In this document: positions 1-64,000 of the stretch, one piece after another
How the letters are laid out: every line of letters starts with the position of its first letter
How positions within the stretch are numbered: the first letter of the stretch is position 1
Sequence record: PQ480333.1
Direction: 5' to 3' (one strand)
Origin: Escherichia phage NRG-P0074
DNA: 64,000 nt
Translations under genes and position numbers: made by a program
The notes under the pieces: model-generated
Database searches by the model: none
What the model was told of the DNA's origin: nothing
Seen by the model: the letters and a program-made list of their open reading frames with translations, nothing else

Positions 1-2
1 TC

Positions 3-491
3 AATGCCCAAACGGCGCCGTTGCCAGGTGTGAGAATTCCTGTTGTTGAAACTGTGACAGGCACAATGGGGTTAGGACGTGCAATGCGTGCAGGCACCAC
101 ATTTGAATATGACCCTTTTGTTGTACGATTTATAGTTGATGAAGACATGACGTCCTGGATGAACATGTATAAATGGATGCTCAGCACTAATAACTATATA
201 ACCGGACATAATACGGCCCACTCCGATGGTCCTGAGTTTGTTACTTTGCACATTTTAAACAACAATAAGACTGAAGTAGTTTTGACGGCAAATTTCTATA
301 AACCATGGATTTCCGATCTGAGCGAAATTGAATTTAGTTACACTGAAGATTCTGACCCTGCCGTTACGTGCGTAGCAACTATTCACTATGCGTATATGAC
401 GATAGAAAAGGATGGTGAAGTCATTGTATCTCAACAACCGCGTCAAGCGGTCGAATCTAAATCCATTTCTAGACACCCTTCCTTGCGTTAA
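3..491 (+). CDS. 3: tail completion / tail-tube terminator gp3-like protein (5' partial, start lies upstream of window)
   Basis: Frame is open from window edge to stop at 491; ends 54 bp before gene 1; identity by synteny with T4 (gene 3 upstream of gene 1) only. Confidence 0.5.
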   Translation, partial: NAQTAPLPGVRIPVVETVTGTMGLGRAMRAGTTFEYDPFVVRFIVDEDMTSWMNMYKWMLSTNNYITGHNTAHSDGPEFVTLHILNNNKTEVVLTANFYKPWISDLSEIEFSYTEDSDPAVTCVATIHYAYMTIEKDGEVIVSQQPRQAVESKSISRHPSLR

Positions 492-544
492 TCGCTTCTA
501 GCTCCGTATGTTATAATCACTCATAAATTATATGAGGAAAACCT

Positions 545-1279
545 ATGGAGCTAATCTTTTTAAGTGGCATCAAACGTAGTGGTAAAGACACTACTGCTGA
601 TTACATCAATTCAAACTTTAAATCCGTAAAATACCAATTGGCATATCCGATTAAAGACGCTCTAGCAATAGCCTGGGGACGTAAACATGCTGAAAACCCT
701 GATGTATTCACAGAGTTGAAATACGAATACTTTGAAGGTGTCGGATATGACCGTGAAACACCATTAAATCTCAATAAGTTGGATGTTATTGAATTAATGG
801 AAGAAGCGCTAATTTATTTACAAAGTCAATATTTACCAATTAATAATGTTAAAGTATTATCATCATTAGAAGGTGGATATTCATATCTAGATATTAAACC
901 ATATGAAGCCCTGCGTGAAGCTATAAATAATATCAACGACACATGGTCAATCCGCCGTCTTATGCAAGCCCTCGGTACGGATGTTGTCGTTAATTTATTT
1001 GACCGTATGTATTGGGTTAAACTTTTTGCATTAAACTATATGGATTATATTGGAAGTGATTTCGATTACTATGTTGTAACCGATACACGCCAAGTCCATG
1101 AAATGGAAACCGCCAGAGCGATGGGTGCTACAGTTATTCATGTGGTTCGCTCTGGTACGGAATCCACTGATAAACATATTACAGAAGCTGGGTTGCCTAT
1201 TGAAGAAGGCGATTTAGTTATTACAAACAACGGCTCTTTAGAAGAGCTTTATTCTAAAATTGAAACAATCTTAAGGTAA
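545..1279 (+). CDS. 1: deoxynucleoside monophosphate kinase gp1
   Basis: 244 aa; N-terminus MELIFLSGIKRSGKDTTADYI and DRMYWVKLFAL/ARAMGATVIHVVR match my memory of T4 gp1; RBS GAGGAAAA upstream. Confidence 0.95.
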   Translation: MELIFLSGIKRSGKDTTADYINSNFKSVKYQLAYPIKDALAIAWGRKHAENPDVFTELKYEYFEGVGYDRETPLNLNKLDVIELMEEALIYLQSQYLPINNVKVLSSLEGGYSYLDIKPYEALREAINNINDTWSIRRLMQALGTDVVVNLFDRMYWVKLFALNYMDYIGSDFDYYVVTDTRQVHEMETARAMGATVIHVVRSGTESTDKHITEAGLPIEEGDLVITNNGSLEELYSKIETILR

Positions 1280-1283
1280 TAAA

Positions 1284-1969
<686 letters not shown>

Positions 1970-1983
1970 TTTTCACAAAACAG

Positions 1984-2022
1984 TTTACATAAGGATGATG
2001 GTGTGATACTATCATCCTATCA
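1984..2022 (+). promoter_or_regulatory. early sigma70-type promoter (GTTTAC -35, GATACT -10) embedded in inverted repeat AGGATGAT/ATCATCCT
   Basis: GTTTAC at 1984-1989, -10-like at 2005-2010, palindrome 1993-2000/2012-2019; recurring architecture in this window. Confidence 0.5.
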
Positions 2023-2046
2023 AATAAACAACCTCAAGGAAATAAA

Positions 2047-2334
2047 ATGAAATCCTATAAAGAATTTATATCACCTGTTGCTAACGTTTCTACTCTGACC
2101 GAAGCAACCCTTACTTCTGAAGTTATTAAAGCAAATAAAGGACGTGAGGGTAAACCAATGATTAGTCTGGTTGACGGCGAAGAAGTAAAAGGTACTGTTT
2201 ACTTAGGGGATGGATGGTCTGCTAAGAAAGATGGCGCTACTATTGTTATCTCTCCGGCTGAAGAGACTGCACTGTTTAAAGCTAAGCATATTTCTGTAGC
2301 TCAGCTTAAAATTATTGCAAAAACTCTTCTGTAA
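2047..2334 (+). CDS. internal head protein (IpI-like) with capsid targeting sequence
   Basis: 95 aa; N-terminus MKSYKEFISPVANVSTLTE resembles T4 internal-protein capsid targeting sequence; position next to 57B as T4 ipI. Confidence 0.6.
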   Translation: MKSYKEFISPVANVSTLTEATLTSEVIKANKGREGKPMISLVDGEEVKGTVYLGDGWSAKKDGATIVISPAEETALFKAKHISVAQLKIIAKTLL

Positions 2335-2337
2335 GTA

Positions 2338-2375
2338 GTTTACATGCTGATAGGACTATGTTATAGTAGTCCTAT
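2338..2375 (+). promoter_or_regulatory. early promoter with palindromic -10 module ATAGGACTA-TGTTATAG-TAGTCCTAT
   Basis: GTTTAC 2338-2343; 9-bp perfect inverted repeat flanking TATAGT; same module recurs at 3633, 13903, 54980. Confidence 0.55.
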
Positions 2376-2395
2376 CAAATTAAATGGAGTCCACA

Positions 2396-2635
2396 ATGAT
2401 TTATTACGAAAGTATCGGAACTAAAGTGGTTGCTAAAACCATTACTCGTGAAAAGTTTGCAAAGATATTCGATATGCGTTATAAAAAATCTGAACACAAA
2501 GGCATCCGATTCGAAGATGCGCACTGTACAATTTGCCCTTATAATGAAGACATAAACGGTACAATCGTTCCATTGGTAGAAGCTTCACATGATGACCTCT
2601 GGGATGAATATAATATCGCATGTCGTGAAATTTAA
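2396..2635 (+). CDS. hypothetical protein
   Basis: ORF with GGAG 6 nt upstream of ATG 2396 (alternative ATG at 2384); Cys/His-containing small protein. Confidence 0.5.
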   Translation: MIYYESIGTKVVAKTITREKFAKIFDMRYKKSEHKGIRFEDAHCTICPYNEDINGTIVPLVEASHDDLWDEYNIACREI

Positions 2636-2663
2636 GTTAATGAATTAATCCGAGGAAAATATT

Positions 2664-3620
2664 ATGATGTTAGTTATTGGTTCTCGTGCACTTCACTATC
2701 ATGGTCTTATTGATTCTAGCGCTATCAAAAATAGCGATTGGGACTTTATTGCGGACCAAGGTTCTTGGAATGCATTCAAAAATCAAATGATGGGTGTATA
2801 TGTTCACCAAGATAACCCTGATGTTCAAGTTTTCAAATGCTTACATAATGGATGCGAAACTCATTTTGAAGCATATATTGTTCCGGCAATCACTAATGTC
2901 CGTGAATTAGTCGGTGAACTCACTCCTGAAGATTTCACGTCTTCTTATGACCTTTTAAAATACGCCAAGAAAAATTTGACTAAAGACTGTTTGAACGGGT
3001 TTTACTGGGCAACTCCTGAGATATGTCTTGCAATTAAGATGTCTCATCGTTTCAAGAAAAATAATCCATTCTTTTTAAAGACTATGAACCATATTCAGTA
3101 TCTTCGTGGTAAAGGTGTTACACTGAACGATGAACTTACTGAAATTATGCTGAAACGCCAGAAAGAAACCTTGAACTATGCTCACCCGGTTCTTGACACT
3201 TCTAAAAGTGCGTTCTTTAAAGATGACATCTATACATATGACCACGATACTATTCATGAAGCCATTGCACTAACAGACCGTCCAGCTTATACATTTTACA
3301 TGAAAGATGGTTCTGAAGTCATGACCTCACGTGAGAAGTTCGAATCATTACCAGAAATGGTCAAATTGGCTGGTGTATACGAAGAATCATGTGTACTAGC
3401 ATTAGAACGTTCTCAAATTCCTAATGACTTTAAAATTAACCCTGAAGCCAGTTTCATGATGGCATTAGAAAAAGTCTGCACAAGCATCACCTCCGGTTGG
3501 TTCCGTGAATACGCCTGGGAAAACTACAGCAAAGTAGTAAGTATGTACCAAAGCTTAGGACATGACGATTACGTCAAACGTTTCAAACAAAATTTCCATA
3601 TGGTAAAACCTTTCAAATAA
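2664..3620 (+). CDS. hypothetical protein (weak nucleotidyltransferase-like GS...DWD motif)
   Basis: 318 aa ORF with RBS GAGGAAAA; N-terminal IGSRALHYHG...SDWDF only loosely fits pol-beta NTase motif. Confidence 0.55.
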   Translation: MMLVIGSRALHYHGLIDSSAIKNSDWDFIADQGSWNAFKNQMMGVYVHQDNPDVQVFKCLHNGCETHFEAYIVPAITNVRELVGELTPEDFTSSYDLLKYAKKNLTKDCLNGFYWATPEICLAIKMSHRFKKNNPFFLKTMNHIQYLRGKGVTLNDELTEIMLKRQKETLNYAHPVLDTSKSAFFKDDIYTYDHDTIHEAIALTDRPAYTFYMKDGSEVMTSREKFESLPEMVKLAGVYEESCVLALERSQIPNDFKINPEASFMMALEKVCTSITSGWFREYAWENYSKVVSMYQSLGHDDYVKRFKQNFHMVKPFK

Positions 3621-3632
3621 TTTCGCAAAACT

Positions 3633-3670
3633 GTTTACACAATTATAGGACTATGTTACAGTAGTCCTAT
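3633..3670 (+). promoter_or_regulatory. early promoter with ATAGGACTA/TAGTCCTAT palindrome
   Basis: GTTTAC 3633-3638; ATAGGACTATGTTACAGTAGTCCTAT 3645-3670; RBS GAGGAG follows. Confidence 0.55.
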
Positions 3671-3690
3671 TAAAACATGAGGAGAATATT

Positions 3691-3996
3691 ATGAAATTAG
3701 GCGAAACCAACCGAATTGGTCTTTTAACAATATTTGCATCACTTTTTTACGCAGCTCTTTCTGTTGCAGTATTACAAAAGGCTTACAGTATGGATGGTGT
3801 TCCTGGTTTTGTATTCTTATCACCATTTTTGCTATTCGTTGGAGCTTTGTTATTATATGCCACGACTAGTTTCGACCATAATGTCTGGGTCAATTATAAA
3901 CGTAAATTGTCCGAAGAAGAACACGCAGAAGCTCGTAAAAAAGCTATTGAATCTACCAATCTAGAAAATTTCATTAAAGAATGTCGAGGAAAATAA
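3691..3996 (+). CDS. hypothetical membrane protein
   Basis: 101 aa; two hydrophobic helices (LLTIFASLFYAALSVAVL, FLSPFLLFVGALLLYA); RBS GAGGAG. Confidence 0.55.
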   Translation: MKLGETNRIGLLTIFASLFYAALSVAVLQKAYSMDGVPGFVFLSPFLLFVGALLLYATTSFDHNVWVNYKRKLSEEEHAEARKKAIESTNLENFIKECRGK

Positions 3997-3997
3997 T

Positions 3998-4684
3998 ATG
4001 AATAGTTCTAAAGTGTTTAATAGTCAAGCTCGTGCAGTAGGTGGTTTTGCTCATGCGATTAAAAACGACCAGATTAAAAACGAGCCTATGTTCTTTAACT
4101 GCGATTTGAATTTTGCTTTTGATAATGGCGGCCCAATTACTCGTAGCTTTATCCAAAATCTTCCTGACGATTGGAAAGACTCGGATGTAGTATTTGATTC
4201 ACGAGTTCACATGCTGATGCCTGGTTGGTACCCTGCTATTCCTGGATATCACCATGACGATGTTCCACGCCCTGATATTCCAACAGGACAACATTTTATT
4301 ACTGCAGGACAACCTGACTATGACAACCCTCGTTACCATTCTGAACATATTCTTGGTCTTGTTAACGCTGATGTGTGTCCTACTCATTTTGCAACAGGAA
4401 CTGCAGAGTTCAGTCAGATTCCTGATGGCGAACTTATCTATCGCCAGTGGCACAAAGAAGTCCTAGAAAAAATCGAAAAAGGCGAACTAGAGAAATGGGA
4501 AGCTCCAGATCGTACTCTTCTTCAGTTTGATTGGCAAACATGGCACACTGGTTCTCGTGCAATTAGTAACGGATGGCGTTGGTTCGGACGTGTATCTCGT
4601 AATACAGACCGAGTTAAAAAGATTACCAATGAAATTCGTGTCAATGCCCAAGTTTATCTGGAATTCCCTATGGAAGGTTGGTAA
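3998..4684 (+). CDS. hypothetical protein
   Basis: 228 aa ORF, coupled to upstream gene; His/Asp-rich segment (GYHHDDV...HSEH). Confidence 0.55.
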   Translation: MNSSKVFNSQARAVGGFAHAIKNDQIKNEPMFFNCDLNFAFDNGGPITRSFIQNLPDDWKDSDVVFDSRVHMLMPGWYPAIPGYHHDDVPRPDIPTGQHFITAGQPDYDNPRYHSEHILGLVNADVCPTHFATGTAEFSQIPDGELIYRQWHKEVLEKIEKGELEKWEAPDRTLLQFDWQTWHTGSRAISNGWRWFGRVSRNTDRVKKITNEIRVNAQVYLEFPMEGW

Positions 4685-5175
4685 TGATTAACAAAACATA
4701 TTGGTCTAATATAGACGATGGCGACGAAGGTATTTCGTATTATTCGGTAGATTGGACAGGATGTCCATCCTACTTAGTGAAACATATTTGCCAAGAATTT
4801 AAAATCGACCAGCCAGCAGGTATTATCGTGAACAGATACATTAATGGATATCAACCTATCGATGAAGTAATACGAACAACTCAAGCTGAGCTTGAAAAGT
4901 TTTTCAATAAGTGCCAATGGATAACAGGATGGATTATATTTGTACCGTCAGTATGGTTTTTTAGTACTAAAGTAAGTGCCTTTGCTATACTAGATATTAT
5001 CGCTATCTTATTAGCATCTACTATCGTAAGTATTATTGGTGGTATTATTGGTGGAGGTACTGTAGGCATCATTATTAATCTTGTTAAAAGTAGTTTACAA
5101 GAACATAAAGACAAGATAAAAGCCAAGAATAATGAAGTTGAACGTTTTATTACCGAATGCAGGAATTTGAGATGA
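4684..5175 (+). CDS. hypothetical membrane protein with glycine-zipper segment
   Basis: TAATG overlap start; hydrophobic stretch IIGGIIGGGTVGIIINL. Confidence 0.55.
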   Translation: MINKTYWSNIDDGDEGISYYSVDWTGCPSYLVKHICQEFKIDQPAGIIVNRYINGYQPIDEVIRTTQAELEKFFNKCQWITGWIIFVPSVWFFSTKVSAFAILDIIAILLASTIVSIIGGIIGGGTVGIIINLVKSSLQEHKDKIKAKNNEVERFITECRNLR

Positions 5176-5408
5176 GTATAGCAATTTACATTAAATCAGA
5201 ATCATGTGATAGTTATCTGTACACATACGATAAAGATGTGTCAGAAGAAAAAATCAAAGACGATCTTAATATGGACCTTGATATGTTCTGTCCTATTGCA
5301 GATTACAAACTTGCGGTCTCTAATAGTGAAAGTCCATCTAAAGAAACGCGCATCGAAGAATTTATGTCCGAATTAATGGCCAAATCATGGGGCCGAGATG
5401 ATGAGTAA
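5172..5408 (+). CDS. hypothetical acidic protein
   Basis: ATGA overlap with upstream stop; 78 aa. Confidence 0.45.
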   Translation: MSIAIYIKSESCDSYLYTYDKDVSEEKIKDDLNMDLDMFCPIADYKLAVSNSESPSKETRIEEFMSELMAKSWGRDDE

Positions 5409-5856
5409 GAAAAATAAAGTGAAAGAACTATCAGCCGGTATTATTTTCCTTACCGAAGATAAAGAATTATTCATGGGGCGTGTAACTGGTTCTCGTCCTA
5501 AAGGTTCTTTAGCTCATCGGTGGGATATTCCTAAAGGCCGTGTCGAACCTGGCGAATCTCCTATTGAAGCCGCTATTCGTGAATGCGAAGAAGAAACTGG
5601 GTTTACACAATATGACCCTGCCTTCCTGAAAGACCTAGGTGAACATCATTACTCAGACAATAAGAATATTCATCTGTTCTTATATACCATCCCTGTAGAG
5701 CACGAGCAATTCAGAAATAGTGTTTGTAATTCCTATCATACATTCCCAGACGGACGTCAGATTCCTGAATTTGATGCATTCGCTTTAATTAAACCTTCTC
5801 AATGGGAATATGTAATGGGCAAATCATTATATAAGGTGCTCACTACCCTCCTATAA
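5398..5856 (+). CDS. nudE: Nudix hydrolase NudE
   Basis: Nudix box GRVEPGESPIEAAIRECEEETGF; located immediately upstream of e as T4 e.1/nudE. Confidence 0.85.
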   Translation: MMSKKNKVKELSAGIIFLTEDKELFMGRVTGSRPKGSLAHRWDIPKGRVEPGESPIEAAIRECEEETGFTQYDPAFLKDLGEHHYSDNKNIHLFLYTIPVEHEQFRNSVCNSYHTFPDGRQIPEFDAFALIKPSQWEYVMGKSLYKVLTTLL

Positions 5857-5857
5857 G

Positions 5858-5887
5858 TAATAAATACCTCCTATAAACGTGGGAGGT
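5858..5887 (+). promoter_or_regulatory. late-promoter-like boxes plus hairpin sequestering the e RBS
   Basis: AATAAATAC (5860-5868) and TATAAACG (5872-5879) resemble T4 late TATAAATA; ACCTCC 5866-5871 pairs with GGAGGT 5882-5887 (the SD of e). Confidence 0.45.
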
Positions 5888-5890
5888 ATT

Positions 5891-6379
5891 ATGAATATAT
5901 TTGAAATGCTTCGTAATGACGAAGGTCTTAGACTGACTTTATACAAAGACACTGAAGGCTTTTGGACGATTGGCATAGGCCATTTAGTAACAAAGAACCC
6001 GTCTTTAGCCGTAGCTAAAGCTGAACTTGACAGAATGATCGGACGTAAATGCAACGGTACAATTACCCTTGATGAGGCTGAAAAGCTATTTAATGAAGAC
6101 GTTGATAAAGCCGTTCGCGGAATCTTGGGTAATGCTAAACTTAAACCGGTATATGATTCTTTAGATGCAGTTCGTCGGTGTGCATTGGTCAATATGGTCT
6201 TCCAAATGGGTGTAGCAGGAGTCGCCGGTTTTACTAATTCTCTTCGTATGCTTCAACAGAAACGTTGGGATGAAGCGGCAGTAAATCTAGCCCAATCTAA
6301 ATGGTATCGTCAGACACCTAATCGCGCGAAACGCGTAATCTCAACATTTAAAACAGGAACTTGGAAAGCGTATATATGA
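5891..6379 (+). CDS. e: endolysin (T4 lysozyme e)
   Basis: [32 protein letters not shown]... near-identical in pattern to T4 lysozyme; SD GGAGG 5 nt upstream. Confidence 0.97.
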
Positions 6380-6657
6380 AAACATATAGTGAATTTTTAT
6401 CAGAATCTATTCTTAACGAAGCTACTGACACATTTGCAACTAAGCTAGGTGCAGCTTTGGTTGAAGCTGAAAGTCTATTAGCACGTATTTCTGAACTTGC
6501 TAGTAAGATAGATACTCGCAAATTTGAACGTACCAGCGATATCGCTAAGCTTGAAGCTTTGTTACGTATGTGCGATAAACCGGAAGAAATCGCTAAGAAC
6601 GGCTCGTTAATGAAACAACGTCTTGAAAAATATATTTCAGGCGCTTCAGAAAAATAG
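6376..6657 (+). CDS. internal head protein with capsid targeting sequence
   Basis: ATGA overlap with e stop; N-terminus [15 protein letters not shown] resembles T4 capsid targeting sequence. Confidence 0.6.
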
Positions 6658-6658
6658 T

Positions 6659-6713
6659 GTTTACTTCCTCCAAGGACTTTGATACTATACATTCATCAAC
6701 TACTTGGAGGAAA
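6659..6713 (+). promoter_or_regulatory. early promoter flanked by 10-bp inverted repeat TTCCTCCAAG/CTTGGAGGAA that includes the denV RBS
   Basis: GTTTAC 6659-6664; -10-like GATACTATA; right arm 6704-6713 contains GGAGG for ATG 6716. Confidence 0.5.
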
Positions 6714-6715
6714 TT

Positions 6716-7129
6716 ATGACTCGTATCAATTTAACACTTGTTTCTGAACTGTCCGACCAACATCTTATGGCTGAGTATCGTGAATTACCACGCGTATTTG
6801 GTGCAGTCCGTAAACATGTTCAAAACGGTAAACGTGTAAAGGATTTTAAAATCTCTCCAACATTTATCTTAGGCACAGGTCACGTAACATTCTTTTACGA
6901 CAAACTCGAATTTTTACGTTTACGTCAAATCGAGCTAATCGCTGAATGTTTGAAACGTGGTTTCAAAATCAAGGACACGACAGTCCAGGATATTTCCGAC
7001 ATCCCTGCCGAATTTCGTAATAATTATGTCCCGTCCGAAGCGTCCATTGCGATAAGTCAAGCACGCTTAGATGAAAAAATTGCTCAACGTCCGACTTGGT
7101 ACAAATACTATGGTAAATCAATTTACTAA
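6716..7129 (+). CDS. denV: endonuclease V (pyrimidine dimer DNA glycosylase/AP lyase)
   Basis: [35 protein letters not shown]... matches T4 DenV as I recall it. Confidence 0.95.
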
Positions 7130-7135
7130 GGAAAA

Positions 7136-7396
7136 ATGAAAATGTATCAAGAATTTATCATTGAAGCAGATGCCAAAGGTCCTAAATTTAAAGTTAAAGC
7201 TTTCATTGGTGATGCGGAAGACTTTGGCTCATTAAAACGTAATGGGTATTCTTTCTTAGGTGGCGATGGTAAAGAAATCAACACCTATGCAAAACGTAGT
7301 GAAATTGCTTATGTTGTAGCAAGTCCTAAAGTAGATGTTGACGATATTGGATATGATTTTAACAACTTCGGAATTATTTCTGGCGGTAAAGCTTAA
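7136..7396 (+). CDS. internal head protein with capsid targeting sequence
   Basis: N-terminus MKMYQEFIIEA; 86 aa. Confidence 0.6.
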   Translation: MKMYQEFIIEADAKGPKFKVKAFIGDAEDFGSLKRNGYSFLGGDGKEINTYAKRSEIAYVVASPKVDVDDIGYDFNNFGIISGGKA

Positions 7397-7399
7397 ATT

Positions 7400-7429
7400 G
7401 TTTACGCTTAAGTATTAATATGGTATAAT
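7400..7429 (+). promoter_or_regulatory. early sigma70-type promoter
   Basis: GTTTAC 7400-7405, 18-bp spacer, TATAAT 7424-7429. Confidence 0.55.
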
Positions 7430-7459
7430 TACTCTATCAAAACAAACAAGGAAACAAAA

Positions 7460-7774
7460 ATGAAAACGTATAAAGAATTTATTGCAGAATCCGCCAACCA
7501 ACGCGTTGAAGGTGGTTATATTTGGATTGAACAAGTTGAGCCACCGAGCCGCACTTCTACAGGTAAATGGAAAATTACTGTTGACGGTCCTGGTGGTAAA
7601 CGTAGGACTCTTAAAGAAATTAATGGGTACTATGAAGAAGCTCTTTCGGATGCAGGAACTTACATGATGCAAATCATGATTAAAAACCCTGAAAACCGTT
7701 TTGCAGCTAAAGTCTTCCGTCGTATTGGTAATAAACTTTATGATGCATACTCTAAAAACTTCCCTAAAGAATAA
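7460..7774 (+). CDS. internal head protein with capsid targeting sequence
   Basis: N-terminus MKTYKEFIAESA; 104 aa. Confidence 0.65.
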   Translation: MKTYKEFIAESANQRVEGGYIWIEQVEPPSRTSTGKWKITVDGPGGKRRTLKEINGYYEEALSDAGTYMMQIMIKNPENRFAAKVFRRIGNKLYDAYSKNFPKE

Positions 7775-7799
7775 CATAAATTAAAACAATAGGAACAAA

Positions 7800-8129
7800 A
7801 TGAAAACATATCAGGAGTTTATCACTGAAGTTACATTATCTGCGGAACAGAAAGCTGCTATCGAAGAAGGTAAAAATCCCAAAGTAACATACAAAGTAAA
7901 TAGTAAAGGCGTTTTTGATGGCTTGGTTCAAGACCCTGAATTGAAAAAAGCTCTTTCTAAAACTAATGCGTACTTTGCTCCTAAATTTAACACAGCCGGT
8001 GTACTTATTGGATTGGATGTATTCAACTCTAAAGGTGTTCTATCTAATGCCTTTGGTTATGCCGCTAACAAAATTACCAAAGCCGCATGGGAATCCAATA
8101 CCAAACAAGCTCAAAAGCCTAGAGTATAA
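7800..8129 (+). CDS. internal head protein with capsid targeting sequence
   Basis: N-terminus MKTYQEFITEV; 109 aa. Confidence 0.65.
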   Translation: MKTYQEFITEVTLSAEQKAAIEEGKNPKVTYKVNSKGVFDGLVQDPELKKALSKTNAYFAPKFNTAGVLIGLDVFNSKGVLSNAFGYAANKITKAAWESNTKQAQKPRV

Positions 8130-8302
8130 TTCTTGCCTAATAAAGGGAAACGCAACCTCTCCTCATGAACGTCGAGTCCTCTGAGTGATGTACCTTTTCC
8201 AACCTGTAATAAGGTCGAGCGCAATGCGGTAATGGGTTTACATAGCGAGTCGAAGGACCTAACATGTGCCACGGAATGGCCCCAACCTAAAAGAGAAACT
8301 AA

Positions 8303-8842
8303 ATGAGAACATTTTTAACTGGACCTTATCTATCCCTGATGAATGCTTTTACACACCATTCTGATGCTAGAGTAGAAGAAATTTGTAAGAACGGTTATAT
8401 CCCACCGTTTGAAGACGTACTCAAGCAGTACTGTACACTTCGTTTAGACGGCGGCAGACAATCAGGTAAATCGACCGCAGTAACTAATTTTGCTGCTAAT
8501 TGGCTGTATGATGGTGGAACAGTTATTGTTCTTTCTAATACTTCAGCTTATGCTAAAATTTCTGCTGGCAACATTGAAAAAGAATTTTCTCGTTATTCTA
8601 GCGATGATATTCGATTCCGTTTATTTACTGATTCTGTTCGTAGTTTTATTGGCAATGAAGGTTCTAAATTCCGTGGATTAACGCTTTCTCGTATTCTGTA
8701 TATAATTGACGAGCCTATTAAAGCTCCTGATATGGATAAGATTTACAATGTCCACATTAAAACAGTACAGCACTGCTGCAAAAGCAAATATTGCATCGGC
8801 GGTAATGCTCGTCCTCAATTTTTTGTGATTGGAATGCAATGA
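8303..8842 (+). CDS. hypothetical P-loop NTPase
   Basis: Walker A GGRQSGKST and Walker B-like LYIIDEP; 179 aa. Confidence 0.55.
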   Translation: MRTFLTGPYLSLMNAFTHHSDARVEEICKNGYIPPFEDVLKQYCTLRLDGGRQSGKSTAVTNFAANWLYDGGTVIVLSNTSAYAKISAGNIEKEFSRYSSDDIRFRLFTDSVRSFIGNEGSKFRGLTLSRILYIIDEPIKAPDMDKIYNVHIKTVQHCCKSKYCIGGNARPQFFVIGMQ

Positions 8843-9147
8843 TGACCACTATTGAAGTTTTTGAGTATTGTTATAACAGCCCAGTATGCAATAAAAGGGC
8901 TCTTGTAGAAAATTACGAGATTTACCATTTTAAACCTAAACGATATCGTTTGACTAAAGGTCCGTTCGCAGGGCAGCAGGTTCTTTGTACTGCTCCTAAT
9001 GCACGGTTGATGACTAGTATTCCGCATTTCAAAATGGAATTTATTGATGGGCCATTTAAGGGATTAATCACTCAAAGTTTAATGGCGTTTAATTCCGACC
9101 CATTTTTGATTAAAGAAAAATCTTGGATAAATTTATTTTCTAATTGA
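8839..9147 (+). CDS. hypothetical protein
   Basis: ATGA-coupled ORF, 102 aa. Confidence 0.5.
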   Translation: MMTTIEVFEYCYNSPVCNKRALVENYEIYHFKPKRYRLTKGPFAGQQVLCTAPNARLMTSIPHFKMEFIDGPFKGLITQSLMAFNSDPFLIKEKSWINLFSN

Positions 9148-9153
9148 GGTTAT

Positions 9154-9516
9154 ATGAAAGCATATCAAATTCTTGAAGGTGCACATAAAGGCACTATTTA
9201 TTTTGAAGACGGTACTCAAGCCCGGATTATTGTCTCTAAGACTTTTAAAGAAGACACTATTGTAGACCCGGAAATTTTCTACGGTTTGCATGCCCGTGAA
9301 ATTGAAATTGAACATCAACCTAAAGTTAAAATTGAAGGTGGTCAACATCTGAACGTTAACGTTCTGCGTCGCGAAACTCTGGAAGATGCAGTTAAACATC
9401 CGGAAAAATATCCGCAGCTGACCATCCGTGTATCTGGTTATGCAGTTCGCTTTAACTCTCTGACTCCGGAACAGCAGCGCGACGTTATCGCTCGTACCTT
9501 TACTGAGAGTCTATAA
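9154..9516 (+). CDS. autonomous glycyl radical cofactor (GrcA/YfiD-like; T4 Y06I-like)
   Basis: C-terminal glycyl-radical domain with [25 protein letters not shown] motif. Confidence 0.85.
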
Positions 9517-9740
9517 TGGCTAAATTGATTATAGAAGGGTCTGAAGATGTTTTAAAATGTTTTGCCGCCTGGTTTAGTTGCTCAGGCGAGCAATCATTCA
9601 TTGAAGCATTTAGAATGGGTGATATTACTGGAAACTATCCGACAACTGATATCACTGTACATGGATATGGTATTAATGAGCCTATCCAATTGGTCGAATA
9701 TGACCTTGCCACTGATGAGGAAATTCCTTATGTCGATTGA
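9516..9740 (+). CDS. hypothetical protein
   Basis: 74 aa ORF coupled to upstream gene. Confidence 0.45.
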   Translation: MAKLIIEGSEDVLKCFAAWFSCSGEQSFIEAFRMGDITGNYPTTDITVHGYGINEPIQLVEYDLATDEEIPYVD

Positions 9741-9996
9741 AGACATCAAAGGCTACAAGCCACATACCGACGATAAAATCAGTAAAGTGAACGCTATTAA
9801 AGATGCAGAAGTCCGTCTTGGATTGATGTTTGATGCTCTGATTGAAGAAGCATATATCTTGAAAGAAAATGAAACAGAGCAACAAACCAAAGAAGATATG
9901 GATGCAGTGCAGGCTCTTAAGTATGCTAAGCAACATCTAAAAGAAGCCAGCATGTGGGCGTGTCGTGCAGTATTTCGACCTGAGGAAAAATACTAA
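9730..9996 (+). CDS. hypothetical protein
   Basis: ATG 9730 overlapping upstream stop; the listed 9562 ORF is probably an N-terminal over-extension. Confidence 0.45.
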   Translation: MSIEDIKGYKPHTDDKISKVNAIKDAEVRLGLMFDALIEEAYILKENETEQQTKEDMDAVQALKYAKQHLKEASMWACRAVFRPEEKY

Positions 9997-10211
9997 TGGC
10001 TTCTACTATTACTGGGTTATTGGACTTCCAAGAAAAGGTCAACAAAATTTGTAGTGAATACTTAAAGTATCTTGAAGAAGACCTTGAAGATTGTAAGGAA
10101 GAAGGCGAAGAAGACTATGCTGACCAGCGTCGCCGCCAAATCGAAGAGATGAGGCATTTCGCCAATATGGTATCTAAAGAATCTTGGGCTTTAACTCCGT
10201 TTTATCAATAA
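9996..10211 (+). CDS. hypothetical acidic protein
   Basis: 71 aa coupled ORF. Confidence 0.45.
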   Translation: MASTITGLLDFQEKVNKICSEYLKYLEEDLEDCKEEGEEDYADQRRRQIEEMRHFANMVSKESWALTPFYQ

Positions 10212-10215
10212 AGTA

Positions 10216-10265
10216 GTTTACTTCTCCTCTAGTTGTGTTACTATAGACCTGTCAACTAGAGGAGA
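10216..10265 (+). promoter_or_regulatory. early promoter inside perfect 14-bp inverted repeat TTCTCCTCTAGTTG/CAACTAGAGGAGAA; right arm holds the regB RBS
   Basis: GTTTAC 10216-10221; -10-like TACTATAG in the 16-nt loop; arms 10222-10235 and 10252-10265. Confidence 0.55.
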
Positions 10266-10272
10266 AATCAAA

Positions 10273-10731
10273 ATGACTATCAATTCGGAAGTTTTTATCC
10301 GCCGTAATAAACTCCGTCGAATCTTTGAAACGGAGTTCCGCAAAATAAATGCCAGTATAAAAGACGCTGCAAAGTCTCTTGGACTACCAGGCTTTCATAT
10401 CAAGTATTCTCAACATCTCTTAGATCGTGCTATCCAGAGAGAAATAGATGAGAATTACGTTTTTGAATTATTTCGTAAAGTAAAAAATCATGTTAAAGAA
10501 GTTGCAGAATTTTTATCAATGCCGGCACGTCCAGATGTTGATGAAGATTTTGTCGAAGGTGTCGAATATCGCCCAGGACGTTTAGAAATAACTGATGGAA
10601 ATCTTTGGTTAGGACTTACAGTTTGTCGCGAAAATCCAGCATTCAAAATGAAGACTCTTCAATGCAGAATGGCTATTATTAACAGTAAACGACTACCAGG
10701 AAAAGCTTCTAAAGCAGTGATTAAAATCTAG
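10273..10731 (+). CDS. regB: site-specific endoribonuclease RegB
   Basis: MTINSEVFIRRNKLRR...LKYSQHLLDRAIQREIDE...RLPGKASKAVIK matches T4 RegB as I recall it. Confidence 0.93.
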   Translation: MTINSEVFIRRNKLRRIFETEFRKINASIKDAAKSLGLPGFHIKYSQHLLDRAIQREIDENYVFELFRKVKNHVKEVAEFLSMPARPDVDEDFVEGVEYRPGRLEITDGNLWLGLTVCRENPAFKMKTLQCRMAIINSKRLPGKASKAVIKI

Positions 10732-10739
10732 AGGTAAAC

Positions 10740-11282
10740 ATGAGAAAAGCACTACTCGCTGGTCTATTTGCTCTTTCATTATCAGCACATAGCTCCGAGC
10801 ATACTTTTAGTAATGTCCAACTCGATAACTTGAATTATGCTTATCAGTTTGGGGAACAGTTTTCTAAGGACGGAAAATTTAAAACGCATGAAAATATGCA
10901 TAAGAAAGGACTTGGATACATAATGGCCGCAATACTATGGCAGGAATCATCTGCCGGTATTAATCTTAAAGATAAGAAAGGTCACCATGCGTATGGAATG
11001 TTCCAAAATTATCTACCAACAATGAGGGCAAGAATTAACCAGCTTGGTTATAATATGACTGATGCCCAAATTAAGAAAATGCTATCTAAGCGGTCTAATT
11101 CAACCAGATGGGCTTATATCGAATTTTCTTATTGGTTAAATATACATAACGGGGATATAAGAAAAGCTATATCCTCATATAATGCGGGATGGAAGACAAG
11201 TGCTGGAAGTAAATATGCTTCTGAAGTCCTAGAAAAGGCTAATTACCTTAAATCAAATAAACTACTGGAAATAAAAGAATGA
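10740..11282 (+). CDS. secreted soluble lytic transglycosylase (SLT-domain) protein
   Basis: Signal peptide MRKALLAGLFALSLSA; SLT motifs WQESS, GMFQ, SYNAGW. Confidence 0.6.
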   Translation: MRKALLAGLFALSLSAHSSEHTFSNVQLDNLNYAYQFGEQFSKDGKFKTHENMHKKGLGYIMAAILWQESSAGINLKDKKGHHAYGMFQNYLPTMRARINQLGYNMTDAQIKKMLSKRSNSTRWAYIEFSYWLNIHNGDIRKAISSYNAGWKTSAGSKYASEVLEKANYLKSNKLLEIKE

Positions 11283-11626
11283 CCAAAATGTTGGCTTTAA
11301 TAGTTGGCTTGGTTTCATTTAACGCTCTTGCTAATACAACATATACTGATGTAACGGAGTATACAAACAGAACGGCGTCTGATTATTGTGGTAAAAGTCA
11401 AGAGTGTAAAGTAGATTTTTCACAAAAATTGTTATATGCGTATAAAGACGGAGAAAAAGATGGGGCGTCTAGTAGGTTCAAGGCGTCTACCTTAATTAAA
11501 AGATACTATAAAAAATGGCAAATATTAGAATGCTCTGTGGCGGAACCTAAAGATAAGGCAGCATGCAATTCTATGGTGGACCGTCTAGTTGACTCTTATA
11601 CTAGAGGACTTGCAGCAAGTGATTAA
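11279..11626 (+). CDS. hypothetical secreted protein
   Basis: 115 aa with N-terminal signal peptide MTKMLALIVGLVSFNALA. Confidence 0.5.
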   Translation: MTKMLALIVGLVSFNALANTTYTDVTEYTNRTASDYCGKSQECKVDFSQKLLYAYKDGEKDGASSRFKASTLIKRYYKKWQILECSVAEPKDKAACNSMVDRLVDSYTRGLAASD

Positions 11627-12083
11627 AAACTATATCAAGGGCGATATTGTCGCCCTGTTTTCTAAAGGTAATAATATTGCTCATGGGTGTAATTGTTTTC
11701 ATACAATGGGCGCTGGTGTGGCAGGACAATTAGCAAAGGCTTATCCAAAAATTCTGGAAGCCGATAAACTTCAAACCGAATTCGGAGACAAGTCTAAACT
11801 CGGGACTTATTCGGTTTATGAAAAATATTTTAAGACCCATAAAGCTTATTGCTTTAATCTTTATACACAGTTTGAGCCGGGACCTAATTTTGAGTACTCT
11901 GCTTTAATGAATTGTATAATAGAATTAAATGAATTCGGAAAGAATAAGATAATAAAGCCTGTAATTTATATGCCTAGAATTGGTGCAGGTATTGGTGGTG
12001 GAAACTGGGATATCATCGAAGAGATTTTAGATACGTATTCCACTAAACTAGAAATTGTGATTGTTGATTGGGAACCTAAATGA
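11619..12083 (+). CDS. macro-domain-like protein
   Basis: GNNIAHGCNCFHTMGAGVAGQLA and PRIGAGIGGGNW resemble macrodomain Gly-rich loops; GTG start with GAGGA 10 nt upstream (alternative TTG at 11589). Confidence 0.5.
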   Translation: MIKNYIKGDIVALFSKGNNIAHGCNCFHTMGAGVAGQLAKAYPKILEADKLQTEFGDKSKLGTYSVYEKYFKTHKAYCFNLYTQFEPGPNFEYSALMNCIIELNEFGKNKIIKPVIYMPRIGAGIGGGNWDIIEEILDTYSTKLEIVIVDWEPK

Positions 12084-12262
12084 AATTAACTAAAGAAGAG
12101 AAAGCTAAATTGTTCGAACTTATCCATGACCTATTGGATGAGCAAGCAGCCACCAATGCGTATGATGAATATGCTCCTTTGACGGATGAAGAATATCACG
12201 CATTGATGGAATCATTTGACAGGAAAGAACAAGAACTCATTGACTACGTGAATTCACTATAA
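12080..12262 (+). CDS. hypothetical protein
   Basis: 60 aa coupled ORF. Confidence 0.45.
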   Translation: MKLTKEEKAKLFELIHDLLDEQAATNAYDEYAPLTDEEYHALMESFDRKEQELIDYVNSL

Positions 12263-12271
12263 GGGACTCTT

Positions 12272-12853
12272 ATGGCTAGTTTAATTTTTACCTATGCCGC
12301 TATGAACGCTGGTAAGTCTGCTTCATTACTTACTGCCGCACATAACTATAAAGAACGTGGCATGGGTGTATTAGTTCTTAAACCGGCTATTGATACTCGC
12401 GATTCAAAAGGTGAAATAGTCTCTCGTATTGGTATTCGTCAGGACGCCAATATAATTACAAAAGACATGGATATCTTTGAATTCTATAAATGGGCTGCAG
12501 CACAAAAGGATATTCACTGCGTATTTGTTGACGAAGCTCAGTTCTTAACTACTGAAAAGGTGTATCAACTTAGTCGTATTGTTGACGTATACAATGTGCC
12601 GGTAATGGCATATGGACTACGAACAGATTTTAAAGGTAATCTATTTGAAGGTTCTCAAGCATTAATGGCTATTGCCGATAAGCTTGTTGAACTTAAAGGT
12701 GTCTGTCATTGTGGTAAAAAGGCCACAATGGTAGCTAGAGTCACGGAAGACGGACTTCCAATTACAGATGGCAGTCAAATTGAAATTGGTGATACCGATA
12801 GATATGTGTCATTATGCCGGAAGCATTGGAACGATTTGACAGGGTTGTTATAA
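12272..12853 (+). CDS. tk: thymidine kinase
   Basis: P-loop MNAGKSASLL, VDEAQF, Zn-ribbon CHCGKKA...CRKH; typical TK1-type thymidine kinase. Confidence 0.95.
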   Translation: MASLIFTYAAMNAGKSASLLTAAHNYKERGMGVLVLKPAIDTRDSKGEIVSRIGIRQDANIITKDMDIFEFYKWAAAQKDIHCVFVDEAQFLTTEKVYQLSRIVDVYNVPVMAYGLRTDFKGNLFEGSQALMAIADKLVELKGVCHCGKKATMVARVTEDGLPITDGSQIEIGDTDRYVSLCRKHWNDLTGLL

Positions 12854-12880
12854 ATACTAATATCTAACCAAGAGGTATAT

Positions 12881-13093
12881 ATGCAGCAATTAAACGAAAG
12901 ACAACTTCGTAATCTTACTGTAACCCAATTGGATGAAATCCGAAGAGAATTAGGACATTCTATTTCTCATTTAAACGAGGATATCCGTCAAACTGGTTCT
13001 AAAGCTGATTATACACGCAAGCGCAAGCTGGAAAAATACCTCACAGATGTTAAGGCCGTCCAAAGGCGAAAAATAAATACTGGCCAAAATTAA
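12881..13093 (+). CDS. hypothetical protein
   Basis: 70 aa ORF with RBS AGAGG. Confidence 0.5.
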
Positions 13094-13105
13094 CAGGAGG
13101 CCTAT

Positions 13106-13408
13106 ATGGCCTTAAGAGCGATAGCTGTCATGGCGATGCTGGGGTTTTTTGCAGCAACAACTCCTATCGTTGGTACTGCATATATCGACCCATATTTTGA
13201 TAACTTTATGGAATCAGGGATTAAAAACGTATATACTTTGTTTGAAATTCAAAATGTCGAGAATTCTGAAAAATTCTATAAGTATATGGCAAAGCATTAC
13301 AAAAATAGCCCCTGTGATGATGCATTTGAATGTCACGAACAAGGCATAAAAACTGCCAGACAATTTGCCGAGTTCATGAAAATAAAATTAGAGCCTACAT
13401 CTATCTAA
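13106..13408 (+). CDS. rI: lysis inhibition regulator RI (antiholin)
   Basis: Signal-anchor MALRAIAVMAMLGFFA then DPYFDNFMESGIKNVYTLFE and Cys-containing periplasmic domain; matches T4 RI as I recall it. Confidence 0.8.
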   Translation: MALRAIAVMAMLGFFAATTPIVGTAYIDPYFDNFMESGIKNVYTLFEIQNVENSEKFYKYMAKHYKNSPCDDAFECHEQGIKTARQFAEFMKIKLEPTSI

Positions 13409-13414
13409 TTTACT

Positions 13415-13442
13415 AGCCCCTTCCGAAAGGTTGGGGCTTTTT
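13415..13442 (+). terminator. intrinsic terminator
   Basis: AGCCCC / GGGGCT stem followed by TTTT. Confidence 0.55.
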
Positions 13443-13509
13443 GGCATCTATCAGTTTACTTCTCCTCAGGTTGTGTTATAGTAAACCTTACTTACTAGAG
13501 GAGAACGTT

Positions 13510-13689
13510 ATGACACGTAAAGAAAAAATTTCTAAGTTAATGTTTTTGATTGAAGAGTACGCTAATGCGGTATCTGATTGGGAAAATGCTCATGGTTGCG
13601 AAGATGGAGACATCGACATTAACAGAGCTATGAAAAAGATGGCTGATGCCCACACCGAATTGCAAATGTATGTTAACGAGATTATGTGA
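13510..13689 (+). CDS. hypothetical protein
   Basis: ATG 13510 with RBS GAGGAG; early promoter GTTTAC at 13454. Confidence 0.5.
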   Translation: MTRKEKISKLMFLIEEYANAVSDWENAHGCEDGDIDINRAMKKMADAHTELQMYVNEIM

Positions 13690-13696
13690 GGATATT

Positions 13697-13903
13697 ATGC
13701 TTTACGATTATACTGGAAAATCTGAAGACGGTGTACTTGAACTTTTACCTGAAAGCGCTGAAGATGATGATATGGTGGCGATGTTTTGTAAAAATGGCCC
13801 TGGGGATAAGGGATGGATTTATCTTCGTCAAGAAAATGACTTAATTGTTTTGGACCCTAAACAAGTTGAAGAACTTTATCAACATTTAAAACACAATCGG
13901 TAG
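13697..13903 (+). CDS. hypothetical acidic protein
   Basis: 68 aa ORF with RBS GAGGA. Confidence 0.45.
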   Translation: MLYDYTGKSEDGVLELLPESAEDDDMVAMFCKNGPGDKGWIYLRQENDLIVLDPKQVEELYQHLKHNR

Positions 13904-13943
13904 TTTACAACTTGGTAGGACTATGTTATAGTAGTCCTACCAA
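13903..13943 (+). promoter_or_regulatory. early promoter with 12-bp perfect palindrome TTGGTAGGACTA/TAGTCCTACCAA
   Basis: GTTTAC 13903-13908; loop TGTTATAG holds the -10. Confidence 0.55.
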
Positions 13944-14168
13944 AACAAATGGAGAACAAAATGAAACTTTTGCTTATCGCTTATGTTGTAGTACAATACA
14001 ATTATCCGATGTTTACGTATAACATGGTAAATGGTGTAATGAATCTTATTGAAGCGAGTATGGTAAAATGACCTGTGAAATGGATCTTATTTAATTTTTA
14101 TAGAAATCAGGTTGATGCTCGTCAGAATGATTTGGTGAATTTTGTTGAAACTTTAATTGGTGAATAAT

Positions 14169-14699
14169 ATGAAAACTGTAATTGAAACGACTGAGTTGTT
14201 TGGTGATTTATGTATCGAAAAACGTGGTTATGCGTACGTTCTGACGCAAGAAGATGATGTTGTTACTATTCTTCCTATGGAACTAGACAAGATTTTGAAA
14301 CTCAATCCACCAGGTCATGCATCTGTAATTAACATTGATGAAGACCTCCAAGTTCGTTTTTATCACGGACTTTATAGTGGGGTTAATATCGAAACCGAAG
14401 ACGAATGTTTTTCTATTAATAATTGGAAAACATTTGTCACTAAGGTGAAAGAATTCATGGAATCTGAAACAGCCAAAAAGGCCAAACTTCAATGGGCTAA
14501 ATGCCGTAATGCTTTTATTACAAATCAGGACCGCCCTGACTATACAACAGTCCTAGGCGTTAATCCTTCTTATGAAGATGGTGATGTCGTAGTTATTCGC
14601 CAAATTGATGACCTTCGTCAACATATCATTACATTAGACAAAGATGAAGCAGTTGCTCTTAAAGCTTATCTCGATTCTATTATCCCAACTTTGAAATAA
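14169..14699 (+). CDS. hypothetical protein
   Basis: 176 aa ORF from ATG 14169. Confidence 0.5.
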   Translation: MKTVIETTELFGDLCIEKRGYAYVLTQEDDVVTILPMELDKILKLNPPGHASVINIDEDLQVRFYHGLYSGVNIETEDECFSINNWKTFVTKVKEFMESETAKKAKLQWAKCRNAFITNQDRPDYTTVLGVNPSYEDGDVVVIRQIDDLRQHIITLDKDEAVALKAYLDSIIPTLK

Positions 14700-14708
14700 G
14701 GAATTATT

Positions 14709-15185
14709 ATGATTATCAATGAAAACTCTTGGCACTTTAAAATTTATGCCGCGTTCAATAGTACATGGAATCGTCCGAAAACGTTATGTGCTTATTTTTG
14801 GAAAACGTTTCTCCCGGTATTGGCTGCTTCAATTATTGGATTTGCGATTTTAGCAGCAGTCACAATCATTGGCCAGGAAATTTTAACTAAATTCTTTGTT
14901 TTTAGCAGTCTATGGACATTAGTTCTGGCTTCAATTGGTGTAGGCATTTTAATGGTAGCAGTCATGGCTTTTATTGCTACCGGGTTGGTAATTGGTCCGT
15001 CTTGGTTGTTAGACAAATATAACGACAGAAAATATTATAAAGAAATTGAGCTCATTGCACAAAACCAAGAACGAATTAAAAATGGACTTGAGCCTATTGA
15101 ACGTAAGAAATCGATTATCGTTGAATTTTTAAAAGCTCGTAAAGCTAAAGTGTGTCCTACTCTTGAATACAAGCCAGGCAAATGA
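14709..15185 (+). CDS. hypothetical membrane protein
   Basis: Several hydrophobic helices; 158 aa. Confidence 0.5.
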   Translation: MIINENSWHFKIYAAFNSTWNRPKTLCAYFWKTFLPVLAASIIGFAILAAVTIIGQEILTKFFVFSSLWTLVLASIGVGILMVAVMAFIATGLVIGPSWLLDKYNDRKYYKEIELIAQNQERIKNGLEPIERKKSIIVEFLKARKAKVCPTLEYKPGK

Positions 15186-15964
15186 ATTATATCAAATGTT
15201 ATGATGCAATAATTCAACGAGGAAAACTTAGAGGCAGTGATAAGTCTGAGTTGAATTATTATACTGAATCCCATCACATAATCCCTTCATGTATTGGAGG
15301 GAGTGATGACCCGAGTAATAAAGTTTTATTGACTGCCAGGGAACATTTTATCGCTCATTGGTTATTATCAAAAATTCACCCAAACTCTGAAGGATTGATT
15401 TACGCTTACTGGGCGTTCTATAATTTAGGCGAAGATGCTTTAGGACGAAATCTTAAATTAACCTCAAGAGGCTATAAAGACGTAAGGGAAAAGTTTTCAG
15501 AAATTCACTCTAATAGAATGAAAGATATATGGGAATCACAAGAATATCGTGATAAGCGTTCAGCGACCATGAGCCTCCCTGAGATAAAGGCTAAAATGTC
15601 AGATTCTCAAATAGAGGCACAGAATAGACCTGAAGTTAAAGCAAAAATATCTACTGCTATCAAAGAGGCCTTTAAGAGAGATGATGTTAAAGAACGGCAT
15701 TCAAGAGCTGTTAAAAAGGCCCTAGATAATCCAGAAACTAAAAAGAGACAGTCTGAAGCGTCTAAAGCTAGACAACGAACTGGTAAACACTGGGAAGATT
15801 ATGATATGCTTTACGAACTTTGGATTAAATTGAATCGACCTAAGCGTGGGGCTTTCGGAACCTATATTAGTAAAATGGGTTATCCTAAATCAAATTACCA
15901 ACGCTTAATATTACAGTTCATTGAAGATTATGAAAGGAAAGTGAATAATGAAAACGATTGTTAA
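15182..15964 (+). CDS. HNH homing endonuclease (Mob family), free-standing mobile gene
   Basis: HNH motif ESHHIIPSCIGGSDDPSNKVLLTAREHFIAH; position equals T4 mobD between rI and nrdC.x. Confidence 0.8.
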   Translation: MNYIKCYDAIIQRGKLRGSDKSELNYYTESHHIIPSCIGGSDDPSNKVLLTAREHFIAHWLLSKIHPNSEGLIYAYWAFYNLGEDALGRNLKLTSRGYKDVREKFSEIHSNRMKDIWESQEYRDKRSATMSLPEIKAKMSDSQIEAQNRPEVKAKISTAIKEAFKRDDVKERHSRAVKKALDNPETKKRQSEASKARQRTGKHWEDYDMLYELWIKLNRPKRGAFGTYISKMGYPKSNYQRLILQFIEDYERKVNNENDC

Positions 15965-16934
15965 GGCTTACTTTGGTAGCCACCTTTATGGAACGTCTAC
16001 TCCTGAATCTGACGTCGATTTTAAAGAAATTTATGTCCCTCATGCTCGTGATATTTTGACCGGTAACGTTAAAGAACATATGAGCAAGAACACGAATAAC
16101 ACATCTTCTAAGAACACAAAAGACGACGTGGACCATGAGTTATATAGTCTCAAATATTTCTTTAAACTAGCTGCAGATGGTGAAACTGTCGCATTAGATA
16201 TGCTTCACACTCCACCAAGTCTAGTAGTTAAATCTGATTTGCCTGATGTATGGAAGTATATTCAAGATAACAGGTCTCGTTTCTATACCACTAACATGAA
16301 ATCTTATTTAGGGTATGTCCGTAAGCAAGCTTCTAAATACGGTGTCAAGGGTTCTCGACTGGCTGTTCTTCGTCAAGCCCTTAAACGTTCTAATGAATGG
16401 GGACAATACTTTGATAATGGTGCAGTAATTCGTTTATCACATATGAAGAATGTTCTGCCTGTAGGTGAATTTGCTTCATGGGTTGAAACCGAAAACGAGA
16501 AAACAGGTAAGCAAACATTCTATAATCTGTTAGACCGTAAATTCCAAGACACGTTAACCAATAAAGAGTTCAATGCCGTCCTGGTTAAACTTGAAGAGAA
16601 CTATGGTGAACGTGCTCGTAAGGCAGAAGCCAACGAAGGTATTGACTGGAAAGCATTGAGTCATGCATGTCGTGGTGGACTTCAACTATTGGAAATTTAC
16701 AAAACCGGCGACCTGGTTTACCCGCTTCAGGATGCTCCATTTATTCTCGATGTTAAGCTTGGTAAACATACGTTTAAAACCGTACAGGAATTCCTAGAAG
16801 ATATCGTTGACCAAGTTGAACATGCAGCAGAACAAGCTGCTAAGAACGGTATGCAACAAAAAGTAGATATGAGTTTCTGGGATGACTTCCTTGAACAAGT
16901 CTACTTAGAAAACCACAATTCGTACTATAAATGA
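15948..16934 (+). CDS. predicted nucleotidyltransferase (pol-beta superfamily)
   Basis: Classic GS-x10-DVD motif (AYFGSHLYGTSTPESDVDF); 328 aa. Confidence 0.6.
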   Translation: MKTIVKAYFGSHLYGTSTPESDVDFKEIYVPHARDILTGNVKEHMSKNTNNTSSKNTKDDVDHELYSLKYFFKLAADGETVALDMLHTPPSLVVKSDLPDVWKYIQDNRSRFYTTNMKSYLGYVRKQASKYGVKGSRLAVLRQALKRSNEWGQYFDNGAVIRLSHMKNVLPVGEFASWVETENEKTGKQTFYNLLDRKFQDTLTNKEFNAVLVKLEENYGERARKAEANEGIDWKALSHACRGGLQLLEIYKTGDLVYPLQDAPFILDVKLGKHTFKTVQEFLEDIVDQVEHAAEQAAKNGMQQKVDMSFWDDFLEQVYLENHNSYYK

Positions 16935-16935
16935 T

Positions 16936-16955
16936 AAGGGCCTTCGGGCCCTTTA
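16936..16955 (+). terminator. intrinsic terminator / stem-loop
   Basis: GGGCC-TTCG-GGCCC followed by TTT. Confidence 0.5.
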
Positions 16956-16982
16956 GGGGGTCAAAATATTTTTAAAAAGTAG

Positions 16983-17018
16983 TGTACATGCTTTTAGGAT
17001 ATGTTATTATAGACCTAT
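16983..17018 (+). promoter_or_regulatory. early promoter (GTGTAC -35 variant, TATTATAGACCTATC -10 module)
   Basis: Conserved TGTTATTATAGACCTATC element shared with 17262, 18739, 53667. Confidence 0.5.
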
Positions 17019-17040
17019 CAAAACAAGAGGAGAAAACAAA

Positions 17041-17259
17041 ATGAAAACCAAAATGTTAGAAATGATTCGTGAAGCTGGTGATAAAGGTCTTATGGTTAAC
17101 ACTCGTGATGCAGACCAACGTCAAGCATTCGGTGAACTGAAAGCTAAAGGTCTAGTTAAAGCATCCTTAGGAATCGGTAATGCATTACGAGTCACCTTAA
17201 CCCCAGCCGGTAAAGCAGTGTTCTTTCAACCTCTTACCAAAAAATCTCGTCGCAAATAA
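17041..17259 (+). CDS. hypothetical protein
   Basis: 72 aa; RBS AGAGGAG. Confidence 0.5.
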   Translation: MKTKMLEMIREAGDKGLMVNTRDADQRQAFGELKAKGLVKASLGIGNALRVTLTPAGKAVFFQPLTKKSRRK

Positions 17260-17261
17260 TT

Positions 17262-17300
17262 GTTTACTTTTGCTTTAAACATGTTATTATAGACCTATCG
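17262..17300 (+). promoter_or_regulatory. early promoter
   Basis: GTTTAC 17262-17267; TGTTATTATAGACCTATC 17282-17299. Confidence 0.5.
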
Positions 17301-17329
17301 AAACGAAATGAGTAAATTTGGAGAATAAA

Positions 17330-18310
17330 ATGTTCAACGTTCAAATCAAAAAAGGTATCTATCGTAATAACGAAATCTCTGGTTCTTATGTTGCCACAAA
17401 GACATGGTTCCCGGCAAAGCTTAATCCTGAATGTTCCCACTTAGGTGACGGTAAAATTTTCGTTATGATTGATGGTTCTGAACGTGGAGTATGGGTCTTC
17501 AAACCAGACATCGTAATGGAAGGAGTTGAGACATCACCAGTTGCAGTTGTTGAAAGCACTGAAGATATGAAAACTCGTATCAACAAACGCTTTAAAGTAA
17601 TGAACATGATGACGAATGGTATTATCGATGGCAAAATTCGTTCACTCATTATTTCAGGTGCAGCCGGTATTGGTAAGACGTATTCTCTGGATAAAGCACT
17701 TAATAATGCTAATGATAATGGTTTCATCAAATACAAAAGCATTAATGGTAAAATCTCTGGTATTGGCCTTTACGAACAACTTTGGCTCAACCGTGATGCA
17801 TACAGCGTTCTCTTAATCGACGACGTTGATGTATTCTCAGATATGGACATCTTGAACCTTCTTAAAGCAGCATTAGATACCGGAGATAAACGCAAAGTTT
17901 GTTGGAGCACTGCGTCATCTTATCTCGATGATAAGGGTATTGATAAAGAATTTGAGTTTGAAGGTACTATCGTTTTCATTACAAACGTTGATATCGATAA
18001 AGAGTTAGAACGCGGTTCGAAACTTGCTCCGCACCTTCAAGCTTTAGTATCTCGTTCAGTGTATTTGGACCTTGGAGTACACTCTAATGAAGAGATTATG
18101 GTTCGAGTTGAAGATGTAATATTATCTACTGACATGATGCAGAAACGTGGCCTGACGGATGCAGAAACGTATAAAGCATTGTCCTGGATGAAGGCTAACG
18201 TATCTCGTCTTCGCAATGTATCATTACGTACGGCTCTTTATGTAGCAGATTTTATTTCAACTGATAAAGATGGTTGGGAGGAAATCTCTGAAGTAACTTT
18301 ACTGAAATAA
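17330..18310 (+). CDS. AAA+ ATPase
   Basis: Walker A GAAGIGKT, Walker B LLIDDVD; ATG 17330 after RBS GGAGAA. Confidence 0.65.
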   Translation: MFNVQIKKGIYRNNEISGSYVATKTWFPAKLNPECSHLGDGKIFVMIDGSERGVWVFKPDIVMEGVETSPVAVVESTEDMKTRINKRFKVMNMMTNGIIDGKIRSLIISGAAGIGKTYSLDKALNNANDNGFIKYKSINGKISGIGLYEQLWLNRDAYSVLLIDDVDVFSDMDILNLLKAALDTGDKRKVCWSTASSYLDDKGIDKEFEFEGTIVFITNVDIDKELERGSKLAPHLQALVSRSVYLDLGVHSNEEIMVRVEDVILSTDMMQKRGLTDAETYKALSWMKANVSRLRNVSLRTALYVADFISTDKDGWEEISEVTLLK

Positions 18311-18448
18311 GCTTATAGGAAGTTCTGAGGTAACAAAAGCCATAAAGATGAATAATCATATGGCTTACCTCAAAGAAGGACACCAGGAACCTACTGAGGG
18401 CATAGAAATATTTAAAAATAATGGTGTACAAATCAAAGAGGATATGTT

Positions 18449-18736
18449 ATGGATTTTATGCAAAAAATTAAAGCCGCAGTCGAACTGTATGCTCATCGTA
18501 TGGTTAGTTCTACGATGCAATATAGCGAGGAGGTTCGCCAGGACTCTTCCTTGAAAGGAAAAACTAAAGCCTTAATTACCTTAGACCGTCTACAAAAGAA
18601 TGCCCTAGAGTTGTTCCAGTACGACAAGGATGCATATAAGAAAGAACAGGAAGAGAAACTTAAATCTGAAAAATTACAAAAAATACCGAAGTCTGTTTGG
18701 TTCAGTGGAAAAAATACCGAAAAAAGTTTCTTTTAG
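18449..18736 (+). CDS. hypothetical protein
   Basis: 95 aa; RBS AAGAGGA. Confidence 0.5.
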   Translation: MDFMQKIKAAVELYAHRMVSSTMQYSEEVRQDSSLKGKTKALITLDRLQKNALELFQYDKDAYKKEQEEKLKSEKLQKIPKSVWFSGKNTEKSFF

Positions 18737-18738
18737 TT

Positions 18739-18777
18739 GTTTACACAGGTCTATGGACATGTTACTATAGACCTATC
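18739..18777 (+). promoter_or_regulatory. early promoter with AGGTCTAT/ATAGACCT inverted repeat
   Basis: GTTTAC 18739-18744; -10-like TACTATAG. Confidence 0.5.
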
Positions 18778-18795
18778 AACTACTAGAGGTAAAAC

Positions 18796-19320
18796 ATGAA
18801 CGCTAAAGATATTTTCAACCTGGTAAATTACAATGACGGTAAATTCAAATCTGAAGCACAAAGCAAGTTCTTTAATGAAGTAGCATGCGGTAACGAGATT
18901 ACCGTTTCTGGAGGAGAGATTTACAAAAGCCGTTGGAACTGGATTGTTATCATCGATTCAGTCGGGATTTTGGAAGTCTATAAAAACACTAACAAAAAAC
19001 GTACTCTTCACTGGAGTCGTGCTACAAACGCAGAGTATCAGGCAAAACGTAAAGCACGTAACATGCCTACTGAGTCTGATATCCAAAACATTAAATCAGA
19101 TATCGAATACTACAACAATCTGATTGCAGAACAACAAGCAGTTATTGACAAGTTCGACGAAATCAAAGCTTGTCGTGAGATTCCTGATTTTATGAAGGAA
19201 TCGGTAAACGAACAATATGCCCTCACTTCAGGTCGTATTAAAACTTATACGGAACAACGAGCAGAACGCCAAGCACTTCTTCGGAAATTTGAAGAACGTT
19301 TAAAGACGGTTCACGCATAA
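18796..19320 (+). CDS. hypothetical protein
   Basis: 174 aa ORF. Confidence 0.5.
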   Translation: MNAKDIFNLVNYNDGKFKSEAQSKFFNEVACGNEITVSGGEIYKSRWNWIVIIDSVGILEVYKNTNKKRTLHWSRATNAEYQAKRKARNMPTESDIQNIKSDIEYYNNLIAEQQAVIDKFDEIKACREIPDFMKESVNEQYALTSGRIKTYTEQRAERQALLRKFEERLKTVHA

Positions 19321-19382
19321 ACGCTTTACCCAAGGACGGGTTATAATGGTTTTGAGTTCCAATTCAATCTGAGGAAATAGTT

Positions 19383-20378
19383 ATGAGCATTACATCTGAT
19401 GCGGTAAAACATGAAATTAACGGTTTATGTGCTTCACAGATTAAAGTGTGGTTTAAAGACCATAATGATCGCAGAGCACTTAATTATGAACAAATTGCTA
19501 TCCAAGTTCATCAATTACTGGTTAGTAAATTTGATTTTCATATGCCGTCTGAAATCTATACTAATCTACCGCGAGCGCTTATTAAAGCATGTAAAGGTTA
19601 CGGAAAATCAATGGCCGATGGAATCTTCAGCGCGCTGAATAAACTTAACGTTCTGTCGATGATTAACTCTAACAATATCCTGCGTAATTTAGGACGTACT
19701 GATTTGTTCGGTCGTGAACAGGGTAAAATGCCTTTGAAATGGATTGTTGCTCATCTTAACGAGAACCAAACACGTTTTCTGGCCGTATCAGCACGTTTAC
19801 AAATGGGCTTAGATCGTCAGATGAACTTTAAAACTCATCCACGTTATTCAGGTTCAACAGACTTTTATAAATGTGAGCTTCAAAAGGTCAGTGGCAAAAC
19901 CGTCTTAGTAGTTCGTGTAACGTTTGAAGGACGACGTCAAGGATATTTTAACCTAATCGGCTCTGGTCTTAAACATTGTGGATTTATCGACGAAGTTGAT
20001 ATCAAGCGAGACGGCACTGGATATCGTATTGGATATGTTTGTACTCTTAAAGAAGAGATTTTAGGACCAGCTCCAGGACTAAAAGACGTTAGATATAAAG
20101 ACGAGCTCGTTGAAGAAATAAAAGAAGTTGAATATGATATCAACCAAGAAGATGCTCTTAAAGACCTTATTGATGAACTGAATCAAGACGTTATTCCGGT
20201 TCAGAAATTTGAATCAAAACATGCTGAGCAAATCAAATACTTTGAAGCTTTGATTAACGAACTTAATGTAACTATTCAACAGACTGACGATGAAATCTCA
20301 CGATTAGCAGGCTTAAACGGTAAAAATAAAACAGAACGAGCTAATCTTATTCAAGTAGTAAAACTTCTTAAGGAATGA
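19383..20378 (+). CDS. hypothetical protein with C-terminal coiled coil
   Basis: 331 aa; own promoter-like TTATAAT upstream. Confidence 0.55.
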   Translation: MSITSDAVKHEINGLCASQIKVWFKDHNDRRALNYEQIAIQVHQLLVSKFDFHMPSEIYTNLPRALIKACKGYGKSMADGIFSALNKLNVLSMINSNNILRNLGRTDLFGREQGKMPLKWIVAHLNENQTRFLAVSARLQMGLDRQMNFKTHPRYSGSTDFYKCELQKVSGKTVLVVRVTFEGRRQGYFNLIGSGLKHCGFIDEVDIKRDGTGYRIGYVCTLKEEILGPAPGLKDVRYKDELVEEIKEVEYDINQEDALKDLIDELNQDVIPVQKFESKHAEQIKYFEALINELNVTIQQTDDEISRLAGLNGKNKTERANLIQVVKLLKE

Positions 20379-20408
20379 TGTACAACCAAGGATGGTTGGA
20401 GTATAATA
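20377..20408 (+). promoter_or_regulatory. early promoter module ACAACCAAGGATGGTTGGAGTATAAT (copy 1)
   Basis: CAACCA/TGGTTG inverted repeat plus TATAAT 20403-20408; near-identical copy at 21394-21428. Confidence 0.5.
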
Positions 20409-20433
20409 AATTTTTCAACATGAGGAATATAAA

Positions 20434-21393
20434 ATGGCTTTTATTACACGTAGAGAACTTATCAAAGAATTTACCTCGAACGCATATACTCCAGGACCTA
20501 ATCCTATCCGTATGCCTGTAAAGACTCCTGAAGAGATTGAGGAAATCTGTTCATATTATGGGATTACTTCTCGTAAGTTTACTCAATTTGAATGCGTTAC
20601 TAACACACCCGTTAAAGAGTTCATTAAAAATGGTGAGTTCAGCCGTTTATTAGCCAAACAGAAACTTCGTAATTTTTGTATTGGTGGTGAAGGACAATAT
20701 TTCGCTAAGCAGTTCCGGAATAACCTTAACAATCTGATGGCCATTGCTTCTCGTATTCGTCCTCAAGCAATTAACATGAAACATTTGAAATATACTTACG
20801 ATAAGTTAGAAATCATGGTTATCAGTGAGAACGAGTTCACTCTTACGTATAAACCTAAGAATGATAACGTTGCTCGTGTATTCCACCAAGCGTTGGAAGT
20901 TTTAGGTGATAATATCCACCAGATTAAAGCAATTTATTCTCGTGAGCTTAATATTATCGACCCTATCAAGAATAAGGGCCATATCGCTATCCAGGCTCGT
21001 GTATCTATTGGTAAAAAGGTTCCTGCGCCATGGTGGCACAAAGACTCTGAATACTATCAAAATCTTAAAAAGGAAAATGCATTGTTTGAAGCATCGCTTA
21101 CTGGGACCCCAATTGAACAGGCCGAAGTCCTAAGTGCTTATTCTACTTCGGGTAAATCAATGTTTAAAGGTTTGCCAAATGTGTGCAAACTGTCTGCAGT
21201 AAAACTAAATGTTTCTAATGACCTTCTTCCGGCCGAAGATTACCGTTACAATCAAATCAAGGCCACTATGGACCAACTGTCTGTTGAACTTGACAAAGCA
21301 CAAGCTAAGCTTCGTGATGCTCAAAGTGTTGTAACGAATCTCCAGTTGCAGTATTCTAAACTTTTTAACGCAATGAATGCGTTAAAATCATAA
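20434..21393 (+). CDS. hypothetical protein with C-terminal coiled coil
   Basis: 319 aa. Confidence 0.55.
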   Translation: MAFITRRELIKEFTSNAYTPGPNPIRMPVKTPEEIEEICSYYGITSRKFTQFECVTNTPVKEFIKNGEFSRLLAKQKLRNFCIGGEGQYFAKQFRNNLNNLMAIASRIRPQAINMKHLKYTYDKLEIMVISENEFTLTYKPKNDNVARVFHQALEVLGDNIHQIKAIYSRELNIIDPIKNKGHIAIQARVSIGKKVPAPWWHKDSEYYQNLKKENALFEASLTGTPIEQAEVLSAYSTSGKSMFKGLPNVCKLSAVKLNVSNDLLPAEDYRYNQIKATMDQLSVELDKAQAKLRDAQSVVTNLQLQYSKLFNAMNALKS

Positions 21394-21428
21394 AATAGTT
21401 TACAACCAAGGATGGTTGGAGTATAATG
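21388..21428 (+). promoter_or_regulatory. early promoter module (copy 2)
   Basis: GTTTAC 21388-21393, CAACCAAGGATGGTTGG, TATAAT 21423-21428. Confidence 0.55.
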
Positions 21429-21455
21429 AATCTATCTTAACGAGAGGAAAATATT

Positions 21456-22406
21456 ATGACACGTTCACATTACATTGAATACTTTGCAGGTCTTATCGCT
21501 AACGTTCATGCCCAACGTGCTTCTGGTGCACTAGGATTTGATGTTCCACACCGAGATGTAGTAAGTGGTATTCTTCGCGATTTTGGTACATACATAGGCC
21601 AAGAAAATCATATCTGTAAAGATACTCAAAATGCGTATTCTCATTCGTTAGGGACGTTGCTTCAATGGTTCAAACGTTCTCGTTTATTATCTTCTACTGT
21701 AGCTCGCGATAACATTAAAAACTTTATGAAGCCGAGCTTTATTAAATCTGTGACATCTAAAACCGATTTGGTTGAATTCACTATTGTTAATGATGTTAAA
21801 AAGACTCATTTGGCTGATTGGTTAACTACCATTCCTGAAACTAAATTTGCTGATAAATTTGCTTGTGAATTCAATAACCAAGTGAATATGCTTTTTAAAC
21901 ATTCTCGTAAATTATTCACAGGCGGCGATGATCGTACAAATACAGTTCATGCTAAAGATTGGGTTACTGCAGTGTTCAAACCAACCGGTAATGGTACCGC
22001 ATCATTATCAATTGATATTCAGGTTCCTTATTATTACTCACGTAATCTCGGCACCATGAAAGCTGAAGAAATTAAGAAGCACAATAAAACCATTCGTTCG
22101 CTGTCTTATAAACTTCGCATGATGTTAAGAATCATGGACGTGGTAGAAATGTATGATGAAACCGAAGATAATGGTTCAATGTTATACAGTTCTCGCATTC
22201 AAATTAAGTTGAAGAACCCTAACGAGTATAAGCCTAAGCCTATTAAAGAGCCTAAAGCAGAAAAAGTTGATAACTTAAGAGAAGAACGCGAATATCTCAA
22301 ATCTCGTCTGAAAGAAGTCGAAGCCCAGATTGCAGAACAAACTAAATCGTTAAAAGCTCTGAATGCGAAAGCGGATGGTTTACGAAATGCCATTGAGGTG
22401 TTATAA
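21456..22406 (+). CDS. hypothetical protein with C-terminal coiled coil
   Basis: 316 aa. Confidence 0.55.
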   Translation: MTRSHYIEYFAGLIANVHAQRASGALGFDVPHRDVVSGILRDFGTYIGQENHICKDTQNAYSHSLGTLLQWFKRSRLLSSTVARDNIKNFMKPSFIKSVTSKTDLVEFTIVNDVKKTHLADWLTTIPETKFADKFACEFNNQVNMLFKHSRKLFTGGDDRTNTVHAKDWVTAVFKPTGNGTASLSIDIQVPYYYSRNLGTMKAEEIKKHNKTIRSLSYKLRMMLRIMDVVEMYDETEDNGSMLYSSRIQIKLKNPNEYKPKPIKEPKAEKVDNLREEREYLKSRLKEVEAQIAEQTKSLKALNAKADGLRNAIEVL

Positions 22407-22711
22407 TGAAACTACGCCTTTTAGAGGATATTGATATGAGCACTAATCACCGCTTGGTTAAGTTTATTGACAATAGTTCAAAGATTGAATTTGTTCAGCG
22501 AGATAAAATCCACGGTGAAGAAGAGTTCGTTCCTCCGGCATGGAACGAAATAATGAAAATGGTTGAACGACGTGAAAATGCTGCCAAATCGGCAGCAAAA
22601 CATCCATGCCCGGAATGTGGAACTATCCAAGTCCAACTGGTTAACTGGACCACTGATAACTTGAAATTGAAATGCCGTAAATGCTTCCACAAATTTGAGA
22701 GAACATTATAA
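22406..22711 (+). CDS. hypothetical zinc-ribbon protein
   Basis: CPECG...CRKC four-Cys motif; ATGA-coupled. Confidence 0.5.
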   Translation: MKLRLLEDIDMSTNHRLVKFIDNSSKIEFVQRDKIHGEEEFVPPAWNEIMKMVERRENAAKSAAKHPCPECGTIQVQLVNWTTDNLKLKCRKCFHKFERTL

Positions 22712-23124
22712 TGAGATATAGCCTTCGTTGTTTTATTGCAGCTTTAGTTTTTGCCATCATTCCATTCATTTGGAACAGCCAGAATACTTACATGGAAACT
22801 AAAGTAATTCCTGTGGAGGTAGTGGAATTAATTTCAGGTCAATCTACAGGAAAATATTCTAAATTAGAATTTATTGCAGTCTATAAAGATGAGCAAGGAC
22901 GAGTTTTTGACAGGCATGTATCACCTTCGTTTTATACGCTTCTGAATAAAGGTGATACGATAGCTATAGAAATTCGTGAGATGGATATCAAACAAACTAC
23001 TAAAGATAACCTGATTTGGTTCTTTGGTACAGTGTTGTTGGTTTCTATCTGTATCACAGGTTTTATTACATGTATTGTATTTGGCATTGCATATTTAATC
23101 GATGAAAGGAAAAATAATGTTTAA
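22711..23124 (+). CDS. hypothetical membrane protein
   Basis: N- and C-terminal hydrophobic helices. Confidence 0.5.
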   Translation: MRYSLRCFIAALVFAIIPFIWNSQNTYMETKVIPVEVVELISGQSTGKYSKLEFIAVYKDEQGRVFDRHVSPSFYTLLNKGDTIAIEIREMDIKQTTKDNLIWFFGTVLLVSICITGFITCIVFGIAYLIDERKNNV

Positions 23125-23380
23125 AGTGTACGGGTATGACTCTACTATTCATAAATGCATTTATTGTGATAATGCGAAACGATTGCTGACTGTTAAGAAA
23201 CAGCCGTTCGAATTCATTAATGTTATGCCAGAAAAAGGTGTTTTTGATGATGAGAAAATTGCTGAGCTTCTGGCTAAGCTTGGACGTGAATCACATGTTG
23301 GATTGACGATGCCTCAGGTGTTTGCTCCTGATGGAACTTCGATCGGTGGCTTTGACCAACTGCGAGAATATTTTAAATGA
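23117..23380 (+). CDS. nrdC: thioredoxin/glutaredoxin NrdC
   Basis: MFKVYGYDSTIHKCIYCDNAKRLL...GGFDQLREYFK matches T4 NrdC as I recall it. Confidence 0.9.
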   Translation: MFKVYGYDSTIHKCIYCDNAKRLLTVKKQPFEFINVMPEKGVFDDEKIAELLAKLGRESHVGLTMPQVFAPDGTSIGGFDQLREYFK

Positions 23381-23733
23381 CATATTCATTAAATCTTAAA
23401 GATTTCCAAGATGTATACGAAGTTTGTGCCAATGAACTTGGTCCTGATGCTCCAACTATTATTGAAGTTTTAAATGTGCTCCCTTCATCATTAGCTTACG
23501 AAGCCAAATCATGGGGTTGGAACGACACTGTCGTTCGTGATGACCTTTACGTCCTGATGAACGATATGATGGTTAAAAAGGCAGAACCGGTTGCACCAAT
23601 GGTTACCATTACCGTTGAAGAATATAATCGCCTGCAAGCCATTGAAGAGCTTCTGTGGAACATTGAATGTGACCTGCCGTCAGGGCTAGAATCCTGGATT
23701 GATTATGAAGAGCTCAATAAACTCCGCGGTTAA
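23377..23733 (+). CDS. hypothetical protein
   Basis: 118 aa coupled ORF. Confidence 0.5.
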   Translation: MTYSLNLKDFQDVYEVCANELGPDAPTIIEVLNVLPSSLAYEAKSWGWNDTVVRDDLYVLMNDMMVKKAEPVAPMVTITVEEYNRLQAIEELLWNIECDLPSGLESWIDYEELNKLRG

Positions 23734-23861
23734 ACCGTGGTATTCGGCTCGATGGGAGACGGTCGAGCCAGACGTCGAAACAGTTTACAACGACGAAGAA
23801 ACGTGTTATGATGGACCTACAGTAAACGATATGATTGATTTGGAAATGGGAAGAGATTATT

Positions 23862-24032
23862 ATGCAAGTTAAATTGTTATACCGTTTATTAAAAAGTGGC
23901 GAACACGATTGGTATGTGTTGATTAAAACTGAACCAAATTTTTTCTCCGGACGACCATTTACGGTTCGACCAACTAAACGTCAGCTTCGCAAAGCGAAAC
24001 GCACGCATCGCAACTTTTATAGAGGATATTGA
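23862..24032 (+). CDS. hypothetical basic protein
   Basis: 56 aa from ATG 23862. Confidence 0.4.
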   Translation: MQVKLLYRLLKSGEHDWYVLIKTEPNFFSGRPFTVRPTKRQLRKAKRTHRNFYRGY

Positions 24033-24033
24033 T

Positions 24034-24459
24034 ATGAATATTTCTGACACACGTGGTAAGTGGTTCAAGATTGTTAAAGATGACGAAGAACTCCAAGATA
24101 AGTTTCCTGAATTAAAGAAAGATACAATCATCAAGGTAATTGGTACTACGACCGAAGATGGTTATGGCGACCATGGCATTATTGAAGTGATGTTGAACAC
24201 TGGTGAGAAACTTTGCATCTATGACCGTGATACTTCTCTTTGGTGCTTCTGGGAATCACATTCAATAGATGAACTTGAAGAAATTGATTCGGCTGATATT
24301 TCGGATGTGCTAGGTAGTAAACTTGGTGAATTCGAAGGTGAACGAATTTCTTATGCATTAGCTAAATTAGCCGGACAAGAAAATAACGACGGCTATGAAG
24401 GTAACCTGATGCAAGCAGCCGCAGAATACATTGAATATTTAGAAAGACGTTTAAGTTAA
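24034..24459 (+). CDS. hypothetical acidic protein
   Basis: 141 aa. Confidence 0.5.
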   Translation: MNISDTRGKWFKIVKDDEELQDKFPELKKDTIIKVIGTTTEDGYGDHGIIEVMLNTGEKLCIYDRDTSLWCFWESHSIDELEEIDSADISDVLGSKLGEFEGERISYALAKLAGQENNDGYEGNLMQAAAEYIEYLERRLS

Positions 24460-24489
24460 TAAATACCCTTATCTATTTAAGGTAAGGGT
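24458..24489 (+). promoter_or_regulatory. late-promoter-like box plus hairpin upstream of gene 49
   Basis: AATAAATA 24458-24465; ACCCTTA 24465-24471 pairs with TAAGGGT 24483-24489 just upstream of ATG 24495. Confidence 0.45.
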
Positions 24490-24494
24490 TTATC

Positions 24495-24968
24495 ATGTTA
24501 TTATCAGGCGCAAAATATAAAGAAGAAAAACAAAAATTTTATGATGCACAGAATGGTAAGTGTCCTATTTGCCACCGTGAATTAGACCCTGATGTTCAAG
24601 GTAACCATCTTGACCACGACCACGAATTAAACGGGCCAAAAGCCGGTAGAGTTCGTGGATTACTCTGTAATCTGTGCAACGCAGCAGAAGGTCAAATGAA
24701 GCATAAGTTCAACCGTTCCGGTCTTAAAGGACGTGATGTTGACTACCTCGAATGGCTTGAAGCTCTTCTTGCTTATTTGAAACAAGATTATTCTGATAAT
24801 AATATCCATCCTAATTTTGTTCCAGACAAAACTAAAGAGTTCTCAAGACTAGGTAAAGAGGAAATGATGGCTGAGATGCTTCAAAGAGGATTTGAATATA
24901 ATGAATCTGACACCAAAACACAGTTAATAGCTTCATTTAAGAAGCAACTTAGAAAGAGTTTAAAATGA
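24495..24968 (+). CDS. 49: endonuclease VII (Holliday junction resolvase) gp49
   Basis: MLLSGAKYKEEKQKFYDAQNGKCPICHRELDPDVQGNHLDHDHELNG... matches T4 endo VII as I recall it. Confidence 0.95.
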   Translation: MLLSGAKYKEEKQKFYDAQNGKCPICHRELDPDVQGNHLDHDHELNGPKAGRVRGLLCNLCNAAEGQMKHKFNRSGLKGRDVDYLEWLEALLAYLKQDYSDNNIHPNFVPDKTKEFSRLGKEEMMAEMLQRGFEYNESDTKTQLIASFKKQLRKSLK

Positions 24969-26782
24969 AAATTGAAAAAGAAATTGAAGGATTAATTTAT
25001 AAAACTAATAAAGATCTTTTGAACGAGAATGCTAATAAAGATTCTCGTGTTTTTCCAACTCAACGGGACCTTATGGCTGGTATTGTGTCTAAGCACATTG
25101 CCAAAAATATGGTCCCGTCTTTTATTATGAATGCGCATGAAAGCGGAATCATTCACATGCATGATATTGATTATTCTCCTGCTCTTCCGTTTACCAATTG
25201 CTGTTTAGTCGATTTAAAGGGGATGCTTGAGAATGGATTTAAGCTAGGTAATGCACAGATTGAAACTCCTAAATCAATTGGCGTTGCTACTGCAATTATG
25301 GCACAAATTACCGCACAGGTTGCTTCACACCAGTATGGCGGAACTACATTTGCGAATGTAGATAAAGTACTTTCTCCTTATGTTAAACGCACCTATGCAA
25401 AACATATTGAGGATGCAGAAAAATGGCAAATCGCTGATGCGTTGAATTATGCTCAATCCAAAACAGAAAAAGATGTCTATGACGCATTTCAAGCTTATGA
25501 GTATGAAGTAAATACTCTCTTTAGTTCAAACGGACAAACTCCTTTTGTAACAATTACATTTGGTACGGGAACTGACTGGACTGAACGAATGATTCAGAAA
25601 GCAATTCTGAAAAATCGTATTAAAGGTCTTGGTCGTGATGGGATAACTCCTATTTTCCCTAAGCTTGTTATGTTCATTGAAGAAGGTGTTAATCTTTATA
25701 AAGACGATCCAAACTATGATATTAAACAACTTGCGTTAGAATGTGCAAGCAAAAGAATGTATCCTGACGTTATTTCGGTTAAGAATAATAAAGCTATTAC
25801 CGGTTCTTCAGTTCCAGTTTCTCCAATGGGCTGCCGTAGTTTCTTGAGTGTATGGAAAGATTCAACCGGTAATGAAATTCTTGATGGACGTAATAATCTC
25901 GGTGTTGTAACACTGAATCTTCCTCGCATCGCGTTAGATTCTTATATTGGAACACAGTTCAATGAACAGAAATTTGTTGAATTATTCAATGAACGAATGG
26001 ATCTGTGTTTTGAAGCCTTGATGTGTAGAATTAGTTCCTTAAAAGGAGTTAAAGCAACTGTTGCTCCTATTCTTTACCAAGAAGGTGCATTCGGGGTTCG
26101 TCTTAAACCTGATGACGATATAATTGAGTTATTTAAAAACGGTAGAAGTTCAGTGTCCCTAGGATACATTGGTATTCACGAATTGAATATTCTTGTCGGT
26201 CGTGATATTGGACAGGAAATTTTAACTAAAATGAATGCTCGTCTTAAGCAGTGGACCGAAAGAACCGGTTTTGCTTTTAGTTTATATTCTACTCCTGCCG
26301 AAAACTTGTGTTATCGTTTCTGTAAACTCGACACAGAAAAATATGGAAGTATAAAGGATGTCACTGATAAAGGCTGGTACACTAATAGTTTCCATGTTTC
26401 AGTAGAAGAAAATATTACTCCGTTTGAAAAGATTTCTCGTGAAGCGCCATATCATTTCATAGCGACCGGCGGTCATATTTCTTATGTTGAACTTCCTGAT
26501 ATGAAAAATAACTTAAAAGGACTTGAGGCTGTATGGGATTATGCTGCACAACATTTAGATTATTTTGGTGTTAATATGCCAGTAGATAAATGTTTTACAT
26601 GCGGAAGTACCCATGAAATGACTCCTACTGAAAACGGATTTGTTTGTTCAGTTTGTGGAGAAACTGATCCTAAAAAGATGAACACAATAAGAAGAACGTG
26701 TGGTTATTTGGGAAATCCGAACGAGCGCGGATTTAATCTAGGCAAAAATAAAGAAATCATGCATAGGGTTAAACACCAATGA
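24965..26782 (+). CDS. nrdD: anaerobic ribonucleoside-triphosphate reductase NrdD
   Basis: 605 aa; C-terminal Zn ribbon and glycyl radical motif RRTCGYLG. Confidence 0.95.
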   Translation: MKIEKEIEGLIYKTNKDLLNENANKDSRVFPTQRDLMAGIVSKHIAKNMVPSFIMNAHESGIIHMHDIDYSPALPFTNCCLVDLKGMLENGFKLGNAQIETPKSIGVATAIMAQITAQVASHQYGGTTFANVDKVLSPYVKRTYAKHIEDAEKWQIADALNYAQSKTEKDVYDAFQAYEYEVNTLFSSNGQTPFVTITFGTGTDWTERMIQKAILKNRIKGLGRDGITPIFPKLVMFIEEGVNLYKDDPNYDIKQLALECASKRMYPDVISVKNNKAITGSSVPVSPMGCRSFLSVWKDSTGNEILDGRNNLGVVTLNLPRIALDSYIGTQFNEQKFVELFNERMDLCFEALMCRISSLKGVKATVAPILYQEGAFGVRLKPDDDIIELFKNGRSSVSLGYIGIHELNILVGRDIGQEILTKMNARLKQWTERTGFAFSLYSTPAENLCYRFCKLDTEKYGSIKDVTDKGWYTNSFHVSVEENITPFEKISREAPYHFIATGGHISYVELPDMKNNLKGLEAVWDYAAQHLDYFGVNMPVDKCFTCGSTHEMTPTENGFVCSVCGETDPKKMNTIRRTCGYLGNPNERGFNLGKNKEIMHRVKHQ

Positions 26783-27249
26783 ATTATGATAGATTTTATC
26801 CTTGCGGTTTTGTGAATGGCCCTGGTTGCAGGGTCGTTCTTTTCGTTACAGGGTGTTTGCATAAATGCGAAGGGTGTTATAATAAATCAACATGGAATGC
26901 TAGAAATGGTATTCCATTCACTGGTGAAACACTAGAACAATTAATTGAATGTTTGAATAATGATTATATAGAAGGATTAACTATAACTGGAGGAGACCCT
27001 CTCTATCCTGATAACAGAGATGTGATTCACTCTGTGGTTCAAACTATTAAAAATCTTTATCCCAATAAAAGCATTTGGTTGTGGACAGGATATAAGTTTG
27101 AAGATATTAAACAGCTAGAAATGCTTAAATATGTTGATGTTATTATTGATGGGAAGTATGAGAAAAATCTTCCGACTAAAAAGCTGTGGCGAGGATCAGA
27201 TAATCAGCGACTTTGGTCAAATACCGATGGGGTGTGGAAACATGATTAA
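26779..27249 (+). CDS. nrdG: anaerobic RNR activating enzyme NrdG (radical SAM)
   Basis: CxxxCxxC cluster motif GCLHKCEGCYN; ATGA-coupled to nrdD. Confidence 0.9.
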   Translation: MNYDRFYPCGFVNGPGCRVVLFVTGCLHKCEGCYNKSTWNARNGIPFTGETLEQLIECLNNDYIEGLTITGGDPLYPDNRDVIHSVVQTIKNLYPNKSIWLWTGYKFEDIKQLEMLKYVDVIIDGKYEKNLPTKKLWRGSDNQRLWSNTDGVWKHD

Positions 27250-27359
27250 ATTGAATTACATTATGGATACTATAAATGATATGATTTTTCGTTTTGGTCC
27301 AGAATTTTATTCGCAATATAGTTTAGTGCTTATCAATGCTTAGTTAATTAAGGGTAAAT

Positions 27360-27572
27360 ATGTATAAATTTCGTAAAGGTTTAGCTGATTTTCTTACAAC
27401 TGTAACATTCTTTTTGTTTATGGCAGTTGGAGCTATTTTTCTTATTCCTTTTACTGCTGTATTTTTCGTGATTAGTTTAATTTCTCCGGAAAAGGGTTTA
27501 TCCTCCAGCGAATTCAATGAACGTTTGGACAAAATTACTAATAAACTGAATTCTGTTCTTGGCAAGGAATAA
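27360..27572 (+). CDS. hypothetical small membrane protein
   Basis: Two hydrophobic helices; RBS AAGGG; preferred over overlapping minus-strand ORF 27344-27583. Confidence 0.45.
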   Translation: MYKFRKGLADFLTTVTFFLFMAVGAIFLIPFTAVFFVISLISPEKGLSSSEFNERLDKITNKLNSVLGKE

Positions 27573-27574
27573 TT

Positions 27575-27883
27575 GTGGAACACAACAAGATTGAAATTTA
27601 TGGCATCCCTGAAGAAGTAGGACGTTGTCCAGGATGTTATACTGTTACAAAACTTTTAAAGGAGCTCAATGCTCCTTATACATTTTATAAAGTCCTCACT
27701 AATAATGGTAAGATTGAATATGACCGTCCTTTAATCGTATCTCTTGCTAAACGTGCAGGATTCACTTCACTTAATATTCGTTATCCTGTCATATTTTTAA
27801 ATGATAAGAAACAAAAGAATATTGCAGAGTTTAAAAAGTCCTTGATTTCATTAGGATACGACTCTGATATCATAGAAGATTGA
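27575..27883 (+). CDS. nrdH: glutaredoxin-like protein NrdH
   Basis: CPGC redox motif near N-terminus; 102 aa; GTG start. Confidence 0.75.
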   Translation: MEHNKIEIYGIPEEVGRCPGCYTVTKLLKELNAPYTFYKVLTNNGKIEYDRPLIVSLAKRAGFTSLNIRYPVIFLNDKKQKNIAEFKKSLISLGYDSDIIED

Positions 27884-27906
27884 CCAGGTGCCGCCTGGTC
27901 TTCTTT
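27883..27906 (+). terminator. intrinsic terminator
   Basis: ACCAGG-TGCCG-CCTGGT followed by CTTCTTT. Confidence 0.6.
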
Positions 27907-28048
27907 ATCCCATTTCTAATATAATCCATTGGAATCTTCACTTCACTATCTCCTTGTGCCCCTCTCAAATCGAAAATATTTTCATAAAACAGTTTACATC
28001 CTCAATAGACGTGTTAAGATTAAACCATCTACTATAGAGGAAAATAAA

Positions 28049-28231
28049 ATGACAATTGAAGATAAAGAAATTAAGGTTGACCAGTACTATTCCGTCAACG
28101 GTAATGTAGTACAGATAACCAGAGTTTCAAGCCTGGATGTTTGGTACCGTTCAATCAAATATCCAGAAATTGGCGAAATGCTTTGTGACCGTGGTATCTT
28201 CTGTTCAATTGCGAAGGAAATTAAGCCATGA
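28049..28231 (+). CDS. hypothetical protein
   Basis: ATG after early promoter GTTTAC 27994 and RBS AGAGGAAAA. Confidence 0.4.
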   Translation: MTIEDKEIKVDQYYSVNGNVVQITRVSSLDVWYRSIKYPEIGEMLCDRGIFCSIAKEIKP

Positions 28232-28476
28232 TTAGTTTAGATTCAAAGAAAGTTGTTCTAACCCTTAAAGTTAATGACGAGCGACCGGTATTCGTTACCA
28301 TTTCCGATTTGCATGTTGAAATTGCTAATGGCGTCCGTACTTATCAAACGTCTAAAACACATTGGGACTATATCCCGATGTTGACGCTTACTCAGTGTTT
28401 AGAATCAATCGGTCTTAAAGACCTTTCAGTAAGTGAAGTGAATTTTATCAAACGCATTGTATCAATCAACCTCTGA
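28228..28476 (+). CDS. hypothetical protein
   Basis: 82 aa ATGA-coupled ORF. Confidence 0.45.
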   Translation: MISLDSKKVVLTLKVNDERPVFVTISDLHVEIANGVRTYQTSKTHWDYIPMLTLTQCLESIGLKDLSVSEVNFIKRIVSINL

Positions 28477-28483
28477 GGTACTT

Positions 28484-28777
28484 ATGGGTAAAACATATCG
28501 TCGTAAAGATTTGAAAGTTCGCGATTACGACTATTTTGGTAAGCGTAAAGCTCCTGACGGTGTTAGCCACAAAGACATGGTTGAAAACATTTTCCGCTCA
28601 GATAAATGGAAACGTATGAAAGGCGTTGATTCTGAAGTCAAGAATGAAATGAATCGACAACTCCGCAAAGAAGTTCGTAAGTTGAAAAAAGATGTTTACA
28701 GTAAAGAAGATTATGATTATAATACTTCTCATACTGAAGCCAAACGTAAAGCTAACGAATGTTATCGTTACAGTTGA
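28484..28777 (+). CDS. hypothetical basic protein
   Basis: Lys/Arg-rich 97 aa; RBS GAGG. Confidence 0.45.
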   Translation: MGKTYRRKDLKVRDYDYFGKRKAPDGVSHKDMVENIFRSDKWKRMKGVDSEVKNEMNRQLRKEVRKLKKDVYSKEDYDYNTSHTEAKRKANECYRYS

Positions 28778-28784
28778 GGAAATT

Positions 28785-28919
28785 ATGAATATCAAACGAA
28801 TGCTTTTTAAGCAGGGATTATATACTTTAAATGTTAATCCAAAGGGTGACACAACTAAATGGTCTGTAAATGACTGGATTAAGTTCATCGATGAAAATGG
28901 GGCGTGGAACACAAAATGA
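28785..28919 (+). CDS. hypothetical small protein
   Basis: 44 aa; RBS GAGGAAA. Confidence 0.3.
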   Translation: MNIKRMLFKQGLYTLNVNPKGDTTKWSVNDWIKFIDENGAWNTK

Positions 28920-29116
28920 ATCCTGAATCTATGTTATCGCAAAAGCTTCGTGAAGAACGTGCCGAATTCTTTGCCAACATGAAACTCAATGGTGTTGAGG
29001 ACGAAGACTTCTTACGCTGGTTCTGGATTTACAAATACAAAGAATGCCAGCACGCTGTACTACTGACTTGTGCAGTTATGTACGAAGGCTGGAAAGGCGC
29101 TAAAAAGTTCGGTTAA
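28916..29116 (+). CDS. hypothetical protein
   Basis: ATGA-coupled, 66 aa. Confidence 0.4.
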   Translation: MNPESMLSQKLREERAEFFANMKLNGVEDEDFLRWFWIYKYKECQHAVLLTCAVMYEGWKGAKKFG

Positions 29117-29125
29117 TAATGTACA

Positions 29126-29159
29126 ACGATAGGAAGACATGTTATTATCTTCCTATCGT
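29126..29159 (+). promoter_or_regulatory. early promoter with 12-bp perfect palindrome ACGATAGGAAGA/TCTTCCTATCGT
   Basis: -35-like ATGTAC 29119-29124; loop holds TGTTATTA -10. Confidence 0.5.
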
Positions 29160-29179
29160 CTTAAAATGAGGAAAATATC

Positions 29180-29419
29180 GTGGCCCAAGAATTAGATTTT
29201 ATCAAATTCAAAAAACACCTCGACGTTAAAATTGGGGATTCAATTGTTAGGATTGAGTATGACATTTTAACAGATGCTATTACTGTTAGTTGTGATGGAA
29301 ATAGTTTCAGCTTCGATACAACCGAAAACAAATACCCAATCTATAAAGGCATCTTTGATATGGGTGTTGATATTACTCCACGTGATACAAATTACTTACT
29401 TTTCATGCTTAAAAAATAG
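29180..29419 (+). CDS. hypothetical protein
   Basis: GTG start with RBS TGAGGAAAA. Confidence 0.4.
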   Translation: MAQELDFIKFKKHLDVKIGDSIVRIEYDILTDAITVSCDGNSFSFDTTENKYPIYKGIFDMGVDITPRDTNYLLFMLKK

Positions 29420-29485
29420 TATACAAACTCTTGAGAGATGAGTATAATTCTCTCGTTGGATAATAAAATAACCGAGGAAAATAAT

Positions 29486-29818
29486 ATGTCTACTAAAATC
29501 AAAAACGTAGTTAATTCTTTCGCTTTCGATAAAGTTGTTGCTCTTCTGGAATCTGGCAATATTGTTACTCCTCAAGTTCTTGACGCGTGGGAATTCCGTC
29601 TTTATGAAATCATGCAAAAACACGGCCAGAAAATTGGACGTAATTCTATTCGTGAAATTCTAGTACAATATATTCTTTCTGAATTTGACGTTGCTGCATT
29701 TGGTGTTGAATCTAAAGCTTATCAGAAACATGAAATCTCTGAAAAGACTATCCGTCGTATGAAAAATCAACGTAAGAAAAAATTCGTTGACCTGAAAATT
29801 GTTAAGGCGGTAAAATGA
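29486..29818 (+). CDS. hypothetical protein
   Basis: ATG 29486 after RBS GAGGAAAA. Confidence 0.5.
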   Translation: MSTKIKNVVNSFAFDKVVALLESGNIVTPQVLDAWEFRLYEIMQKHGQKIGRNSIREILVQYILSEFDVAAFGVESKAYQKHEISEKTIRRMKNQRKKKFVDLKIVKAVK

Positions 29819-30042
29819 GCGTATTAACAGAAACTTTGATTAATGACCTGCGTCTAGCTGGTTACGAAGTTGGTACAAATAGCCTAGGTCTTCCTCAGAT
29901 TGAAGGGCCTGGATTTATCCTAGAATATGAATTCAAACAATGGTGGTTATATGCTACGGTTGACGATGCGTTGAATATTGATTTCGTTGACCAATTTGAT
30001 TCGCTGGATGCTGCTCTTGAAGCAGCAAAGGAACTAGAATGA
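29815..30042 (+). CDS. hypothetical protein
   Basis: ATGA-coupled, 75 aa. Confidence 0.45.
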   Translation: MSVLTETLINDLRLAGYEVGTNSLGLPQIEGPGFILEYEFKQWWLYATVDDALNIDFVDQFDSLDAALEAAKELE

Positions 30043-30308
30043 AATTAACTCGAATCAGTATAACTGAAGAAAAGCTGGGCGAATTTTATGTTGACGAATA
30101 CATGAAAGTCACGTATTTTCCATTCGTTAAAGGTGTTGGTTTTTGGGAAACTCATGTATCTCAATTAAACGAAGGCGACTATAACGAAACACATGAGAAC
30201 TTTTTAGATTTTCTTTATAATGCCGGTCTTACTGAGCTTTATATCGATATCCATGAGTTCAAACGTTTAATGGAAAAAGTGTTTCAGGCTTATTGTTTGC
30301 TCCGATAG
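30039..30308 (+). CDS. hypothetical protein
   Basis: ATGA-coupled, 89 aa. Confidence 0.45.
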   Translation: MKLTRISITEEKLGEFYVDEYMKVTYFPFVKGVGFWETHVSQLNEGDYNETHENFLDFLYNAGLTELYIDIHEFKRLMEKVFQAYCLLR

Positions 30309-30380
30309 TATCTCGTGCTTTAAGATAGGTCTCTAAATATTATGATATAATAGACCTATGAATTGAGCTAAGAGGTACTT

Positions 30381-30938
30381 ATGACTGAACAAAAACCTAA
30401 AAATAACTATGTGAATAATAAAGAGCTTCTCGCCGCTATAATCGAGTGGAAAAAGGAGCTCTTAAATAATAAAGACCCAAACAAAATTATTCGTCAGAAT
30501 GATACCATCGGTTTAGCAATTATGCTTATCGCCGAAGGCCTGTCCAAACGTTTCAACTTTTCAGGATATACCCAGTCTTGGAAGCAGGAGATGATTGCAG
30601 ATGGGATTGAAGCCTCTATTAAGGGACTTCATAATTTCGACGAAACTAAGTACAATAACCCACATGCATACATAACTCGAGCTTGTTTTAATGCTTTTGT
30701 CCAACGTATCAAAAAAGAACGTAAGGAAGTTGCAAAGAAATATAGTTACTTCGTTCATAATGTCTACGACAGTCATGACGATGATATGGTAGCGTTGGTA
30801 GATGAAACGTTTATTCAAGACATCTACGATAAAATGACGCATTATGAAGAATCCGCTTATAAAGCTCCTGGGGCTGAAAAGAAGGAAGTTGTTAGCGATT
30901 CGCCTAGTTTGGATTTTTTATATGAGGATGACAATTGA
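30381..30938 (+). CDS. 55: late transcription sigma factor gp55
   Basis: [35 protein letters not shown]...[32 protein letters not shown] matches T4 gp55 as I recall it. Confidence 0.95.
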
Positions 30939-31137
30939 CATCTCTAACTACTTAGAAGAACCTTTTGACGAAGCAATCCCTTATTTGGTAAAACTGTTGG
31001 GTCGTGAATTTAAAATTAATTTTGACATCGACCCTTTGAACCCACATGACGTGTCATTTTCGATAAATGGGACTCCGGTTGAGTATGAGTTCTGTATTGA
31101 AGAGGATGGACGTTTTTATTTTAATTTAATGAGATAA
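30928..31137 (+). CDS. hypothetical protein
   Basis: Overlaps the end of gene 55; 69 aa. Confidence 0.4.
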
Positions 31138-31138
31138 T

Positions 31139-31462
31139 ATGACTACCGAGATTATTGAAAATAAAGAAGCAGAAGATGCAGTAGCTAAAATGCTACAAGA
31201 AATCCAAAAGAAAAATGAAGCTGAAGCACGTAAAAAATCCGAAAAGATTCTTAAAAAGAATCGTTTTGAACTAAACCGTCTTTATGCACATGCTCAAGAA
31301 GCAGCAATTCAAAACAACTTCGAAGCTTACGAATATGCTATTAAGAAATCTCGGGATATTCTACGACAACCATATAATGACAAGTTAATTAAAATCCAGT
31401 GGGTTACTACTCGTCAGGCTATTGAGGACATCATTAATGGCGCTAGTTCAAACAAAGTTTAA
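31139..31462 (+). CDS. hypothetical coiled-coil protein
   Basis: 107 aa. Confidence 0.5.
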   Translation: MTTEIIENKEAEDAVAKMLQEIQKKNEAEARKKSEKILKKNRFELNRLYAHAQEAAIQNNFEAYEYAIKKSRDILRQPYNDKLIKIQWVTTRQAIEDIINGASSNKV

Positions 31463-31643
31463 ACGTCTGAAGCTGAACGCAGGGTTCACCCTTAAATTGG
31501 GAGGTCCTCTTTGTGTTAAAATTTCTGAAAAGGAATATCACGACGGTTCTATTACAGAAATTTGTCCGCCTATTGTAAAGGCAGACCCAAAACAACTCGT
31601 GTGGGCCGATTCATTTCAAGTTAAGAAATGGTGGAAACGATGA
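31437..31643 (+). CDS. hypothetical protein
   Basis: 68 aa, overlaps upstream gene; start uncertain. Confidence 0.35.
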   Translation: MALVQTKFKRLKLNAGFTLKLGGPLCVKISEKEYHDGSITEICPPIVKADPKQLVWADSFQVKKWWKR

Positions 31644-31682
31644 GAGAAATTGATTTAGGCATTTTCTGAGAGGTGCTTATGC

Positions 31683-31856
31683 ATGACGAACGACCTGACC
31701 TCTGAAAATTTCGATAAAATCCGTAAAGGCAAAGCAGAAAGAATGAGACGTTTTAAAGAGTCTTATGATAAAGCTAAAGCCGAAGGAACTATTACATACA
31801 AGCCCATTAGATTTAAAAGTTCAAATGAGCCTCTGTACGGTGTACTATGTGGATAG
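31683..31856 (+). CDS. hypothetical small protein (57 aa, below ORF-track cutoff)
   Basis: ATG 31683 with GAGAGG upstream; ends at terminator. Confidence 0.3.
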   Translation: MTNDLTSENFDKIRKGKAERMRRFKESYDKAKAEGTITYKPIRFKSSNEPLYGVLCG

Positions 31857-31881
31857 GAACTCTTCGGAGTTCCTTTTTTTG
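31855..31881 (+). terminator. intrinsic terminator
   Basis: AGGAACTC-TTCG-GAGTTCCT followed by TTTTTTT. Confidence 0.7.
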
Positions 31882-31903
31882 CTTTATAAACGGATGATAG
31901 AAT
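31878..31903 (+). promoter_or_regulatory. middle (MotA-dependent) promoter upstream of gene 47
   Basis: MotA-box-like TTTGCTTTA (31878-31886), 11-nt spacer, -10 TAGAAT (31898-31903). Confidence 0.5.
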
Positions 31904-31926
31904 GAATTAACTAATGAGGAAATAAT

Positions 31927-32946
31927 ATGAAAATTTTGCACTTAGGCGACTTCCATATCGGAGTCAAACAAGACGACCCATGGGTCCAAGATATTCAACG
32001 TGATGGTATTCGTCAAGCAATTGAATACTCTAAGAAACACGGGATTAAAACTTGGATTCAGTACGGTGATTGGTTTGACGTCCGTAAAGCAATAACACAT
32101 CGTACAATGGAATTCAATCGTGAAATCGTTGATATGATTTCTAAAGCAGGCATTCACGTTCATGTCACGATAGGAAACCATGACATGGCGTTTAAGAATA
32201 CAATAACACCTAACACTGTTTCTGAATTGTTGACTCAATTTGAAAACTTTACTATTTACGAGCATCCAACTACTGTAGATTTTGACGGATGTCTTATTGA
32301 TATCATTCCATGGATGTGTGAAGAAAATACAGGTGAAATCTTAGAGCACATCAAGACTTCTTCTGCAGCGTATTGTGTTGGGCACTGGGAACTGAATGGT
32401 TTTTATTTCTATAAAGGAATGAAGTCTCATGGGCTTGAACCTGATTTCTTAAAGACCTATAAACAAGTCTGGTCCGGCCACTTCCACACAATCTCTGAAG
32501 CTGCTAACGTCAAATATATTGGGACACCATGGACCCTTACTGCAGGCGATGAGAACGACCCACGCGGATTCTGGGTATTTGACACTGATGTTGAACGTAT
32601 GGAATTTATTCCTAATGAAACAACATGGCATCGACGAATCACTTATCCGTTTAAAGGCAAAATCAATTATTCTGATTATACTAATCTAGCCGTACGTGTT
32701 ATAGTATCAGAAATTGATTCAGAGTTGACTAAGTTTGAATCTGAACTTGAAAAAGTAGTTCACTCTCTTCGTATGGTTTCTAAAGTTGATAATAGTGTTG
32801 AATCTGATGACGACCAGGAAATCGAGATTAAATCACTTCAAGATATCATTAAAGAATATATTGACGCGATTCCAGATATCTCAGACGAAGACAGAGAAGC
32901 GCTGGTCAAATATTCCAACGAACTTTATATTGAGGCAACACAATGA
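31927..32946 (+). CDS. 47: recombination endonuclease subunit gp47 (Mre11/SbcD-like)
   Basis: Phosphoesterase motifs LHLGDFH, GDWFD, GNHD, GHFH; 339 aa. Confidence 0.93.
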   Translation: MKILHLGDFHIGVKQDDPWVQDIQRDGIRQAIEYSKKHGIKTWIQYGDWFDVRKAITHRTMEFNREIVDMISKAGIHVHVTIGNHDMAFKNTITPNTVSELLTQFENFTIYEHPTTVDFDGCLIDIIPWMCEENTGEILEHIKTSSAAYCVGHWELNGFYFYKGMKSHGLEPDFLKTYKQVWSGHFHTISEAANVKYIGTPWTLTAGDENDPRGFWVFDTDVERMEFIPNETTWHRRITYPFKGKINYSDYTNLAVRVIVSEIDSELTKFESELEKVVHSLRMVSKVDNSVESDDDQEIEIKSLQDIIKEYIDAIPDISDEDREALVKYSNELYIEATQ

Positions 32947-33206
32947 CTTTAGATGAATTTAACAATGCTGGACTCAGGCTTGAAGTTGAAATGGACGTTA
33001 AAGATGATGATGGATTCGAGAACACTATCAAGTATTGGATTGAGCCATTACGCGTTGAAGGCAATGAAGTTAAAGCAGTTCATGTCTGCACCGACTGGGC
33101 TGTATCCTTTAACTTCAACATTTTAGATAATGACACACCTAAATCATTGCGAGATATGGCTGTATCTTGTATTAAGGATGCATACTGTGAAGTTTTCGAC
33201 ATTTGA
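32943..33206 (+). CDS. hypothetical acidic protein
   Basis: ATGA-coupled to 47. Confidence 0.5.
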   Translation: MTLDEFNNAGLRLEVEMDVKDDDGFENTIKYWIEPLRVEGNEVKAVHVCTDWAVSFNFNILDNDTPKSLRDMAVSCIKDAYCEVFDI

Positions 33207-33393
33207 CATTAATGATGAATTCATAGCAAACATTGATTATACCGAAGAAGATTCTAGATATGTTGGAATAATTTATATTACATCAAAAACAGCACAAGGC
33301 GTTGTTTGCATGGCTGAATTTGATGAATACTTTTTAGATTATGATGATATGATAGAATGGTCTAAAAGATACATTAAAAGGAATCTTTTGTGA
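33178..33393 (+). CDS. hypothetical protein
   Basis: Overlapping ORF; start uncertain (ATG 33178 or GTG 33187). Confidence 0.3.
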   Translation: MHTVKFSTFDINDEFIANIDYTEEDSRYVGIIYITSKTAQGVVCMAEFDEYFLDYDDMIEWSKRYIKRNLL

Positions 33394-34244
33394 AGAATTT
33401 TAAACTTGATATTAATGACGAATTTTTAATAAAGGAATTAGTTGAAAAATTAGTGTTGAGCGAAGAAGACGCCAAGTCTTACATTAATTTTATTTCTATG
33501 AATTCAACTGTTAAAACTCCGGGTAAAACGGAAGCACATCACGTGCTTCCTAAATCAATATTTCCTGAATATTTAAAATCTACATGGAATTTAGTTAATT
33601 TAAGTCATTTTAATCATTTCAAAGCACATTTCTTATTAGCAAAAGGTAAAAATGGAAAAATGCTAAATGCTTTAAATAGAATGATGTCAGGAAAAACATA
33701 TAAAAATTTATCTTTAGCCGAAGTTGATTTAATAGCTGCTGAATATAGTTTTATAAGACAAGATGTAAGTGACACAATATCAAAAAGGCTTCAACAATAT
33801 TATTCAAATCCGCAAAATAGAAATGCTGCTAGAGAAAGGGCATTAAAATATTTTTCAGTAGCAAAAAATAGGAAAGATAACAAAGAAAGATTAAATAATT
33901 TTAAAACAAAACAAAAAATTTCAATGGCTTCAAGGGAATGGTTTAATAACGAAGAAAATAAAATTAAACACCAAAAGGCTGTTCGTGCTGCTTTATCAAA
34001 ACCTGAATATAAAATAGCTATATCAAATTCAGTAGCTGCTAGTTGGAAAAATCCGGAGATTAGAAAAGCTCATATAGCATCTCGACGAAAAGGCTATCAT
34101 TGGGATAATAAAGATAAATTGTATGAATTGTGGATATCATATAATCGTCCTAAACATGTGATGTTTAGGAAAATGTTAGTTAAGAATGGATATCCAATAG
34201 AGGCTTCATTACAGGCTTTAGTTAAAGAATTTTCTTCATTGTGA
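33390..34244 (+). CDS. HNH homing endonuclease (Mob-like), free-standing mobile gene
   Basis: HNH motif TEAHHVLPKS...NLVNLSHFNHFKAH; AT-rich (Lys/Asn-rich) relative to neighbours; inserted between 47 and 46. Confidence 0.75.
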   Translation: MKNFKLDINDEFLIKELVEKLVLSEEDAKSYINFISMNSTVKTPGKTEAHHVLPKSIFPEYLKSTWNLVNLSHFNHFKAHFLLAKGKNGKMLNALNRMMSGKTYKNLSLAEVDLIAAEYSFIRQDVSDTISKRLQQYYSNPQNRNAARERALKYFSVAKNRKDNKERLNNFKTKQKISMASREWFNNEENKIKHQKAVRAALSKPEYKIAISNSVAASWKNPEIRKAHIASRRKGYHWDNKDKLYELWISYNRPKHVMFRKMLVKNGYPIEASLQALVKEFSSL

Positions 34245-34259
34245 ACAATTGGATACAAA

Positions 34260-35948
34260 ATGAAATCATTTAAACTTAATAGAGTAAAATATAAAAATAT
34301 AATGTCAGTTGGTCAAAATGGAGTTGACATTCAATTAGATAAGGTTCAAAAAACTCTTATTACTGGACGAAATGGCGGTGGTAAATCTACGATGTTAGAA
34401 GCCATTACTTTCGGACTTTTCGGTAAACCATTTCGTGATGTTAAGAAAGGACAAATCATTAATAGCACGAACAAGAAAGAGCTCTTAGTTGAGCTTTGGA
34501 TGGAATTCGATGATAAAAAATACTTCATTAGACGTGGTCAAAAGCCCAATATTTTCGAAATCTCCGTTGACGGTGTTCGTCTCGATGAATCTGCCAGCAG
34601 TCGTGACTTCCAAGAAGAATTTGAACGTAGCATCGGAATGTCATACGCGTCTTTTAAACAAATCGTTGTGCTTGGGACGGCAGGGTATACCCCTTTCATG
34701 GCTCTTAGCACCCCTGCTCGTAGAAAACTTGTCGAAGACCTTTTAGAAGTCGGCACACTCGCTGAAATGGATAAAATCAATAAGTCTCAAGTTCGAGAAC
34801 TTAATTCCCAGGGACAAGTTCTCGATGCCAAGAAAGATGGTGTTATCCAACAAATTAAGATTTATAACGAGAATATCGAACGTCAAAAGAAATTATCTGG
34901 TGATAATGTAGCGCGTCTACAGAATATGTATGACGACCTAGCCAAAGAAGCTCGTTCATTAAAAGCAGAAATCGAAGAAGCTAATGAGCGACTACTTAAT
35001 ATCGTTCTTGACGAAGACCCTACTGAGGCATTCAACAAGATCGGACAAGAAGCATTCTTGATTAAATCTAAAATTGACTCATATAACAAAGTTATTAAGA
35101 TGTATCATGATGGCGGTACATGTCCTACTTGTGCATCACAGTTGCACCAGGGTGATCCTATTGTCTCTAAGATTACCGATAAGCTTCACGAATGTAATCA
35201 CTCATTCGAGCAACTTACATGTCACAGAGATAATCTGAGTGTCCTAGTGGACGAATATAGAGCTAATGTTAAGACTAAACAGGACCTTGCATCTGATATT
35301 CGTACCAAGAAACAAGCAATGATTGCCACTATTGATAAAGCTAAGAAAGTTAAAGCTGCAATAGAACAAGCCTCGGCGGAATTTATCGACCATGCCGATG
35401 AGATAGCTTTGCTTCAAAAAGAACTTGATAAAATCATTAAAACAAAATCGGATATCGTTCTTGAAAAATACCATCGCGGTATTATCACAGATATGTTAAA
35501 AGATTCTGGTATTAAAGGTGCTATCATTAAAAAATATGTGCCTCTGTTCAACAAGCAGATTAACCATTATCTTAAAATCATGGAAGCTGATTATGTGTTT
35601 TCTATTGACGAAGAATTCAATGAATCTATAAAATCACGTGGACGTGAAGAATTCAGTTATGCTTCGTTTAGTCAAGGTGAAAAGGCACGTATCGATATCG
35701 CATTGTTGTTTACATGGCGAGATATCGCTGAAAAGGTCTCTGGCGTTAGAATCAATACATTAATTATGGACGAAGTCATGGATTCCGCGACTGATTCTGA
35801 AGGTATTAAAGCTATTTCAACAATTCTTAACTCTCTAACCGATGCAAACGTGTTTATAATTAGTCACAGAGACCATGACCCACAAGCTTATGGACAACAT
35901 CTTCAAATGAGCAAAGTTGGACGATTTACTGTAATGAAAGCCTCTTAA
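34260..35948 (+). CDS. 46: recombination endonuclease subunit gp46 (Rad50/SbcC-like ATPase)
   Basis: Walker A GRNGGGKST, long coiled coil, signature SFSQGEKARIDIALLF, Walker B IMDEVMD. Confidence 0.93.
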   Translation: MKSFKLNRVKYKNIMSVGQNGVDIQLDKVQKTLITGRNGGGKSTMLEAITFGLFGKPFRDVKKGQIINSTNKKELLVELWMEFDDKKYFIRRGQKPNIFEISVDGVRLDESASSRDFQEEFERSIGMSYASFKQIVVLGTAGYTPFMALSTPARRKLVEDLLEVGTLAEMDKINKSQVRELNSQGQVLDAKKDGVIQQIKIYNENIERQKKLSGDNVARLQNMYDDLAKEARSLKAEIEEANERLLNIVLDEDPTEAFNKIGQEAFLIKSKIDSYNKVIKMYHDGGTCPTCASQLHQGDPIVSKITDKLHECNHSFEQLTCHRDNLSVLVDEYRANVKTKQDLASDIRTKKQAMIATIDKAKKVKAAIEQASAEFIDHADEIALLQKELDKIIKTKSDIVLEKYHRGIITDMLKDSGIKGAIIKKYVPLFNKQINHYLKIMEADYVFSIDEEFNESIKSRGREEFSYASFSQGEKARIDIALLFTWRDIAEKVSGVRINTLIMDEVMDSATDSEGIKAISTILNSLTDANVFIISHRDHDPQAYGQHLQMSKVGRFTVMKAS

Positions 35949-36661
35949 TGAGGCTTATATTTACAATTATCGAAATGCCAACGATGCATATTAGCAGGGA
36001 TCCCTATTTTATCGCAATGAGGACATTTAATTTTCTTGTCCTCTTTTTTCTTTCTGTTAGGATTTGATTTACAGAATTTTATATGTGGCTTTAACGCCGA
36101 TAACTTAGTAGTTAAGCCACAAAACGGGCAAGAATCTTCTTTCCAAATTTTCGTGGCCATGGTTTTAATTATTTTATCTTTTGTTTCTTGATCAAGTTTT
36201 ACTATTTTAGGCGTTGGACCTTGTTTACAATTATCAAAATGCCAACGTCGCATGTTTCCTTCAGTTCCAGTTAAACCACAATGTGGACAGGTAATCTTTG
36301 GTTTATTTTTTGCAGACTCGGACATTTTCTTACGGGTTTCAGCAGTGAATTCTTTATTCTTTTGAACTTCTTGATTCTTACGTCGAAGCCATCCAAATAA
36401 TTTGTTTTTGCTTCTATCTGCTTTAGGAGATGATATGGTCATCATACGAGCGGCATATATTAAAGAGGCATTATCTGGATGGATTTTTACCAACAGTTGA
36501 TGTGCCAAATAATGTTCTTCCGGTGTTAAGTCTACTAAGTTTAAAGCATCATCACTTCCACCTAAACATTGTGGTATAATGTGATGACGTTCTGTATAAC
36601 CATCTAAACTTCTTGATTTAGCATTGGTGATAAGCTTTTCGTATATTGAGTTATAATTCAT
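35945..36661 (-). CDS. HNH homing endonuclease with three C-terminal zinc-finger repeats, free-standing mobile gene
   Basis: Minus strand; HNH motif ERHHIIPQCLGGSDD...EEHYLAH; repeats CPHCG...WHFDNCK; convergent with gene 46 (4-bp overlap). Confidence 0.8.
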   Translation of the reverse strand: MNYNSIYEKLITNAKSRSLDGYTERHHIIPQCLGGSDDALNLVDLTPEEHYLAHQLLVKIHPDNASLIYAARMMTISSPKADRSKNKLFGWLRRKNQEVQKNKEFTAETRKKMSESAKNKPKITCPHCGLTGTEGNMRRWHFDNCKQGPTPKIVKLDQETKDKIIKTMATKIWKEDSCPFCGLTTKLSALKPHIKFCKSNPNRKKKEDKKIKCPHCDKIGIPANMHRWHFDNCKYKPH

Positions 36662-36738
36662 TTACTAAATCCTTATTTGATACAGCAACAGATAAATTGA
36701 TAAACCTATTTATATTGCTTTAATCACGGAGATTTATA

Positions 36739-36930
36739 ATGGCGGAGTATTCAACCGGACAACATCTTCTCGTTGTCCCTGAAATTAAAAGATATGTTTT
36801 GACCAATACGTTTTCAGGTGAAGAACATATTGTTACTGAACAAATGCTCAAATCTGCTTTTAAAGATGAGTATAATAAAATAATGTCTAATCGCAATTCC
36901 GCATGGACAGTTACCGACTTCTACGAATAA
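36739..36930 (+). CDS. hypothetical protein
   Basis: 63 aa. Confidence 0.5.
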   Translation: MAEYSTGQHLLVVPEIKRYVLTNTFSGEEHIVTEQMLKSAFKDEYNKIMSNRNSAWTVTDFYE

Positions 36931-36942
36931 GAGAGAAATAAT

Positions 36943-37359
36943 ATGTTTACTACTGCTAAAGGTTTCACTGCTGCTGATCTGAAAGTTACTTCTATCCGTA
37001 CTGACGCTAACCCACATAACCATAATCGTGTTCGTAAAGCATGGGTCCTGCATTGTGATGACGCAAGTGCTAAAAAACTCCAATCTTTGCCACAAGAAAC
37101 TCGTTTTATGATTTATGGTTTTATTGATAACGATGTATCTGATATGTGGATTCATCTGATGCGTAAGCACTATAAAGATTCTATTGAAGCTGGCGGAAAA
37201 ATCGTTCTTGATAAAGACGGTTCTGAGCGTCTGGAAGATTTCTATTGTGTTGATGCCGACGAACAACTAATTGCAGCTGGCGAAATTGTTGCTTCTAAAA
37301 TTCCAGAATATATTGAATCACTGCCTGAAGCTATTAAAAAGCAGATGGTTGCTGCATAA
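36943..37359 (+). CDS. rpbA: RNA polymerase binding protein RpbA
   Basis: Position between 46 and 45 as in T4; sequence MFTTAKGFTAADLKVTSIRTDANPHNHNRVRKAWVLHCDD fits my recollection of RpbA. Confidence 0.7.
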   Translation: MFTTAKGFTAADLKVTSIRTDANPHNHNRVRKAWVLHCDDASAKKLQSLPQETRFMIYGFIDNDVSDMWIHLMRKHYKDSIEAGGKIVLDKDGSERLEDFYCVDADEQLIAAGEIVASKIPEYIESLPEAIKKQMVAA

Positions 37360-37401
37360 TAAATTTGTTATAAACTTTGAATTGTCTTGAAAGGAAATAA
37401 A

Positions 37402-38088
37402 ATGAAACTGTCTAAAGATACTATCGCTATTCTGAAAAACTTTGCCTCTATTAACTCTGGCATTCTGCTTAGTCAAGGTAAATTTATTATGACTCGTGCA
37501 GTTAATGGCACCACTTATGCGGAAGCAAATATCTCTGATGAAATTGATTTTGACGTAGCACTTTATGATTTGAATAGCTTCTTAAGCATTTTGAGTCTAG
37601 TGTCTGACGATGCTGAAATTTCAATGCACACTGATGGCAATATTAAAATTGCAGACACACGTTCCACAGTTTATTGGCCTGCCGCTGACAAGAGCACCAT
37701 TGTTTTTCCTAATAAGCCAATTCAATTCCCAGTGGCTTCTGTGATTACCGAAATTAAAGCTGAAGACCTTCAACAATTGCTTCGAGTTTCACGTGGTCTT
37801 CAGATTGATACAATTGCTATTACAAATAAAGATGGTAAAATTGTTATCAATGGCTATAATAAAGTTGAAGATTCTGGACTAACTCGTCCTAAGTATTCTT
37901 TGACTCTTACCGATTATGATGGTTCTAACAACTTTAACTTCGTAATCAATATGGCTAATATGAAAATTCAGCCAGGTAACTATAAAGTAATGTTGTGGGG
38001 AGCTGGTGATAAAGTTGCAGCTAAGTTTGAAAGCTCTCAAGTAAGTTATGTTATTGCGATGGAAGCCGATTCTACTCACGACTTCTAA
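37402..38088 (+). CDS. 45: sliding clamp gp45
   Basis: MKLSKDTIAILKNFASINSGILLSQGKFIMTRAVNGTTYAEANISD...ADSTHDF matches T4 gp45 as I recall it (228 aa). Confidence 0.95.
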   Translation: MKLSKDTIAILKNFASINSGILLSQGKFIMTRAVNGTTYAEANISDEIDFDVALYDLNSFLSILSLVSDDAEISMHTDGNIKIADTRSTVYWPAADKSTIVFPNKPIQFPVASVITEIKAEDLQQLLRVSRGLQIDTIAITNKDGKIVINGYNKVEDSGLTRPKYSLTLTDYDGSNNFNFVINMANMKIQPGNYKVMLWGAGDKVAAKFESSQVSYVIAMEADSTHDF

Positions 38089-38163
38089 GTCAAAGCTTTA
38101 CGTTTATTGTGATACGATTATGGAGGAGAAATCCTCCAGTTTAATGATAATGAGGAAAATTAC

Positions 38164-39126
38164 ATGATTACTATCAATTCCAAAGAACACATTCTAGAAC
38201 AGAAATATCGTCCTTCTTCCATTGACGAATGTATTCTGCCTGCGTATGACCATGAAACATTCAAGTCTTTAGTATCTAAAGGAAAACTTCCTCATATTAT
38301 TTTACACTCTCCATCTCCTGGTACCGGTAAAACAACCGTGGCAAAAGCATTATGTAACGATATCAACGCTGAAATGATGTTCGTCAACGGTTCTGATTGT
38401 AAAATTGATTTTGTACGTGGTCCGTTAACTGCATTCGCTCGTTCAGTCTCAATGGAAGGCAAGCCTAAAGTTATTGTTATTGATGAATTTGACCGTAGTG
38501 GCCTCGCCGAATCACAACGTCACCTTCGTACGTTTATGGAAGAATTCTCTAGTAACTGTTCTATTATTATTACTGCTAACAACATCGATGGAATTATTGA
38601 ACCATTACGTAGTCGTTGTCGAGTTATCGAATTCGGACGTCCAACCGAAGAAGATAAAATCTCGATGATGAAGAAAATGATTCATCGTATGGTTGAAATC
38701 TGTAAGAACGAAAATATCGAAATCGCTGATATGAAAGTTGTTGCAGCTCTGGTTAAAAAGAACTTCCCGGACTTTCGTCGCACAATTGGTCAATTAGACC
38801 AGTACTCGTCTAAAGGTGTTCTTGATGCGGGTATTCTGTCTATCGTAACTAATGACCGTGGCACAGTCTCTGATGTTATCGAAGCAATGAAAAATAAAGA
38901 TATCAAACAACTTCGTGCATTAGCTCCAAAATATGCTGCAGATTATTCATGGTTCATCGATAAATTAGTTTCAGAATGTTATGACCAAGTTGCACCTGGT
39001 AAAAGTATTATTTCGCTTTACGAAATTGCAGGTGAAAATAATAAGTTTCATGGATTAGCTAGTAATATTGAATTACATGTTATGTATATGCTTCTTCAAT
39101 TGACTTGTGAATTGACTTGGAAATAA
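38164..39126 (+). CDS. 44: clamp loader large subunit gp44
   Basis: [22 protein letters not shown], Walker [18 protein letters not shown]; matches T4 gp44 as I recall it. Confidence 0.95.
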
Positions 39127-39127
39127 T

Positions 39128-39691
39128 ATGAACTTATTTGATGATGACGTCCAACTTAACGAGCACCAAATTGCATGGAAGTCTAATGACGCTGATGCGA
39201 TTCAAAAATGTGCTGATATGTTTAAAGAAAAACCTGAGAATGAATTCTTTAAAATCATTAATGCTATTAATGAAAAGAAATCTATGTCAATTGCTCAGGT
39301 CGACTACTCAAAATTTATGGTTGAGAACTCATTATCCCAGTTTCCAGAATGTATGCCCGCAGTTTACATGATGAACTTGGTCGGTTCTGAATTAAGTGAT
39401 GAAGCACACTTCAACTACATGATGGCCGCCATTCCGCGTGGTCGTCGATTCTCTAAATGGGCTAAACTAGTCGAAGACACTTCAGAGTTACTAGTTATCA
39501 AACTGTTGATGAAACATTACACAATCAACATGAATGATGCTACCGAGTATAAGCGGCTCCTTGAAAAAAATAACAAGTTGCCAATAGTCCTTAAAGAACT
39601 GAAGGCCATGGTCACTGATGAGTTTCTCAAAGAAGTTACAAAAAATGTGAAAGAACAAAAACAATTTAAAAAATTAGCATTGGAATGGTAA
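39128..39691 (+). CDS. 62: clamp loader small subunit gp62
   Basis: 187 aa immediately after 44; synteny and size. Confidence 0.9.
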
Positions 39692-39693
39692 AA

Positions 39694-40062
39694 ATGATCG
39701 AAATTAAATTGAAGAACCCCGAAGATTTTCTGAAAGTCAAAGAGACTTTGACCCGTATGGGCATCGCTAATAACAAGGATAAAGTTCTTTATCAGTCCTG
39801 TCATATCCTCCAAAAGCAAGGTAAATACTACATCGTCCACTTTAAAGAAATGCTGCGTATGGATGGACGTCAGGTTGATATTGACGGTGAAGACTATCAG
39901 CGACGTGATTCGATTGCCCAGTTGCTTGAAGACTGGGGATTGATTGTTATTGAAGACTCTGCTCGTGAAGATCTGTTTGGCCTGACTAATAACTTCCGTG
40001 TTATCTCTTTTAAACAGAAAGATGACTGGACTTTGAAAGCAAAATATACAATTGGTAATTAA
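39694..40062 (+). CDS. regA: translational repressor RegA
   Basis: MIEIKLKNPEDFLKVKETLTRMGIANNKDKVLYQSCHILQK matches T4 RegA as I recall it. Confidence 0.93.
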   Translation: MIEIKLKNPEDFLKVKETLTRMGIANNKDKVLYQSCHILQKQGKYYIVHFKEMLRMDGRQVDIDGEDYQRRDSIAQLLEDWGLIVIEDSAREDLFGLTNNFRVISFKQKDDWTLKAKYTIGN

Positions 40063-40067
40063 AGCAA

Positions 40068-40097
40068 TGGGACTTCGGTCCCATTTGGAGTATAATA
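40068..40097 (+). promoter_or_regulatory. stem-loop (TGGGAC-TTCG-GTCCCA) followed by TATAAT; terminator/promoter module before gene 43
   Basis: Hairpin 40068-40083, TTT, then TATAAT 40091-40096. Confidence 0.45.
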
Positions 40098-40143
40098 AGT
40101 TCATCAACAAACAAAAGACAATAACTCGTCTAAAGGAAATTAA

Positions 40144-42855
40144 ATGAAAGAATTTTACTTAACGGTTGAACAGATTGGTGATTCAATTTTTGAACGTTAC
40201 ATCGATTCTAATGGCCGTGAACGTACTCGTGAAGTAGAATATAAACCATCACTGTTTGCTCATTGTCCAGAAAGTCAGGCTACGAAATATTTCGATATCT
40301 ACGGTAAACCGTGTACTCGTAAGTTGTTCGCTAATATGCGTGATGCCTCCCAATGGATTAAACGCATGGAAGATATCGGACTTGAAGCACTTGGCATGGA
40401 CGATTTCAAATTGGCGTATTTGTCTGACACTTATAACTATGAAATCAAATACGACCATACAAAAATTCGTGTGGCTAACTTCGACATCGAAGTAACATCT
40501 CCGGATGGGTTCCCTGAGCCGTCACAAGCAAAACATCCGATTGATGCTATCACCCACTATGACTCAATTGACGACAGGTTCTACGTATTTGATCTATTGA
40601 ATTCTCCATACGGTAATGTGGAAGAATGGTCTATTGAAATCGCTGCTAAGCTTCAAGAACAAGGTGGTGATGAAGTTCCATCCGAAATTATCGATAAAAT
40701 CATTTATATGCCGTTCGATAACGAAAAAGAATTGTTGATGGAATATCTCAACTTCTGGCAACAGAAAACTCCTGTCATTTTGACTGGATGGAACGTTGAG
40801 TCATTTGATATTCCATATGTGTATAACCGAATCAAGAATATTTTTGGCGAATCTACTGCGAAACGTTTATCACCACATCGTAAAACTCGTGTTAAAGTTA
40901 TCGAAAACATGTATGGTTCTCGTGAAATCATTACATTGTTCGGTATCTCTGTTCTTGATTACATTGACCTTTACAAAAAATTCTCTTTTACCAATCAACC
41001 GTCGTATTCTCTGGATTACATTTCAGAATTTGAATTGAACGTTGGTAAACTGAAATATGACGGTCCTATTTCTAAACTTCGCGAAAGTAATCATCAACGA
41101 TATATAAGCTATAACATCATCGACGTATATCGTGTATTGCAAATTGATGCTAAGCGTCAGTTCATTAACTTGAGCTTGGACATGGGTTATTATGCTAAGA
41201 TACAGATTCAATCTGTGTTTAGCCCAATTAAAACATGGGATGCTATTATTTTTAATAGCCTTAAAGAGCAGAACAAGGTGATTCCACAAGGTCGTTCTCA
41301 CCCGGTTCAACCTTATCCTGGCGCTTTTGTTAAGGAACCTATTCCAAATCGATACAAATATGTAATGAGTTTCGACCTTACATCTCTGTATCCAAGTATT
41401 ATTCGCCAAGTGAATATTAGCCCAGAAACAATAGCAGGAACGTTTAAAGTAGCTCCATTGCATGATTATATTAACGCTGTTGCTGAACGTCCTTCTGATG
41501 TGTACAGTTGTTCTCCTAACGGCATGATGTATTATAAAGACCGTGACGGTGTTGTTCCAACTGAAATCACTAAAGTCTTTAATCAACGTAAAGAACATAA
41601 AGGTTACATGCTTGCGGCTCAACGTAATGGTGAAATAATTAAAGAGGCATTGCATAATCCTAATCTTTCTGTTGACGAACCGTTAGATGTTGATTATCGT
41701 TTCGACTTCAGTGATGAGATTAAAGAAAAGATTAAAAAGTTGTCTGCTAAATCTCTTAATGAAATGTTGTTTAGAGCTCAACGTACTGAAGTTGCAGGTA
41801 TGACTGCCCAAATTAACCGTAAATTGCTTATCAACTCACTTTATGGTGCACTTGGAAACGTTTGGTTCCGTTATTATGATTTGCGTAATGCTACTGCAAT
41901 CACAACATTTGGTCAAATGGCTTTACAGTGGATTGAACGTAAAGTTAATGAATATCTGAATGAAGTTTGTGGTACAGAAGGCGAAGCTTTCGTTCTTTAT
42001 GGTGATACAGACTCCATTTACGTATCTGCAGATAAAATTATTGATAAGGTTGGTGAATCTAAATTCCGTGATACCAACCATTGGGTAGACTTCTTAGATA
42101 AGTTCGCTCGTGAACGTATGGAACCTGCTATTGATAGAGGTTTCCGTGAAATGTGCGAATACATGAACAATAAACAACACTTAATGTTCATGGACCGAGA
42201 AGCTATCGCTGGTCCTCCGCTCGGTTCTAAAGGTATTGGTGGATTTTGGACTGGTAAGAAACGTTATGCATTAAACGTGTGGGATATGGAAGGTACTCGT
42301 TACGCTGAGCCTAAACTCAAAATCATGGGACTAGAGACTCAGAAATCTTCGACCCCTAAAGCAGTACAGAAAGCTCTTAAAGAATGTATTCGTCGTATGC
42401 TTCAAGAAGGTGAAGAATCATTACAAGAATATTTTAAAGAGTTTGAAAAAGAATTCCGTCAATTGAATTATATTAGCATCGCGGCGGTATCTTCTGCGAA
42501 TAACATTGCTAAATATGATGTAGGTGGATTCCCTGGTCCTAAATGCCCGTTCCATATTCGCGGAATTCTGACGTATAACCGGGCTATCAAAGGTAATATC
42601 GATGCACCGCAAGTTGTAGAAGGTGAAAAAGTATATGTTCTGCCTTTACGTGAAGGAAACCCATTCGGTGATAAATGTATCGCATGGCCTTCTGGTACTG
42701 AAATCACAGATTTAATTAAAGACGACGTACTTCATTGGATGGACTACACTGTTCTCCTTGAGAAGACATTTATTAAACCACTTGAAGGATTCACATCAGC
42801 AGCGAAACTCGATTACGAGAAGAAAGCATCTCTGTTCGATATGTTCGATTTTTGA
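40144..42855 (+). CDS. 43: DNA polymerase gp43 (family B)
   Basis: 903 aa; exonuclease motifs FDIEV, YNIIDV; polymerase motifs DLTSLYPSI, YGDTDS; N-terminus MKEFYLTVEQIGDSIFERYIDSNGRERTREVEYKPSLFAHCPESQATKYFDIYGKPC corresponds to the RB69-type polymerase as I remember it. Confidence 0.98.
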   Translation: MKEFYLTVEQIGDSIFERYIDSNGRERTREVEYKPSLFAHCPESQATKYFDIYGKPCTRKLFANMRDASQWIKRMEDIGLEALGMDDFKLAYLSDTYNYEIKYDHTKIRVANFDIEVTSPDGFPEPSQAKHPIDAITHYDSIDDRFYVFDLLNSPYGNVEEWSIEIAAKLQEQGGDEVPSEIIDKIIYMPFDNEKELLMEYLNFWQQKTPVILTGWNVESFDIPYVYNRIKNIFGESTAKRLSPHRKTRVKVIENMYGSREIITLFGISVLDYIDLYKKFSFTNQPSYSLDYISEFELNVGKLKYDGPISKLRESNHQRYISYNIIDVYRVLQIDAKRQFINLSLDMGYYAKIQIQSVFSPIKTWDAIIFNSLKEQNKVIPQGRSHPVQPYPGAFVKEPIPNRYKYVMSFDLTSLYPSIIRQVNISPETIAGTFKVAPLHDYINAVAERPSDVYSCSPNGMMYYKDRDGVVPTEITKVFNQRKEHKGYMLAAQRNGEIIKEALHNPNLSVDEPLDVDYRFDFSDEIKEKIKKLSAKSLNEMLFRAQRTEVAGMTAQINRKLLINSLYGALGNVWFRYYDLRNATAITTFGQMALQWIERKVNEYLNEVCGTEGEAFVLYGDTDSIYVSADKIIDKVGESKFRDTNHWVDFLDKFARERMEPAIDRGFREMCEYMNNKQHLMFMDREAIAGPPLGSKGIGGFWTGKKRYALNVWDMEGTRYAEPKLKIMGLETQKSSTPKAVQKALKECIRRMLQEGEESLQEYFKEFEKEFRQLNYISIAAVSSANNIAKYDVGGFPGPKCPFHIRGILTYNRAIKGNIDAPQVVEGEKVYVLPLREGNPFGDKCIAWPSGTEITDLIKDDVLHWMDYTVLLEKTFIKPLEGFTSAAKLDYEKKASLFDMFDF

Positions 42856-42895
42856 TATAATGACATGGACGGTAAACTAATTAAATGAGAGAAAT

Positions 42896-43531
42896 ATGAA
42901 AACTACTCCTATTACTATCGCTATTGACGCAATCATAAAACAAGCTTCTTCTTTGGCCGCTATGGCCAAAGTAATTAGTCAAAACCCTGCTCGTTATAAT
43001 GCTATTCTAGAAACTCTTCGACGCCCGGGACTTAGTAATTATGAAAGCCGAGTAATTATTACAGGTGTTGGTAAGAATGCTAATATTGCAACTAAAGCTT
43101 CTGAGACATTTGCTTCACTCGGTATCCCGAGTATGTACTTGAACACTGGGCATTATTCTCACGGTGATGCAGGATTCATTGCGCCTAATGACGTGTTGAT
43201 TCATATTAGTCGTTCTGGTAAAACTGAAGAAATGATAGGCGTGGCTAAGCATCTTAAAATGATTCGACCGAACGTCAAACAGATTCTGTTGCATTGTAAC
43301 CCAGACATTCCACAAGAAAATGAAGCCCTTTTTGATTACTCTTTCTGTACAGGCATCGCAGTAGAGGTTGATGAGAATTCTCTGGCTCCGACTATGTCCA
43401 CTACATTGTTGTTAGCGCTTATCGATACGTTCGCTATCAACCTTTCGTCTGAACGTGGATTTACCTCTAATGACTTCCTTAAGTTCCACCCTGGTGGTGC
43501 ACTAGGTGCCATGTTACGAGGCGAACAATGA
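42896..43531 (+). CDS. SIS-domain sugar-phosphate isomerase, KdsD/GutQ-like (putative D-arabinose-5-phosphate isomerase), no CBS domains
   Basis: VIITGVGKNANIATKASETFASLGIP, HGDAGFIAPNDVLIHISRSGKTEE, LAPTMSTT and FLKFHPGGALG align by eye with E. coli KdsD SIS-domain motifs. Confidence 0.8.
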   Translation: MKTTPITIAIDAIIKQASSLAAMAKVISQNPARYNAILETLRRPGLSNYESRVIITGVGKNANIATKASETFASLGIPSMYLNTGHYSHGDAGFIAPNDVLIHISRSGKTEEMIGVAKHLKMIRPNVKQILLHCNPDIPQENEALFDYSFCTGIAVEVDENSLAPTMSTTLLLALIDTFAINLSSERGFTSNDFLKFHPGGALGAMLRGEQ

Positions 43532-43671
43532 AAGCAATAACAATAGGACTTTTACTATTGATGCTTGTCATGACTATCTACTGGAGCTTAACGGCTCCAG
43601 TAATGATTCCAACACTTGTAATTGGATGGATTATGATTGGACTACAAGCAAAGTATGAATGCTTTAACTAG
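43528..43671 (+). CDS. hypothetical small hydrophobic peptide (47 aa, below ORF-track cutoff)
   Basis: ATGA overlap with SIS gene stop; two predicted TM helices (ITIGLLLLMLVMTIYW, MIPTLVIGWIMIGL). Confidence 0.3.
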   Translation: MKAITIGLLLLMLVMTIYWSLTAPVMIPTLVIGWIMIGLQAKYECFN

Positions 43672-43712
43672 AATAGTGTACAATACTCCTACTTACCAAT
43701 GAGGACTTCAAC

Positions 43713-45398
43713 ATGAAAAAAGCTGTTATTCTTGGTGCTGGACTGGCAACTCGTTTATATCCAATAACGCATCATATTCCTAAGGTGCTTGTTAACTATA
43801 AACAAGACACTATTCTGAGCAATTTGTATACAATTTATTCTGACCTTGGCGCAGATGAAATTATTGTAGTAGTTCATTCAAAATTTGCTGAAACTGTTCG
43901 AGCTTATTGTGAGCAAGAAGGGTTCAATGTGACTATTCGTACAGTTGATGAAGCGTATGGTTCTGCTTATGCTCTTGCTAAATTACACAAAGATTTAGAC
44001 GGCCATAATGTAATTGTTAACTGGTGTGATATTATTCCGGATTTTGGTTCATGGTCTTGGAATGTTAACGCAATCTATGTTAAGGGTGACGAATGTCGAT
44101 ATAATTTCGACGGTGAAAATATCACTAACGTAGGTTCAACAGGTGGTAATGTTGTAGGAATTTATCAGTTCAAAGACTGGGAATTCTATATGGGTTCTAC
44201 TGATGAGGAAATTCATGAATACTGCAAAGGACGTGATTTCGTAGAATTCCTTTACGGCAGCGCATTCAATAAATCAGAGCTTATGAATCTAATTGATTTA
44301 GGTGATATGCCTAAACTTGAAAAAGCTCATGAAGTTCGTGAACTTAATCGTAGTTTTAATGCAGTTGAAATTGGTGAAGAAACTGTAACTAAATTCGCAT
44401 TAACCGAACAGGGACGAGCTCTTCAGAAAGATGAGATTTCATGGTATCTTAAAGTGAAATCAGATTCAGTTCCTCAGTTAGTTTCTGTTAATGAAAATAA
44501 CTTTGAAATGGAACGCATTAAAGGTAAGCCGGCATTTGAATATATTAAATCCAAATCAAGTCTTGCTCGTCCACAAATTGTTGATGCAATTTTAGATGCA
44601 CTGAAATTCAGCACAGACACTTATTTTGTAAGTCCTGAAACTGTTCGTCGTGATTTCACTAAAGAATTCTATACGAAAGTTATTGATCGTTGTGAAAGCA
44701 TTCAACCATTGATTGATTCATTTGGTAAAATCACACATGTGAACTACACTAAGATTGGACGTCTGAAGCCAATGCTGAAACAAGCTTTAGAACATCTTAT
44801 TCGTTATCATAACCGTTCTCAGGGACAGTACTCTGTTATTCATGGTGACCCGAACTTCAGTAATACTATGATTACTGATAACGGCGAAGTTAAGTTTATC
44901 GACCCTCGTGGATATTTTGGCGAAACCAAGATTTACGGGCCAAAATTGTACGATGAAGCTAAAGTGCTTTATGCTGTTTCAGGTTATGATGAATTCAACG
45001 CTAATCCGACCTGGGGACAGTTTACTATTGATGAAACAACTTGTAATGTGACTATTAACATCAATCCATTAGTTTACAAATATGGAAAGATGAGTTCGTT
45101 TAACGAGTATCATCATTTGGCAGTGGCAATTATCTGGATTGCATTAGGTGGTTATTTCAAGAATAATCCACTTAAAGCGGTAGCCGCATATTATAAAGGT
45201 ATGGAACTTCTGACTAAGCAATTACGTAACATGGGCCGTGTACTTCAGGACGGCTCTATTAGTTATGACGTAGCAGAACCTGTAACGGCTACTCTGATTA
45301 CAAAAAATCCTGGTAAATGGGTACTAACTGATAAAGAAACTGGTGTTTCCTATCGTCCAATCGGTGGCGATATCACTCATCAATGGGAACGAATTTGA
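43713..45398 (+). CDS. bifunctional sugar-1-phosphate nucleotidyltransferase / sugar kinase (APH-MtnK-like)
   Basis: N-term RmlA/GalU-like ILGAGLATRLYPIT...PK; C-term protein-kinase-like catalytic loop VIHGDPNFSN and metal-binding IDPRGYFG. Confidence 0.7.
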   Translation: MKKAVILGAGLATRLYPITHHIPKVLVNYKQDTILSNLYTIYSDLGADEIIVVVHSKFAETVRAYCEQEGFNVTIRTVDEAYGSAYALAKLHKDLDGHNVIVNWCDIIPDFGSWSWNVNAIYVKGDECRYNFDGENITNVGSTGGNVVGIYQFKDWEFYMGSTDEEIHEYCKGRDFVEFLYGSAFNKSELMNLIDLGDMPKLEKAHEVRELNRSFNAVEIGEETVTKFALTEQGRALQKDEISWYLKVKSDSVPQLVSVNENNFEMERIKGKPAFEYIKSKSSLARPQIVDAILDALKFSTDTYFVSPETVRRDFTKEFYTKVIDRCESIQPLIDSFGKITHVNYTKIGRLKPMLKQALEHLIRYHNRSQGQYSVIHGDPNFSNTMITDNGEVKFIDPRGYFGETKIYGPKLYDEAKVLYAVSGYDEFNANPTWGQFTIDETTCNVTININPLVYKYGKMSSFNEYHHLAVAIIWIALGGYFKNNPLKAVAAYYKGMELLTKQLRNMGRVLQDGSISYDVAEPVTATLITKNPGKWVLTDKETGVSYRPIGGDITHQWERI

Positions 45399-46144
45399 TA
45401 CATTATCTCTACAAAACTACTAATCTTATAAACGGTAAAGTTTATTTAGGAATGCACTCGGCTGAAGAAGCCGAGCCTTTAGATTTATATAAAGGTTCTG
45501 GTAAATTATATAAAAAGGCTGAAAGGAAATACGGGAAGGAAAATTTTCTTAAAGAAATCATTTCCTACCATAGCTCGAGAGAAGAATTAAAAATAGCTGA
45601 AAAGGCTCTAATAACATTAGACATAGTTAAAGACCCAAATTATTACAATCTTAAAACTGGTGGCGAAGGCGGTTCTGACGGGTTATCCCAAAGGTCCAAG
45701 GATAAAATTTCTAAGGCAAATAAAGGACGTTTAGTTGGTGATAAAAACCCAAGATGGGGTAAAACTTTGTCAGCTGAATCTATAGCTAGGGGTAAAGAAA
45801 AGCACAGGAGGTATGGTAAACCTGCATTACATGGTCTAAAGATTAATGTAGATGGCAAATATTATGAATCCTGTCGGGAAGCGGCTAAAGATTTGGGTAT
45901 ATCTTCTGCCACGATTCAAAAGAGAGTAAAATCGCCTAAATATCTTAATTATCGATATCAGGACGAAAGCAAAAATGCTCACAAGTCTCAAAAATTTGTT
46001 AAAATAAACGAAAATTACTATGAATCTCTTAGGATAGCTGAAAAGAAAACGGGTATTCCTAGAAAGCGTATAGCTGATAATATTAAAAATTCTATTGAAG
46101 GATATTGCTATGAAACCATTACATCTTTGCGTGGACGTCGATGA
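45383..46144 (+). CDS. GIY-YIG homing endonuclease (Seg-like), free-standing mobile gene
   Basis: N-terminal GIY-YIG module HYLYKTTNLINGKVYLGMH; Lys-rich C-terminal DNA-binding region; overlaps both neighbours. Confidence 0.7.
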   Translation: MGTNLIHYLYKTTNLINGKVYLGMHSAEEAEPLDLYKGSGKLYKKAERKYGKENFLKEIISYHSSREELKIAEKALITLDIVKDPNYYNLKTGGEGGSDGLSQRSKDKISKANKGRLVGDKNPRWGKTLSAESIARGKEKHRRYGKPALHGLKINVDGKYYESCREAAKDLGISSATIQKRVKSPKYLNYRYQDESKNAHKSQKFVKINENYYESLRIAEKKTGIPRKRIADNIKNSIEGYCYETITSLRGRR

Positions 46145-46484
46145 TTGTATAACAGAGTGGAATAACAATCGTGATTACGTGAACTTCAAACCAGACGTCG
46201 AAATGGTGACTGCCATTAATGCCCTGTATGATGCAGGGCATACCATAACGCTTTACACTGCTCGCGGTATGAAGTCAGTAGGTCCTGGTCGTATAGCAAT
46301 TGACATTCTCCCGAGTCTGATTCAGAACTTGGCAAACATTGGCTTGAAGTACCATAATTTGCTAACACATAAACCAGTATATGATTGGATTATCGACGAC
46401 AAAGCTATGCGTCCTGACGAATTCAAAGCTCTTATGAATAAAGGCGAATTCGAAACATTTAAATCATATAAACCGAATCTATAA
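46110..46484 (+). CDS. putative HAD-superfamily phosphatase (small, KdsC-size)
   Basis: Motif I-like LCVDVDDCIT, motif II LYTAR, motif III K in THKP, motif IV IIDDK; alternative start 46095. Confidence 0.45.
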   Translation: MKPLHLCVDVDDCITEWNNNRDYVNFKPDVEMVTAINALYDAGHTITLYTARGMKSVGPGRIAIDILPSLIQNLANIGLKYHNLLTHKPVYDWIIDDKAMRPDEFKALMNKGEFETFKSYKPNL

Positions 46485-46541
46485 TAATTTAAGTAAGACC
46501 TGCAAAAACCATCGCATCAATTAACGTGAGATGCAAAAAAA

Positions 46542-47702
46542 ATGAATACTTTTAAAATCGGAACGAATTTTGATTTAGCTCTTCTTGATAAAATCGTAGA
46601 GCTCAATAAAACTTATCCTAATAGCTTGATAAACGAAGTATACGGCTCTACAAGAGAAATGGCTTTTGTAGCAGCCAGACCTGATTTTAGGCTTCCTGAC
46701 GTTGACAAAAAGATGTTAGAAGATTACGTTAAACGTTGTAACGAATTAGGTATTTGCTTTAACTATACACTCAACACGATAAATCCTGGTTCAAAAAGAG
46801 AACTAGTTGAGTGGAAGAAGAAAGCTATTCAGGATTATGTTCAGTATCTTTGGTCAATAGGCGTATGGCGTATTACTATCGCTAACCCTGTTGTTATGGA
46901 AATTGTTCGTGAAGTCAATAAAGACATTGAGATTGAAGTTTCAACAATTCTACATGTCGATGCTGTAACTCAAATCAAATACTTGCATGACCAATATAAT
47001 ATCAAAAAGGTCTGCTGTGGAATTCATAAGAACCGTTCAGTTTCTTTCCTGAAGCGTGCAGCAGAGTTTTGCAATAAGAACAATATAATATTTGAAGTTC
47101 TTGTAAATGAGTTCTGTTCTAATGCTGGTAAAGGGTATACAACACATTGTAGCTATCGTGACTCTTGCTATATTTTCCATAGTACTGATGTTACAGCTGA
47201 TGATGCTAAATCCTTAAACGGATATCCTATGCAGCACTGTATTAAAGCTCGTGATACAGACCCATTTAACTGGTTGAGAACTCGTTTTGTTCGTCCTCAA
47301 GATTTGAAACTTTATAATGATATTGGTATCACTCAATTCAAAGTTTCAGGACGTACAGGTAGCACAGACTACATTTTGAAAGTTCTTGAAGCATACGCTT
47401 CTGAAAAGTTTGAAGGTAATTTGTTAGAACTGTGGAAGCCTTTAGAGACTATTTTCACTCTTGAAAACGAAACTGAGTTTTCACATACAGTAAATATTGA
47501 AACCTCTTTGTTAGATGGCTTTTTAGAAAAAAGGTGGTTCAGACATCCAGATTTCGATTGTGCTAATGAAATCTGCGGGACGACGTGTACATATTGTGAA
47601 AGATATTATAAACGTCAATTATCTAAAAACGGGTTAGCAGAAAACTCTATATCTATTATTGATATAACTAACTCTGATGACGCTTTGAGGTACCCGGAAT
47701 GA
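46542..47702 (+). CDS. hypothetical Cys-rich protein (possible Fe-S/metal-binding enzyme, U32-like fold not excluded)
   Basis: 386 aa; Cys cluster EFCSNAGKGYTTHCSYRDSC and C-terminal CANEICGTTCTYC; no Rossmann or radical-SAM CxxxCxxC. Confidence 0.55.
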   Translation: MNTFKIGTNFDLALLDKIVELNKTYPNSLINEVYGSTREMAFVAARPDFRLPDVDKKMLEDYVKRCNELGICFNYTLNTINPGSKRELVEWKKKAIQDYVQYLWSIGVWRITIANPVVMEIVREVNKDIEIEVSTILHVDAVTQIKYLHDQYNIKKVCCGIHKNRSVSFLKRAAEFCNKNNIIFEVLVNEFCSNAGKGYTTHCSYRDSCYIFHSTDVTADDAKSLNGYPMQHCIKARDTDPFNWLRTRFVRPQDLKLYNDIGITQFKVSGRTGSTDYILKVLEAYASEKFEGNLLELWKPLETIFTLENETEFSHTVNIETSLLDGFLEKRWFRHPDFDCANEICGTTCTYCERYYKRQLSKNGLAENSISIIDITNSDDALRYPE

Positions 47703-47938
47703 TTTCTAGAAAAACTTTTAACCACCAACTTAATGAAGAGATTTTGACTATGAAACTGAACACTAATGAACAAATTCTTAAAAAGGCCCTGATGGGCCTG
47801 TTTGAAACTAAAGCGGCTAAAGTGATTAAAGAACCTGTTCAATTGGAATACTACGCTGATGCATTTCTTCATAGTGTTCTTGGAAGTATCGATGCTGAAG
47901 CTTTACGTTATATCAACATTGTCAAGAAATTCAAATAA
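47699..47938 (+). CDS. hypothetical protein
   Basis: 79 aa ATGA-coupled ORF upstream of gene 42. Confidence 0.45.
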   Translation: MISRKTFNHQLNEEILTMKLNTNEQILKKALMGLFETKAAKVIKEPVQLEYYADAFLHSVLGSIDAEALRYINIVKKFK

Positions 47939-47980
47939 GCTTTACGAATTGAGTATATAATAAATTGTATTGAGGTAAAC

Positions 47981-64000: not shown

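Follow-up and report, generated by a model that had tools for sequence, protein, structure and literature searches.

The late-promoter/hairpin gate has been textbook biology of phage T4 since the 1980s. The leaders of the lysozyme gene e and of gene 49 in Escherichia phage NRG-P0074 (PQ480333.1), each with a hairpin over the ribosome binding site (RBS) and a late-promoter-like box, raise the question of whether the same device operates in this phage. We analysed a stretch of 64 kb, referred to as the window, which belongs to the genus Mosigvirus (the RB69 group of T4-like phages). The closest database records to it are AV116, mobillu and APCEc01 with 98-99% identity, and its orientation is the reverse of the standard T4 map.

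According to Uzan and Miller, the T4 genes with a sequestered SD and/or AUG include e, soc, 49 and I-TevI (PMC3014915). The T4 e leader, in their summary of McPheeters et al. 1986, forms an RBS-sequestering hairpin with two late promoters; early transcripts extend into e, translation from the read-through RNA is reduced about 100-fold, and the late-promoter RNAs are made without the 5' strand (PMC3014915). Release by a late promoter is described there for e, and gene 49 is only listed among the genes with a sequestered TIR; for closely related T4-type phages, this 2010 review reports similar predicted structures of the e leader and places a late promoter in the 5' strand of 'each' (PMC3014915). 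For homing endonuclease genes including I-TevI, Edgell et al. described a late promoter in the 5' arm that releases the RBS (PMC2988022).

Leaders of e and gene 49 in the window

The two genes and their upstream neighbours are arranged as follows:

5398-5856, plus strand: nudE, upstream neighbour of e, on the same strand as e
5891-6379, plus strand: gene e, T4-type lysozyme of 162 aa (Pfam Phage_lysozyme), ATG at 5891
24034-24459, plus strand: pin, upstream neighbour of gene 49, on the same strand as gene 49
24495-24968, plus strand: gene 49, endonuclease VII of 157 aa (Pfam Endonuclease_7 and T4 endonuclease VII dimerisation domain), ATG at 24495

Both pairs are co-oriented with short intergenic gaps, 34 nt for nudE-e and 35 nt for pin-49, and nrdD is the next gene after gene 49. 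Sigma-70 promoter matches of the T4-early type are found upstream on the same strand (TTTACA-17-GATAGT at 5185-5213 and TTTACA-17-TATGAT at 23784-23812), and the search for strong terminator matches between these promoters and e or gene 49 returned none. By strand, gaps and promoter matches, e and 49 are thus genes co-oriented downstream of early/middle genes, into which read-through would be expected. The megablast homology to Tequatrovirus genomes starts at 5847-5860 and 24457, i.e., at the boxes.

The leader of e (AATAAATACCTCCTATAAACGTGGGAGGTATTATG) contains these elements:

5859-5866, plus strand: predicted late-promoter box AATAAATA at -13 to -6, with A at -13, counterpart of the upstream e late promoter of T4
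5863-5874, plus strand: left (anti-SD) arm of the hairpin in the MFE fold, with the core AATACCTCC at 5863-5871
5872, plus strand: predicted late transcription start of e, placed at box end + 6 (+/-1 nt) by the -13 to -6 box rule (PMC1524935)
5872-5879, plus strand: loop string TATAAACG, degenerate counterpart of the second e late promoter of T4 (TATAAATA), probably not a promoter
5879-5890, plus strand: right arm of the hairpin in the MFE fold, with the SD GGAGG at 5882-5886, ending 1 nt before the ATG

The initial annotation had paired ACCTCC (5866-5871) with the SD GGAGGT (5882-5887), and this pairing proved to be part of a longer stem. Its core consists of 9 Watson-Crick pairs, AATACCTCC at 5863-5871 with GGAGGTATT at 5882-5890, and the MFE fold has 12 pairs (5863-5874/5879-5890, loop AAAC) at -16.3 kcal/mol, with z = -4.79 and 0/200 shuffles equally stable. 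The upstream box AATAAATA at 5859-5866 had been overlooked; it abuts the left arm, which overlaps its last 4 nt and takes in all of -5 to -1. An RNA from the predicted +1 at 5872 would be without 9/9 of the core left-arm bases, and its predicted folding energy is -1.0 versus -16.3 kcal/mol for the read-through form.

An exact 10-nt direct repeat, CCTCCTATAA, is present on the plus strand at 5847-5856 and, with a spacing of 20 nt, at 5867-5876. Its first copy closes nudE and contains the stop codon, the second forms part of the left arm and the start of the loop, and read-through RNA thereby carries CCTCC as an anti-SD twice. The repeat is not conserved among the closest IMG/VR relatives (L003 and L004 have CATCC) and is therefore probably incidental; the first copy was rejected as a second anti-SD on the same grounds.

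The e leaders of T4 (TATAAATACCTTCTATAAATACTTAGGAGGTATTATG) and the window have in common the position between nudE and e, the right arm SD GGAGGTATT, a left arm AATACCT.C overlapping the upstream box, and a predicted start just past the left arm. T4 has two canonical boxes, of which the upstream one reads TATAAATA and is AATAAATA in the window. The stem of the window has C-G where T4 has U.G (CCTCC vs CCTTC), its loop is 2 nt shorter, and the second canonical box of T4 is TATAAACG in the window, which therefore probably has one e late promoter, not two. The e leader of RB69 is identical to that of the window; over 71 nt, 68 phage records share this leader exactly, and another 83 have it with 95-99% identity.

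In the leader of gene 49, the corresponding elements are:

24458-24465, plus strand: predicted late-promoter box AATAAATA of gene 49, identical to the T4 gene 49 box
24465-24474, plus strand: left arm of the hairpin, ACCCTTATCT, from the fold and covariation
24471, plus strand: predicted late transcription start of gene 49, base A, at box end + 6
24480-24489, plus strand: right arm of the hairpin, AGGTAAGGGT, from the fold and covariation

The pairing of ACCCTTA (24465-24471) with TAAGGGT (24483-24489) and the box beside it, both reported in the initial annotation, are present, and the stem extends to 10 pairs (24465-24474/24480-24489) at -12.9 kcal/mol, with z = -3.31 and 1/200 shuffles equally stable. 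Its right arm comprises all of the SD-like AAGGG (24484-24488) and most of AAGG (24479-24482), A24479 being the last base of the loop. Transcription from the predicted +1 at 24471 would strip 6/10 left-arm bases, including all three consecutive C-G pairs, and would retain 4/10, which counts against full release; the predicted late form nevertheless folds at -1.5 versus -12.9 kcal/mol for the read-through form. At both genes, the box is placed such that a transcript from the predicted +1 would lack most or all of the left arm, and the late RNA would therefore be almost unstructured.

In the read-through fold, the SD tract is sequestered at both genes, with 4/4 positions paired for e and 3/4 for gene 49. 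Among the 95 candidate gene starts of the window with an SD-like motif (mean -5.6, sd 3.6), the leader of e ranks 2nd in stability and that of gene 49 3rd.

The T4 gene 49 leader (AATAAATACCCTTATCTATTTAAGGTAAGGGTTTATTATG) matches the window in 36/37 bases, counted from the box to the base before the ATG; the non-canonical AATAAATA box, the loop and the two arms are all part of the match. The single difference lies at -3 of the ATG, where the window has C and T4 has T. The gene 49 coding sequence is about 84% identical to that of T4, so that the leader is more conserved than the coding sequence. The box shares its first two bases with the end of the pin stop codon (24457-24459), an overlap by which the window differs from T4. 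As judged from their sequences, the leaders of both genes are orthologous to their T4 counterparts.

In RB69, ATK48 and others, pin and 49 are separated by an extra 59-aa ORF (RB69ORF087c), and the base at -13 is T. When the junctions are compared (window 24457-24465, RB69 47761-47950), the window and RB69 are identical from -12 onward, and box, hairpin and gene 49 therefore appear to behave as a unit with variable upstream junctions.

At codon 53, T4 has an internal GTG start for a nested short gp49 (GGAAAGGTG); the window and ATK48 read GTT instead (GGTAGAGTT, 24636-24653, plus strand), and the SD-like AAAGG of the T4 nested start is lost in the window. The nested 12-kDa product is thus probably not made in these Mosigviruses. 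In T4, Barth is said to have mapped the late start of gene 49 in 1988 and to have linked the early RNA to the short 12-kDa product.

Conservation of the hairpins across genera

The comparative set consisted of 45 distinct leaders (16 of e and 29 of gene 49) from IMG/VR loci of many genera. The mean MFE of the e leaders is -12.2 kcal/mol in the read-through form vs -1.4 kcal/mol in the predicted late form, and that of the gene 49 leaders -13.5 vs -1.2 kcal/mol. The share of the left arm upstream of the predicted +1 averages 80% at e and 65% at gene 49; 27/29 distinct gene 49 leaders have A as the predicted +1 base.

The 9-pair gene 49 helix has 90.6% of its cells paired, compared with 71.0% in column shuffles (0/500 reach 90.6%) and 37-51% in slid controls with the partner moved by 1-3 columns. 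Both sides are changed in 57 cells, where 17.3 would be expected, and 5/9 pairs show compensatory changes; one pair reads CG 12, GC 6, AU 5 and UA 2. On the e leaders, RNAalifold found no compensatory pairs. With the SD fixed in the right arm and the register of the left arm shifting, true compensatory covariation is lacking there, and the e leaders were judged by per-sequence folds instead. Across genera, the e stem shifts between CCTCC/GGAGG, CCCC/GGGG and CTCCTATC/GATAGGAG and is kept in all 16 distinct leaders. The structure is thus conserved at both genes, with compensation at gene 49 and without strict compensation at e. The same layout recurs in Aeh1-like Aeromonas phages (L096-L099, of which L098 has 233,234 bp) with a CTAAATA box. 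An Rfam search of the whole window yielded no family at gathering score; sub-threshold matches at the e and 49 sites (mir-1912, Neisseria sRNA 84, plastid intron) were far below the cut-offs and were discarded as noise.

The same hairpins have been read as intrinsic terminators of nudE and pin, which would make the overlap with the RBS incidental or secondary, and this we consider unlikely. They share with rho-independent terminators a stable stem-loop at the end of the upstream ORF; they are labelled 'putative terminator determined with ARNold' in GenBank (PhAPEC2 for e, ATK48 for 49), TransTerm calls the RB69 gene 49 hairpin a terminator with a score of 98, and the tail of the gene 49 stem is moderately U-rich (UUAUCAUGUU). 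Unlike terminators, they have no T-run (3 T in the 8 bases after the stem at e, 4 at 49), so that neither satisfies the stem-plus-T-run definition of the terminator scan, and their 3' arm is the SD of the downstream gene. The stem of most homologues stops at the start codon or within it, which makes the 'tail' coding sequence. A terminator model predicts neither the fixed register of late box and left arm in the 45 leaders nor the switch to CTAAATA in Aeh1-like phages, and in T4 the early transcripts are reported to reach into e (PMC3014915). Termination as the main role was rejected on the missing T-run, the stem at the start codon and the conserved box register; the hairpins may have a partial, additional attenuating role.

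Predicted late-promoter boxes and the factors that would recognize them

Of the 50 T4 late promoter sites listed by Geiduschek and Kassavetis, nearly all match the consensus or depart from it at one position; the match is perfect in 32, and in 9 the base at -13 is A, the commonest T4 variant (PMC2988020). In RB69 and other relatives, conservation at -13 was poor in the data of Nolan et al., with A or T (PMC1524935), and the cryo-EM structure shows gp55 taking up three bases in pockets, those at -12, -9 and -8, and not -13 (PMC7892883). In our leaders, -11 to -6 reads TAAATA in 45/45, and -13 is A in 25, T in 8, G in 8 and C in 4, which makes AATAAATA the commonest form of the box; in leaders L014 and L016, AATAAATA was taken as the box, not the adjacent GCTAAATA. 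An [A/T/G]ATAAATA box is found at this site in 16/16 distinct e leaders. RB69 and ATK48 have TATAAATA before gene 49 where the window has AATAAATA, so that -13 is polymorphic within the genus. From these alignments, the rule for late boxes would be that -13 is free and TAAATA fixed. The boxes do deviate from the canonical TATAAATA, as the initial annotation had stated; the same A stands in 9/50 T4 sites and in T4 gene 49 itself, and the deviation reads as a normal -13 variant, nothing special.

With TATAAATA at -13 to -6 as reference and single deviations tolerated, AATAAATA at 5859-5866 and at 24458-24465 qualifies as a late-promoter box. The loop string TATAAACG at 5872-5879 was correctly located in the initial annotation, and its reading as a late promoter there fails on a double deviation at -7 and -6, which are TA in 45/45 leaders. 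It is very unlikely that TATAAACG works as a second e late promoter as in T4, from which the mRNA would start inside the SD at about 5885. The string occupies the site of the second T4 promoter and retains A at -12, -9 and -8, the bases pocketed by gp55 (PMC7892883), but the 50 T4 sites hardly ever deviate at more than one position (PMC2988020), and TAAATA at -11 to -6 is invariant in the related leaders, unlike in TATAAACG. The canonical second box occurs in the e loop only in T4-group leaders; JS98-like phages have TATACTCA and others unrelated loops (CAATTA etc.), from which the second e promoter appears to be specific to the T4 group. As another candidate e promoter, TATAAGTA at 5852-5859 was rejected: it has G at the pocketed -8, and a start there would retain the left arm.

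In T4 late promoters, an A/T-rich segment is usual just downstream of the box. The bases downstream of the e box are C-rich (CCTCC), which counts against the promoter reading, yet the T4 e promoter has CCTTC in this place and is active. A further point against comes from the promoter HMM that Nolan et al. built for RB69 in 2006, which placed a late promoter, Pl:47792, before gene 49 and none before e (PMC1524935). The predicted e promoter was missed by this model probably because of the A at -13 and the C-rich downstream context.

The phage encodes both a gp55 with the promoter-reading residues and the gp45 clamp:

30381-30938, plus strand: gene 55, late sigma factor (PHROG 'late sigma transcription factor', 3.7e-68)
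37387-38088 (ORF limits), plus strand: gene 45, sliding clamp and late transcription activator (Pfam gp45-slide_C and DNA_PPF)

Window gp55 aligns over its full length with gp55 in PDB 7D7C (chain F, E 3.7e-111), and the residues N13, L54, R57, F86, H95, Y97 and T99 are 7/7 identical to T4. The window also encodes gp44/62 and RpbA; gp33 maps outside it.

In the whole window, on both strands, the ATAAATA core is three-fold depleted (9 observed vs 30.4 +/- 5.5 expected), as would be expected if stray late promoters were selected against. Of the nine copies, six precede a co-oriented gene start by 20-45 nt, namely the starts of e, 49, soc, rI, the ORF at 12881 and the minus-strand ORF at 57918. 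The antiholin gene rI (13106) has AATAAATA at 13072. The ORF at 12881 has TATAAATA at 12849, the counterpart of RB69 Pl:58753 of Nolan et al., and the minus-strand ORF (57918-57730; 62 aa with a hydrophobic stretch) has AATAAATA at 57940-57947 in plus-strand coordinates. That chance hairpins have met chance A/T-rich box look-alikes with no regulatory role is hardly credible: short stems and TATA-like strings are common in an A/T-rich genome, but the z values are -4.8 and -3.3, the leaders rank 2 and 3 of 95, the ATAAATA core is depleted, not common, and the stems are conserved and covary across genera, with the gene 49 leader more conserved than its coding sequence.

Predicted gate, related arrangements and annotation

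With a rough probability of 0.87, the e and 49 hairpins are the Mosigvirus orthologues of the T4 translational gates opened by late promoters. The fixed geometry, the conservation and the covariation fit the gate model, and together with the orthology they support the T4-type reading given to both leaders in the initial annotation. By analogy with the T4 experiments, from which the start sites, the promoter activity, the early read-through and the translational effect are transferred, early/middle RNA polymerase would read through into e and 49 from the co-oriented early genes upstream, and the SD would be masked in the long RNA. The last bases of the AATAAATA box and the five bases before the start would be part of the left arm. 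After the onset of DNA replication, polymerase modified by gp55, gp33 and gp45 would start at about 5872 for e and 24471 for 49; these short late RNAs would be without most or all of the left arm, leaving the ribosome binding site open, and the proteins would be made late. The finding is thus an already known device, correctly recognised in an orthologous genome.

Similar gates have been described for soc, I-TevI/II/III, segB and Aeh1 mobE (PMC2988022), in which a late gene also lies within an early/middle unit and the RBS or AUG is paired in the long RNA and free in the late RNA. They differ from e and 49 in the genes concerned and in their unrelated stems, and soc buries the AUG, not the SD. 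Soc is the third classic T4 case of a late promoter with a hairpin. In the window, soc (58574-58810, Pfam Soc) is preceded by a canonical TATAAATA at 58535-58542, and directly after it on the plus strand comes a 13-bp stem (58543-58555/58569-58581) in which the AUG is buried; T4 soc has an equivalent stem made of different bases (CATGTAATT/AATTACATG).

Of all leader hairpins in the window, the most stable one (60355-60400, plus strand, -22.5 kcal/mol, z -4.9) pairs off both the SD and the AUG of a modB-like gene at 60393, whose product of 193 aa is an ADP-ribosyltransferase (PHROG 'RNA polymerase ADP-ribosylase') with 38% identity to T4 ModB. Its left arm holds the -10 element of an early-type promoter (TTTACA at 60338-60343, a 16-nt spacer and the TG-extended TATGAT at 60360-60365, i.e., TTTACA-16-TGtTATGAT), and RNA from the predicted start at about 60372 would be nearly unstructured (-3.0 kcal/mol). 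T4 modB (minus strand, 1615-1680 of locus L106) has the same arrangement, with -20.8 vs -0.5 kcal/mol, and we found no description of it in the reviews consulted. A broader rule independent of promoter class, by which e, 49, soc and perhaps modB would be translated only from RNA of their own promoter, located in the anti-RBS arm, can be put forward tentatively and is itself rather doubtful.

Several public records and a published table list the e and 49 hairpins as rho-independent terminators (NC_024794, 64664-64700; KT184310, 55265-55292; RB69, 47738-47760). These labels in Mosigvirus records are probably a systematic mis-annotation, or incomplete at best. Another observation concerns the RefSeq entry of RB69 (NC_004928), in which e is annotated from the internal Met6 at 65673, 5 codons short; the true ATG is at 65688, as indicated by homology to T4 MNIFEML and the SD (65673-65688, corresponding to 3674-3689 of locus L104).

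Although the value as a discovery is small, the results are of practical use for annotation, i.e., for the terminator labels and for the missed, predicted e late promoter AATAAATA. The rule of a free -13 and a fixed TAAATA could improve the prediction of late promoters in Straboviridae. CTAAATA, the box found in the Aeh1-like phages, is also the published late consensus for Aeh1 (PMC1524935), and the gene 49 cassette may thus track gp55 specificity across genera. If so, it would be a natural reporter of late-promoter recognition.

Follow-up and report, generated by a model that had tools for sequence, protein, structure and literature searches.

Five T4-type internal protein genes in two variable loci of an RB69-like phage: IPI and four orphan proteins with a probable role against host nucleases

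The 64,000-nucleotide stretch of Escherichia phage NRG-P0074 analysed here (PQ480333.1; hereafter the window) harbours five small genes that are well supported, on sequence features, as T4-type internal protein (Ip) genes of an RB69-like T-even phage (Table 1). They are found in two hypervariable T4-type loci, and their products are probably packaged in the head, cleaved and injected, with an anti-nuclease role being the most likely one for the four proteins of the array around denV. As all five genes carry the capsid targeting leader of T4, their products most likely enter the head during assembly and reach the host cell along with the DNA.

Table 1. Features of the two internal protein loci in the window
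Feature	Position	Strand	Basis
T4-early-type promoter TTTACA-N17-TACTAT with overlapping 11-nt stem-loop (inverted repeat 1992-2002/2008-2018), upstream of ipI	1984-2018	+	Promoter scan
ipI, internal protein I precursor, 95 aa	2047-2334	+	Pfam PF11634 IPI_T4; position after 57B
e (lysozyme), left border of Ip locus 2	5888-6379	+	Pfam Phage_lysozyme; T4 order e-ipIII-ipII-denV
Ip gene, 93 aa, phrog_3499 'internal head protein' = RB69ORF127c	6376-6657	+	phrog_3499, E 2e-46
Early-type promoter GTTTAC ... GATACTAT within 15-nt inverted repeat (6665-6679/6698-6712), upstream of denV	6659-6712	+	Comparison with T4 denV upstream sequence
denV, endonuclease V/pyrimidine-dimer glycosylase, resident gene inside Ip locus 2	6716-7129	+	Pfam PF03013 Pyr_excise; phrog_1183, E 3e-62
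Ip gene, 86 aa, phrog_2667 'internal head protein' = RB69ORF125c	7136-7396	+	Leader MKMYQEFIIE; phrog_2667, E 7e-21
Early-type promoter TTTACG-N17-TATAAT (10/12, extended -10), upstream of the last two Ip genes	7401-7429	+	Promoter scan
Ip gene, 104 aa, Ip10 family = RB69ORF124c, intact here	7460-7774	+	Leader MKTYKEFIAE; phrog_3966
Ip gene, 109 aa = RB69ORF123c, rarest of the set	7800-8129	+	Leader MKTYQEFITE; phrog_3966

A six-frame scan of the window for K-x-Y-x-E-F-[ILVM] returned exactly five matches, all on the + strand, adjoining an initiator Met and located at the starts of the ORFs at 2047, 6376, 7136, 7460 and 7800. In 300 first-order Markov simulations of the window, chance produced a mean of 0.13 matches, and of 0.003 once the Met was required. 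The original prediction of four leader-bearing ORFs interleaved with denV plus a fifth at 2047 is thus borne out, including its coordinates. The leader of the five ORFs, MK[TSM]Y[KQS]EF[IL], aligns by BLASTP to residues 1-10 of T4 IPII/IPIII (MKTYQEFIAE). Its protein sequence is kept from family to family, with synonymous changes in the DNA, the nucleotide identity among the five genes being 63-83% over codons 1-10 and 17-40% over the next 30 nt. At the level of motifs, a prohead-protease-type (L/I)xE signature is present in all of them, namely LTE19 in IPI, LSE10/LNE15 in the 6376 protein, and IIE10, IAE10 and ITE10 in the 7136, 7460 and 7800 proteins, respectively. The five ORFs are intact, with full leader, cleavage motif and RBS, and the sizes (8-11 kDa) and pI values (6.4-9.7) of the mature proteins resemble those of T4 Ips.

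The gene order is gp1-57A-57B-ipI and e-Ip-denV-Ip-Ip-Ip-vs.8 in the window, compared with 57B-ipI and e-ipIII-ipII-denV-vs.8 in T4, which places the five genes in both of the classic Ip loci of T-even phages (57B-ipI and e-denV). Two of them are labelled 'internal head protein' in RefSeq RB69, and the PHROG matches are to families of the head-and-packaging category. Together with the leader, the (L/I)xE motif and the similarity of one protein to Ip10 (see below), these features agree with the earlier assignment of the ORFs to the T4-type internal proteins.

ORF 2047 is securely identified by its sequence as IPI itself, with GmrSD as its known target by orthology. It matches Pfam PF11634 IPI_T4 at E 1.3e-50 and 169.7 bits (cut-off 25), residues 20-95 covering profile positions 1-76, and a predicted cut after L-T-E19 would yield a 76-aa IPI*. 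The precursor is 87% identical to T4 IPI, with a mature part identical at 72/76 positions (four substitutions, V/I, V/A, Q/H and T/N) and a leader reading MKSYKEFISP here and MKTFKEFTST in T4. The published description of RB69 IPI, with the same four mature-form differences from T4, fits ORF 2047, and RB69 IPI is reported to protect the phage from GmrSD restriction (PMC6024577). ORF 2047 thus resembles T4 IPI, the injected inhibitor of the GmrSD of E. coli CT596, in length, post-57B position, early promoter and residue-19 cleavage motif. However, the DNA of T4 carries glucosyl-hmC, and that of this phage type arabinosyl-hmC (PMC6024577). Horizontal transfer of ipI between genera is not supported, because its identity with T4 is no higher than that of denV (91% with T4 DenV) or vs.6 (94%) at the amino-acid level.

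All five cargos had been proposed to be divergent, which holds for the four array ORFs but not for this T4 IPI orthologue. The IPI_T4 domain of Pfam has no match in the four array ORFs, whose products show no similarity to T4 IPI* past the leader. The array is compact: the stop of e overlaps the start of the 6376 gene (ATGA), denV is placed between the first and second array ORFs, and the 7136 gene starts 6 nt past the denV stop. Without their leaders, the 6376 and 7136 proteins still match phrog_3499 (E 5e-40) and phrog_2667 (E 1e-12), respectively. Relatives of the 6376 protein that have no E10 retain LNE15, and its mature N-terminus likely follows L-N-E15, judging from these motifs. This family, with a dN/dS of 0.10, is represented in 496 phage records; some of its members, at ~47% identity, occupy the ipI locus in Tequatroviruses. 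The 7136 family (217 phage records; dN/dS 0.18) comprises many shortened public copies and one denV::Ip fusion, and the AF2 model of the 7136 protein was unusable (pLDDT 42).

The 7460 protein aligns along 100% of its length with 'Ip10' of Shigella phage SP18, at 72% identity, and its family was found in 189 phage records, with a dN/dS of 0.27-0.35. The AF2 model (pLDDT 82, pTM 0.73) is composed of a beta-sheet and a long helix, for which a structure search gave no informative fold match; a CsgH match at 13.5 bits in the Pfam/NCBIfam searches was dismissed as noise. The 7800 family is found in 90 phage records. HMMER searches with its cargo against 1.84 billion representative proteins identified only its own cluster and one 33%-identical protein with the leader; weak hits on repeats within giant proteins were dismissed as compositional.

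No significant pairwise similarity was detected by BLASTP between the mature parts of the five proteins, and the four array proteins have only the 10-codon leader in common with each other and with T4 IPII/IPIII. The claim that the ORFs 'differ completely' past the cleavage site therefore holds at this level, but it needs amending for the 7460 and 7800 cargos, both of which fall in the remote-homology family phrog_3966 of PHROGs, which includes 'Ip10', also when the leader is removed. The full-length BLASTP match between those two proteins (E 2e-4) depends on the leader, the leaderless E value being 0.086, and hhalign of the Ip10-family profile with the 7800 cargo gave a probability of 0.1%, although both cargos match phrog_3966. 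Sequence searches of PDB chains with the array proteins as queries gave nothing below E 0.1 for any of the four, and IPI and denV alone were matched among these ORFs by Pfam and NCBIfam. Neither in sequence nor in fold do the four cargos resemble IPI*, IPII, IPIII or a known anti-defence protein, and no function could be assigned to them by sequence, domain and fold searches. No tRNA or structured RNA was seen in the array and its surroundings.

T4 IPII (Ip2) inhibits the BrxU-type GmrSD of ECOR21, and T4 IPIII (Ip3) the GmrSD of ECOR17, which is encoded by two genes. The array proteins are like them in locus, leader, IxE10 motif, size range and basic charge, and presumably in their route of packaging and injection. 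Nevertheless, their mature domains are unrelated in sequence, the BLASTP alignment ending at the leader, and the PHROGs differ (phrog_7857 and phrog_5341 for T4 IPII/IPIII, versus phrog_3499, phrog_2667 and phrog_3966). Furthermore, the array genes flank denV on both sides (one plus three), whereas ipIII and ipII are both upstream of it in T4. The four array proteins thus stand outside the T4 IPII/IPIII families but may still work like Ip2/Ip3. The class that holds them, with no substantive difference, is the polymorphic T-even Ip set (Ip4-Ip10 and beyond), similarly made of variable cassettes in two loci with early-promoter/stem-loop elements; its members Ip4-Ip10 were reportedly described by Repoila in 1994.

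The sequence upstream of ipI is the same as for T4 ipI. The promoter scan revealed no canonical late promoter TATAAATA near these genes, and the timing of their expression would therefore rest on the early-type promoters and on read-through from e. Early-promoter/stem-loop elements flanking Ip genes have been described for Ip loci (PMC2839356).

The window belongs to a Mosigvirus, with 98-99.7% identity to RB69, a20 and JK36, and the array alleles have counterparts of 96-100% identity among the deposited proteins of many Mosigvirus genomes. In 36 related T-even-like phages, Ip locus 2 (e-denV) contains between zero and five leader ORFs, on both sides of denV, with at least 16 cargo clusters. 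The array cargo families also occur in other genera and show presence or absence at the strain level; one of them is in locus 2 here and in the ipI locus of Tequatrovirus G9062. The leader DNA was a crossover site in the loss of an RB69p156-type gene. Sequence anatomy, family membership, locus position and cassette turnover are thus direct observations. The RB69 reference alleles of three genes look damaged, with a scrambled leader in ORF127c, a frameshifted C-terminus in ORF124c and an E10A change in ORF123c; together with the many shortened copies of the 7136 family, they indicate that the genes are dispensable under laboratory conditions.

By analogy with T4, we infer the following sequence of packaging, cleavage, injection and anti-restriction activity for the four array proteins. 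The N-terminal capsid targeting sequence of about 10 residues would bind the precursors to the gp22 scaffolding core during prohead assembly. The gp21 prohead protease would then cut past (L/I)-x-E, at residue 10 in the 7136, 7460 and 7800 proteins, probably 15 in the 6376 protein and 19 in IPI, to free mature proteins of 8-11 kDa. RB69, 98.4% identical across the region, encodes 67, 68, 21, 22, 23 and 24, including the gp21 protease and gp22 core; these head genes map outside the window. The mature proteins would remain in the head alongside the DNA and be ejected with it into the cell before any phage gene expression. There, IPI* would block the GmrSD type IV restriction enzyme. By analogy with T4 Ip1, Ip2 and Ip3, each array protein most likely neutralizes one specific first-line nuclease directed at sugar-modified hmC DNA, other GmrSD variants being the most probable targets. 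The Ip set changes through gain, loss and swapping of whole cassettes rather than fast divergence by point mutation, with exchange presumably by recombination in the conserved leader/RBS DNA and the flanking early-promoter/stem-loop elements.

A different role for packaged array proteins would be purely structural or physico-chemical, as counter-ions or spacers that aid DNA condensation, packaging speed or ejection and have no host target. The mature 7460 and 7800 proteins are indeed basic (pI 9.6-9.7, net +5/+7), like T4 IPII/IPIII, the T4 head contains about 1000 Ip molecules whose lysines touch DNA phosphates (PMC3012670), and none of the four array proteins has a known target. However, a pI of 6.4 makes the 7136 cargo neutral, and that of 6376 is nearly so. 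A generic counter-ion role also explains neither the strain-level presence and absence of these genes nor why 16 or more folds, unrelated to one another, are each conserved, at dN/dS values of 0.1-0.35. As all three T4 Ips moreover have specific enzyme targets (PMC12373910), we consider a purely structural role very unlikely. It is even less probable that some of the four are non-functional as internal proteins, i.e. decaying cassettes or early cytoplasmic proteins whose leader DNA is kept as a recombination site. The early-type, rather than late, promoters directly upstream, the damaged RB69 alleles, the shortened copies and denV::Ip fusion of the 7136 family, and the crossover in leader DNA noted above are in line with such a status. 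Nevertheless, the five ORFs are intact in the window, the leader is conserved as amino acids despite synonymous differences, the mature domains are under purifying selection (dN/dS 0.10-0.35), and T4 ipI, which has the same early-type promoter as ipI here, codes for a proven virion protein (PMC3012670).

Lastly, the array proteins might be injected anti-defence effectors directed against systems other than GmrSD, such as Brig1-type DNA glycosylases, other modification-dependent nucleases or sensors acting in the first minutes of infection. The cargo folds are unrelated to IPI*, phages with arabinosyl-hmC meet a different defence spectrum from those with glucosyl-hmC (PMC13216743), and ip4-10 had no reproducible inhibitory effect on 15 GmrSD groups, a screen limited to T-even test phages and to these 15 representatives (Silas 2025; PMC12373910). 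Conversely, the three Ips with known targets all act on GmrSD-family enzymes, which are extremely diverse (PMC12373910), and we regard targets outside this family as unlikely on balance. GmrSD variants remain our preferred targets for the array proteins. That at least one of the 6376, 7136, 7460 or 7800 cargos inhibits, after injection, a non-GmrSD defence or a nuclease or glycosylase specific for arabinosyl-hmC appears distinctly unlikely. If true, it would mean that the Ip delivery module reaches beyond type IV restriction and that the Ip repertoire depends on how the DNA is hypermodified.

The anti-defence role that we infer for the array proteins by analogy is in keeping with the literature on the class. 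Rao and Black (2010) already state the idea of injected anti-defence proteins (PMC3012670), and Arbiol (2010) puts the number of Ip variants above 30, crediting them to Comeau (2007), as cited in PMC2839356. Silas (2025) showed that T4 Ip1, Ip2 and Ip3 inhibit one GmrSD enzyme each, all three being different, and proposed the same role for all Ip-locus genes (PMC12373910). IPIII is required for infection of ECOR17, and leaderless IPIII expressed in the cell rescued an ip-deleted phage on a restricting host (PMC9391042). Our literature search turned up neither virion proteomics on a Mosigvirus Ip nor anything on RB69ORF123c-127c. The original prediction of candidate injected anti-defence effectors is thus right but not new, because it is already the published view of the Ip class (PMC3012670, PMC2839356, PMC12373910). 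The gene class, its two variable loci, the anti-restriction role and these very sequences are all public, and the finding is an ordinary one. By contrast, the suggestion that the cargos are matched to the DNA modification of the phage finds no support: the IPI mature domain is nearly the same as that of T4, a glucosyl-hmC phage, and the other cargo families span genera. These mixed distributions suggest that cargo families would not segregate by glycosyltransferase type.

The Ip loci are akin to anti-CRISPR and anti-defence hotspots, an analogy made by Silas 2025 (PMC12373910), in that small, unrelated and rapidly exchanged genes occupy fixed positions, each thought to be specific for one defence variant. 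However, Ip proteins are made beforehand, packaged and injected through a common N-terminal targeting and cleavage module, whereas the expression of anti-CRISPRs normally follows entry. With its injected internal proteins the phage makes its first move against host nucleases, and these proteins decide which wild strains are open to T4-like therapeutic phages. As a routine continuation of the work of Silas 2025, a Mosigvirus with IPI and four orphans represents a reasonable test set for Ip targets, particularly for enzymes that cut arabinosyl-hmC DNA.

A six-frame scan of the 64 kb for K-x-Y-x-E-F-[ILVM] yielded exactly five matches, at 2047, 6376, 7136, 7460 and 7800, all on the + strand, immediately preceded by Met and located at an ORF start. 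The mean number expected from first-order Markov simulations was 0.13, falling to 0.003 when the Met was required. MKTYQEFITE is among the five leaders, and both IPII and IPIII of T4 start with MKTYQEFIAE. The original prediction of five small leader-bearing ORFs at these positions, with denV inside the array, was thus correct. The window is oriented in reverse of the standard T4 map. Its 5800-8300 region matches Escherichia phage BEU50 at 99.7% identity, phage a20 and Shigella phage JK36 at 99.3%, and RB69 at 98.4%; all of these are Mosigvirus (Straboviridae, Tevenvirinae). Coverage of the full 2.5 kb reaches 80% or more in just 67 records, which makes this particular combination of four genes one of several configurations.

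Features of the two Ip loci. The column 'Phage records' counts tblastn matches to the mature domain in a set of 50,697 such records.
Feature	Position	Strand	RB69 counterpart	Family or similarity	Phage records	Context
gp1	545-1279					followed by 57A and 57B
ipI	2047-2334	+				after 57B; several small ORFs next
nudE	5398-5856					followed by e
e	5888-6379					followed by the array with denV
ORF 6376	from 6376	+	ORF127c	phrog_3499 'internal head protein', E 2e-46	496	start overlaps the e stop (ATGA)
denV	6716-7129			Pfam Pyr_excise, phrog_1183; 91% identical to T4 DenV		between first and second array genes
ORF 7136	7136-7396	+	ORF125c	phrog_2667 'internal head protein', E 7e-21	217	start 6 nt past the denV stop
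Strong early-type promoter	7401-7429			TTTACG-N17-TATAAT		ahead of ORFs 7460 and 7800
ORF 7460	from 7460	+	ORF124c	phrog_3966	189
ORF 7800	from 7800	+	ORF123c	phrog_3966	90
vs.8	8303-8842					after the array

The similarity ends with the leader. Nucleotide identity among the five genes is 63-83% in codons 1-10 and 17-40% in the following 30 nt, and BLASTP alignments of the five proteins with one another and with T4 IPI, IPII and IPIII extend no further than the leader. With leaders removed, the 7136 cargo did not align with that of RB69p156, an extra leader gene of RB69; the 7460 and 7800 cargos matched at E 0.086, and hhalign of the 7460-family profile (nine sequences) against the 7800 cargo gave a probability of 0.1%. 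Nevertheless, PHROGs searches without the leader assigned the 7460 cargo as well as the 7800 cargo to phrog_3966, and those of 7136 and RB69p156 to phrog_2667. The prediction that the proteins differ completely after the cleavage site thus holds at the pairwise level only, and a very remote relationship within these two pairs is conceivable.

ORF 2047-2334, which had also been taken to carry a divergent cargo, matches Pfam IPI_T4 (PF11634; E 1.3e-50, residues 20-95). Its product is 87% identical to T4 IPI, with four differences from mature T4 IPI (IPI*) after the cleavage motif L-T-E19, in agreement with the four-residue count published for RB69 IPI, which protects RB69 from GmrSD (PMC6024577). 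Upstream of it lies the early promoter/stem-loop that T4 ipI also has. Based on these similarities, this ORF is IPI, and its cargo is already known.

For the four array proteins, we found no sequence relatives in the PDB and no Pfam or NCBIfam families; the AlphaFold2 model of the ORF 7136 protein, with a pLDDT of only 42, was not usable. Among the records matching ORF 6376, 238 of the 496 are at least 90% identical (Mosigvirus) and ~258 are at ~47%, including a copy in Tequatrovirus G9062 directly behind 57B, i.e. at the ipI locus. The ORF 7460 protein, which some records annotate as 'internal head protein', shares 72% identity with 'Ip10' from Shigella phage SP18. Among 1.84 billion representative proteins, the 7800 cargo is nearly an orphan: a single protein, 33% identical, is genuinely related, and it too starts with a leader, MKTYQQFITE. 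Long forms of the Ip10 family (P0011, P0014 and P0015, 143-153 residues, e.g. in Escherichia phage EcS1; positions 4429-4878 of the related locus L023) harbour a further domain of ~50 residues, positioned between leader and conserved core, which suggests that the leader can deliver multi-domain cargos on the same core. Numerous public copies of the 7136 family (P0019-P0027) are truncated or frameshifted; in P0027 the N-terminal ~30 residues of DenV run into the C-terminal ~24 of this Ip, implying a deletion across the denV-Ip boundary.

Each gene has a GGA-type ribosome-binding site 6-9 nt upstream, and denV has its own early promoter within a 15-nt inverted repeat. No late promoter (TATAAATA) was found near the Ip genes. 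T4 ipI, with the same promoter arrangement, encodes a proven virion protein. All four array proteins have an (L/I)xE motif ending at residue 10. As relatives of the 6376 protein without E10 keep the next motif, LNE15, residue 15 is the likelier predicted cut in that protein. The predicted mature products (8.1-10.8 kDa, pI 6.4-9.7) are similar to T4 IPI* and IPII. Genes 21, 22, 67 and 68, for the protease and the core, fall outside the window but are present in RB69. Three alleles of the RB69 reference (L001; 5577-5858, 6661-6933 and 7002-7331) appear impaired relative to the window: the leader of ORF127c is scrambled (MKTYMNFYQNLSLNE), the C-terminus of ORF124c is frameshifted (90 versus 104 residues), and ORF123c carries the E10A change with loss of the IxE cleavage motif. 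These may reflect laboratory-passage decay or sequencing error.

We surveyed 80 IMG/VR loci around denV, 36 of them T-even-like. The latter contain 0-5 leader-bearing ORFs each, located on both sides of denV, and together at least 16 cargo clusters, including IPII-like and IPIII-like ones and the four of the window. Ip genes interleaved with denV are therefore the normal state of the locus in the subfamily. With dN/dS values of 0.10-0.35 relative to diverged homologues, the mature domains evolve under purifying selection; Ip diversity thus stems from cassette turnover and not rapid substitution. In two Mosigvirus-like IMG/VR contigs with 99% identical denV (L004 and L005, 4745-5323), a 192-residue IPIII-family gene fills the slot of the 104-residue Ip10-family gene of the window, a direct case of one cargo taking the place of another at the same site.

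Both loci show signs of further rearrangement. RB69p156 (L084; record positions 76783-77109; 108 residues, phrog_2667), the sixth RB69 leader gene, lies between 57B and ipI and has no counterpart in the window. Window 2015-2069 aligns to the 5' ends of both RB69p156 and RB69 ipI; the gain or loss thus occurred inside the RBS-plus-leader DNA, an illustration of cassette exchange via the leader sequence. Directly behind the ipI stop lies an RB69ORF135c homologue (2384-2635), whereas in RB69 (L084, 68800-78500) about 7.2 kb with tRNA.4 to tRNA.2, two tRNAs, e.8 to e.3 and ORF136c-139c lies between the two genes. Because the junction (2335-2384) is a chimera of two RB69 early-promoter/stem-loop cassettes (GTTTACA-N17-TATAGT, stem TGATAGGACTA/TAGTCCTATCA), recombination between them appears to have caused a deletion. 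An uninterrupted copy of this junction is absent from all 50,697 phage records, and no tRNA gene occurs anywhere in the window. The 173 nt that separate the final Ip gene from vs.8 (8130-8302) lack any annotated gene on the + strand; their GC content is ~0.44, versus 0.37 in the surroundings, and they have no Rfam match and a fold less stable than shuffled controls (z +1.98). A 66-residue reverse-strand ORF is annotated in the phage a20 counterpart. This segment may be the remnant of a lost cassette.

According to Arbiol et al. (2010), who draw on Repoila (1994) and Comeau (2007), there are two IP loci, both highly variable, and >30 IP variants, and the flanking early-promoter/stem-loop elements are probable drivers of shuffling (PMC2839356). 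Infection of ECOR17 requires IPIII, and leaderless IPIII works when expressed in the cell (Srikant et al. 2022; PMC9391042). Ip1, Ip2 and Ip3 each block a different GmrSD enzyme without cross-protection, and every gene of both loci has been proposed to target GmrSD variants; tests of ip4-10 on 15 GmrSD groups yielded no reproducible inhibition (Silas et al. 2025; PMC12373910). The hypothesis of injected anti-defence effectors has therefore already been published and, with the experiment suggested for it, represents the current state of the field. A further proposal, that the cargos match the distinct DNA modification of this phage, is conceivable but unsupported. RB69-type phages have arabinosyl-hmC DNA, and the CT596 GmrSD cuts both this and glucosyl-hmC DNA (PMC6024577). 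IPI* is nearly identical in T4 and the window, and the other cargo families also occur in Tequatrovirus, Gaprivervirus/Dhakavirus-like and Enterobacter/Cronobacter phages. No tie to arabinosyl-hmC emerged from these comparisons.

The array is thus a real feature, correctly read from the sequence and already known both as a class and as sequences. By analogy, the T4-type mechanism is the best explanation of its genes: the leader would direct the precursors into the scaffold core, gp21 would cleave them, and the mature proteins would be co-injected with the DNA, each inhibiting one modification-dependent nuclease, one-to-one. Packaging and injection of the array proteins are probable, and the case for anti-restriction by any given cargo is evenly balanced.

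Follow-up and report, generated by a model that had tools for sequence, protein, structure and literature searches.

Upstream of regB, Escherichia phage NRG-P0074 carries an early promoter that is embedded in a perfect inverted repeat, the right arm of which contains the gene's own Shine-Dalgarno sequence. This arrangement raises the question of whether the ribosome-binding site is available in RNA that enters from upstream and carries both arms, or only in RNA that starts at the embedded promoter. To address it, we analyzed this locus together with two further sites of the same layout in the 64,000-nucleotide stretch of the phage DNA available to us (PQ480333.1), which is referred to as the window throughout. 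Based on predicted RNA folds, the placement of the arms, conservation and covariation, we consider it probable that these early-promoter hairpins block translation of read-through RNA, with promoter-started RNA being translated.

Anatomy of the promoter cassettes

Positions 9000-12000 of the window are 98-99% identical to phages of the RB69 group (Mosigvirus, Tevenvirinae), and by this similarity the window is that of an RB69-like T4-type phage. Its plus strand, on which the cassettes and genes described here are located, corresponds to the RB69 minus strand and to the direction of early transcription. The gene names regB and denV given by the original prediction agree with the RB69 annotation and with PHROGs: regB (10273-10731) encodes the GGAG-specific endoribonuclease of 152 aa and denV (6716-7129) the 137-aa endonuclease V. 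The third gene, an ORF of 105 aa (53722-54039), codes for a protein of unknown function (phrog_2110) for which no Pfam match was obtained; it lies downstream of gene 41, within the variable region.

All three genes follow a gene on the same strand, which stops 10 nt (regB), 6 nt (105-aa ORF) or 7 nt (denV) before the left arm of the repeat. For regB this is a 71-aa ORF (9996-10211; stop codon 10209-10211), a homologue of RB69ORF117c, whose transcripts would be the read-through RNA entering regB. For the 105-aa ORF, the presumable source of read-through RNA is a 124-aa ORF (53292-53666) with an early promoter of its own at ~53233. Between the upstream same-strand early promoters and the cassettes a terminator scan predicted no intrinsic terminator, and a MotA-box scan yielded no convincing MotA-type middle promoter directly upstream of regB. 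Likewise, no Rfam family matched at the gathering threshold in the whole window.

The regB cassette opens with the -35 hexamer GTTTAC (10216-10221), fitting the T4/PST early consensus TTTACW-N17-TAYWAT (PMC4122927). The left arm TTCTCCTCTAGTTG (10222-10235), an anti-Shine-Dalgarno segment, fills the spacer between -35 and -10, whereas the -10 element TACTAT (10239-10244), with TGT just before it, lies in the hairpin loop. The right arm CAACTAGAGGAGAA (10253-10266) holds the Shine-Dalgarno sequence GGAG (10261-10264) and is followed by the ATG at 10273. Promoter geometry places the predicted transcription start at 10251, the seventh nucleotide after the -10 and 2 nt 5' of the right arm. For the 105-aa ORF, the cassette (53667-53717) consists of the -35 GTTTAC (53667-53672), the left arm TTCTCCAGTAGTTG (53673-53686), the -10 TATTAT (53690-53695) and the right arm CAACTACTGGAGAA (53704-53717), with GGAG at 53712-53715 and the ATG at 53722. 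The denV cassette (6659-6712) comprises the -35 GTTTAC (6659-6664), a left arm of 10 bp, TTCCTCCAAG (6665-6674), the -10 TACTAT (6683-6688) and the right arm CTTGGAGGAA (6703-6712), ahead of the ATG at 6716.

These coordinates largely corroborate the original prediction, which had described perfect 14-bp repeats at regB and at 53673-53717 and a 10-bp repeat of the same layout at denV. The second repeat is exact as given; the arms at regB and denV are present as described, but the right arms end at 10266 and 6712, respectively, and not at 10265 and 6713. That the arms flank the -10 and that the right arm holds the GGAG of the next gene follows directly from the sequence at the exact coordinates. 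At all three sites the left arm starts right after the -35 hexamer, the -10 is contained in the loop, and the left arm is located wholly upstream of the predicted start, which itself lies just 5' of the right arm. RNA from the own promoter is accordingly predicted to have a leader of 20-22 nt that starts with (G/A)UCAACUA and runs to the GGAG, the right arm being the conserved initial transcribed sequence CAACTA plus the Shine-Dalgarno sequence. Only the spacer has a sequence that is free within the cassette, and it is shaped to complement CAACTA and the Shine-Dalgarno sequence.

The promoters are of the GTTTAC-N17-TAYWAT early type with spacers of 17-18 bp. A generic sigma-70 scan missed the regB promoter (8/12 matches by hand count), because T4 early promoters use GTTTAC/TAYWAT. 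The regB and 105-aa ORF cassettes are paralogous, with 85% identity over ~60 nt, and their 14-bp repeats are distinguished by two neighbouring stem positions, where TC versus AG in one arm is compensated by GA versus CT in the other.

Predicted folding, spread and covariation

The original prediction had further proposed that read-through transcripts would fold and hide the ribosome-binding site and that transcripts started at the embedded promoter, lacking the left arm, would leave it open; both parts are supported by the calculated folds. Read-through RNA covering the whole cassette reached -23.2 kcal/mol for regB, -24.7 kcal/mol for the 105-aa ORF and -18.5 kcal/mol for denV (z-scores of -3.3, -5.1 and -2.7, respectively), with a predicted probability of an unpaired Shine-Dalgarno sequence, P(SD unpaired), of about 0. 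RNA from the predicted start yielded only about -2 kcal/mol (-2.5, -1.0 and -2.1 kcal/mol in the same order), no better than shuffled sequences, and its Shine-Dalgarno sequence was predicted to be mostly open.

In isolation, the three hairpins have calculated stabilities of -20.7 (regB), -20.2 (105-aa ORF) and -16.9 kcal/mol (denV). Two hairpins of the same window served as comparators. The lysozyme gene e hairpin AATACCTCC/GGAGGTATT (5863-5890), which buries the Shine-Dalgarno sequence of its gene, has -16.3 kcal/mol, and the hairpin ACCCTTATC/GGTAAGGGT (24465-24489), burying that of a 157-aa ORF (ATG 24495), has -12.9 kcal/mol; this ORF is putatively gene 49, an assignment from its length and map position relative to RB69 only. 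In predicted stability the studied hairpins thus equal or exceed the hairpin of gene e, which lies a few kilobases away and whose mechanism is proven in T4. Predicted pairing of the Shine-Dalgarno sequence is by itself common, with 18 of 92 genes that have no early promoter exceeding a P(SD paired) of 0.8. As such pairing is frequent in this AT-rich genome even where promoters are absent, only stable hairpins are informative, and we used stability and own-versus-cross pairing in place of a genome-wide P(SD paired).

For the latter comparison, the pre-start segment of each of the 20 predicted early promoters with a downstream gene was paired with every leader. Own pairing ranked first of 20 for the promoters at 6659 (denV, -20.2), 10216 (regB, -23.4) and 53667 (105-aa ORF, -22.9), as well as for that at 60337 in front of a ModA/ModB-like gene (ATG 60393; -18.9). 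Intermediate own pairing was obtained at 13454 (-15.3), 53233 (-12.8) and 27992 (-10.8). The off-diagonal pairings averaged -7.8 with an sd of 3.4, and a permutation test on the diagonal sum gave p = 3.5e-4. The site at 13454-13505, belonging to a 59-aa DUF7438 ORF (ATG 13510), is a weaker member with its -35 at 13454-13459, in which TTCTCCTC (13460-13467) pairs with GAGGAGAA (13498-13505). The ModA/ModB-like ADP-ribosylase gene exhibits a second geometry (60337-60398): here the -10 region GTGTTATGATAGGC (60356-60369) pairs with GGTCTATCATGACA (60385-60398), a segment that includes the start codon.

In the ~57 kb of T4 examined, regB, denV, modB and motB.2 have the layout, corresponding to 4 of the 13 promoter-gene pairs found. 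The T4 hairpins of regB and denV comprise 15 bp with two G.U pairs and 10 bp, respectively, and modB is arranged as at the 60337 site of the window. Taken over the window and T4, about one quarter to one third of the predicted early promoters appear to carry the layout.

To follow the hairpins across lineages, we gathered loci for RegB, DenV and the 105-aa protein from viral and metagenome collections, added T4, and regarded a site as masked if, in the MFE fold, at least 3 of the 4 Shine-Dalgarno bases had their partner upstream of the predicted start. For regB, each of the 17 distinct upstream variants was masked, with a mean dG of -20.5 for read-through RNA versus -0.8 for RNA from the own start. 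For denV this was the case for 27 of the 31 variants, T4 included; in the four unmasked ones, which come from contigs of ~350 kb, a terminator-like hairpin is instead located upstream of the promoter. For the regB and denV variants, P(SD unpaired) rose from about 0 in read-through RNA to 0.3-0.9 in RNA from the own start. The long stem of the 105-aa ORF occurs only in close relatives of the window, with a TCTCC/GGAGA match of 5-6 nt or none elsewhere.

The stems themselves vary considerably. For regB, the RB69 group has the arms described above for the window, T4 has TTTTCCTCTTGACTG/CAGTTAAGAGGAGAA with the two G.U pairs, and further lineages have TTTCTCCTCTTTATG/CATAAAGAGGAGAAA, TCTCCTGTAAGT/ACTTACAGGAGA and ATCCTCTCTG/CAGAGAGGAT; in one regB lineage the -10 region pairs with the AUG. 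The denV lineages show two geometries, in which either the spacer acts as the anti-Shine-Dalgarno segment or the segment between the -10 and the start pairs with the Shine-Dalgarno sequence and the AUG. Either way, the start region is buried and the 5' arm lies upstream of the transcription start. Cassettes are also shared between genes, as the regB cassette of one locus (L078) is 93% identical to the denV cassette of T4.

Covariation was assessed on spacer-type cassettes, 26 distinct ones in total (from regB, denV, the 105-aa ORF and a further three genes of the window), aligned without gaps as Shine-Dalgarno-anchored arms of 13 nt joined by a GAAA linker. Standard pairs occupied 79.3% of the cells versus 64.4% after shuffling of partners (0 of 500 shuffles reached the observed value) and 43-50% in slid registers, on a constructed alignment of related sequences in which the fold of each individual sequence set the arm register, a procedure that leans towards pairing. 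The covariation score was 0.423, compared to 0.171 for shuffled partners and at most 0.115 for slid registers. All 13 of the 13 pairs changed on both sides, as did 60 cells versus 22.8 in the control, and at each of positions 7-12, outside the CTCC/GGAG core, four or five kinds of standard pair occurred. When nine regB leaders were aligned plainly with MAFFT, RNAalifold gave only 7 pairs because the arms were out of register, and this result was not counted as evidence. Together, these data show that pairing has been kept, with compensatory changes, in many T4-like lineages and in front of different genes.

Proposed translation block and alternative functions

In the mechanism that we propose, the 17-18 bp spacer of the early promoter, within a cassette of ~60 bp, would act through its complementarity to the short 5' leader and Shine-Dalgarno sequence of its own gene. 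RNA from an upstream promoter would carry both arms and fold during synthesis into a hairpin of 10-14 bp; with the Shine-Dalgarno sequence buried in it, read-through RNA would not support initiation at regB, denV or the 105-aa ORF. RNA from the embedded promoter would begin ~2 nt 5' of the right arm, lack the left arm and be translated from an open leader. Protein synthesis would thereby be tied to the firing of the own early promoter, resulting in a burst in the first minutes of infection, and be insulated from whatever upstream transcription occurs. Within this scheme we infer the start site in NRG-P0074, that read-through RNA is made and in what amount, and the block of translation itself.

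With stop codons 6-10 nt upstream of the stem, terminating ribosomes might destabilize its base. Considering the footprint of the ribosome and how far its helicase reaches, a gap of this size should keep them from opening the stem. Read-through RNA that is not translated may in addition become a target of Rho, which would resemble the "attenuation" described for promoter early stem-loop (PeSL) cassettes. The spacer sequence is largely free as far as promoter function is concerned, and the idea is therefore open to simple spacer mutations.

The mechanism fits what is known for regB. In T4, the early promoter of regB is real and functional and is off at 2-3 min, RegB cuts its own Shine-Dalgarno sequence, and its production "must be tightly regulated" (PMC3014915); for RB69, cleavage of the regB Shine-Dalgarno sequence was likewise reported in vivo (PMC3014915). 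The hairpin would close the remaining route, namely translation of transcripts entering from upstream, and, if the hairpins work, would constitute a third, cis-acting layer of regB control after promoter shut-off and RegB self-cleavage. More widely, such a block would explain how toxic or dose-sensitive proteins, including RegB, endonuclease V and a ModB-type ADP-ribosylase, are made in a short burst despite continued read-through.

Among the alternatives, the one that fares best regards the RNA hairpin mainly as a shield or stabilizer, guarding the GGAG from RegB and from follow-up cuts by RNase E/G, or serving as the 3' stability hairpin of the upstream message, such that polycistronic delayed-early RNA survives and short promoter-proximal RNA is destroyed. 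The right arms indeed carry GGAG, and compared by eye with the RegB/S1 consensus GGAGRAYARAA (PMC3014915) the site of the 105-aa ORF, GGAGAACAAAA, fits at 11/11 positions, that of regB at 8/11 and that of denV poorly. RNA in secondary structure is protected from RegB, to which most middle transcripts are resistant (PMC3014915, PMC1702504); since structure has this effect, the paired GGAG may by analogy escape RegB cleavage. Such protection is compatible with the translation block and could act alongside it. As the main function we nevertheless consider it unlikely: among the early genes of the window the presence of a hairpin is not associated with a match to the RegB consensus, the GGAG of T4 denV owes its RegB resistance in vivo to the 3' context and not to structure (PMC1702504) while the hairpin is still found in 27/31 variants, and the second geometry buries the AUG as well, which points to translation.

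The translation block and the shield might also be combined, with early-promoter spacers acting as a general mobile insulator, restricting translation to the own immediate-early transcript and at the same time shielding the internal GGAG of delayed-early and middle read-through RNA from RegB. This extension is speculative and in our view rather doubtful. If true, it could help to explain the long-known puzzle of why RegB, among transcripts with the same motif, destroys the early ones and not the middle ones.

It appears quite unlikely that the hairpins are terminators or attenuators of upstream transcription, as was proposed for the PeSLs of RB49/phi1, PST and nt-1. The PeSL studies did pair early promoters with stem-loops, in some cases located between -35 and -10 or over the -10, and one RB49 stem-loop reduces downstream lacZ expression like a strong terminator (PMC2839356); the present cassettes similarly recur before different genes, and classic stem-loops overlapping the -10 exist in the window. 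Intrinsic terminators are characterized by a G+C-rich stem, a short loop and a U run, whereas the loops found here span 17-28 nt and the stems are followed by A-rich tails without a U-tract (GGAGAAAUCAAAAUG, GGAGAACAAAAUG). The cassettes were also not called by the terminator scan, and burial of the Shine-Dalgarno sequence or AUG, constant across lineages, is unnecessary for termination. An indirect, Rho-dependent effect of blocked translation would blur the distinction between termination and the translation block.

A function at the DNA level, either as operator for the shut-off of early promoters or as substrate for the recombination that shuffles cassettes, with an incidental overlap of the ribosome site, is highly improbable. 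It draws on the description of early-promoter shut-off as incompletely understood (PMC3014915), on the proposal that PeSLs are recombination sites together with the movement of cassettes between genes, as for the L078 regB and T4 denV pair, and on the fact that perfect palindromes fold equally well on either strand. The sense strand folded 1.9 kcal/mol better on average (26/44 sequences; Wilcoxon p = 0.015, with sequences that are not independent of each other), and G.U pairs were equally frequent on the sense (35/600) and antisense (36/556) strands. This strand test is weak, and perfect palindromes alone therefore cannot separate an RNA from a DNA function. In some lineages the fold is clearly sense-specific. 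The stems of T4 regB and of several denV and modB sequences use G.U pairs and fold 9-13 kcal/mol better on the sense strand; the T4 regB fold has -23.1 on the sense versus -14.0 on the antisense strand, and several denV variants gain 9-13 kcal/mol.

Outside the CTCC/GGAG core the arms differ by site and by lineage with complementarity kept, the signature of a fold and not of sequence-specific binding. The arms covary rather than stay conserved, and the long loops disfavour cruciforms. Homologous recombination, for its part, requires identity of repeats, not dyad symmetry. What stays constant across lineages, genes and both geometries is the burial of the ribosome site by the pre-start segment, which favours an RNA role in translation. 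By analogy, the use of the same device in the same genome at gene e, and apparently at gene 49, argues for such a role as well. Finally, although the genome is AT-rich and short inverted repeats abound (31 in the window with arms of at least 9), a chance palindrome or by-product of base composition is excluded, as the window has 2 perfect inverted repeats with an arm length of at least 14 and a loop of 3-40, both with identical layout, versus 0 in 30 dinucleotide shuffles (13 versus a shuffle mean of 3.6 for arms of at least 10), the hairpin z-scores of the three cassettes are -5.1, -6.0 and -5.1, and pairing and covariation are kept in independent lineages.

Relation to known control elements

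Hairpins that sequester the start site and contain an internal promoter are known for T4 e, soc, 49 and I-TevI (PMC3014915). For gene e the mechanism is established experimentally: lysozyme synthesis from long, structured early transcripts is ~100-fold lower (PMC3014915), and translation proceeds on transcripts from the late promoter, which are devoid of the 5' arm (Uzan and Miller 2010, PMC3014915). The cassettes described here share with this group the stable helix that buries the Shine-Dalgarno sequence and/or AUG and the internal promoter giving RNA without the 5' arm; their helices over the Shine-Dalgarno sequence have 14, 14 and 10 bp, and an internal promoter is present at each, with a predicted start. 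In contrast, the internal promoter of e, soc, 49 and I-TevI is late (gp55, TATAAATA), delaying synthesis until the late phase, whereas the present cassettes have a sigma-70 early promoter, use its spacer or -10 region as anti-Shine-Dalgarno arm and would result in immediate-early expression only. The late promoter TATAAATA was absent from the cassette loops. We thus regard the cassettes as a putative early-promoter variant of the e/soc/49/I-TevI mechanism, not a strict member, residing on PeSL-like cassettes. Among structures of this kind, the 2010 review names the late or intron cases only, and not regB, denV or modB (PMC3014915).

Sequestration of the ribosome site is also used to keep potentially harmful nucleases low in the homing-endonuclease hairpins of mobE of Aeh1, segB and I-TevII/III (PMC3014915). 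The RegB autoregulation described for T4 involves the same GGAG, the same leader and the same end, a tight limit on RegB (PMC3014915); cleavage by RegB acts in trans on open promoter-proximal RNA, whereas the hairpin would act in cis on read-through RNA and be, if anything, protective. The homing-endonuclease hairpins are not known to draw their sequestering arm from an early-promoter spacer or to be cassette-like.

In the literature searched, with key older T4 papers beyond reach, we found no description of an early-promoter spacer as anti-Shine-Dalgarno arm. Valerie et al. 1986 reportedly remarked on stem-loop potential before ipIII, ipII, denV and orf61.9 (now regB). The bare observation of stem-loops in T4 is thus probably old, and the reviews consulted do not treat them as translational control. 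What is new, as far as we checked, is how widely the layout extends over early genes and lineages, the proposed role of the promoter spacer as the arm that represses, and a possible connection to resistance of read-through RNA to RegB. For synthetic biology, the arrangement would offer a compact design in which the spacer of a promoter silences translation of read-through RNA.

The PeSL cassettes (PMC2839356, PMC4122927) resemble the present ones as compact intergenic units of early promoter, stem-loop, Shine-Dalgarno sequence and ATG, repeated as a module before several genes and exchanged between genes of different phages. They differ in that, in the five described subclasses, the entire stem-loop is positioned at the start or upstream of it, with the Shine-Dalgarno sequence as a separate 3' module, and their stem-loops were read as terminators or attenuators and as recombination sites (Arbiol et al. 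2010, Comeau et al. 2014). The stem of the present cassettes extends across the -10 and the start, with the ribosome site as its 3' arm, and terminator features are lacking. If the translation block holds, some PeSL stem-loops could be re-read as translational insulators rather than terminators, which bears on how cassettes can be shuffled between phages without change in expression.

The window also contains a distinct class of promoter-embedded stem-loops that leave the ribosome site untouched, with the arms TAGGACTA and TAGTCCTA, at 2348-2377, 3645-3670 and 13912-13943. Related stem-loops outside the ribosome site are located at ~1995, 18750, 29126-29159 and 54990. These elements match the PeSLs of Arbiol et al. 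2010, which lie between the -35 and -10 or over the -10 (PMC2839356).

Exchange and reach of the promoter-hairpin cassettes

The cassettes in which an early promoter, a hairpin and a Shine-Dalgarno sequence precede the gene are more similar across different genes than they are across orthologues from different phages. The regB cassette of one collected phage locus (L078, 336–394) is 93% identical to the cassette upstream of T4 denV (L085), and within the window the regB cassette (10216–10275) shares 85% identity with that of the 105-aa ORF (53667–53724). Such cassettes evidently pass from gene to gene, by movement or conversion. The 105-aa protein itself (53722–54039) corresponds to phrog_2110, and no Pfam domain was found in it; its relatives share 55–100% identity with it, come from at least 50 viral contigs and occupy various places in the genome.

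The masking design, pairing the ribosome site with a segment upstream of the predicted transcription start, appears limited to the T-even-like group, since masking of the denV ribosome site is absent from the four large-genome denV loci (L108, L110, L114 and L116, on contigs of 345–378 kb), where denV lies behind a TTGAC-type promoter and a strong, terminator-like hairpin rich in G+C. Only two GGAU sites cut by RegB have been reported, one of them that of T4 motB.2 (PMC1702504). Ahead of this gene (AF158101, ATG 8161) the −35/−10 spacer is complementary to the Shine-Dalgarno sequence (TTCCTCGGTTAG ... CTACTGAGGA), and the pairing of the segment upstream of the start with its own leader has an energy of −17.4 kcal/mol.

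Hairpins ahead of gene e and a putative gene 49

The lysozyme gene e (ATG 5891) is preceded by a hairpin of 9–12 bp, AATACCTCC/GGAGGTATT (5863–5890), with a predicted energy of −16.3 kcal/mol, which buries the ribosome site, and TATAA(A/G)TA late-promoter-like motifs are located within and ahead of its left arm. In this arrangement the RB69-like window phage carries the classic control of T4 gene e. Likewise, the hairpin ACCCTTATC/GGTAAGGGT (24465–24489) hides the Shine-Dalgarno sequence of a 157-aa ORF (ATG 24495), taken from its length and map position to be the putative gene 49 (endonuclease VII). The late-promoter-like motif AATAAATA just 5' of this hairpin would match the known gene 49 arrangement.

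Other early-promoter geometries

The −10 region ahead of a gene for a ModA/ModB-like ADP-ribosylase pairs with the start-codon segment (60356–60398), an arrangement also present at T4 modB (ATG at T4 13130), there with one G·U pair.

A second family of early-promoter stem-loops, with the core TAGGACTA-TGTTAT-TAGTCCTA, overlaps the −10 and leaves the ribosome site untouched. Its members lie at 2348–2377, 3645–3670, 13912–13943 and 29126–29159, with further ones near 1995, 18750 and 54990, and the family looks like the promoter-early stem-loops (PeSL) of RB49/phi1. The hairpin AAAGGAGAC/GTCTCCTTT (53207–53228), situated between gene 41 and the early promoter at 53233 and adjoining both, is a PeSL of the type whose stem-loop immediately precedes the promoter; relatives (L033–L036) carry a UUCG-loop version of it.

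Follow-up and report, generated by a model that had tools for sequence, protein, structure and literature searches.

The window analysed here, a stretch of 64,000 nucleotides from Escherichia phage NRG-P0074 (PQ480333.1), belongs to a T4-like Mosigvirus. The 4 kb flanking the gene under study share 98.4-99.4% identity with many Escherichia and Shigella phages, and APCEc01, one of these near-identical phages, is classified as a Mosigvirus (Tevenvirinae). The genes are ordered regB, vs.1, vs, the macrodomain gene, one small ORF and tk (Table 1). The arrangement regB-vs.1-vs-tk.4-...-tk is common to the window, T4 and RB32, and the macrodomain gene sits in a co-directional block between regB and tk. 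An earlier note on this DNA had placed an ORF at 11619-12083. It is present with 154 codons and a stop, and the coordinates are right. Its GTG start is homologous in position to the ATG with which tk.4 begins in T4 and RB32, and a GAGGA upstream is also kept in both of those phages ahead of their ATG. The end of vs overlaps the start of the gene by 8 nt. A mechanical list of ORFs held a longer frame from a TTG at 11589, which has no homolog support; this start was rejected because of the overlap of the frame with vs and because the ATG of T4 aligns with the GTG. A sigma-70 promoter scan around the gene returned 12 sites against 14.7 expected from shuffled sequence, and since the count shows no excess over shuffled sequence, the scan says nothing on transcription.

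Between the macrodomain gene and tk there is a single small tk.3-like ORF. T4 carries tk.3, tk.2 and tk.1 at this place, and APCEc01, which is 98.7% identical, has three small ORFs. The window is shorter than APCEc01 by about 415 bp between the macrodomain gene and tk.

Table 1. Position, strand and basis of the features at the macrodomain locus and of further ORFs of the window named in the text.
Feature	Position	Strand	Basis and remarks
vs.1	10740-11282	+	
vs (valyl-tRNA synthetase modifier)	11279-11626	+	PHROG 1256, E 5e-35; same order in T4, RB32 and APCEc01
Shine-Dalgarno-like AGAGGA	11603-11608	+	Read from sequence; 10 nt upstream of the GTG
tk.4/adfM ortholog	11619-12083	+	154-aa single-domain macrodomain; GTG start; stop codon counted in the coordinates
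Terminator-like hairpin, AGGGCGATATTGTCGCCCT, then GTTTTCT	11638-11656 (within 11632-11663)	+	Pattern scan; in codons 7-13 of the macrodomain gene
Loop 1, HGCNCFHTMGAGVAG, residues 22-36	11682-11726	+	hmmalign to the family HMM; contains N25
NLYTQ motif, residues 80-84	11856-11870	+	Profile alignment to TARG1 and BT1257; hmmalign
Loop 2, PRIGAGIGGGNW, residues 119-130, diphosphate-binding Gly-rich loop	11973-12008	+	Profile alignment and hmmalign
Small tk.3-like ORF, 60 aa	12080-12271	+	PHROG 653
tk (thymidine kinase), downstream synteny marker	12272-12853	+	PHROG 592, E 1.4e-87; synteny with T4
T4 gp61.2 homolog	55333-55980	+	66% identity; Arg in place of T4 His165
Mod-family ORF	60393-60974	+	PHROG 832 'RNA polymerase ADP-ribosylase', E 5e-38
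Mod-family ORF	61032-61640	+	PHROG 832 'RNA polymerase ADP-ribosylase', E 1e-37

The protein is a true macrodomain, small and stand-alone, and falls in the ALC1/TARG1-like class. The Pfam Macro family (PF01661) matches with 28.9 bits (E 1.2e-6), above its gathering cutoff of 22, over profile positions 2-117 of 118, and PHROG 335 matches at E 2e-66. Sequence searches of the PDB find macrodomains, at a best E of 1.7e-10 with the single sequence and of 8e-18 with a profile of the 59-sequence family. The significant hits are all macrodomains among the matches listed, namely BT1257, Poa1p, SCO6735, DarG and TARG1. An AlphaFold2 model on the 59-sequence family alignment (mean pLDDT 94.9, pTM 0.90) displays the predicted three-layer alpha/beta/alpha macro fold. 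Foldseek returned 162 PDB matches to it at E<=0.001, headed by TARG1, Poa1p, BT1257, DarG and SCO6735 with probability 1.00 and TM-scores of 0.7-0.8 and followed by viral macrodomains; the matches listed are natural macrodomains, except for a group of engineered 'designed serine hydrolase' entries. The earlier note had proposed a macro-domain-like protein and had named an HMM search as a check and a predicted structure lacking the macro fold as a refutation. The Pfam score above its cutoff, the PDB sequence matches, the model, which does show the fold, and the Foldseek comparison all agree with that proposal and put the resemblance to macrodomains well beyond chance.

Relatives of the macrodomain are found in 2,799 of 50,697 phage records, and their hosts include Escherichia, Klebsiella, Salmonella, Pseudomonas, Vibrio, Acinetobacter and Aeromonas. 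Judging from genome sizes and names, part of the 2,799 records appear not to be T4-like, and a fold search of BFVD gives the same wide spread across phages. In near-identical phages and relatives, databases label the gene 'macro domain-containing protein', 'Poa1p-like family protein' or 'phosphatase'. The T4 tk.4 record reads 'phosphatase; contains A1pp phosphatase motif', PHROG 335 is labelled 'phosphatase', and JGI labels relatives as O-acetyl-ADP-ribose deacetylase.

For the comparison of active sites, TARG1, BT1257, SCO6735 and two DarG macrodomains, with sequences from the PDB search outputs, were aligned to the family HMM. A MAFFT alignment of the phage family with the PDB macrodomains was discarded, as it mis-registered BT1257 and SCO6735 around the NxxxQ motif. 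HMMER profile alignments were used instead and agree with the published equivalences (PMC9411070). As a check of TARG1 numbering, the two catalytic residues published for it were located in the alignment and are indeed K and D. Conservation was scored over 59 homologs with identity down to 39%.

Both Gly-rich motifs quoted in the earlier note are exact: GCNCFHTMGAGVAG corresponds to residues 23-36 and RIGAGIGGGNW to residues 120-130. In loop 1, N25 is the equivalent of DarG N22, SCO6735 N27 and PhiKZ AdfM N23 (hmmalign; BLASTP for PhiKZ gp104), and H22, N25, G31 and G33 are kept in at least 90% of the 59 homologs. Q84 of the NLYTQ motif (codon CAG, 11868-11870) is aligned with the catalytic lysines K84 of TARG1 and K80 of DarG and with Gln85, an essential residue of SCO6735; N80, Y82, T83 and Q84 are invariant in the family. 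In loop 2, G122 and G124 correspond to SCO6735 G126 and G128, G126 stands in place of TARG1 D125, and P119, I121, G122, G124 and W130 are invariant in the same 59 homologs. The window protein is predicted to bind ADP-ribose via its two conserved Gly-rich loops. Since Q84 and N25 align with SCO6735 Q85 and N27, it is assigned an SCO6735-type site, with Gln at the catalytic-Lys position and the positioning Asn, and its chemistry is probably of the SCO6735 type rather than the DarG type.

SCO6735 hydrolyses thymidine-linked ADP-ribose on DNA and protects cells from DarT (PMC9411070). Its Q85A variant is inactive on dT-ADPr DNA, N27S is nearly inactive and G128E loses activity, and a water-mediated mechanism without a catalytic base has been proposed (PMC9411070). 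The DNA-positioning lysines K34 and K89 of SCO6735 are absent from the window protein, where hmmalign puts A32 at K34 and G88 in the K89 region; its DNA binding must therefore differ from that of SCO6735 or be weaker.

SCO6735 (Streptomyces coelicolor, PDB 5E3B) and BT1257 (Bacteroides, PDB 2FG1/2AFC) are, like the window protein, stand-alone ALC1/TARG1-like proteins of about 150 aa that carry the conserved Asn, a Gln where the catalytic Lys would be and a loop 2 of the form PRIGxGxxGGxW. They differ in sequence, at about 21-27% identity to it, and SCO6735 is a cellular, DNA-damage-induced protein that is not phage-borne. The macrodomain of DarG from DarTG2 (PDB 5M31/5M3E, 5M3I, 7OMU) shares the fold (TM about 0.75), the conserved Asn and the presumed substrate, DarT2-modified thymidine, whereas it has a C-terminal DarT-binding domain, which the window protein does not have, and the catalytic Lys80 in place of Gln84. 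The sole PADLOC and NCBIfam matches are to the macrodomain part of DarG models (E 1.8e-9 and 6.8e-8). The PADLOC model scores 35.5 bits, and NCBIfam NF048014 scores 32.1 bits over model positions 4-148 of 338, below its curated cutoff of 250. No darT toxin gene adjoins the macrodomain gene, whose neighbours are vs and the tk.3-like ORF, then tk. Human TARG1/OARD1 (PDB 4J5R) and yeast Poa1p (PDB 6LFR) are the best structural matches. TARG1 also strips thymidine-linked ADP-ribose from DNA, but through a catalytic dyad, K84/D125, where the window protein has Q84/G126. Poa1p differs as a small-molecule phosphatase.

A phage macrodomain with a described function is AdfM (gp104) of PhiKZ, which removes T-ADPr from DNA in vitro, requires its Asn for de-ADP-ribosylation and protects chimalliviruses from DarTG2 (PMC13309987). 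It resembles the window protein as a phage-encoded, stand-alone anti-DarTG2 macrodomain, with the same name and the same orphan-antitoxin logic. It differs in belonging to another branch of the class and in being clearly DarG-like, with 133-138 bits to the DarG models against 32-35 for the window protein, and in retaining Lys78. By BLASTP, only 23 residues of the window protein align to it. T4-type and PhiKZ AdfM look as if each had been recruited separately from one macrodomain class, and the Gln of the T4 type in place of the Lys suggests that phages have recruited anti-DarT2 macrodomains at least twice.

The window protein is 86% identical to T4 Tk.4 (NP_049723) over 153 aa, its whole length, and 22 of the 153 aligned residues differ, including G127 of the diphosphate loop (K in T4). 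The two share the place between vs and the tk cluster, the homologous start site, the loops, N25 and Q84. They differ in the start codon, ATG in T4 and GTG here, and in the small ORFs before tk, three in T4 and one here. Taken by identity and gene order, the window gene is the syntenic ortholog of T4 tk.4 (adfM, for anti-DarT factor macrodomain). In HIDEN-SEQ, a T4 transposon library was grown on DarTG2-expressing E. coli and tk.4 was the single significant gene; a clean knockout of tk.4 rendered T4 more sensitive to DarTG2, and the authors gave the gene the name adfM (bioRxiv 10.1101/2025.11.20.689424). In their words it 'seems likely' that ADP-ribose is removed from DNA enzymatically (bioRxiv 10.1101/2025.11.20.689424). 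In independent work, T4 without adfA and adfN was still DarTG2-resistant, which predicted a further factor (PMC11825919). No biochemical data on Tk.4/AdfM of T4 or on the window allele turned up in the searchable literature.

We conclude that the gene is the Mosigvirus tk.4/adfM ortholog and that, as an orphan antitoxin, it probably removes from the thymidines of single-stranded phage DNA the ADP-ribose that DarT2 installs. At 86% identity, we infer that the window allele does the same job as T4 tk.4, and it would by analogy be required on DarTG2 hosts; the genetics come from a preprint and concern T4. The protein is expected to act by hydrolysis and not by binding DarT2. The suggestion of the earlier note that a phage macrodomain could reverse ADP-ribosylation by a host defence fits these published genetics of the T4 ortholog, which is needed against DarTG2.

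In the proposed mechanism, infection of a DarTG2 host releases DarT2, which ADP-ribosylates thymidines in single-stranded phage DNA and blocks replication. The macrodomain would hold the ADP-ribose through its two Gly-rich loops. Q84, kept in place by N25, would orient the distal ribose so that water can bring about the cleavage, with no catalytic Lys. The thymine-ribose bond would be hydrolysed and unmodified DNA restored. The macrodomain would in this way be an orphan, phage-borne stand-in for the DarG antitoxin.

The database labels raise a different reading. The 'phosphatase' labels of T4 tk.4 and PHROG 335 and the JGI deacetylase label would fit a small-molecule enzyme that removes metabolites derived from NAD during infection, acting either as a Poa1p-like ADP-ribose-1''-phosphate phosphatase or as an O-acetyl-ADP-ribose deacetylase; Poa1p also gives the highest TM-scores (0.80), and its HxCNC loop matches. 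However, the labels have been transferred by homology and do not come from assays, the T4 phenotype is specific to DarTG2, and Gln stands at the TARG1/DarG Lys position as in the DNA-active SCO6735. We regard a small-molecule function as very unlikely.

Protection from DarT2 might also be mainly non-catalytic, with the protein blocking DarT2 or shielding ADP-ribosylated sites. SCO6735 Q85A still inhibits DarT by interaction (PMC9411070), AdfA and AdfB bind their toxin (PMC11825919; PMC11481870), and the absence of the DNA-positioning lysines of SCO6735 points the same way. Against this, the 154-aa window protein covers positions 4-148 of the 329- and 338-position DarG models and has no DarG C-terminal DarT-binding domain. 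Moreover, the catalytic residues of SCO6735 (N, Q and two loop glycines) are the family's most conserved columns, which is expected under selection for enzyme activity, and de-ADP-ribosylation by PhiKZ AdfM depends on its Asn (PMC13309987). An anti-DarT2 factor of this kind is judged unlikely.

A further alternative is a broader eraser of ADP-ribose on nucleic acids, with DarTG2 as one target among others and with its main targets being other toxins or defences that use phosphate ends of RNA or DNA or other base linkages. TARG1-class enzymes act on several nucleic-acid linkages (PMC11833690), and family members occur in phages with many different hosts, in some of which selection may come from something other than DarTG2. 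Among characterised Gln-type enzymes the closest is SCO6735, which was however inactive in assays with 5'-phosphate- and 2'-OH-linked ADP-ribose (PMC11833690), and a broad range of targets appears improbable to us. The discussion of that paper contradicts its own assays on SCO6735 and phosphate-end ADP-ribose (PMC11833690).

Returning to removal of ADP-ribose from thymidine, a more far-reaching version may be put forward. T4-type AdfM would be a second, independently recruited phage anti-DarT2 macrodomain, with a lysine-free Gln chemistry so far described only for SCO6735 and perhaps with wider substrates. Such substrates might be DNA or RNA to which defences still undescribed attach ADP-ribose at other bases or at ends, or the products of the phage's own ADP-ribosyltransferases. 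Taken as a whole this version is rather unlikely. A wider substrate range, if true, could explain the upkeep of the family in thousands of phages of many hosts.

The window's own transferases suggested yet another role. The earlier note had described ADP-ribosyltransferases of ModA/ModB type at 60393-61640, and both ORFs there do belong to the Mod family. Their annotation in phages of 99% identity is the same, and the R, S-x-S/T and E-x-E motifs are visible. Compared with T4 ModA/ModB, the Mod proteins of the window reach only 30-38% identity, and for both of them ModB gives a better score than ModA. The conserved genes neighbouring the mod genes are much closer to T4 than the Mod proteins are. 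At 91-100% identity the mod cassette is present in a subset of phages (AV115, mar005P1, mobillu, ST2 and ST0), and it looks like a swapped or fast-evolving cassette.

From the presence of two Mod-family transferases and a macrodomain in the same genome, the earlier note had argued that the macrodomain might act on the phage's own modifications. It would then erase the ADP-ribose, or the ModB-attached RNA, that Alt, ModA and ModB put on host proteins, which would make the phage's ADP-ribosylation reversible or put right off-target marks; SCO6735 and TARG1 do act on some protein substrates too. The linkage chemistry stands against this. Macrodomain hydrolases have ester-, phosphate- or thymidine-linked ADP-ribose as substrates, the cleavage of Arg-ADP-ribose is the job of ARH/DraG-type enzymes, and no macrodomain is known to cleave it. 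The T4 transferases are of the arginine-modifying cholera-toxin type, and ModA modifies arginine, at Arg265 of the RNA polymerase alpha subunit (PMC8120803). The distributions disagree as well, since Mod relatives occur in 1,078 phage records, with the ten most frequent organism names all enterobacterial, against 2,799 records and wider hosts for the macrodomain. The macrodomain gene lies about 49 kb from the mod genes. The mod genes have diverged, at 30-38% identity to T4, while the macrodomain has stayed at 86%, and so the two do not co-evolve. The sole reported phenotype of T4 tk.4 is DarTG2-specific (bioRxiv 10.1101/2025.11.20.689424). On the record distributions and the linkage chemistry known from the literature, a partnership with ModA/ModB was rejected as the main function, and erasure of the phage's own marks is highly improbable. 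In the interpretation of the earlier note, the macro fold and the reversal of a host defence hold, and the functional link to ModA/ModB is not supported.

The finding is correct and not new: public records carry the macrodomain annotation, and a preprint reports what the T4 ortholog does. Identification as AdfM corrects the 'phosphatase' label of the databases, which conveys little about the gene. The gene also illustrates how T-even-type phages layer counter-defences against ADP-ribosylation of DNA, with AdfA and AdfN directed against DarTG1 and AdfM against DarTG2. Beyond the literature we found, T4-type AdfM has Gln where DarG, TARG1 and PhiKZ AdfM have the catalytic Lys, and it is therefore grouped mechanistically with SCO6735. 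This Gln-for-Lys exchange and the distinction from PhiKZ AdfM are a modest refinement and not a new system.

A second possible anti-DarT gene of the window is the homolog of T4 gp61.2 (Table 1), a protein taken to be AdfA. If gp61.2 is AdfA, the window carries two anti-DarT genes, and its allele of this one is RB69-like. An RB69-like allele of AdfA has been reported to be unable to neutralise DarT1 (PMC11825919).

Within the 5' part of the macrodomain gene lies a terminator-like hairpin. The window, T4, teqhad and fPS-65 share without change a run of 26 nt that includes it, although the teqhad protein is only 59% identical overall. The hairpin is annotated as a 'terminator' in Yersinia phage fPS-65, and folding gives a z-score of only -1.97. 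Possible roles are attenuation between vs and tk.4 or some other RNA signal, or the patch may have been conserved by recombination. In a RIL-seq preprint, the tk.4 transcript of T2 is reported to pair with host sRNAs, ArcZ among them (bioRxiv 10.64898/2026.06.19.733364), and this contact might be linked to the conserved hairpin. The same preprint calls tk.4 a 'putative thymidine kinase' (bioRxiv 10.64898/2026.06.19.733364), which is a mislabel.

The two genes upstream, vs.1 and vs, encode proteins with signal-peptide-like hydrophobic N-termini (MRKALLAGLFALSLSAHS and MTKMLALIVGLVSFNALA, respectively). The N-terminus of T4 Vs is similar to that of the window Vs. Such an N-terminus is odd for Vs, a named modifier of the cytoplasmic valyl-tRNA synthetase. 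In minimal medium, vs was the most depleted T4 gene (HIDEN-SEQ preprint, bioRxiv 10.1101/2025.11.20.689424).

What the first reader, a model, noticed from the sequence alone, without database searches (positions are those of the whole stretch)
15948..18310. Nucleotidyltransferase plus AAA+ ATPase pair of unknown function
The 328-aa protein carries a textbook pol-beta nucleotidyltransferase motif (GSHLYGTSTPESDVD), the arrangement seen in minimal NTases and CD-NTases. It is followed (after a 72-aa ORF) by an AAA+ ATPase (GAAGIGKT, LLIDDVD). Neither has an assigned role in T4-like biology that I can recall.
Basis: inference. Interest (0 to 1): 0.4.

Follow-up and report, generated by a model that had tools for sequence, protein, structure and literature searches.

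The report
T4 nrdC.11 and nrdC.10 orthologues
These two genes are the RB69-type copies of the long-catalogued T4 genes nrdC.11 (a nucleotidyltransferase of the RNA-repair-linked RlaP family) and nrdC.10 (an uncharacterised AAA+ ATPase); they are neighbours by shared ancestry in one phage lineage, not a conserved two-gene system.

Summary
A 328-aa Pol-beta nucleotidyltransferase (15948-16934), a 72-aa ORF (17041-17259) and an AAA+ ATPase (true start 17330, 326 aa, to 18310) are all present with intact motifs.

They are orthologues of T4 nrdC.11 and nrdC.10 (about 78% aa identity to T4; NrdC.11 98.5% to RB69). Both domain assignments were published in 2006.

NrdC.11 passes the Pfam RlaP (PF10127) threshold. 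A 2025 preprint shows bacterial RlaP adds 1-2 nucleotides to RNA 3'-OH ends of cleaved tRNA, and names T4 NrdC.11 as an RlaP of unknown function. It is not a CD-NTase or a minimal NTase.

The two genes are not a conserved module:
- They are adjacent only in Tevenvirinae and Acinetobacter-type T4-like phages.
- A terminator-like hairpin separates them, and nrdC.10 has its own early-type promoter.
- The gap varies from 112 to 2284 nt.
- Each gene occurs widely without the other.

Bacterial NrdC.11-like genes sit in Hen1-Pnkp or Ro60-RtcB RNA-repair operons, usually next to a canonical RlaP. Distant NrdC.10 relatives sit between uvsY and uvsW.

Best reading: NrdC.11 is an RNA-end add-back enzyme working with phage Pnk and Rnl1, and NrdC.10 is a separate replication/recombination-associated ATPase. 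Neither function has been tested. Interest is modest.

The parts
15182..15964 (+). MobD-like HNH homing endonuclease. It is context only, and overlaps the NTase start by 17 nt as in T4.
   Evidence: phrog_655 'homing endonuclease' at E 1e-55 and a weak Pfam HNH hit. 74% identical to T4 MobD. Present in only some relatives.
15948..16934 (+). NrdC.11 orthologue: a Pol-beta-fold nucleotidyltransferase from a divergent 'long' branch of the RlaP family (PF10127).
   Evidence: Pfam RlaP at 48.6 bits against a cut-off of 23, covering residues 6-137. 98.5% identical to RB69 nrdC.11 and 79% to T4. Catalytic G10, D22-x-D24, D62 and D84 are invariant, as is S11 in the 6-sequence alignment. AF2 model pLDDT 88.7, with an NTase domain plus a helical domain. 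Nearest solved folds are 3c18 and kanamycin NTase.
16936..16953 (+). GC-rich hairpin (GGGCC-TTCG-GGCCC) followed by a T-run. A terminator-like element sits immediately after the nrdC.11 stop.
   Evidence: Terminator scan and sequence. The same hairpin-plus-promoter layout occurs in the T4 nrdC.11/nrdC.10 gap.
16974..17036 (+). Early-type promoter block, copy 1 (GTGTACA ... TATTAT), with the Shine-Dalgarno sequence for the 72-aa ORF.
   Evidence: Promoter scan. It is a 63-nt direct repeat with 17254-17316. It fits the published T4/PST PeSL consensus TTTACW-N17-TAYWAT (PMC4122927).
17041..17259 (+). 72-aa ORF of unknown function (phrog_6001). It is a sporadic insert between the two genes and is absent from T4.
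   Evidence: phrog_6001 at E 1e-42, with no Pfam, NCBIfam or PADLOC hit. Found in only 4 of 82 NrdC.11 loci. T4 has a 114-nt gap at this position.
17254..17316 (+). Early-type promoter block, copy 2 (GTTTACT ... TATTAT), directly upstream of nrdC.10.
   Evidence: 71% identical to copy 1 over 63 nt, 280 nt apart. It aligns with the single T4 promoter.
17330..18310 (+). NrdC.10 orthologue: an AAA+ ATPase (phrog_1250) with an N-terminal beta domain (residues 1-63), an AAA+ core (77-250) and a helical lid (253-324).
   Evidence: phrog_1250 at E 1e-160. 77-78% identical to T4 NrdC.10. Invariant Walker A and B, N219, R242 and R300. AF2 pLDDT 89. Foldseek gives only generic AAA+ hits. Pfam gives only generic AAA models.

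Best explanation
These are two independent early genes that happen to be neighbours in Tevenvirinae.

(1) NrdC.11 is a template-independent RNA 3'-end nucleotidyltransferase from a divergent, longer branch of the RlaP family. [quoted passage not shown] An example is the 5' half left when a host anticodon nuclease both cuts the tRNA and trims a nucleotide. This would happen after phage Pnk has healed the ends to 3'-OH and 5'-P, and before phage Rnl1 reseals the break. NrdC.11 would therefore extend the classical T4 tRNA-repair counter-defence.

(2) NrdC.10 is a catalytically competent AAA+ ATPase with its own promoter. Its family travels with the recombination and replication genes uvsY, uvsX and uvsW in distant phages. 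It most likely acts on DNA or on replication/recombination proteins, not with NrdC.11.

Shown here: gene identities, motifs, folds, family membership and genomic associations.
Inferred: the substrate and biological role of NrdC.11, and any role of NrdC.10.
For: NrdC.11:
- It is above threshold for Pfam RlaP, with the catalytic residues conserved.
- Bacterial RlaP enzymes add 1-2 NMP to RNA 3'-OH. They prefer the 5' half of a cleaved-tRNA mimic, do not act on DNA or protein, and restore aminoacylation of a tRNA lacking one anticodon-loop nucleotide. The authors place T4 NrdC.11 in the family, in cluster 5.
- Of 80 bacterial loci encoding full-length NrdC.11-like proteins (33-42% identity), 33 have a canonical RlaP (266 bits) immediately downstream. 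In 17 of them, Pnkp, Hen1, RtcB or Ro60 lie within 6 kb. Typical operons are Hen1-Pnkp-NrdC11like-RlaP and Ro60-RtcB-NrdC11like-RlaP.
- RB69 encodes pseT and rnlA.
- Genus-level record counts of NrdC.11 track RnlA even where both fall below the gp32 control. Klebsiella: 286 and 287 of 323. Vibrio: 59 and 53 of 132. Neither is among the top ten for Synechococcus, where gp32 has 378 records.
- In the unrelated myovirus Slicko01, the NrdC.11-like gene overlaps the stop of a CCA-adding enzyme gene. That genome also has a Pnk, an RNA ligase and a tRNA cluster 6 kb upstream.
- In Ruegeria phage V10 the gene lies inside a tRNA cluster.
- The preprint notes that an RlaP product (3'-OH) suits 5'-phosphate ligases. 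T4 Rnl1 is such a ligase (established knowledge).

Independence of the two genes:
- A terminator-like hairpin and a separate promoter lie between them, and this layout is conserved in T4.
- The gap varies from 112 to 2284 nt.
- Among loci anchored on NrdC.10, NrdC.11 is nearby in only 4 of 84.
- Among phage loci anchored on NrdC.11, NrdC.10 is absent from 37 of the 40 at 53% identity or less, and from 8 at 57-71%. It is absent from all 80 bacterial loci.
- None of the 84 NrdC.10 loci has an RNA-repair gene.

NrdC.10:
- In distant loci, UvsW lies downstream in 38, UvsY upstream in 25, and UvsX nearby in 12.
- In Vibrio phage D524 the gene lies among clamp, clamp-loader, dUTPase, helicase and RNase H genes.
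- It has an SRC/SRS Arg-finger motif and weak PHROG clamp-loader hits.
Against: - No experiment exists for either phage protein.
- The NrdC.11 clade is only remotely similar to canonical RlaP. hhalign gives probability 55% and E 1e-4 over 88 columns of the NTase core, and the C-terminal halves do not align. Pfam covers only residues 6-137. Extrapolating activity from PfRlaP is therefore uncertain.
- In bacteria the long form usually accompanies a canonical RlaP, so its role may differ from that enzyme's.
- In T4-type phages nrdC.11 is about 80 kb from pseT and rnlA.
- tRNA-gene proximity is not significant against the control set (10 of 40 versus 12 of 81, p=0.21).
- The phyletic match to RnlA is at the level of genus counts, not per genome. 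In most genera both genes are simply near-universal.
- nrdC.11 is dispensable for T4 in the laboratory. This is compatible with a counter-defence role but does not prove one.
- For NrdC.10, conserved gene order may reflect ancestry rather than function. Foldseek and Pfam give no specific subfamily.
Confidence: 0.5

Rival explanations
1. NrdC.11 and NrdC.10 (with or without the 72-aa ORF) form one functional module. For example, the ATPase could deliver or remodel the RNA substrate for the NTase.
For: The order NrdC.11 then NrdC.10 is kept in 41 of 82 NrdC.11-anchored phage loci. These include most enterobacterial Tevenvirinae and three Acinetobacter-type contigs at about 50% identity. Both are early-region genes on the same strand.
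Against: A hairpin and an independent promoter lie between them. The gap is variable and insert-prone. Each gene is widely found without the other, in phages and in all 80 bacterial loci. Their genus-level distributions differ: Klebsiella 286 versus 149, Vibrio 59 versus 121. Slicko01 has the NTase, Pnk, a ligase and a CCA enzyme but no NrdC.10.
Confidence: 0.1
2. NrdC.11 works at the tRNA acceptor end. It would rebuild or extend damaged 3'-CCA termini, or mature phage or host tRNAs, alongside a CCA-adding enzyme. It would not fill anticodon-loop gaps.
For: It is translationally coupled to a class II CCA-adding or poly(A)-polymerase-type enzyme in Slicko01, and lies within 5 kb of one in Aeromonas phage ZPAH1. 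A CCA-type enzyme is present in 5 of 82 phage loci and 1 bacterial locus. In Ruegeria phage V10 it lies within a tRNA cluster. Bacterial RlaP also labels full-length tRNAs and rRNAs.
Against: The bacterial context is end-healing and ligase operons (Pnkp/Hen1, RtcB/Ro60), which deal with internal breaks. PfRlaP preferred the anticodon-side 3' end over the acceptor end in a cleaved-tRNA mimic. The window has no tRNA genes.
Confidence: 0.2
3. NrdC.11 nucleotidylates a protein or small molecule. For example, it could AMPylate a host HEPN-type toxin as MntA antitoxins do, modify an antibiotic-like compound, or make oligonucleotide signals like Hailong HalB.
For: The best Foldseek matches are kanamycin NTase/ANT(4'), an uncharacterised NTase (3c18), Hailong HalB and LinB. 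There is a very weak NCBIfam MntA hit (E 0.058).
Against: All these matches are weak (E 2e-3 or worse, TM 0.25-0.4) and reflect the shared Pol-beta fold. The MntA score is 13 bits against a cut-off of 60. Bacterial RlaP did not label proteins or DNA. Genomic associations are with RNA-repair genes.
Confidence: 0.08
4. NrdC.11 is a CD-NTase-like signalling enzyme or interferes with cyclic-nucleotide defences, as the first reader leaned towards.
For: Only the shared GS...DxD Pol-beta motif.
Against: It hits no PADLOC model and no Pfam family other than RlaP. No cGAS, DncV or CD-NTase structure appears among the top 50 Foldseek matches. No effector or cyclase-associated genes are nearby.
Confidence: 0.02

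Closest known systems
T4 NrdC.11 / RB69 NrdC.11 (annotated 'nucleotidyltransferase')
   Same: Orthologue: 98.5% identical to RB69 and 79% to T4. It has the same neighbours (mobD upstream with a 17-nt overlap, nrdC.10 downstream) and the same hairpin and promoter after it.
   Different: The window has a 72-aa ORF inserted between nrdC.11 and nrdC.10, flanked by a duplicated promoter block. T4 has a 114-nt gap there.
Bacterial RlaP (PF10127; PfRlaP and PaRlaP of Carruthers, Fatma & Huang 2025, bioRxiv 10.64898/2025.12.29.696909)
   Same: It shares the Pfam family, the Pol-beta catalytic residues, the overall NTase-plus-helical-domain architecture, and an association with RNA-ligase and end-healing operons in the bacterial members of its clade.
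   Different: It belongs to a different sequence cluster (5 versus 1a). It is about 60-75 aa longer, with a beta insert at about residues 176-200. Only the N-terminal 88-130 residues align with canonical RlaP. In bacteria it occurs next to, not instead of, a canonical RlaP. Its activity is untested.
T4 Pnk + Rnl1 tRNA repair pathway (Amitsur, Levitz & Kaufmann 1987, as cited)
   Same: It would act on the same kind of substrate (host tRNA cut by an anticodon nuclease) and needs the 3'-OH/5'-P ends that this pathway makes. It is co-distributed with rnlA at genus level.
   Different: It is not adjacent to pseT or rnlA. No genetic evidence links it to the pathway. It would add a gap-filling step that the classical pathway lacks.
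T4 NrdC.10 (phrog_1250)
   Same: Orthologue at 77-78% identity, with the same position and promoter.
   Different: None of note.
Clamp-loader-clade AAA+ ATPases (gp44/RFC, RarA-type)
   Same: It has Walker A and B, sensor 1, an SRC-type Arg finger (SRS here, SRC in distant relatives) and sensor 2. There are weak PHROG hits to clamp-loader families. Its neighbourhood in distant phages is replication and recombination genes.
   Different: It hits no clamp-loader Pfam model. Foldseek ranks dynein, NSF, ORC, Hda, NtrC1 and RuvB equally with RFC. It has an extra N-terminal beta domain and a 30-residue insert before sensor 1. The phage already has gp44/gp62-type loaders in related genomes.

Membership tests
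RlaP (Pfam PF10127, RNA-ligase-associated Pol-beta NTase) | Sequence scores above the curated PF10127 threshold | tested here: met
   48.6 bits against a cut-off of 23, E 1e-12, but only residues 6-137 match profile positions 23-145 of 249. All homologues carry a precomputed PF10127 assignment.
RlaP (Pfam PF10127, RNA-ligase-associated Pol-beta NTase) | Pol-beta catalytic set: G[GS] motif plus three acidic residues | tested here: met
   G10, D22, D24, D60/D62 and D84 are invariant in 47 sequences at about 40% identity. S11, G10, D22, D24 and D62 are also invariant in the 6-sequence alignment down to 27% identity.
RlaP (Pfam PF10127, RNA-ligase-associated Pol-beta NTase) | N-terminal NTase domain plus C-terminal helical domain homologous to that of canonical RlaP | tested here: inconclusive
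   The AF2 model has an NTase domain followed by a helical domain, as described for PfRlaP. However, hhalign aligns only 88 N-terminal columns with canonical RlaP, and no RlaP structure is in the PDB copy for comparison.
RlaP (Pfam PF10127, RNA-ligase-associated Pol-beta NTase) | Gene neighbourhood with RNA ligase or end-healing genes | tested here: met
   Met for the clade: 17 of 80 bacterial loci have Pnkp, Hen1, RtcB or Ro60 within 6 kb, and 33 of 80 have a canonical RlaP adjacent. Not met locally: in the phage, pseT and rnlA are about 80 kb away and outside the window.
RlaP (Pfam PF10127, RNA-ligase-associated Pol-beta NTase) | Adds 1-2 NMP to the RNA 3'-OH, with a Mn2+ preference | not testable with these tools
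   Activity is known only for PfRlaP and PaRlaP.
CD-NTase / cGAS-DncV-like (CBASS cyclases) | Match to CD-NTase sequence models | tested here: not met
   No PADLOC model matches. Pfam gives only RlaP.
CD-NTase / cGAS-DncV-like (CBASS cyclases) | cGAS/DncV-type fold | tested here: not met
   The top 50 Foldseek PDB matches are KNTase/ANT, 3c18, HalB, LinB, AadA and Tam41. No CD-NTase is among them.
Minimal NTase (MNT/MntA antitoxin) | Small (about 100-140 aa) NTase matching MNT/MntA models, paired with a HEPN gene | tested here: not met
   The protein is 328 aa. MntA scores 13.3 bits against a cut-off of 60. None of the nine neighbouring ORFs scanned gave a HEPN match.
AAA+ ATPase superfamily (NrdC.10) | Walker A and B, sensor 1, Arg finger, sensor 2, and an alpha-beta-alpha core plus helical lid | tested here: met
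   G110-x2-G-x-GK116T, D164-D165, N219, R242 and R300 are invariant. The model and Foldseek probability of 1.0 to many AAA+ proteins agree. However, Pfam AAA models score below their gathering cut-offs for the window protein.
Clamp-loader clade of AAA+ (NrdC.10) | SRC Arg-finger box and specific similarity to RFC, gp44 or DnaX | tested here: inconclusive
   The motif is SRS here and SRC in distant relatives. phrog_168 'clamp loader' scores E 2e-4 over 90 residues. No clamp-loader Pfam family matches in 44 members. RFC is not preferred by Foldseek.

The most novel reading that the evidence does not exclude
NrdC.11 is the missing gap-filling step of the T4-type tRNA repair pathway. After a nucleotide-excising anticodon nuclease (RloC-type) removes the wobble base, Pnk heals the ends, NrdC.11 adds a nucleotide back, and Rnl1 seals the break. 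This would let T4-like phages defeat a host defence thought to be repair-proof. The 'long' NrdC.11-type enzyme would be a functionally distinct partner of canonical RlaP in bacterial Pnkp/Hen1 and RtcB/Ro60 operons. Separately, NrdC.10 could be an unrecognised AAA+ component of the UvsX/UvsY/UvsW recombination machinery.
Probability: 0.3. Interest if true: 0.65.

Novelty: already known. Interest (0 to 1): 0.3.

Why it matters
T4's Pnk and Rnl1 repair of PrrC-cut tRNA-Lys is the founding example of RNA repair as a phage counter-defence. RloC-type nucleases, which also excise a nucleotide, were proposed to make that repair futile.

If NrdC.11 restores the missing nucleotide, nearly all enterobacterial T4-like phages would carry an answer to that defence. 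A gene catalogued for decades as 'nrdC.11, unknown', and often mislabelled 'thioredoxin', would gain a role.

The hypothesis can be tested directly with existing mutants and enzymes. Showing that the NTase and the ATPase are not a module also prevents a misleading 'two-gene system' annotation.

Tried and rejected
- Sequence and profile searches of the PDB for both proteins found nothing relevant. The best hits were USP16 or Ogg-like chance matches, and Cdc6 at E 0.08.
- Foldseek against the PDB gave no specific relative for either protein. The PfRlaP crystal structure is evidently not in this copy.
- BFVD returned only uncharacterised relatives of NrdC.10.
- NCBIfam and PADLOC had no meaningful hits.
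- The first homologous-protein run on NrdC.11 returned 120 near-identical sequences and was useless for modelling. A distant member had to be used as the query instead.
- Enrichment of tRNA genes near distant NrdC.11 genes looked suggestive (V10, Slicko01) but is not significant against the NrdC.10-locus control (p=0.21).
- The genus-count match between NrdC.11 and RnlA is largely explained by both being near-universal in enterobacterial T4-likes (gp32 control). Only Klebsiella, Vibrio and Synechococcus are informative.
- Pfam did not confirm the Slicko01 'RNA ligase'. PHROGs did (phrog_968).
- Burroughs & Aravind 2016 (NAR 44:8525) could not be read because it is not held. It is cited only through the preprint.
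- The CD-NTase, minimal-NTase and operon readings were considered and rejected, as set out above.
- Rfam and tRNA scans of the window found nothing.


Full report
**What is there.**
The window is from an RB69-like T4-type phage (Straboviridae, Mosigvirus-like). The 4.4-kb stretch around the finding is 96% identical to Escherichia phages a20 and BEU50. The + strand carries, in order:
- a MobD-like HNH homing endonuclease (15182-15964);
- a 328-aa protein (15948-16934);
- a 72-aa ORF (17041-17259);
- a 330-aa ORF from a TTG at 17318, ending at 18310.

The 328-aa protein is 98.5% identical to RB69 NrdC.11 and 79% to T4 NrdC.11. The last ORF is 77-78% identical to T4 NrdC.10. T4 has the same order, mobD-nrdC.11-nrdC.10-nrdC.9. 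The AAA+ gene almost certainly starts at the ATG at 17330 (326 aa). The homologues listed are mostly 321-337 aa, the PHROG profile starts at residue 5, and a GGAG precedes that ATG.

Yes.
- The NTase matches Pfam RlaP (PF10127) at 48.6 bits against a cut-off of 23, and phrog_388 at E 6e-126.
- G10, D22-x-D24, D60/D62 and D84 are invariant in 47 relatives at about 40% identity. S11 is invariant in the 6-sequence alignment that reaches 27% identity.
- The ATPase has invariant Walker A (GxxGxGKT), Walker B (DDxD), sensor-1 N219, R242 (SRS here, SRC in distant relatives) and sensor-2 R300 across 44 relatives at 32-54% identity.
- Its AlphaFold model (pLDDT 89) has an N-terminal beta domain, an AAA+ core and a helical lid.

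**What was already known.**
- Nolan et al. 2006 (PMC1524935) reported the AAA match of nrdC.10 and the COG3541 NTase match of nrdC.11.
- A CRISPR genome-reduction study deleted nrdC.11-mobD.3 from T4 without loss of viability (PMC9825161).
- PF10127 was named RlaP (RNA-ligase-associated Pol-beta) by Burroughs and Aravind 2016, as cited.
- Carruthers, Fatma and Huang (bioRxiv, December 2025) characterised two Pseudomonas RlaP enzymes. They add one or two NMPs to RNA 3'-OH ends, prefer Mn2+, and do not act on DNA or protein. They prefer the anticodon-side end of a cleaved-tRNA mimic, and they restore aminoacylation of a tRNA missing one anticodon-loop nucleotide. The authors propose RlaP as an antidote to nucleotide-excising ribotoxins such as RloC. 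They explicitly mark T4 NrdC.11 as an RlaP of unknown function in a separate cluster (5 versus 1a).
- I found no paper on the function of NrdC.10.

**Are the two genes a system?**
The evidence says no.

Locally:
- The nrdC.11 stop is followed at once by a GC hairpin with a UUCG loop and a T-run (16936-16953).
- An early-type promoter follows. T4 has the same hairpin-promoter unit in its 114-nt gap.
- In the window the promoter block is duplicated (16974-17036 and 17254-17316; 63 nt, 71% identity) on either side of the 72-aa ORF.
- This is the signature of the promoter-early stem-loop (PeSL) cassettes that shuffle ORFs in T4-type genomes (PMC2839356, PMC4122927).
- nrdC.10 therefore has its own promoter downstream of a terminator-like element.

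Comparatively:
- Among 84 loci anchored on NrdC.10 relatives (4 annotated phages plus 80 IMG/VR contigs), an NrdC.11 gene lies in the flanks only in T4 and three enterobacterial T4-likes.
- Among 82 loci anchored on NrdC.11 relatives, NrdC.10 follows in most Tevenvirinae and in three Acinetobacter-type contigs, at gaps of 112-2284 nt. It is absent from eight contigs at 57-71% identity and from nearly all at 53% or less.
- None of 80 bacterial loci with a full-length NrdC.11-like gene has an NrdC.10 relative.
- Record counts in the phage database also diverge: Klebsiella 286 versus 149, Vibrio 59 versus 121.

**What does each gene travel with?**

NrdC.11 clade in bacteria (33-42% identity, full length; Desulfobacterales, Nitrospirota, Asticcacaulis, Acetobacteraceae and others):
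- 33 of 80 loci have a canonical 255-277-aa RlaP (PF10127, up to 266 bits) immediately downstream.
- 17 of 80 have Pnkp, Hen1, RtcB or Ro60/TROVE within 6 kb.
- Typical operons are Hen1-Pnkp-[NrdC.11-like]-RlaP and Ro60-RtcB-[NrdC.11-like]-RlaP.
- These are the textbook bacterial RNA-repair systems.

Distance from canonical RlaP:
- The NrdC.11 clade and its canonical neighbours are only remotely related. hhalign gives probability 55% and E 1e-4 over 88 columns of the NTase core.
- NrdC.11 is therefore a distinct long paralogue, not a copy of the characterised enzyme.
- Canonical RlaP occurs in 86 phage records, mostly jumbo phages of Pseudomonas, Caulobacter, Brevundimonas and Burkholderia. 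No Escherichia record is among them.

NrdC.11 clade in phages:
- RB69 encodes Pnk (pseT) and Rnl1 (rnlA) about 80 kb away. Neither is in the window.
- Genus-level counts of NrdC.11 and RnlA are within a few records of each other in seven genera. A gp32 control shows this is mostly because both are near-universal in enterobacterial T4-likes.
- The two also co-vary where they are not universal. In Klebsiella the counts are 286 and 287 against 323 for gp32. In Vibrio they are 59 and 53 against 132. In Synechococcus, gp32 has 378 records and neither gene reaches the top ten.
- In the unrelated 141-kb myovirus Slicko01, the NrdC.11-like gene overlaps the stop of a class II CCA-adding-type enzyme gene. 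That genome also has a Pnk (38% identical to RB69's), an RNA ligase (phrog_968) and a 13-tRNA cluster 6 kb upstream. It has no NrdC.10.
- In Ruegeria phage V10 the gene sits inside a tRNA cluster.
- tRNA proximity as a general rule is not significant against the control loci (p=0.21).

NrdC.10 family:
- In distant (31-42% identity) viral contigs, the recurrent neighbours are a UvsW helicase downstream (38 loci), UvsY upstream (25) and UvsX (12).
- In Vibrio phage D524 the gene lies among clamp, clamp-loader, regA, dUTPase, helicase and RNase H genes.
- None of the 84 loci has an RNA-repair gene.
- Foldseek finds only generic AAA+ similarity: dynein, NSF, ORC1, Hda, RFC, NtrC1 and RuvB, with TM about 0.4.
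- Pfam gives only generic AAA models for 44 members.
- BFVD finds only uncharacterised phage relatives, reaching Roseobacter phage RDJL Phi 1.

**Structure of NrdC.11.**
- The model (pLDDT 88.7) has an N-terminal Pol-beta domain, a helical C-terminal domain and a small beta insert around residues 176-200.
- The nearest solved folds are an uncharacterised Exiguobacterium NTase (3c18), kanamycin NTase/ANT(4'), Hailong HalB and LinB. All are weak matches (E 2e-3 or worse, TM 0.25-0.4).
- No CD-NTase appears among them, and PADLOC and NCBIfam give nothing.

**Most likely mechanism.**

NrdC.11 (inferred; about 0.5 for RNA-end add-back in repair):
1. A host nuclease cuts and trims a tRNA.
2. Phage Pnk converts the ends to 3'-OH and 5'-P.
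3. [quoted passage not shown]
4. Rnl1, a 5'-phosphate ligase that needs exactly these ends, seals the break.

The preprint notes that RlaP products are incompatible with RtcB but fit 5'-phosphate ligases. The T4 enzyme set avoids that problem.

NrdC.10 (inferred, weaker): an independent ATPase acting in DNA replication or recombination.

**Verdict.**
It misses that these are catalogued T4 genes, that the NTase belongs to a family with known biochemistry, and that the pairing is lineage-specific synteny.

As a finding it is already known, and interest is modest. What has value is a sharpened, directly testable hypothesis for NrdC.11, plus two contextual observations that I did not see described in the papers I could read:
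- the long-RlaP plus canonical-RlaP tandems in bacterial repair operons;
- the uvsY-AAA+-uvsW arrangement in distant T4-like contigs.

Noticed in passing
window 16936-17316: The 72-aa ORF (phrog_6001) is bracketed by two copies of an early-promoter block (63 nt, 71% identity, 280 nt apart) downstream of a UUCG hairpin. T4 has one hairpin-plus-promoter and no ORF here. This looks like a PeSL-type mobile ORF cassette insertion. Across relatives the nrdC.11/nrdC.10 junction varies from 112 to 2284 nt, so it appears to be an insertion hot spot.
   Followed up: partly
L209, L229, L231, L244 (Hen1-Pnkp-NrdC11like-RlaP); L223, L236 (Ro60-RtcB-NrdC11like-RlaP): In bacteria, a long NrdC.11-type NTase and a canonical RlaP form a tandem pair (gap about 20-60 nt) in 33 of 80 loci, often inside Pnkp/Hen1 or RtcB/Ro60 RNA-repair operons. 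The two are only remotely related (hhalign probability 55%). This suggests two non-redundant NTases, or a heteromer, in these systems.
   Followed up: partly
L010-L085 (e.g. L046 8001-13103, L050 744-2709): Distant NrdC.10 relatives (31-42% identity, carrying a canonical SRC motif) in environmental T4-like contigs sit between uvsY and uvsW, with uvsX nearby. In T4 itself uvsY and uvsW are near each other (my recollection, not checked here), while nrdC.10 lies in the nrdC-mobD region.
   Followed up: partly
public records under: Many GenBank and UniRef records label both NrdC.10 and NrdC.11 orthologues 'thioredoxin'. This appears to be an annotation error propagated from the gene names nrdC.10 and nrdC.11, since NrdC itself is the thioredoxin.
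   Followed up: no
L130 5083-6156, L145 10471-11934, L088 12033-14936, L249 41180-43639: In Aeromonas-, Vibrio- and Klebsiella-type phages and in Slicko01, the NrdC.11-like gene lies near NAD+ salvage genes: an NMNAT-Nudix fusion in 12 of 40 loci, plus NAMPT/NAPRTase and PRPP synthetase. HD phosphohydrolases, a macro-domain/phosphatase-like protein and a ProQ-like protein are also nearby.
   Followed up: no
window 33528-34232 (+) and 36452-36661 (-): Two further stretches resemble the MobD-like homing endonuclease (31% over 241 aa; 53% over 75 aa). These are additional HNH homing-endonuclease genes or remnants in the window.
   Followed up: no
window 14157-14699 and 20434-21393: Neighbouring genes include a y05I-like putative transcription factor (Pfam T4_y05I_N and T4_y05I_C, the MobD.1 orthologue) and a DUF7235 protein. 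The three roughly 320-aa ORFs at 19383-22406 (phrog_2257, 2351, 1435) have no known function.
   Followed up: no
window 1-64000: No tRNA genes (ARAGORN) and no Rfam family at gathering threshold occur anywhere in the 64-kb window.
   Followed up: yes

Follow-up and report, generated by a model that had tools for sequence, protein, structure and literature searches.

Paralogous genes of the nrdC region in a Mosigvirus: a probable counter-defence array with a promoter-flanked cassette

Three adjacent genes of Escherichia phage NRG-P0074 (record PQ480333.1), here termed g1, g2 and g3, correspond to genes of the T4 nrdC region. We demonstrate here the identity of these genes, their paralogy, the anatomy of their promoters and a presence/absence polymorphism of the middle gene that leaves a chimeric junction. 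The reading that we favour, with moderate confidence, is that of a T4-type paralogue array, likely encoding defence inhibitors, in which the g2 cassette is exchanged via repeated promoter modules.

Results

The locus and its three genes

The window, a stretch of 64,000 nucleotides, belongs to a Mosigvirus genome (RB69-group, T4-like), and its DNA is 98% identical to Mosigviruses. A first-pass annotation, made from the letters alone, had described three consecutive open reading frames of 331, 319 and 316 amino acids, and these were recovered as described, all on the plus strand:

19383-20378, plus strand: g1, 331 aa, T4 NrdC.6 homologue, with a variable linker (residues 221-260) and a C-terminal heptad helix
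20434-21393, plus strand: g2, 319 aa, DUF7235, T4 NrdC.5 family, hypervariable at residues 221-260, with a C-terminal helix (266-318)
21456-22406, plus strand: g3, 316 aa, T4 NrdC.3 orthologue and NrdC.4 paralogue, with a C-terminal helix (275-315)

The locus corresponds, in its Mosigvirus form, to the nrdC.6-nrdC.5-nrdC.3 segment of the nrdC-mobD hyperplastic region of T4. Synteny with T4 extends to the flanking nrdC.10, nrdC.9, nrdC.8, nrdC.2, nrdC.7 and nrdC; nrdC.4 and nrdC.1 are absent from the window, and the nrdC.7 homologue is relocated relative to T4. Copy number and order of the genes in this region vary between genera, and a search of IMG/VR for related loci returned at least seven. 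The genes had been labelled ORFans lacking recognisable motifs. This label is wrong, because g1, g2 and g3 are homologous to T4 nrdC.6, nrdC.5 and nrdC.3/nrdC.4, respectively; all three match PHROG families with E<1e-98, and such genes are carried by hundreds of sequenced T4-like phages.

The match of g1 to phrog_2257, to which T4 NrdC.6 also belongs, spans the full length of the HMM (E=8.9e-127), and direct comparison with NrdC.6 gives 30% identity (E=5e-20). Its position downstream of an nrdC.8 homologue is orthologous, and its close homologues carry PF26899. The C-terminal helix is kept in full in g1, whereas the T4 reference annotation loses it via a frameshift. A word-indexed homologue search found only four close relatives and an exhaustive representative search only six matches in 1.84 billion proteins; the family is thus narrow, and the search added little depth.

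g2 matches Pfam DUF7235 (PF23882) over profile positions 1-307 of 307 with 411 bits (cut-off 30, E=3.4e-123); the score of T4 NrdC.5 with this model is 420 bits. g2 also falls into phrog_2351, the family of NrdC.5. The two proteins are 25-30% identical and full-length members of the same Pfam and PHROG families, they share the C-terminal helix motif ...KL.NA(L/M)NAL, and their genes occupy the same site, between nrdC.6 and nrdC.3/4, and fall into the same prereplicative class. Two insertions of the T4 type, about 45 residues in total, are missing from g2. A further difference is that T4 nrdC.5 follows nrdC.6 without a promoter, whereas g2 has its own.

g3 matches phrog_1435, the family of NrdC.3 and NrdC.4, over residues 1-316 (E=1.1e-105) and is 56% identical to T4 NrdC.3. 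Its gene directly precedes the nrdC.2 homologue, an arrangement also seen in T4. Homologues of g3 carry PF26897. PHROG 26858 connects NrdC.4 with both NrdC.5 and g2 at their C-termini.

Remote homology among the three proteins

Pairwise BLASTP among g1, g2 and g3 gave no signal. Profile-profile comparison with hhalign aligned g2 and g3 with 89% probability (E=2e-6), rising to 96.2% (E=2e-9, full length) when extra subfamily members were included; without bridging sequences the range was 72-96%. Direct comparisons of g1 with g2 and with g3 were weak (8-27%), and g1 matched a merged g2+g3 profile with 88.6% in local (E=2.6e-6) and 94.9% in global mode. Twelve reversed or unrelated profiles served as controls and all remained at or below 0.9%. 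The aligned parts sit in the globular core and outside the coiled coil (g2 60-175 against g3 62-238; g1 71-149 against the merged profile). Common motifs occur in the same order, an end motif of the C-terminal helix, L-x-x-[AVS]-[ILMV]-x-x-L-K, is found in all subfamilies, and the order of secondary-structure elements is collinear. By these profile comparisons g2 and g3 are homologous, and g1 probably belongs to the same superfamily.

Structure prediction had been proposed earlier as a check for a shared fold. Only the AlphaFold model of g3 was usable among the models made (pLDDT 78.8, pTM 0.70). In it, residues 3-88 form a bundle of helices at the N-terminus and residues 93-252 an alpha/beta core, which a disordered linker (259-274) joins to the C-terminal helix (275-315). 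The g2 model, built from 71 sequences, has a poor body (pLDDT 41.8 overall) and a confident C-terminal helix at 266-318. A shared fold is therefore putative, supported by the profiles and, for g1, by the merged profile. Three unrelated folds with known functions, the outcome that would have spoken against the annotation, did not emerge. Foldseek matched the g3 model to uncharacterised T4-like phage proteins alone, two of them from Acj61 with consecutive accession numbers, and no matching fold was found among PDB structures. Searches of PDB sequences with single proteins and profiles returned nothing below E=0.3, and NCBIfam and PADLOC gave no meaningful matches. A LAGLIDADG-like core in g3 was considered and rejected: Foldseek placed I-OnuI and I-DmoI at E of at least 0.1 with TM of at most 0.27, and neither the profile search of PDB sequences nor Pfam lent it support.

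The coiled-coil-like ends noted before were found as long helices (g2 266-318, pLDDT 80-95; g3 275-315, pLDDT 83-89), and the best heptad window is C-terminal in g1, g2 and g3, with a/d occupancies of 0.67, 0.83 and 0.79; enrichment over shuffled sequences was weak and not statistically strong. A C-terminal heptad helix of 40-50 residues might mediate oligomerisation of each protein. Variation within g1 and g2 is concentrated in residues 221-260, probably a disordered linker, and may be a sign of weakened constraint and not of an arms race.

Promoters with a hairpin in the spacer

Each gene is preceded by a promoter of its own, which carries a hairpin between the -35 element (or MotA box) and the -10 element:

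19319-19347, plus strand: g1 promoter, MotA-box middle type, aaaCGCTTTA (GCTTTA at 19323-19328), 13-bp spacer, TATAAT at 19342-19347
19328-19341, plus strand: hairpin in the g1 promoter spacer, ACCC-AAGGAC-GGGT
20379-20407, plus strand: g2 promoter, sigma70-type TGTACA-17-TATAAT, 10/12 consensus, with the left 27-bp repeat copy at 20381-20407
20383-20398, plus strand: hairpin in the g2 promoter spacer, CAACCA-AGGA-TGGTTG
21399-21427, plus strand: g3 promoter, sigma70-type TTTACA-17-TATAAT, 11/12 consensus, with the right 27-bp repeat copy at 21401-21427
21403-21418, plus strand: hairpin in the g3 promoter spacer, the same as in the g2 promoter

No other site in the region matches the sigma70 consensus as well as the promoters of g2 and g3, and the annotation of phage NBG1 marks a promoter at the site orthologous to that of g3. 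A MotA-type assignment was rejected for these two, since 19 bp separate their GTTTA element from the -10, too far for the 12+/-1 rule, and they are treated here as sigma70-type. The first-pass annotation had given each gene an early promoter, which agrees with g2 and g3 and does not apply to g1, where GCTTTA, a 13-bp spacer and TATAAT make up a middle promoter. This promoter is orthologous to the T4 module CGCTTTA-TACCAAGGATGG-TATAAT. The corresponding T4 promoter, PnrdC.7, is an experimentally mapped middle promoter with its start at 53325 (Hinton 2010, PMC2988021, Table 1). MotA boxes follow (a/t)(a/t)(a/t)TGCTTtA, 12+/-1 bp from a good -10 (Hinton 2010, PMC2988021), and the g1 box deviates by one mismatch (C for T) that it has in common with PnrdC.7. 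The two promoters share the MotA box CGCTTTA, a CCAAGGA(T/C)GG spacer and TATAAT; they differ in spacer length, which is 12 bp in T4 and 13 bp here. With nrdC.7 relocated in this phage, the promoter directly drives the nrdC.6 homologue. Given the orthology to PnrdC.7, transcription of g1 would be MotA/AsiA-dependent, probably with additional read-through from an early promoter at 18740-18768, while g2 and g3 would each be served by their own sigma70-type promoter. All three genes would be expressed before replication.

The spacer hairpins covary: compensatory changes affect 4/6 stem pairs, and 0/500 shuffles reach the observed score. Folding energies of -5.6 to -10.9 kcal/mol (z -0.1 to -2.9) make them modestly stable. 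The AGGA loop is invariant and a T-run is absent. No Rfam family was found over 18500-23200 at E<=1.

Gain and loss of the g2 cassette

The promoter module duplicated around g2, reported before as 26 bp, is real and consists of an exact 27-bp block, TACAACCAAGGATGGTTGGAGTATAAT, at 20381-20407 and 21401-21427. No identical block of 27 bp is expected by chance. The repeat (family D13) extends to 43 nt at 86% identity, its two copies are spaced by exactly 1020 bp, and they are the only extended identity around g2. g2 is present in 132 records. In 21 records of related and otherwise near-identical phages (F27, F2, ESCO47 and 18 more) g1 and g3 are joined directly, with exactly one module between them and with intact coding sequence on either side. 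This module is chimeric: its left flank is of the g1|g2 type, its right flank of the g2|g3 type, and the crossover lies inside the 27-bp block. In ESCO47 the module resembles a hybrid of two stem types. Phage moha carries an extra cassette of a small ORF that is bounded by a duplicated patch of the g2 3' end and module, and in a comparison of pEK20 with the window a neighbouring AAA protein is 99.1% identical, whereas g2 is only 88.7% identical.

The 21 records that lack g2 and retain one chimeric module support promoter-mediated gain or loss of the cassette. The near-identical modules on both sides of g2 may serve as short homology patches for the phage recombination system, so that related phages would acquire or lose the 1020-bp g2 cassette as a whole. 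In this respect the earlier suggestion of promoter-mediated recombination is borne out. The array itself consists of long-established, conserved paralogues and was not put together recently.

Discussion

Among the families represented in the array, a link to immunity comes from T4 nrdC.5. A plasmid-borne copy restores plating of a deletion mutant on dsr1 cells (Srikant, Guegler & Laub 2022, eLife, PMC9391042), and expression of nrdC.5 alone is enough to overcome dsr1 (Srikant et al. 2022, PMC9391042). Since T4 nrdC.5 counteracts Dsr1, we infer that the array most probably encodes counter-defence proteins that have diversified. By analogy with NrdC.5 we attribute a counter-defence function to g2 with moderate confidence, although it may recognise another target or have lost this specificity, given that the two proteins are only 25-30% identical and the two insertions are missing; we extend the analogy to g1 and g3 only weakly. 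We found no functional data in the literature on nrdC.3, nrdC.4 and nrdC.6, whose T4 products are listed as conserved hypothetical early proteins, and these genes are not mentioned in the accessory-gene screens of Silas et al. The proteins would share a plan in which a helical domain at the N-terminus is followed by an alpha/beta core, a variable linker and a C-terminal heptad helix, and would make up a phage-specific superfamily. Judged from the action of NrdC.5 on the SIR2/NADase Dsr1, they would most likely be stoichiometric inhibitors that bind host immune proteins directly, each paralogue perhaps tuned to a different target or allele. A possible functional analogy is offered by DSAD1, which Garb and colleagues reportedly described in 2022 as an inhibitor of the sirtuin defence DSR2: a small phage protein that blocks a SIR2 NADase defence by binding it. 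Between DSAD1 and the NrdC.5 family we found no relationship in sequence or fold.

Three other explanations have to be weighed against this interpretation. The proteins might be unrelated and lineage-specific, alike in size and C-terminal coiled coil by convergence and without a common function. The blank pairwise BLASTP, the assignment to three separate families in Pfam and PHROGs and the low direct hhalign values for g1 fit such a view, and coiled coils easily yield spurious similarity. We nevertheless regard it as very improbable, because the g2-g3 match (89-96%, E down to 2e-9) and that of g1 to the merged profile (89%) lie in the core, the controls stay below 1%, and motifs and secondary-structure order are collinear. 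Less improbable, and still unlikely, are paralogous takeover or regulatory factors that act on host metabolism, the nucleoid or transcription, with an indirect effect of NrdC.5 on Dsr1. Prereplicative expression and the position among nucleotide-metabolism and takeover genes would agree with this, similarity to known anti-defence proteins or PADLOC models is lacking, and a single genetic experiment, without mechanism, ties the family to defence. In that experiment, however, nrdC.5 expression alone was sufficient. The genes are also dispensable, as 21 near-identical phages lack g2 and T4 clones with the region deleted still grow on K-12 (Srikant et al. 2022, PMC9391042), and they differ in number and order from genus to genus, as is typical of accessory genes for host range.

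The module, finally, could simply be a conserved promoter with an incidental hairpin, and the g2 polymorphism the product of illegitimate deletion or of long flanking homology. Recombination of the T4 type is able to exploit any homology, the region does undergo large deletions at microhomologies (P0080 fusion; Srikant et al. 2022, PMC9391042), and the free energy of the hairpin is modest. Against this stand a junction of exactly one module with flanks from different copies and intact coding sequence, the repeats as sole extended identity around g2, the covariation of the stem and the hybrid-like ESCO47 module, and we give the explanation little credence. Exchange of g2 through the modules has a precedent in the PeSL (promoter-early stem-loop) cassettes of T4-type phages, for which middle-promoter variants (PmSL) are also on record (Arbiol et al. 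2010, PMC2839356; Comeau et al. 2014, PMC4122927). There, as here, repeated promoter and stem-loop motifs flank accessory genes in a hyperplastic region, and a gene cassette is taken out or brought in when copies recombine, with a chimeric motif left behind. The architecture differs in that the PeSL stem-loop lies upstream and is a terminator, whereas the present hairpin lies inside the promoter spacer, with its invariant loop and without a T-run; no terminator-like site was scored at the spacer hairpins. Such a covarying hairpin embedded in a promoter, together with the exact junction, provides a clean case for accessory-gene shuffling in T4-type phages.

A wider proposal, which we consider rather doubtful as a whole, is that NrdC.3 to NrdC.6 are a previously unrecognised superfamily of defence inhibitors with a new fold, each acting on a different immune system with Dsr1 as the first known, and that the hairpin-in-spacer module is a dedicated recombination and expression element for integron-like exchange between co-infecting phages. 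The testable core is that three "hypothetical proteins" are paralogous to the one inhibitor of the Dsr1 sirtuin defence that has been characterised. Should NrdC.3, NrdC.4 and NrdC.6 also disarm immunity, the block, which occurs in hundreds of therapeutic T4-like phages, would aid prediction of host range. The natural presence and absence of g2 offers ready-made isogenic comparisons. Hypothetical proteins of the g1-g3 type are often mis-annotated as thioredoxins.

Identity and setting of the three genes

The locus belongs to a known, poorly characterised kind, to which we add a probable superfamily link among the NrdC.3/4, NrdC.5 and NrdC.6 families, an apparently novel fold, a covarying promoter-embedded hairpin and a clean natural polymorphism for g2. 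The window comes from the genome of a T4-like phage in the genus Mosigvirus (RB69 group). Its region 19000-22800, in which every gene is encoded on the + strand, shows 96-98% DNA identity to phages including moskry, ECO111 5-P and NBG1, and the genes around g1, g2 and g3 correspond to the T4 nrdC-mobD segment.

Genes of the nrdC segment in the window
15948-16931, nrdC.11, match to the T4 segment
17318-18310, nrdC.10, AAA-like protein, 77% identity to T4
18449-18736, nrdC.9, match to the T4 segment
18796-19320, +, nrdC.8, 73% identity to T4
19383-20378, +, g1, 331 aa
20434-21393, +, g2, 319 aa
21456-22406, +, g3, 316 aa
22406-22711, +, nrdC.2
22711-23124, +, nrdC.7
23102-23380, nrdC thioredoxin, 89% identity to T4, followed by endonuclease VII and nrdD

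T4 nrdC.4 and nrdC.1 are missing from the window, and the predicted membrane protein homologous to nrdC.7 is encoded after nrdC.2, whereas in T4 nrdC.7 lies between nrdC.8 and nrdC.6.

The first-pass annotation had the coordinates and lengths of the three ORFs exactly and was mostly correct in what it observed. Its interpretation was half right: recombination and, from profiles, a shared fold stand, whereas neither the ORFan status nor a set of three early promoters could be kept. The description as ORFans with no recognisable motifs is wrong because all three proteins have Pfam or PHROG family assignments and T4 homologues, and homologue searches returned 741, 132 and 653 phage records of the g1, g2 and g3 type, respectively. 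Judged by sequence, they are conserved Tevenvirinae proteins. g1 is a homologue of T4 NrdC.6 (30% identity, E=5e-20; phrog_2257 common to both), with PF26899 found in homologues of g1. g2 is a homologue of T4 NrdC.5 (25-30% identity; phrog_2351 common to both), and Pfam DUF7235 matches each of the two over its full length (about 1e-123). T4 NrdC.3 is the orthologue of g3 (56% identity; phrog_1435 common to both), NrdC.4 is a paralogue, and homologues of g3 carry PF26897.

Several annotations in this segment deserve mention. The T4 reference nrdC.6 (locus L002, NC_000866, 9997-10894, minus strand; 275 aa as annotated) seems to carry a frameshift close to the 3' end: the family's C-terminal helix '...ISIQQYDDEIFRLSGLSSKAKSEREKLIKIVDLLKS*' is coded in a different frame, ending just upstream of the nrdC.5 ribosome-binding site, and the ORF is intact at 295 aa in other T4-type phages. 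The NrdC.2 homologue (22406-22711, 101 aa) has a zinc-ribbon-like C-terminus (CxxC...CxxC) with weak Pfam zinc-ribbon matches, and a PHROG match labelled 'NrdC-like thioredoxin'. In many GenBank records every nrdC.N gene bears the label 'thioredoxin', apparently a naming error that has spread from record to record; among the nrdC-named genes, including those at window 19383-23124, thioredoxin/glutaredoxin resemblance is confined to nrdC itself (23102-23380).

Relatedness and fold

Pairwise BLASTP among g1, g2 and g3 gave no match, and family alignments were therefore built from the homologue-search sequences and from nrdC regions in eight additional genera of T4-like phages. Profile-profile comparison of the g2 and g3 families gave 89% probability (E=2.3e-6, 149 columns) and, with Dhakavirus-like and Serratia X20 members added, 96.2% (E=2e-9) in an essentially full-length alignment (g2 4-317 against g3 1-316); without bridging sequences the probability was 72-96%. 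It is the globular core that matches, and not the coiled coil. A search of 1.84 billion representative proteins gave just 6 matches for g1, whose family is thus narrow, and direct profile matches of this family to the other two are weak (8-27%). Against a merged g2+g3 profile, g1 reached 88.6% locally (E=2.6e-6, g1 71-149 against g3 58-164) and 94.9% globally, and all 12 negative controls (reversed profiles; NrdC.10 and NrdC.11 families) stayed at or below 0.9%. Relatedness is further supported by two collinear motifs (g1 FSALNKLNVLSMINSNNILRNL, g3 LQWFKRSRLLSSTVARDNIKNF, g2 VKEFIKNGEFSRLLAKQKLRNF; and g1 LNENQTRFLAVSARL, g2 FRNNLNNLMAIASRI, g3 FNNQVNMLFKHSRKL) and by a C-terminal end motif, L-x-x-[AVS]-[ILMV]-x-x-L-K, present in every subfamily. 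From these alignments g2 and g3 are very probably homologous, and g1 is likely to be homologous to them too.

Structure prediction, proposed at first pass as a check for a common fold, went part of the way. The AlphaFold model of g3 (72 family sequences) is usable (pLDDT 78.8, pTM 0.70), that of g2 is confident only for the C-terminal helix 266-318, and it is the profiles that support a fold common to g1, g2 and g3.

Regions of the g3 AlphaFold model (residues)
3-88, N-terminal helical bundle
alpha/beta core: three strands, helix 128-154, hairpin, helix 203-226, hairpin
259-274, disordered linker
275-315, C-terminal helix

The modelled fold is apparently new, because Foldseek against viral models matched only uncharacterised proteins of ~300-370 aa from T4-like phages (of Yersinia, Acinetobacter, Erwinia, Serratia and Klebsiella; Acj61 gives two, with consecutive accession numbers), and nothing significant was found in the PDB (top match E=0.03, probability 0.14). 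The coiled-coil-like C-terminal segments described earlier are borne out as long, heptad-patterned helices in all three proteins. Within g3, residues 128-252 (window 21837-22211) have the core topology alpha-beta-beta-alpha-beta-beta, with a conserved G-x-D-x-R directly after the first helix. Among the Foldseek matches of g3 that fall short of significance, LAGLIDADG endonucleases come up repeatedly, which is only a lead.

Promoters and a covarying spacer hairpin

Of the three early promoters claimed initially, those of g2 and g3 are retained as own, sigma70-type promoters, while that of g1 is of the MotA-box middle type.

Promoter modules in the window
19319-19347, +, g1, MotA-type, spacer hairpin 19328-19341
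20379-20407, +, g2, sigma70-type, spacer hairpin 20383-20398
21399-21427, +, g3, sigma70-type, spacer hairpin 21403-21418

The g2 (TGTACA-17-TATAAT) and g3 (TTTACA-17-TATAAT) promoters are the top two sigma70 matches in 9 kb and have an exact 27-bp block in common (43 nt at 86%). Neither has the TGn element or the extended consensus seen in typical T4 early promoters, of which the window contains repeated copies at other sites. Upstream of g1, aaaCGCTTTA-13 bp-TATAAT places a MotA box at middle-promoter distance, the required spacing to the -10 being 12+/-1 bp (Hinton 2010, PMC2988021). In the T4 counterpart, CGCTTTA-TACCAAGGATGG-TATAAT upstream of nrdC.7-nrdC.6, the -10 lies 7 nt upstream of 53325, where the start of middle promoter PnrdC.7 has been mapped (Hinton 2010, PMC2988021). 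Because of this spacing and this counterpart, the g1 promoter is predicted to be middle, not early. The typical early consensus (GTTTAC ... TGTTATTATAGACCTATCAA ... GGAG) occurs in many copies, as repeat families across the window (2335-2399, 10215-10266, 13453-13504, 16981-17032, 17261-17312, 18740-18790, 53666-53717 and others).

All modules, from Mosigvirus, T4 and a Dhakavirus-like phage, hold a spacer hairpin with an invariant AGGA loop, in sigma70-type and MotA-type promoters alike; those of the window have counterparts in the T4 locus and in another compared locus (L010). The stems differ yet remain complementary (AACCA/TGGTT, CCACA/TGTGG, AGCCA/TGGCT, TACCA/TGGTA, ATCCA/TGGAT, ACCC/GGGT). 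In a comparison of eight distinct modules, pairing is kept in 87.5% of cells, with compensatory changes in four of the six pairs, a covariation reached by none of 500 shuffles. Thermodynamic stability is modest, and an Rfam search of 18500-23200 gave no family match.

Recombination of the g2 cassette

Two 27-bp repeats (20381-20407 and 21401-21427), exactly 1020 bp apart, bracket g2. Phage F27 has g3 directly after g1, with a chimeric intergenic region of 57 nt that is of g1/g2 type as far as the end of the module and of g2/g3 type beyond it. A 451-bp probe over this junction gave contiguous matches in 21 records (F2, p000v, AV109-118, JM10/17, FL18/31 and ESCO47 among them) and a split match in g2-carrying phages. 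The left and right stem arms of the ESCO47 module are of two different types, suggesting a crossover within the hairpin loop. In phage moha (L021 1262-1563), an extra 66-aa hydrophobic membrane-protein ORF separates g1 from g2, and after it the last codons of g2 occur in a second copy, together with the promoter module. Both cases point the same way as the F27-type evidence. The same recombination behaviour has been described for PeSL motifs, the promoter-early stem-loop cassettes of RB49/phi1 and other T4-like phages (PMC2839356, PMC4122927), and gain and loss of the g2-module cassette resembles it; however, the stem-loop lies inside the promoter here and upstream, as a terminator, in PeSLs. 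Thus, chimeric junctions, ESCO47, moha and the PeSL-like behaviour support the proposed promoter-mediated recombination for cassette loss and gain, but the g1-g2-g3 array itself is an ancient paralogous block, not a recent assembly.

A natural in-frame fusion is found in a 299-aa protein from a 167-kb contig (P0080), joining NrdC.5 residues 146-272 to NrdC.3 residues 134-308; the nrdC.5 end, the whole of nrdC.4 and the nrdC.3 start are deleted, and the junction is a short KVN/NVN microhomology.

Function and variation

The sole experimental datum on the whole NrdC.3-6 family comes from T4, where a clone deleted for this region does not plate on ECOR17 or on K-12 with ECOR17 dsr1, and plates again when nrdC.5 is supplied from a plasmid (Srikant, Guegler & Laub, eLife 2022, PMC9391042). 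By homology, g2 would be the leading candidate for a Dsr1-type inhibitor in NRG-P0074. Since g1 and g3 are paralogues in the same dispensable, variable block, they may plausibly inhibit other defences or other alleles. Copy number and order of these nrdC genes vary between genera, g2 is missing from some otherwise near-identical phages, and phage pEK20 and the window have 99.1% identity in the neighbouring AAA protein but only 88.7% in g2; all this fits accessory, host-range-type genes.

In Mosigvirus g2, nearly all variation falls in residues 221-260 (window 21094-21213), where identity is 25-31%, compared with 93-99% in the rest of the protein. Residues 221-260 are also where g1 varies (window 20043-20162; 54-61% identity), and outside them g1 and g2 of close relatives are >84% identical. 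Because this stretch corresponds to the linker preceding the C-terminal helix, relaxed constraint is an equally good reading of its variation. In g3, the variation is found at the N-terminus.
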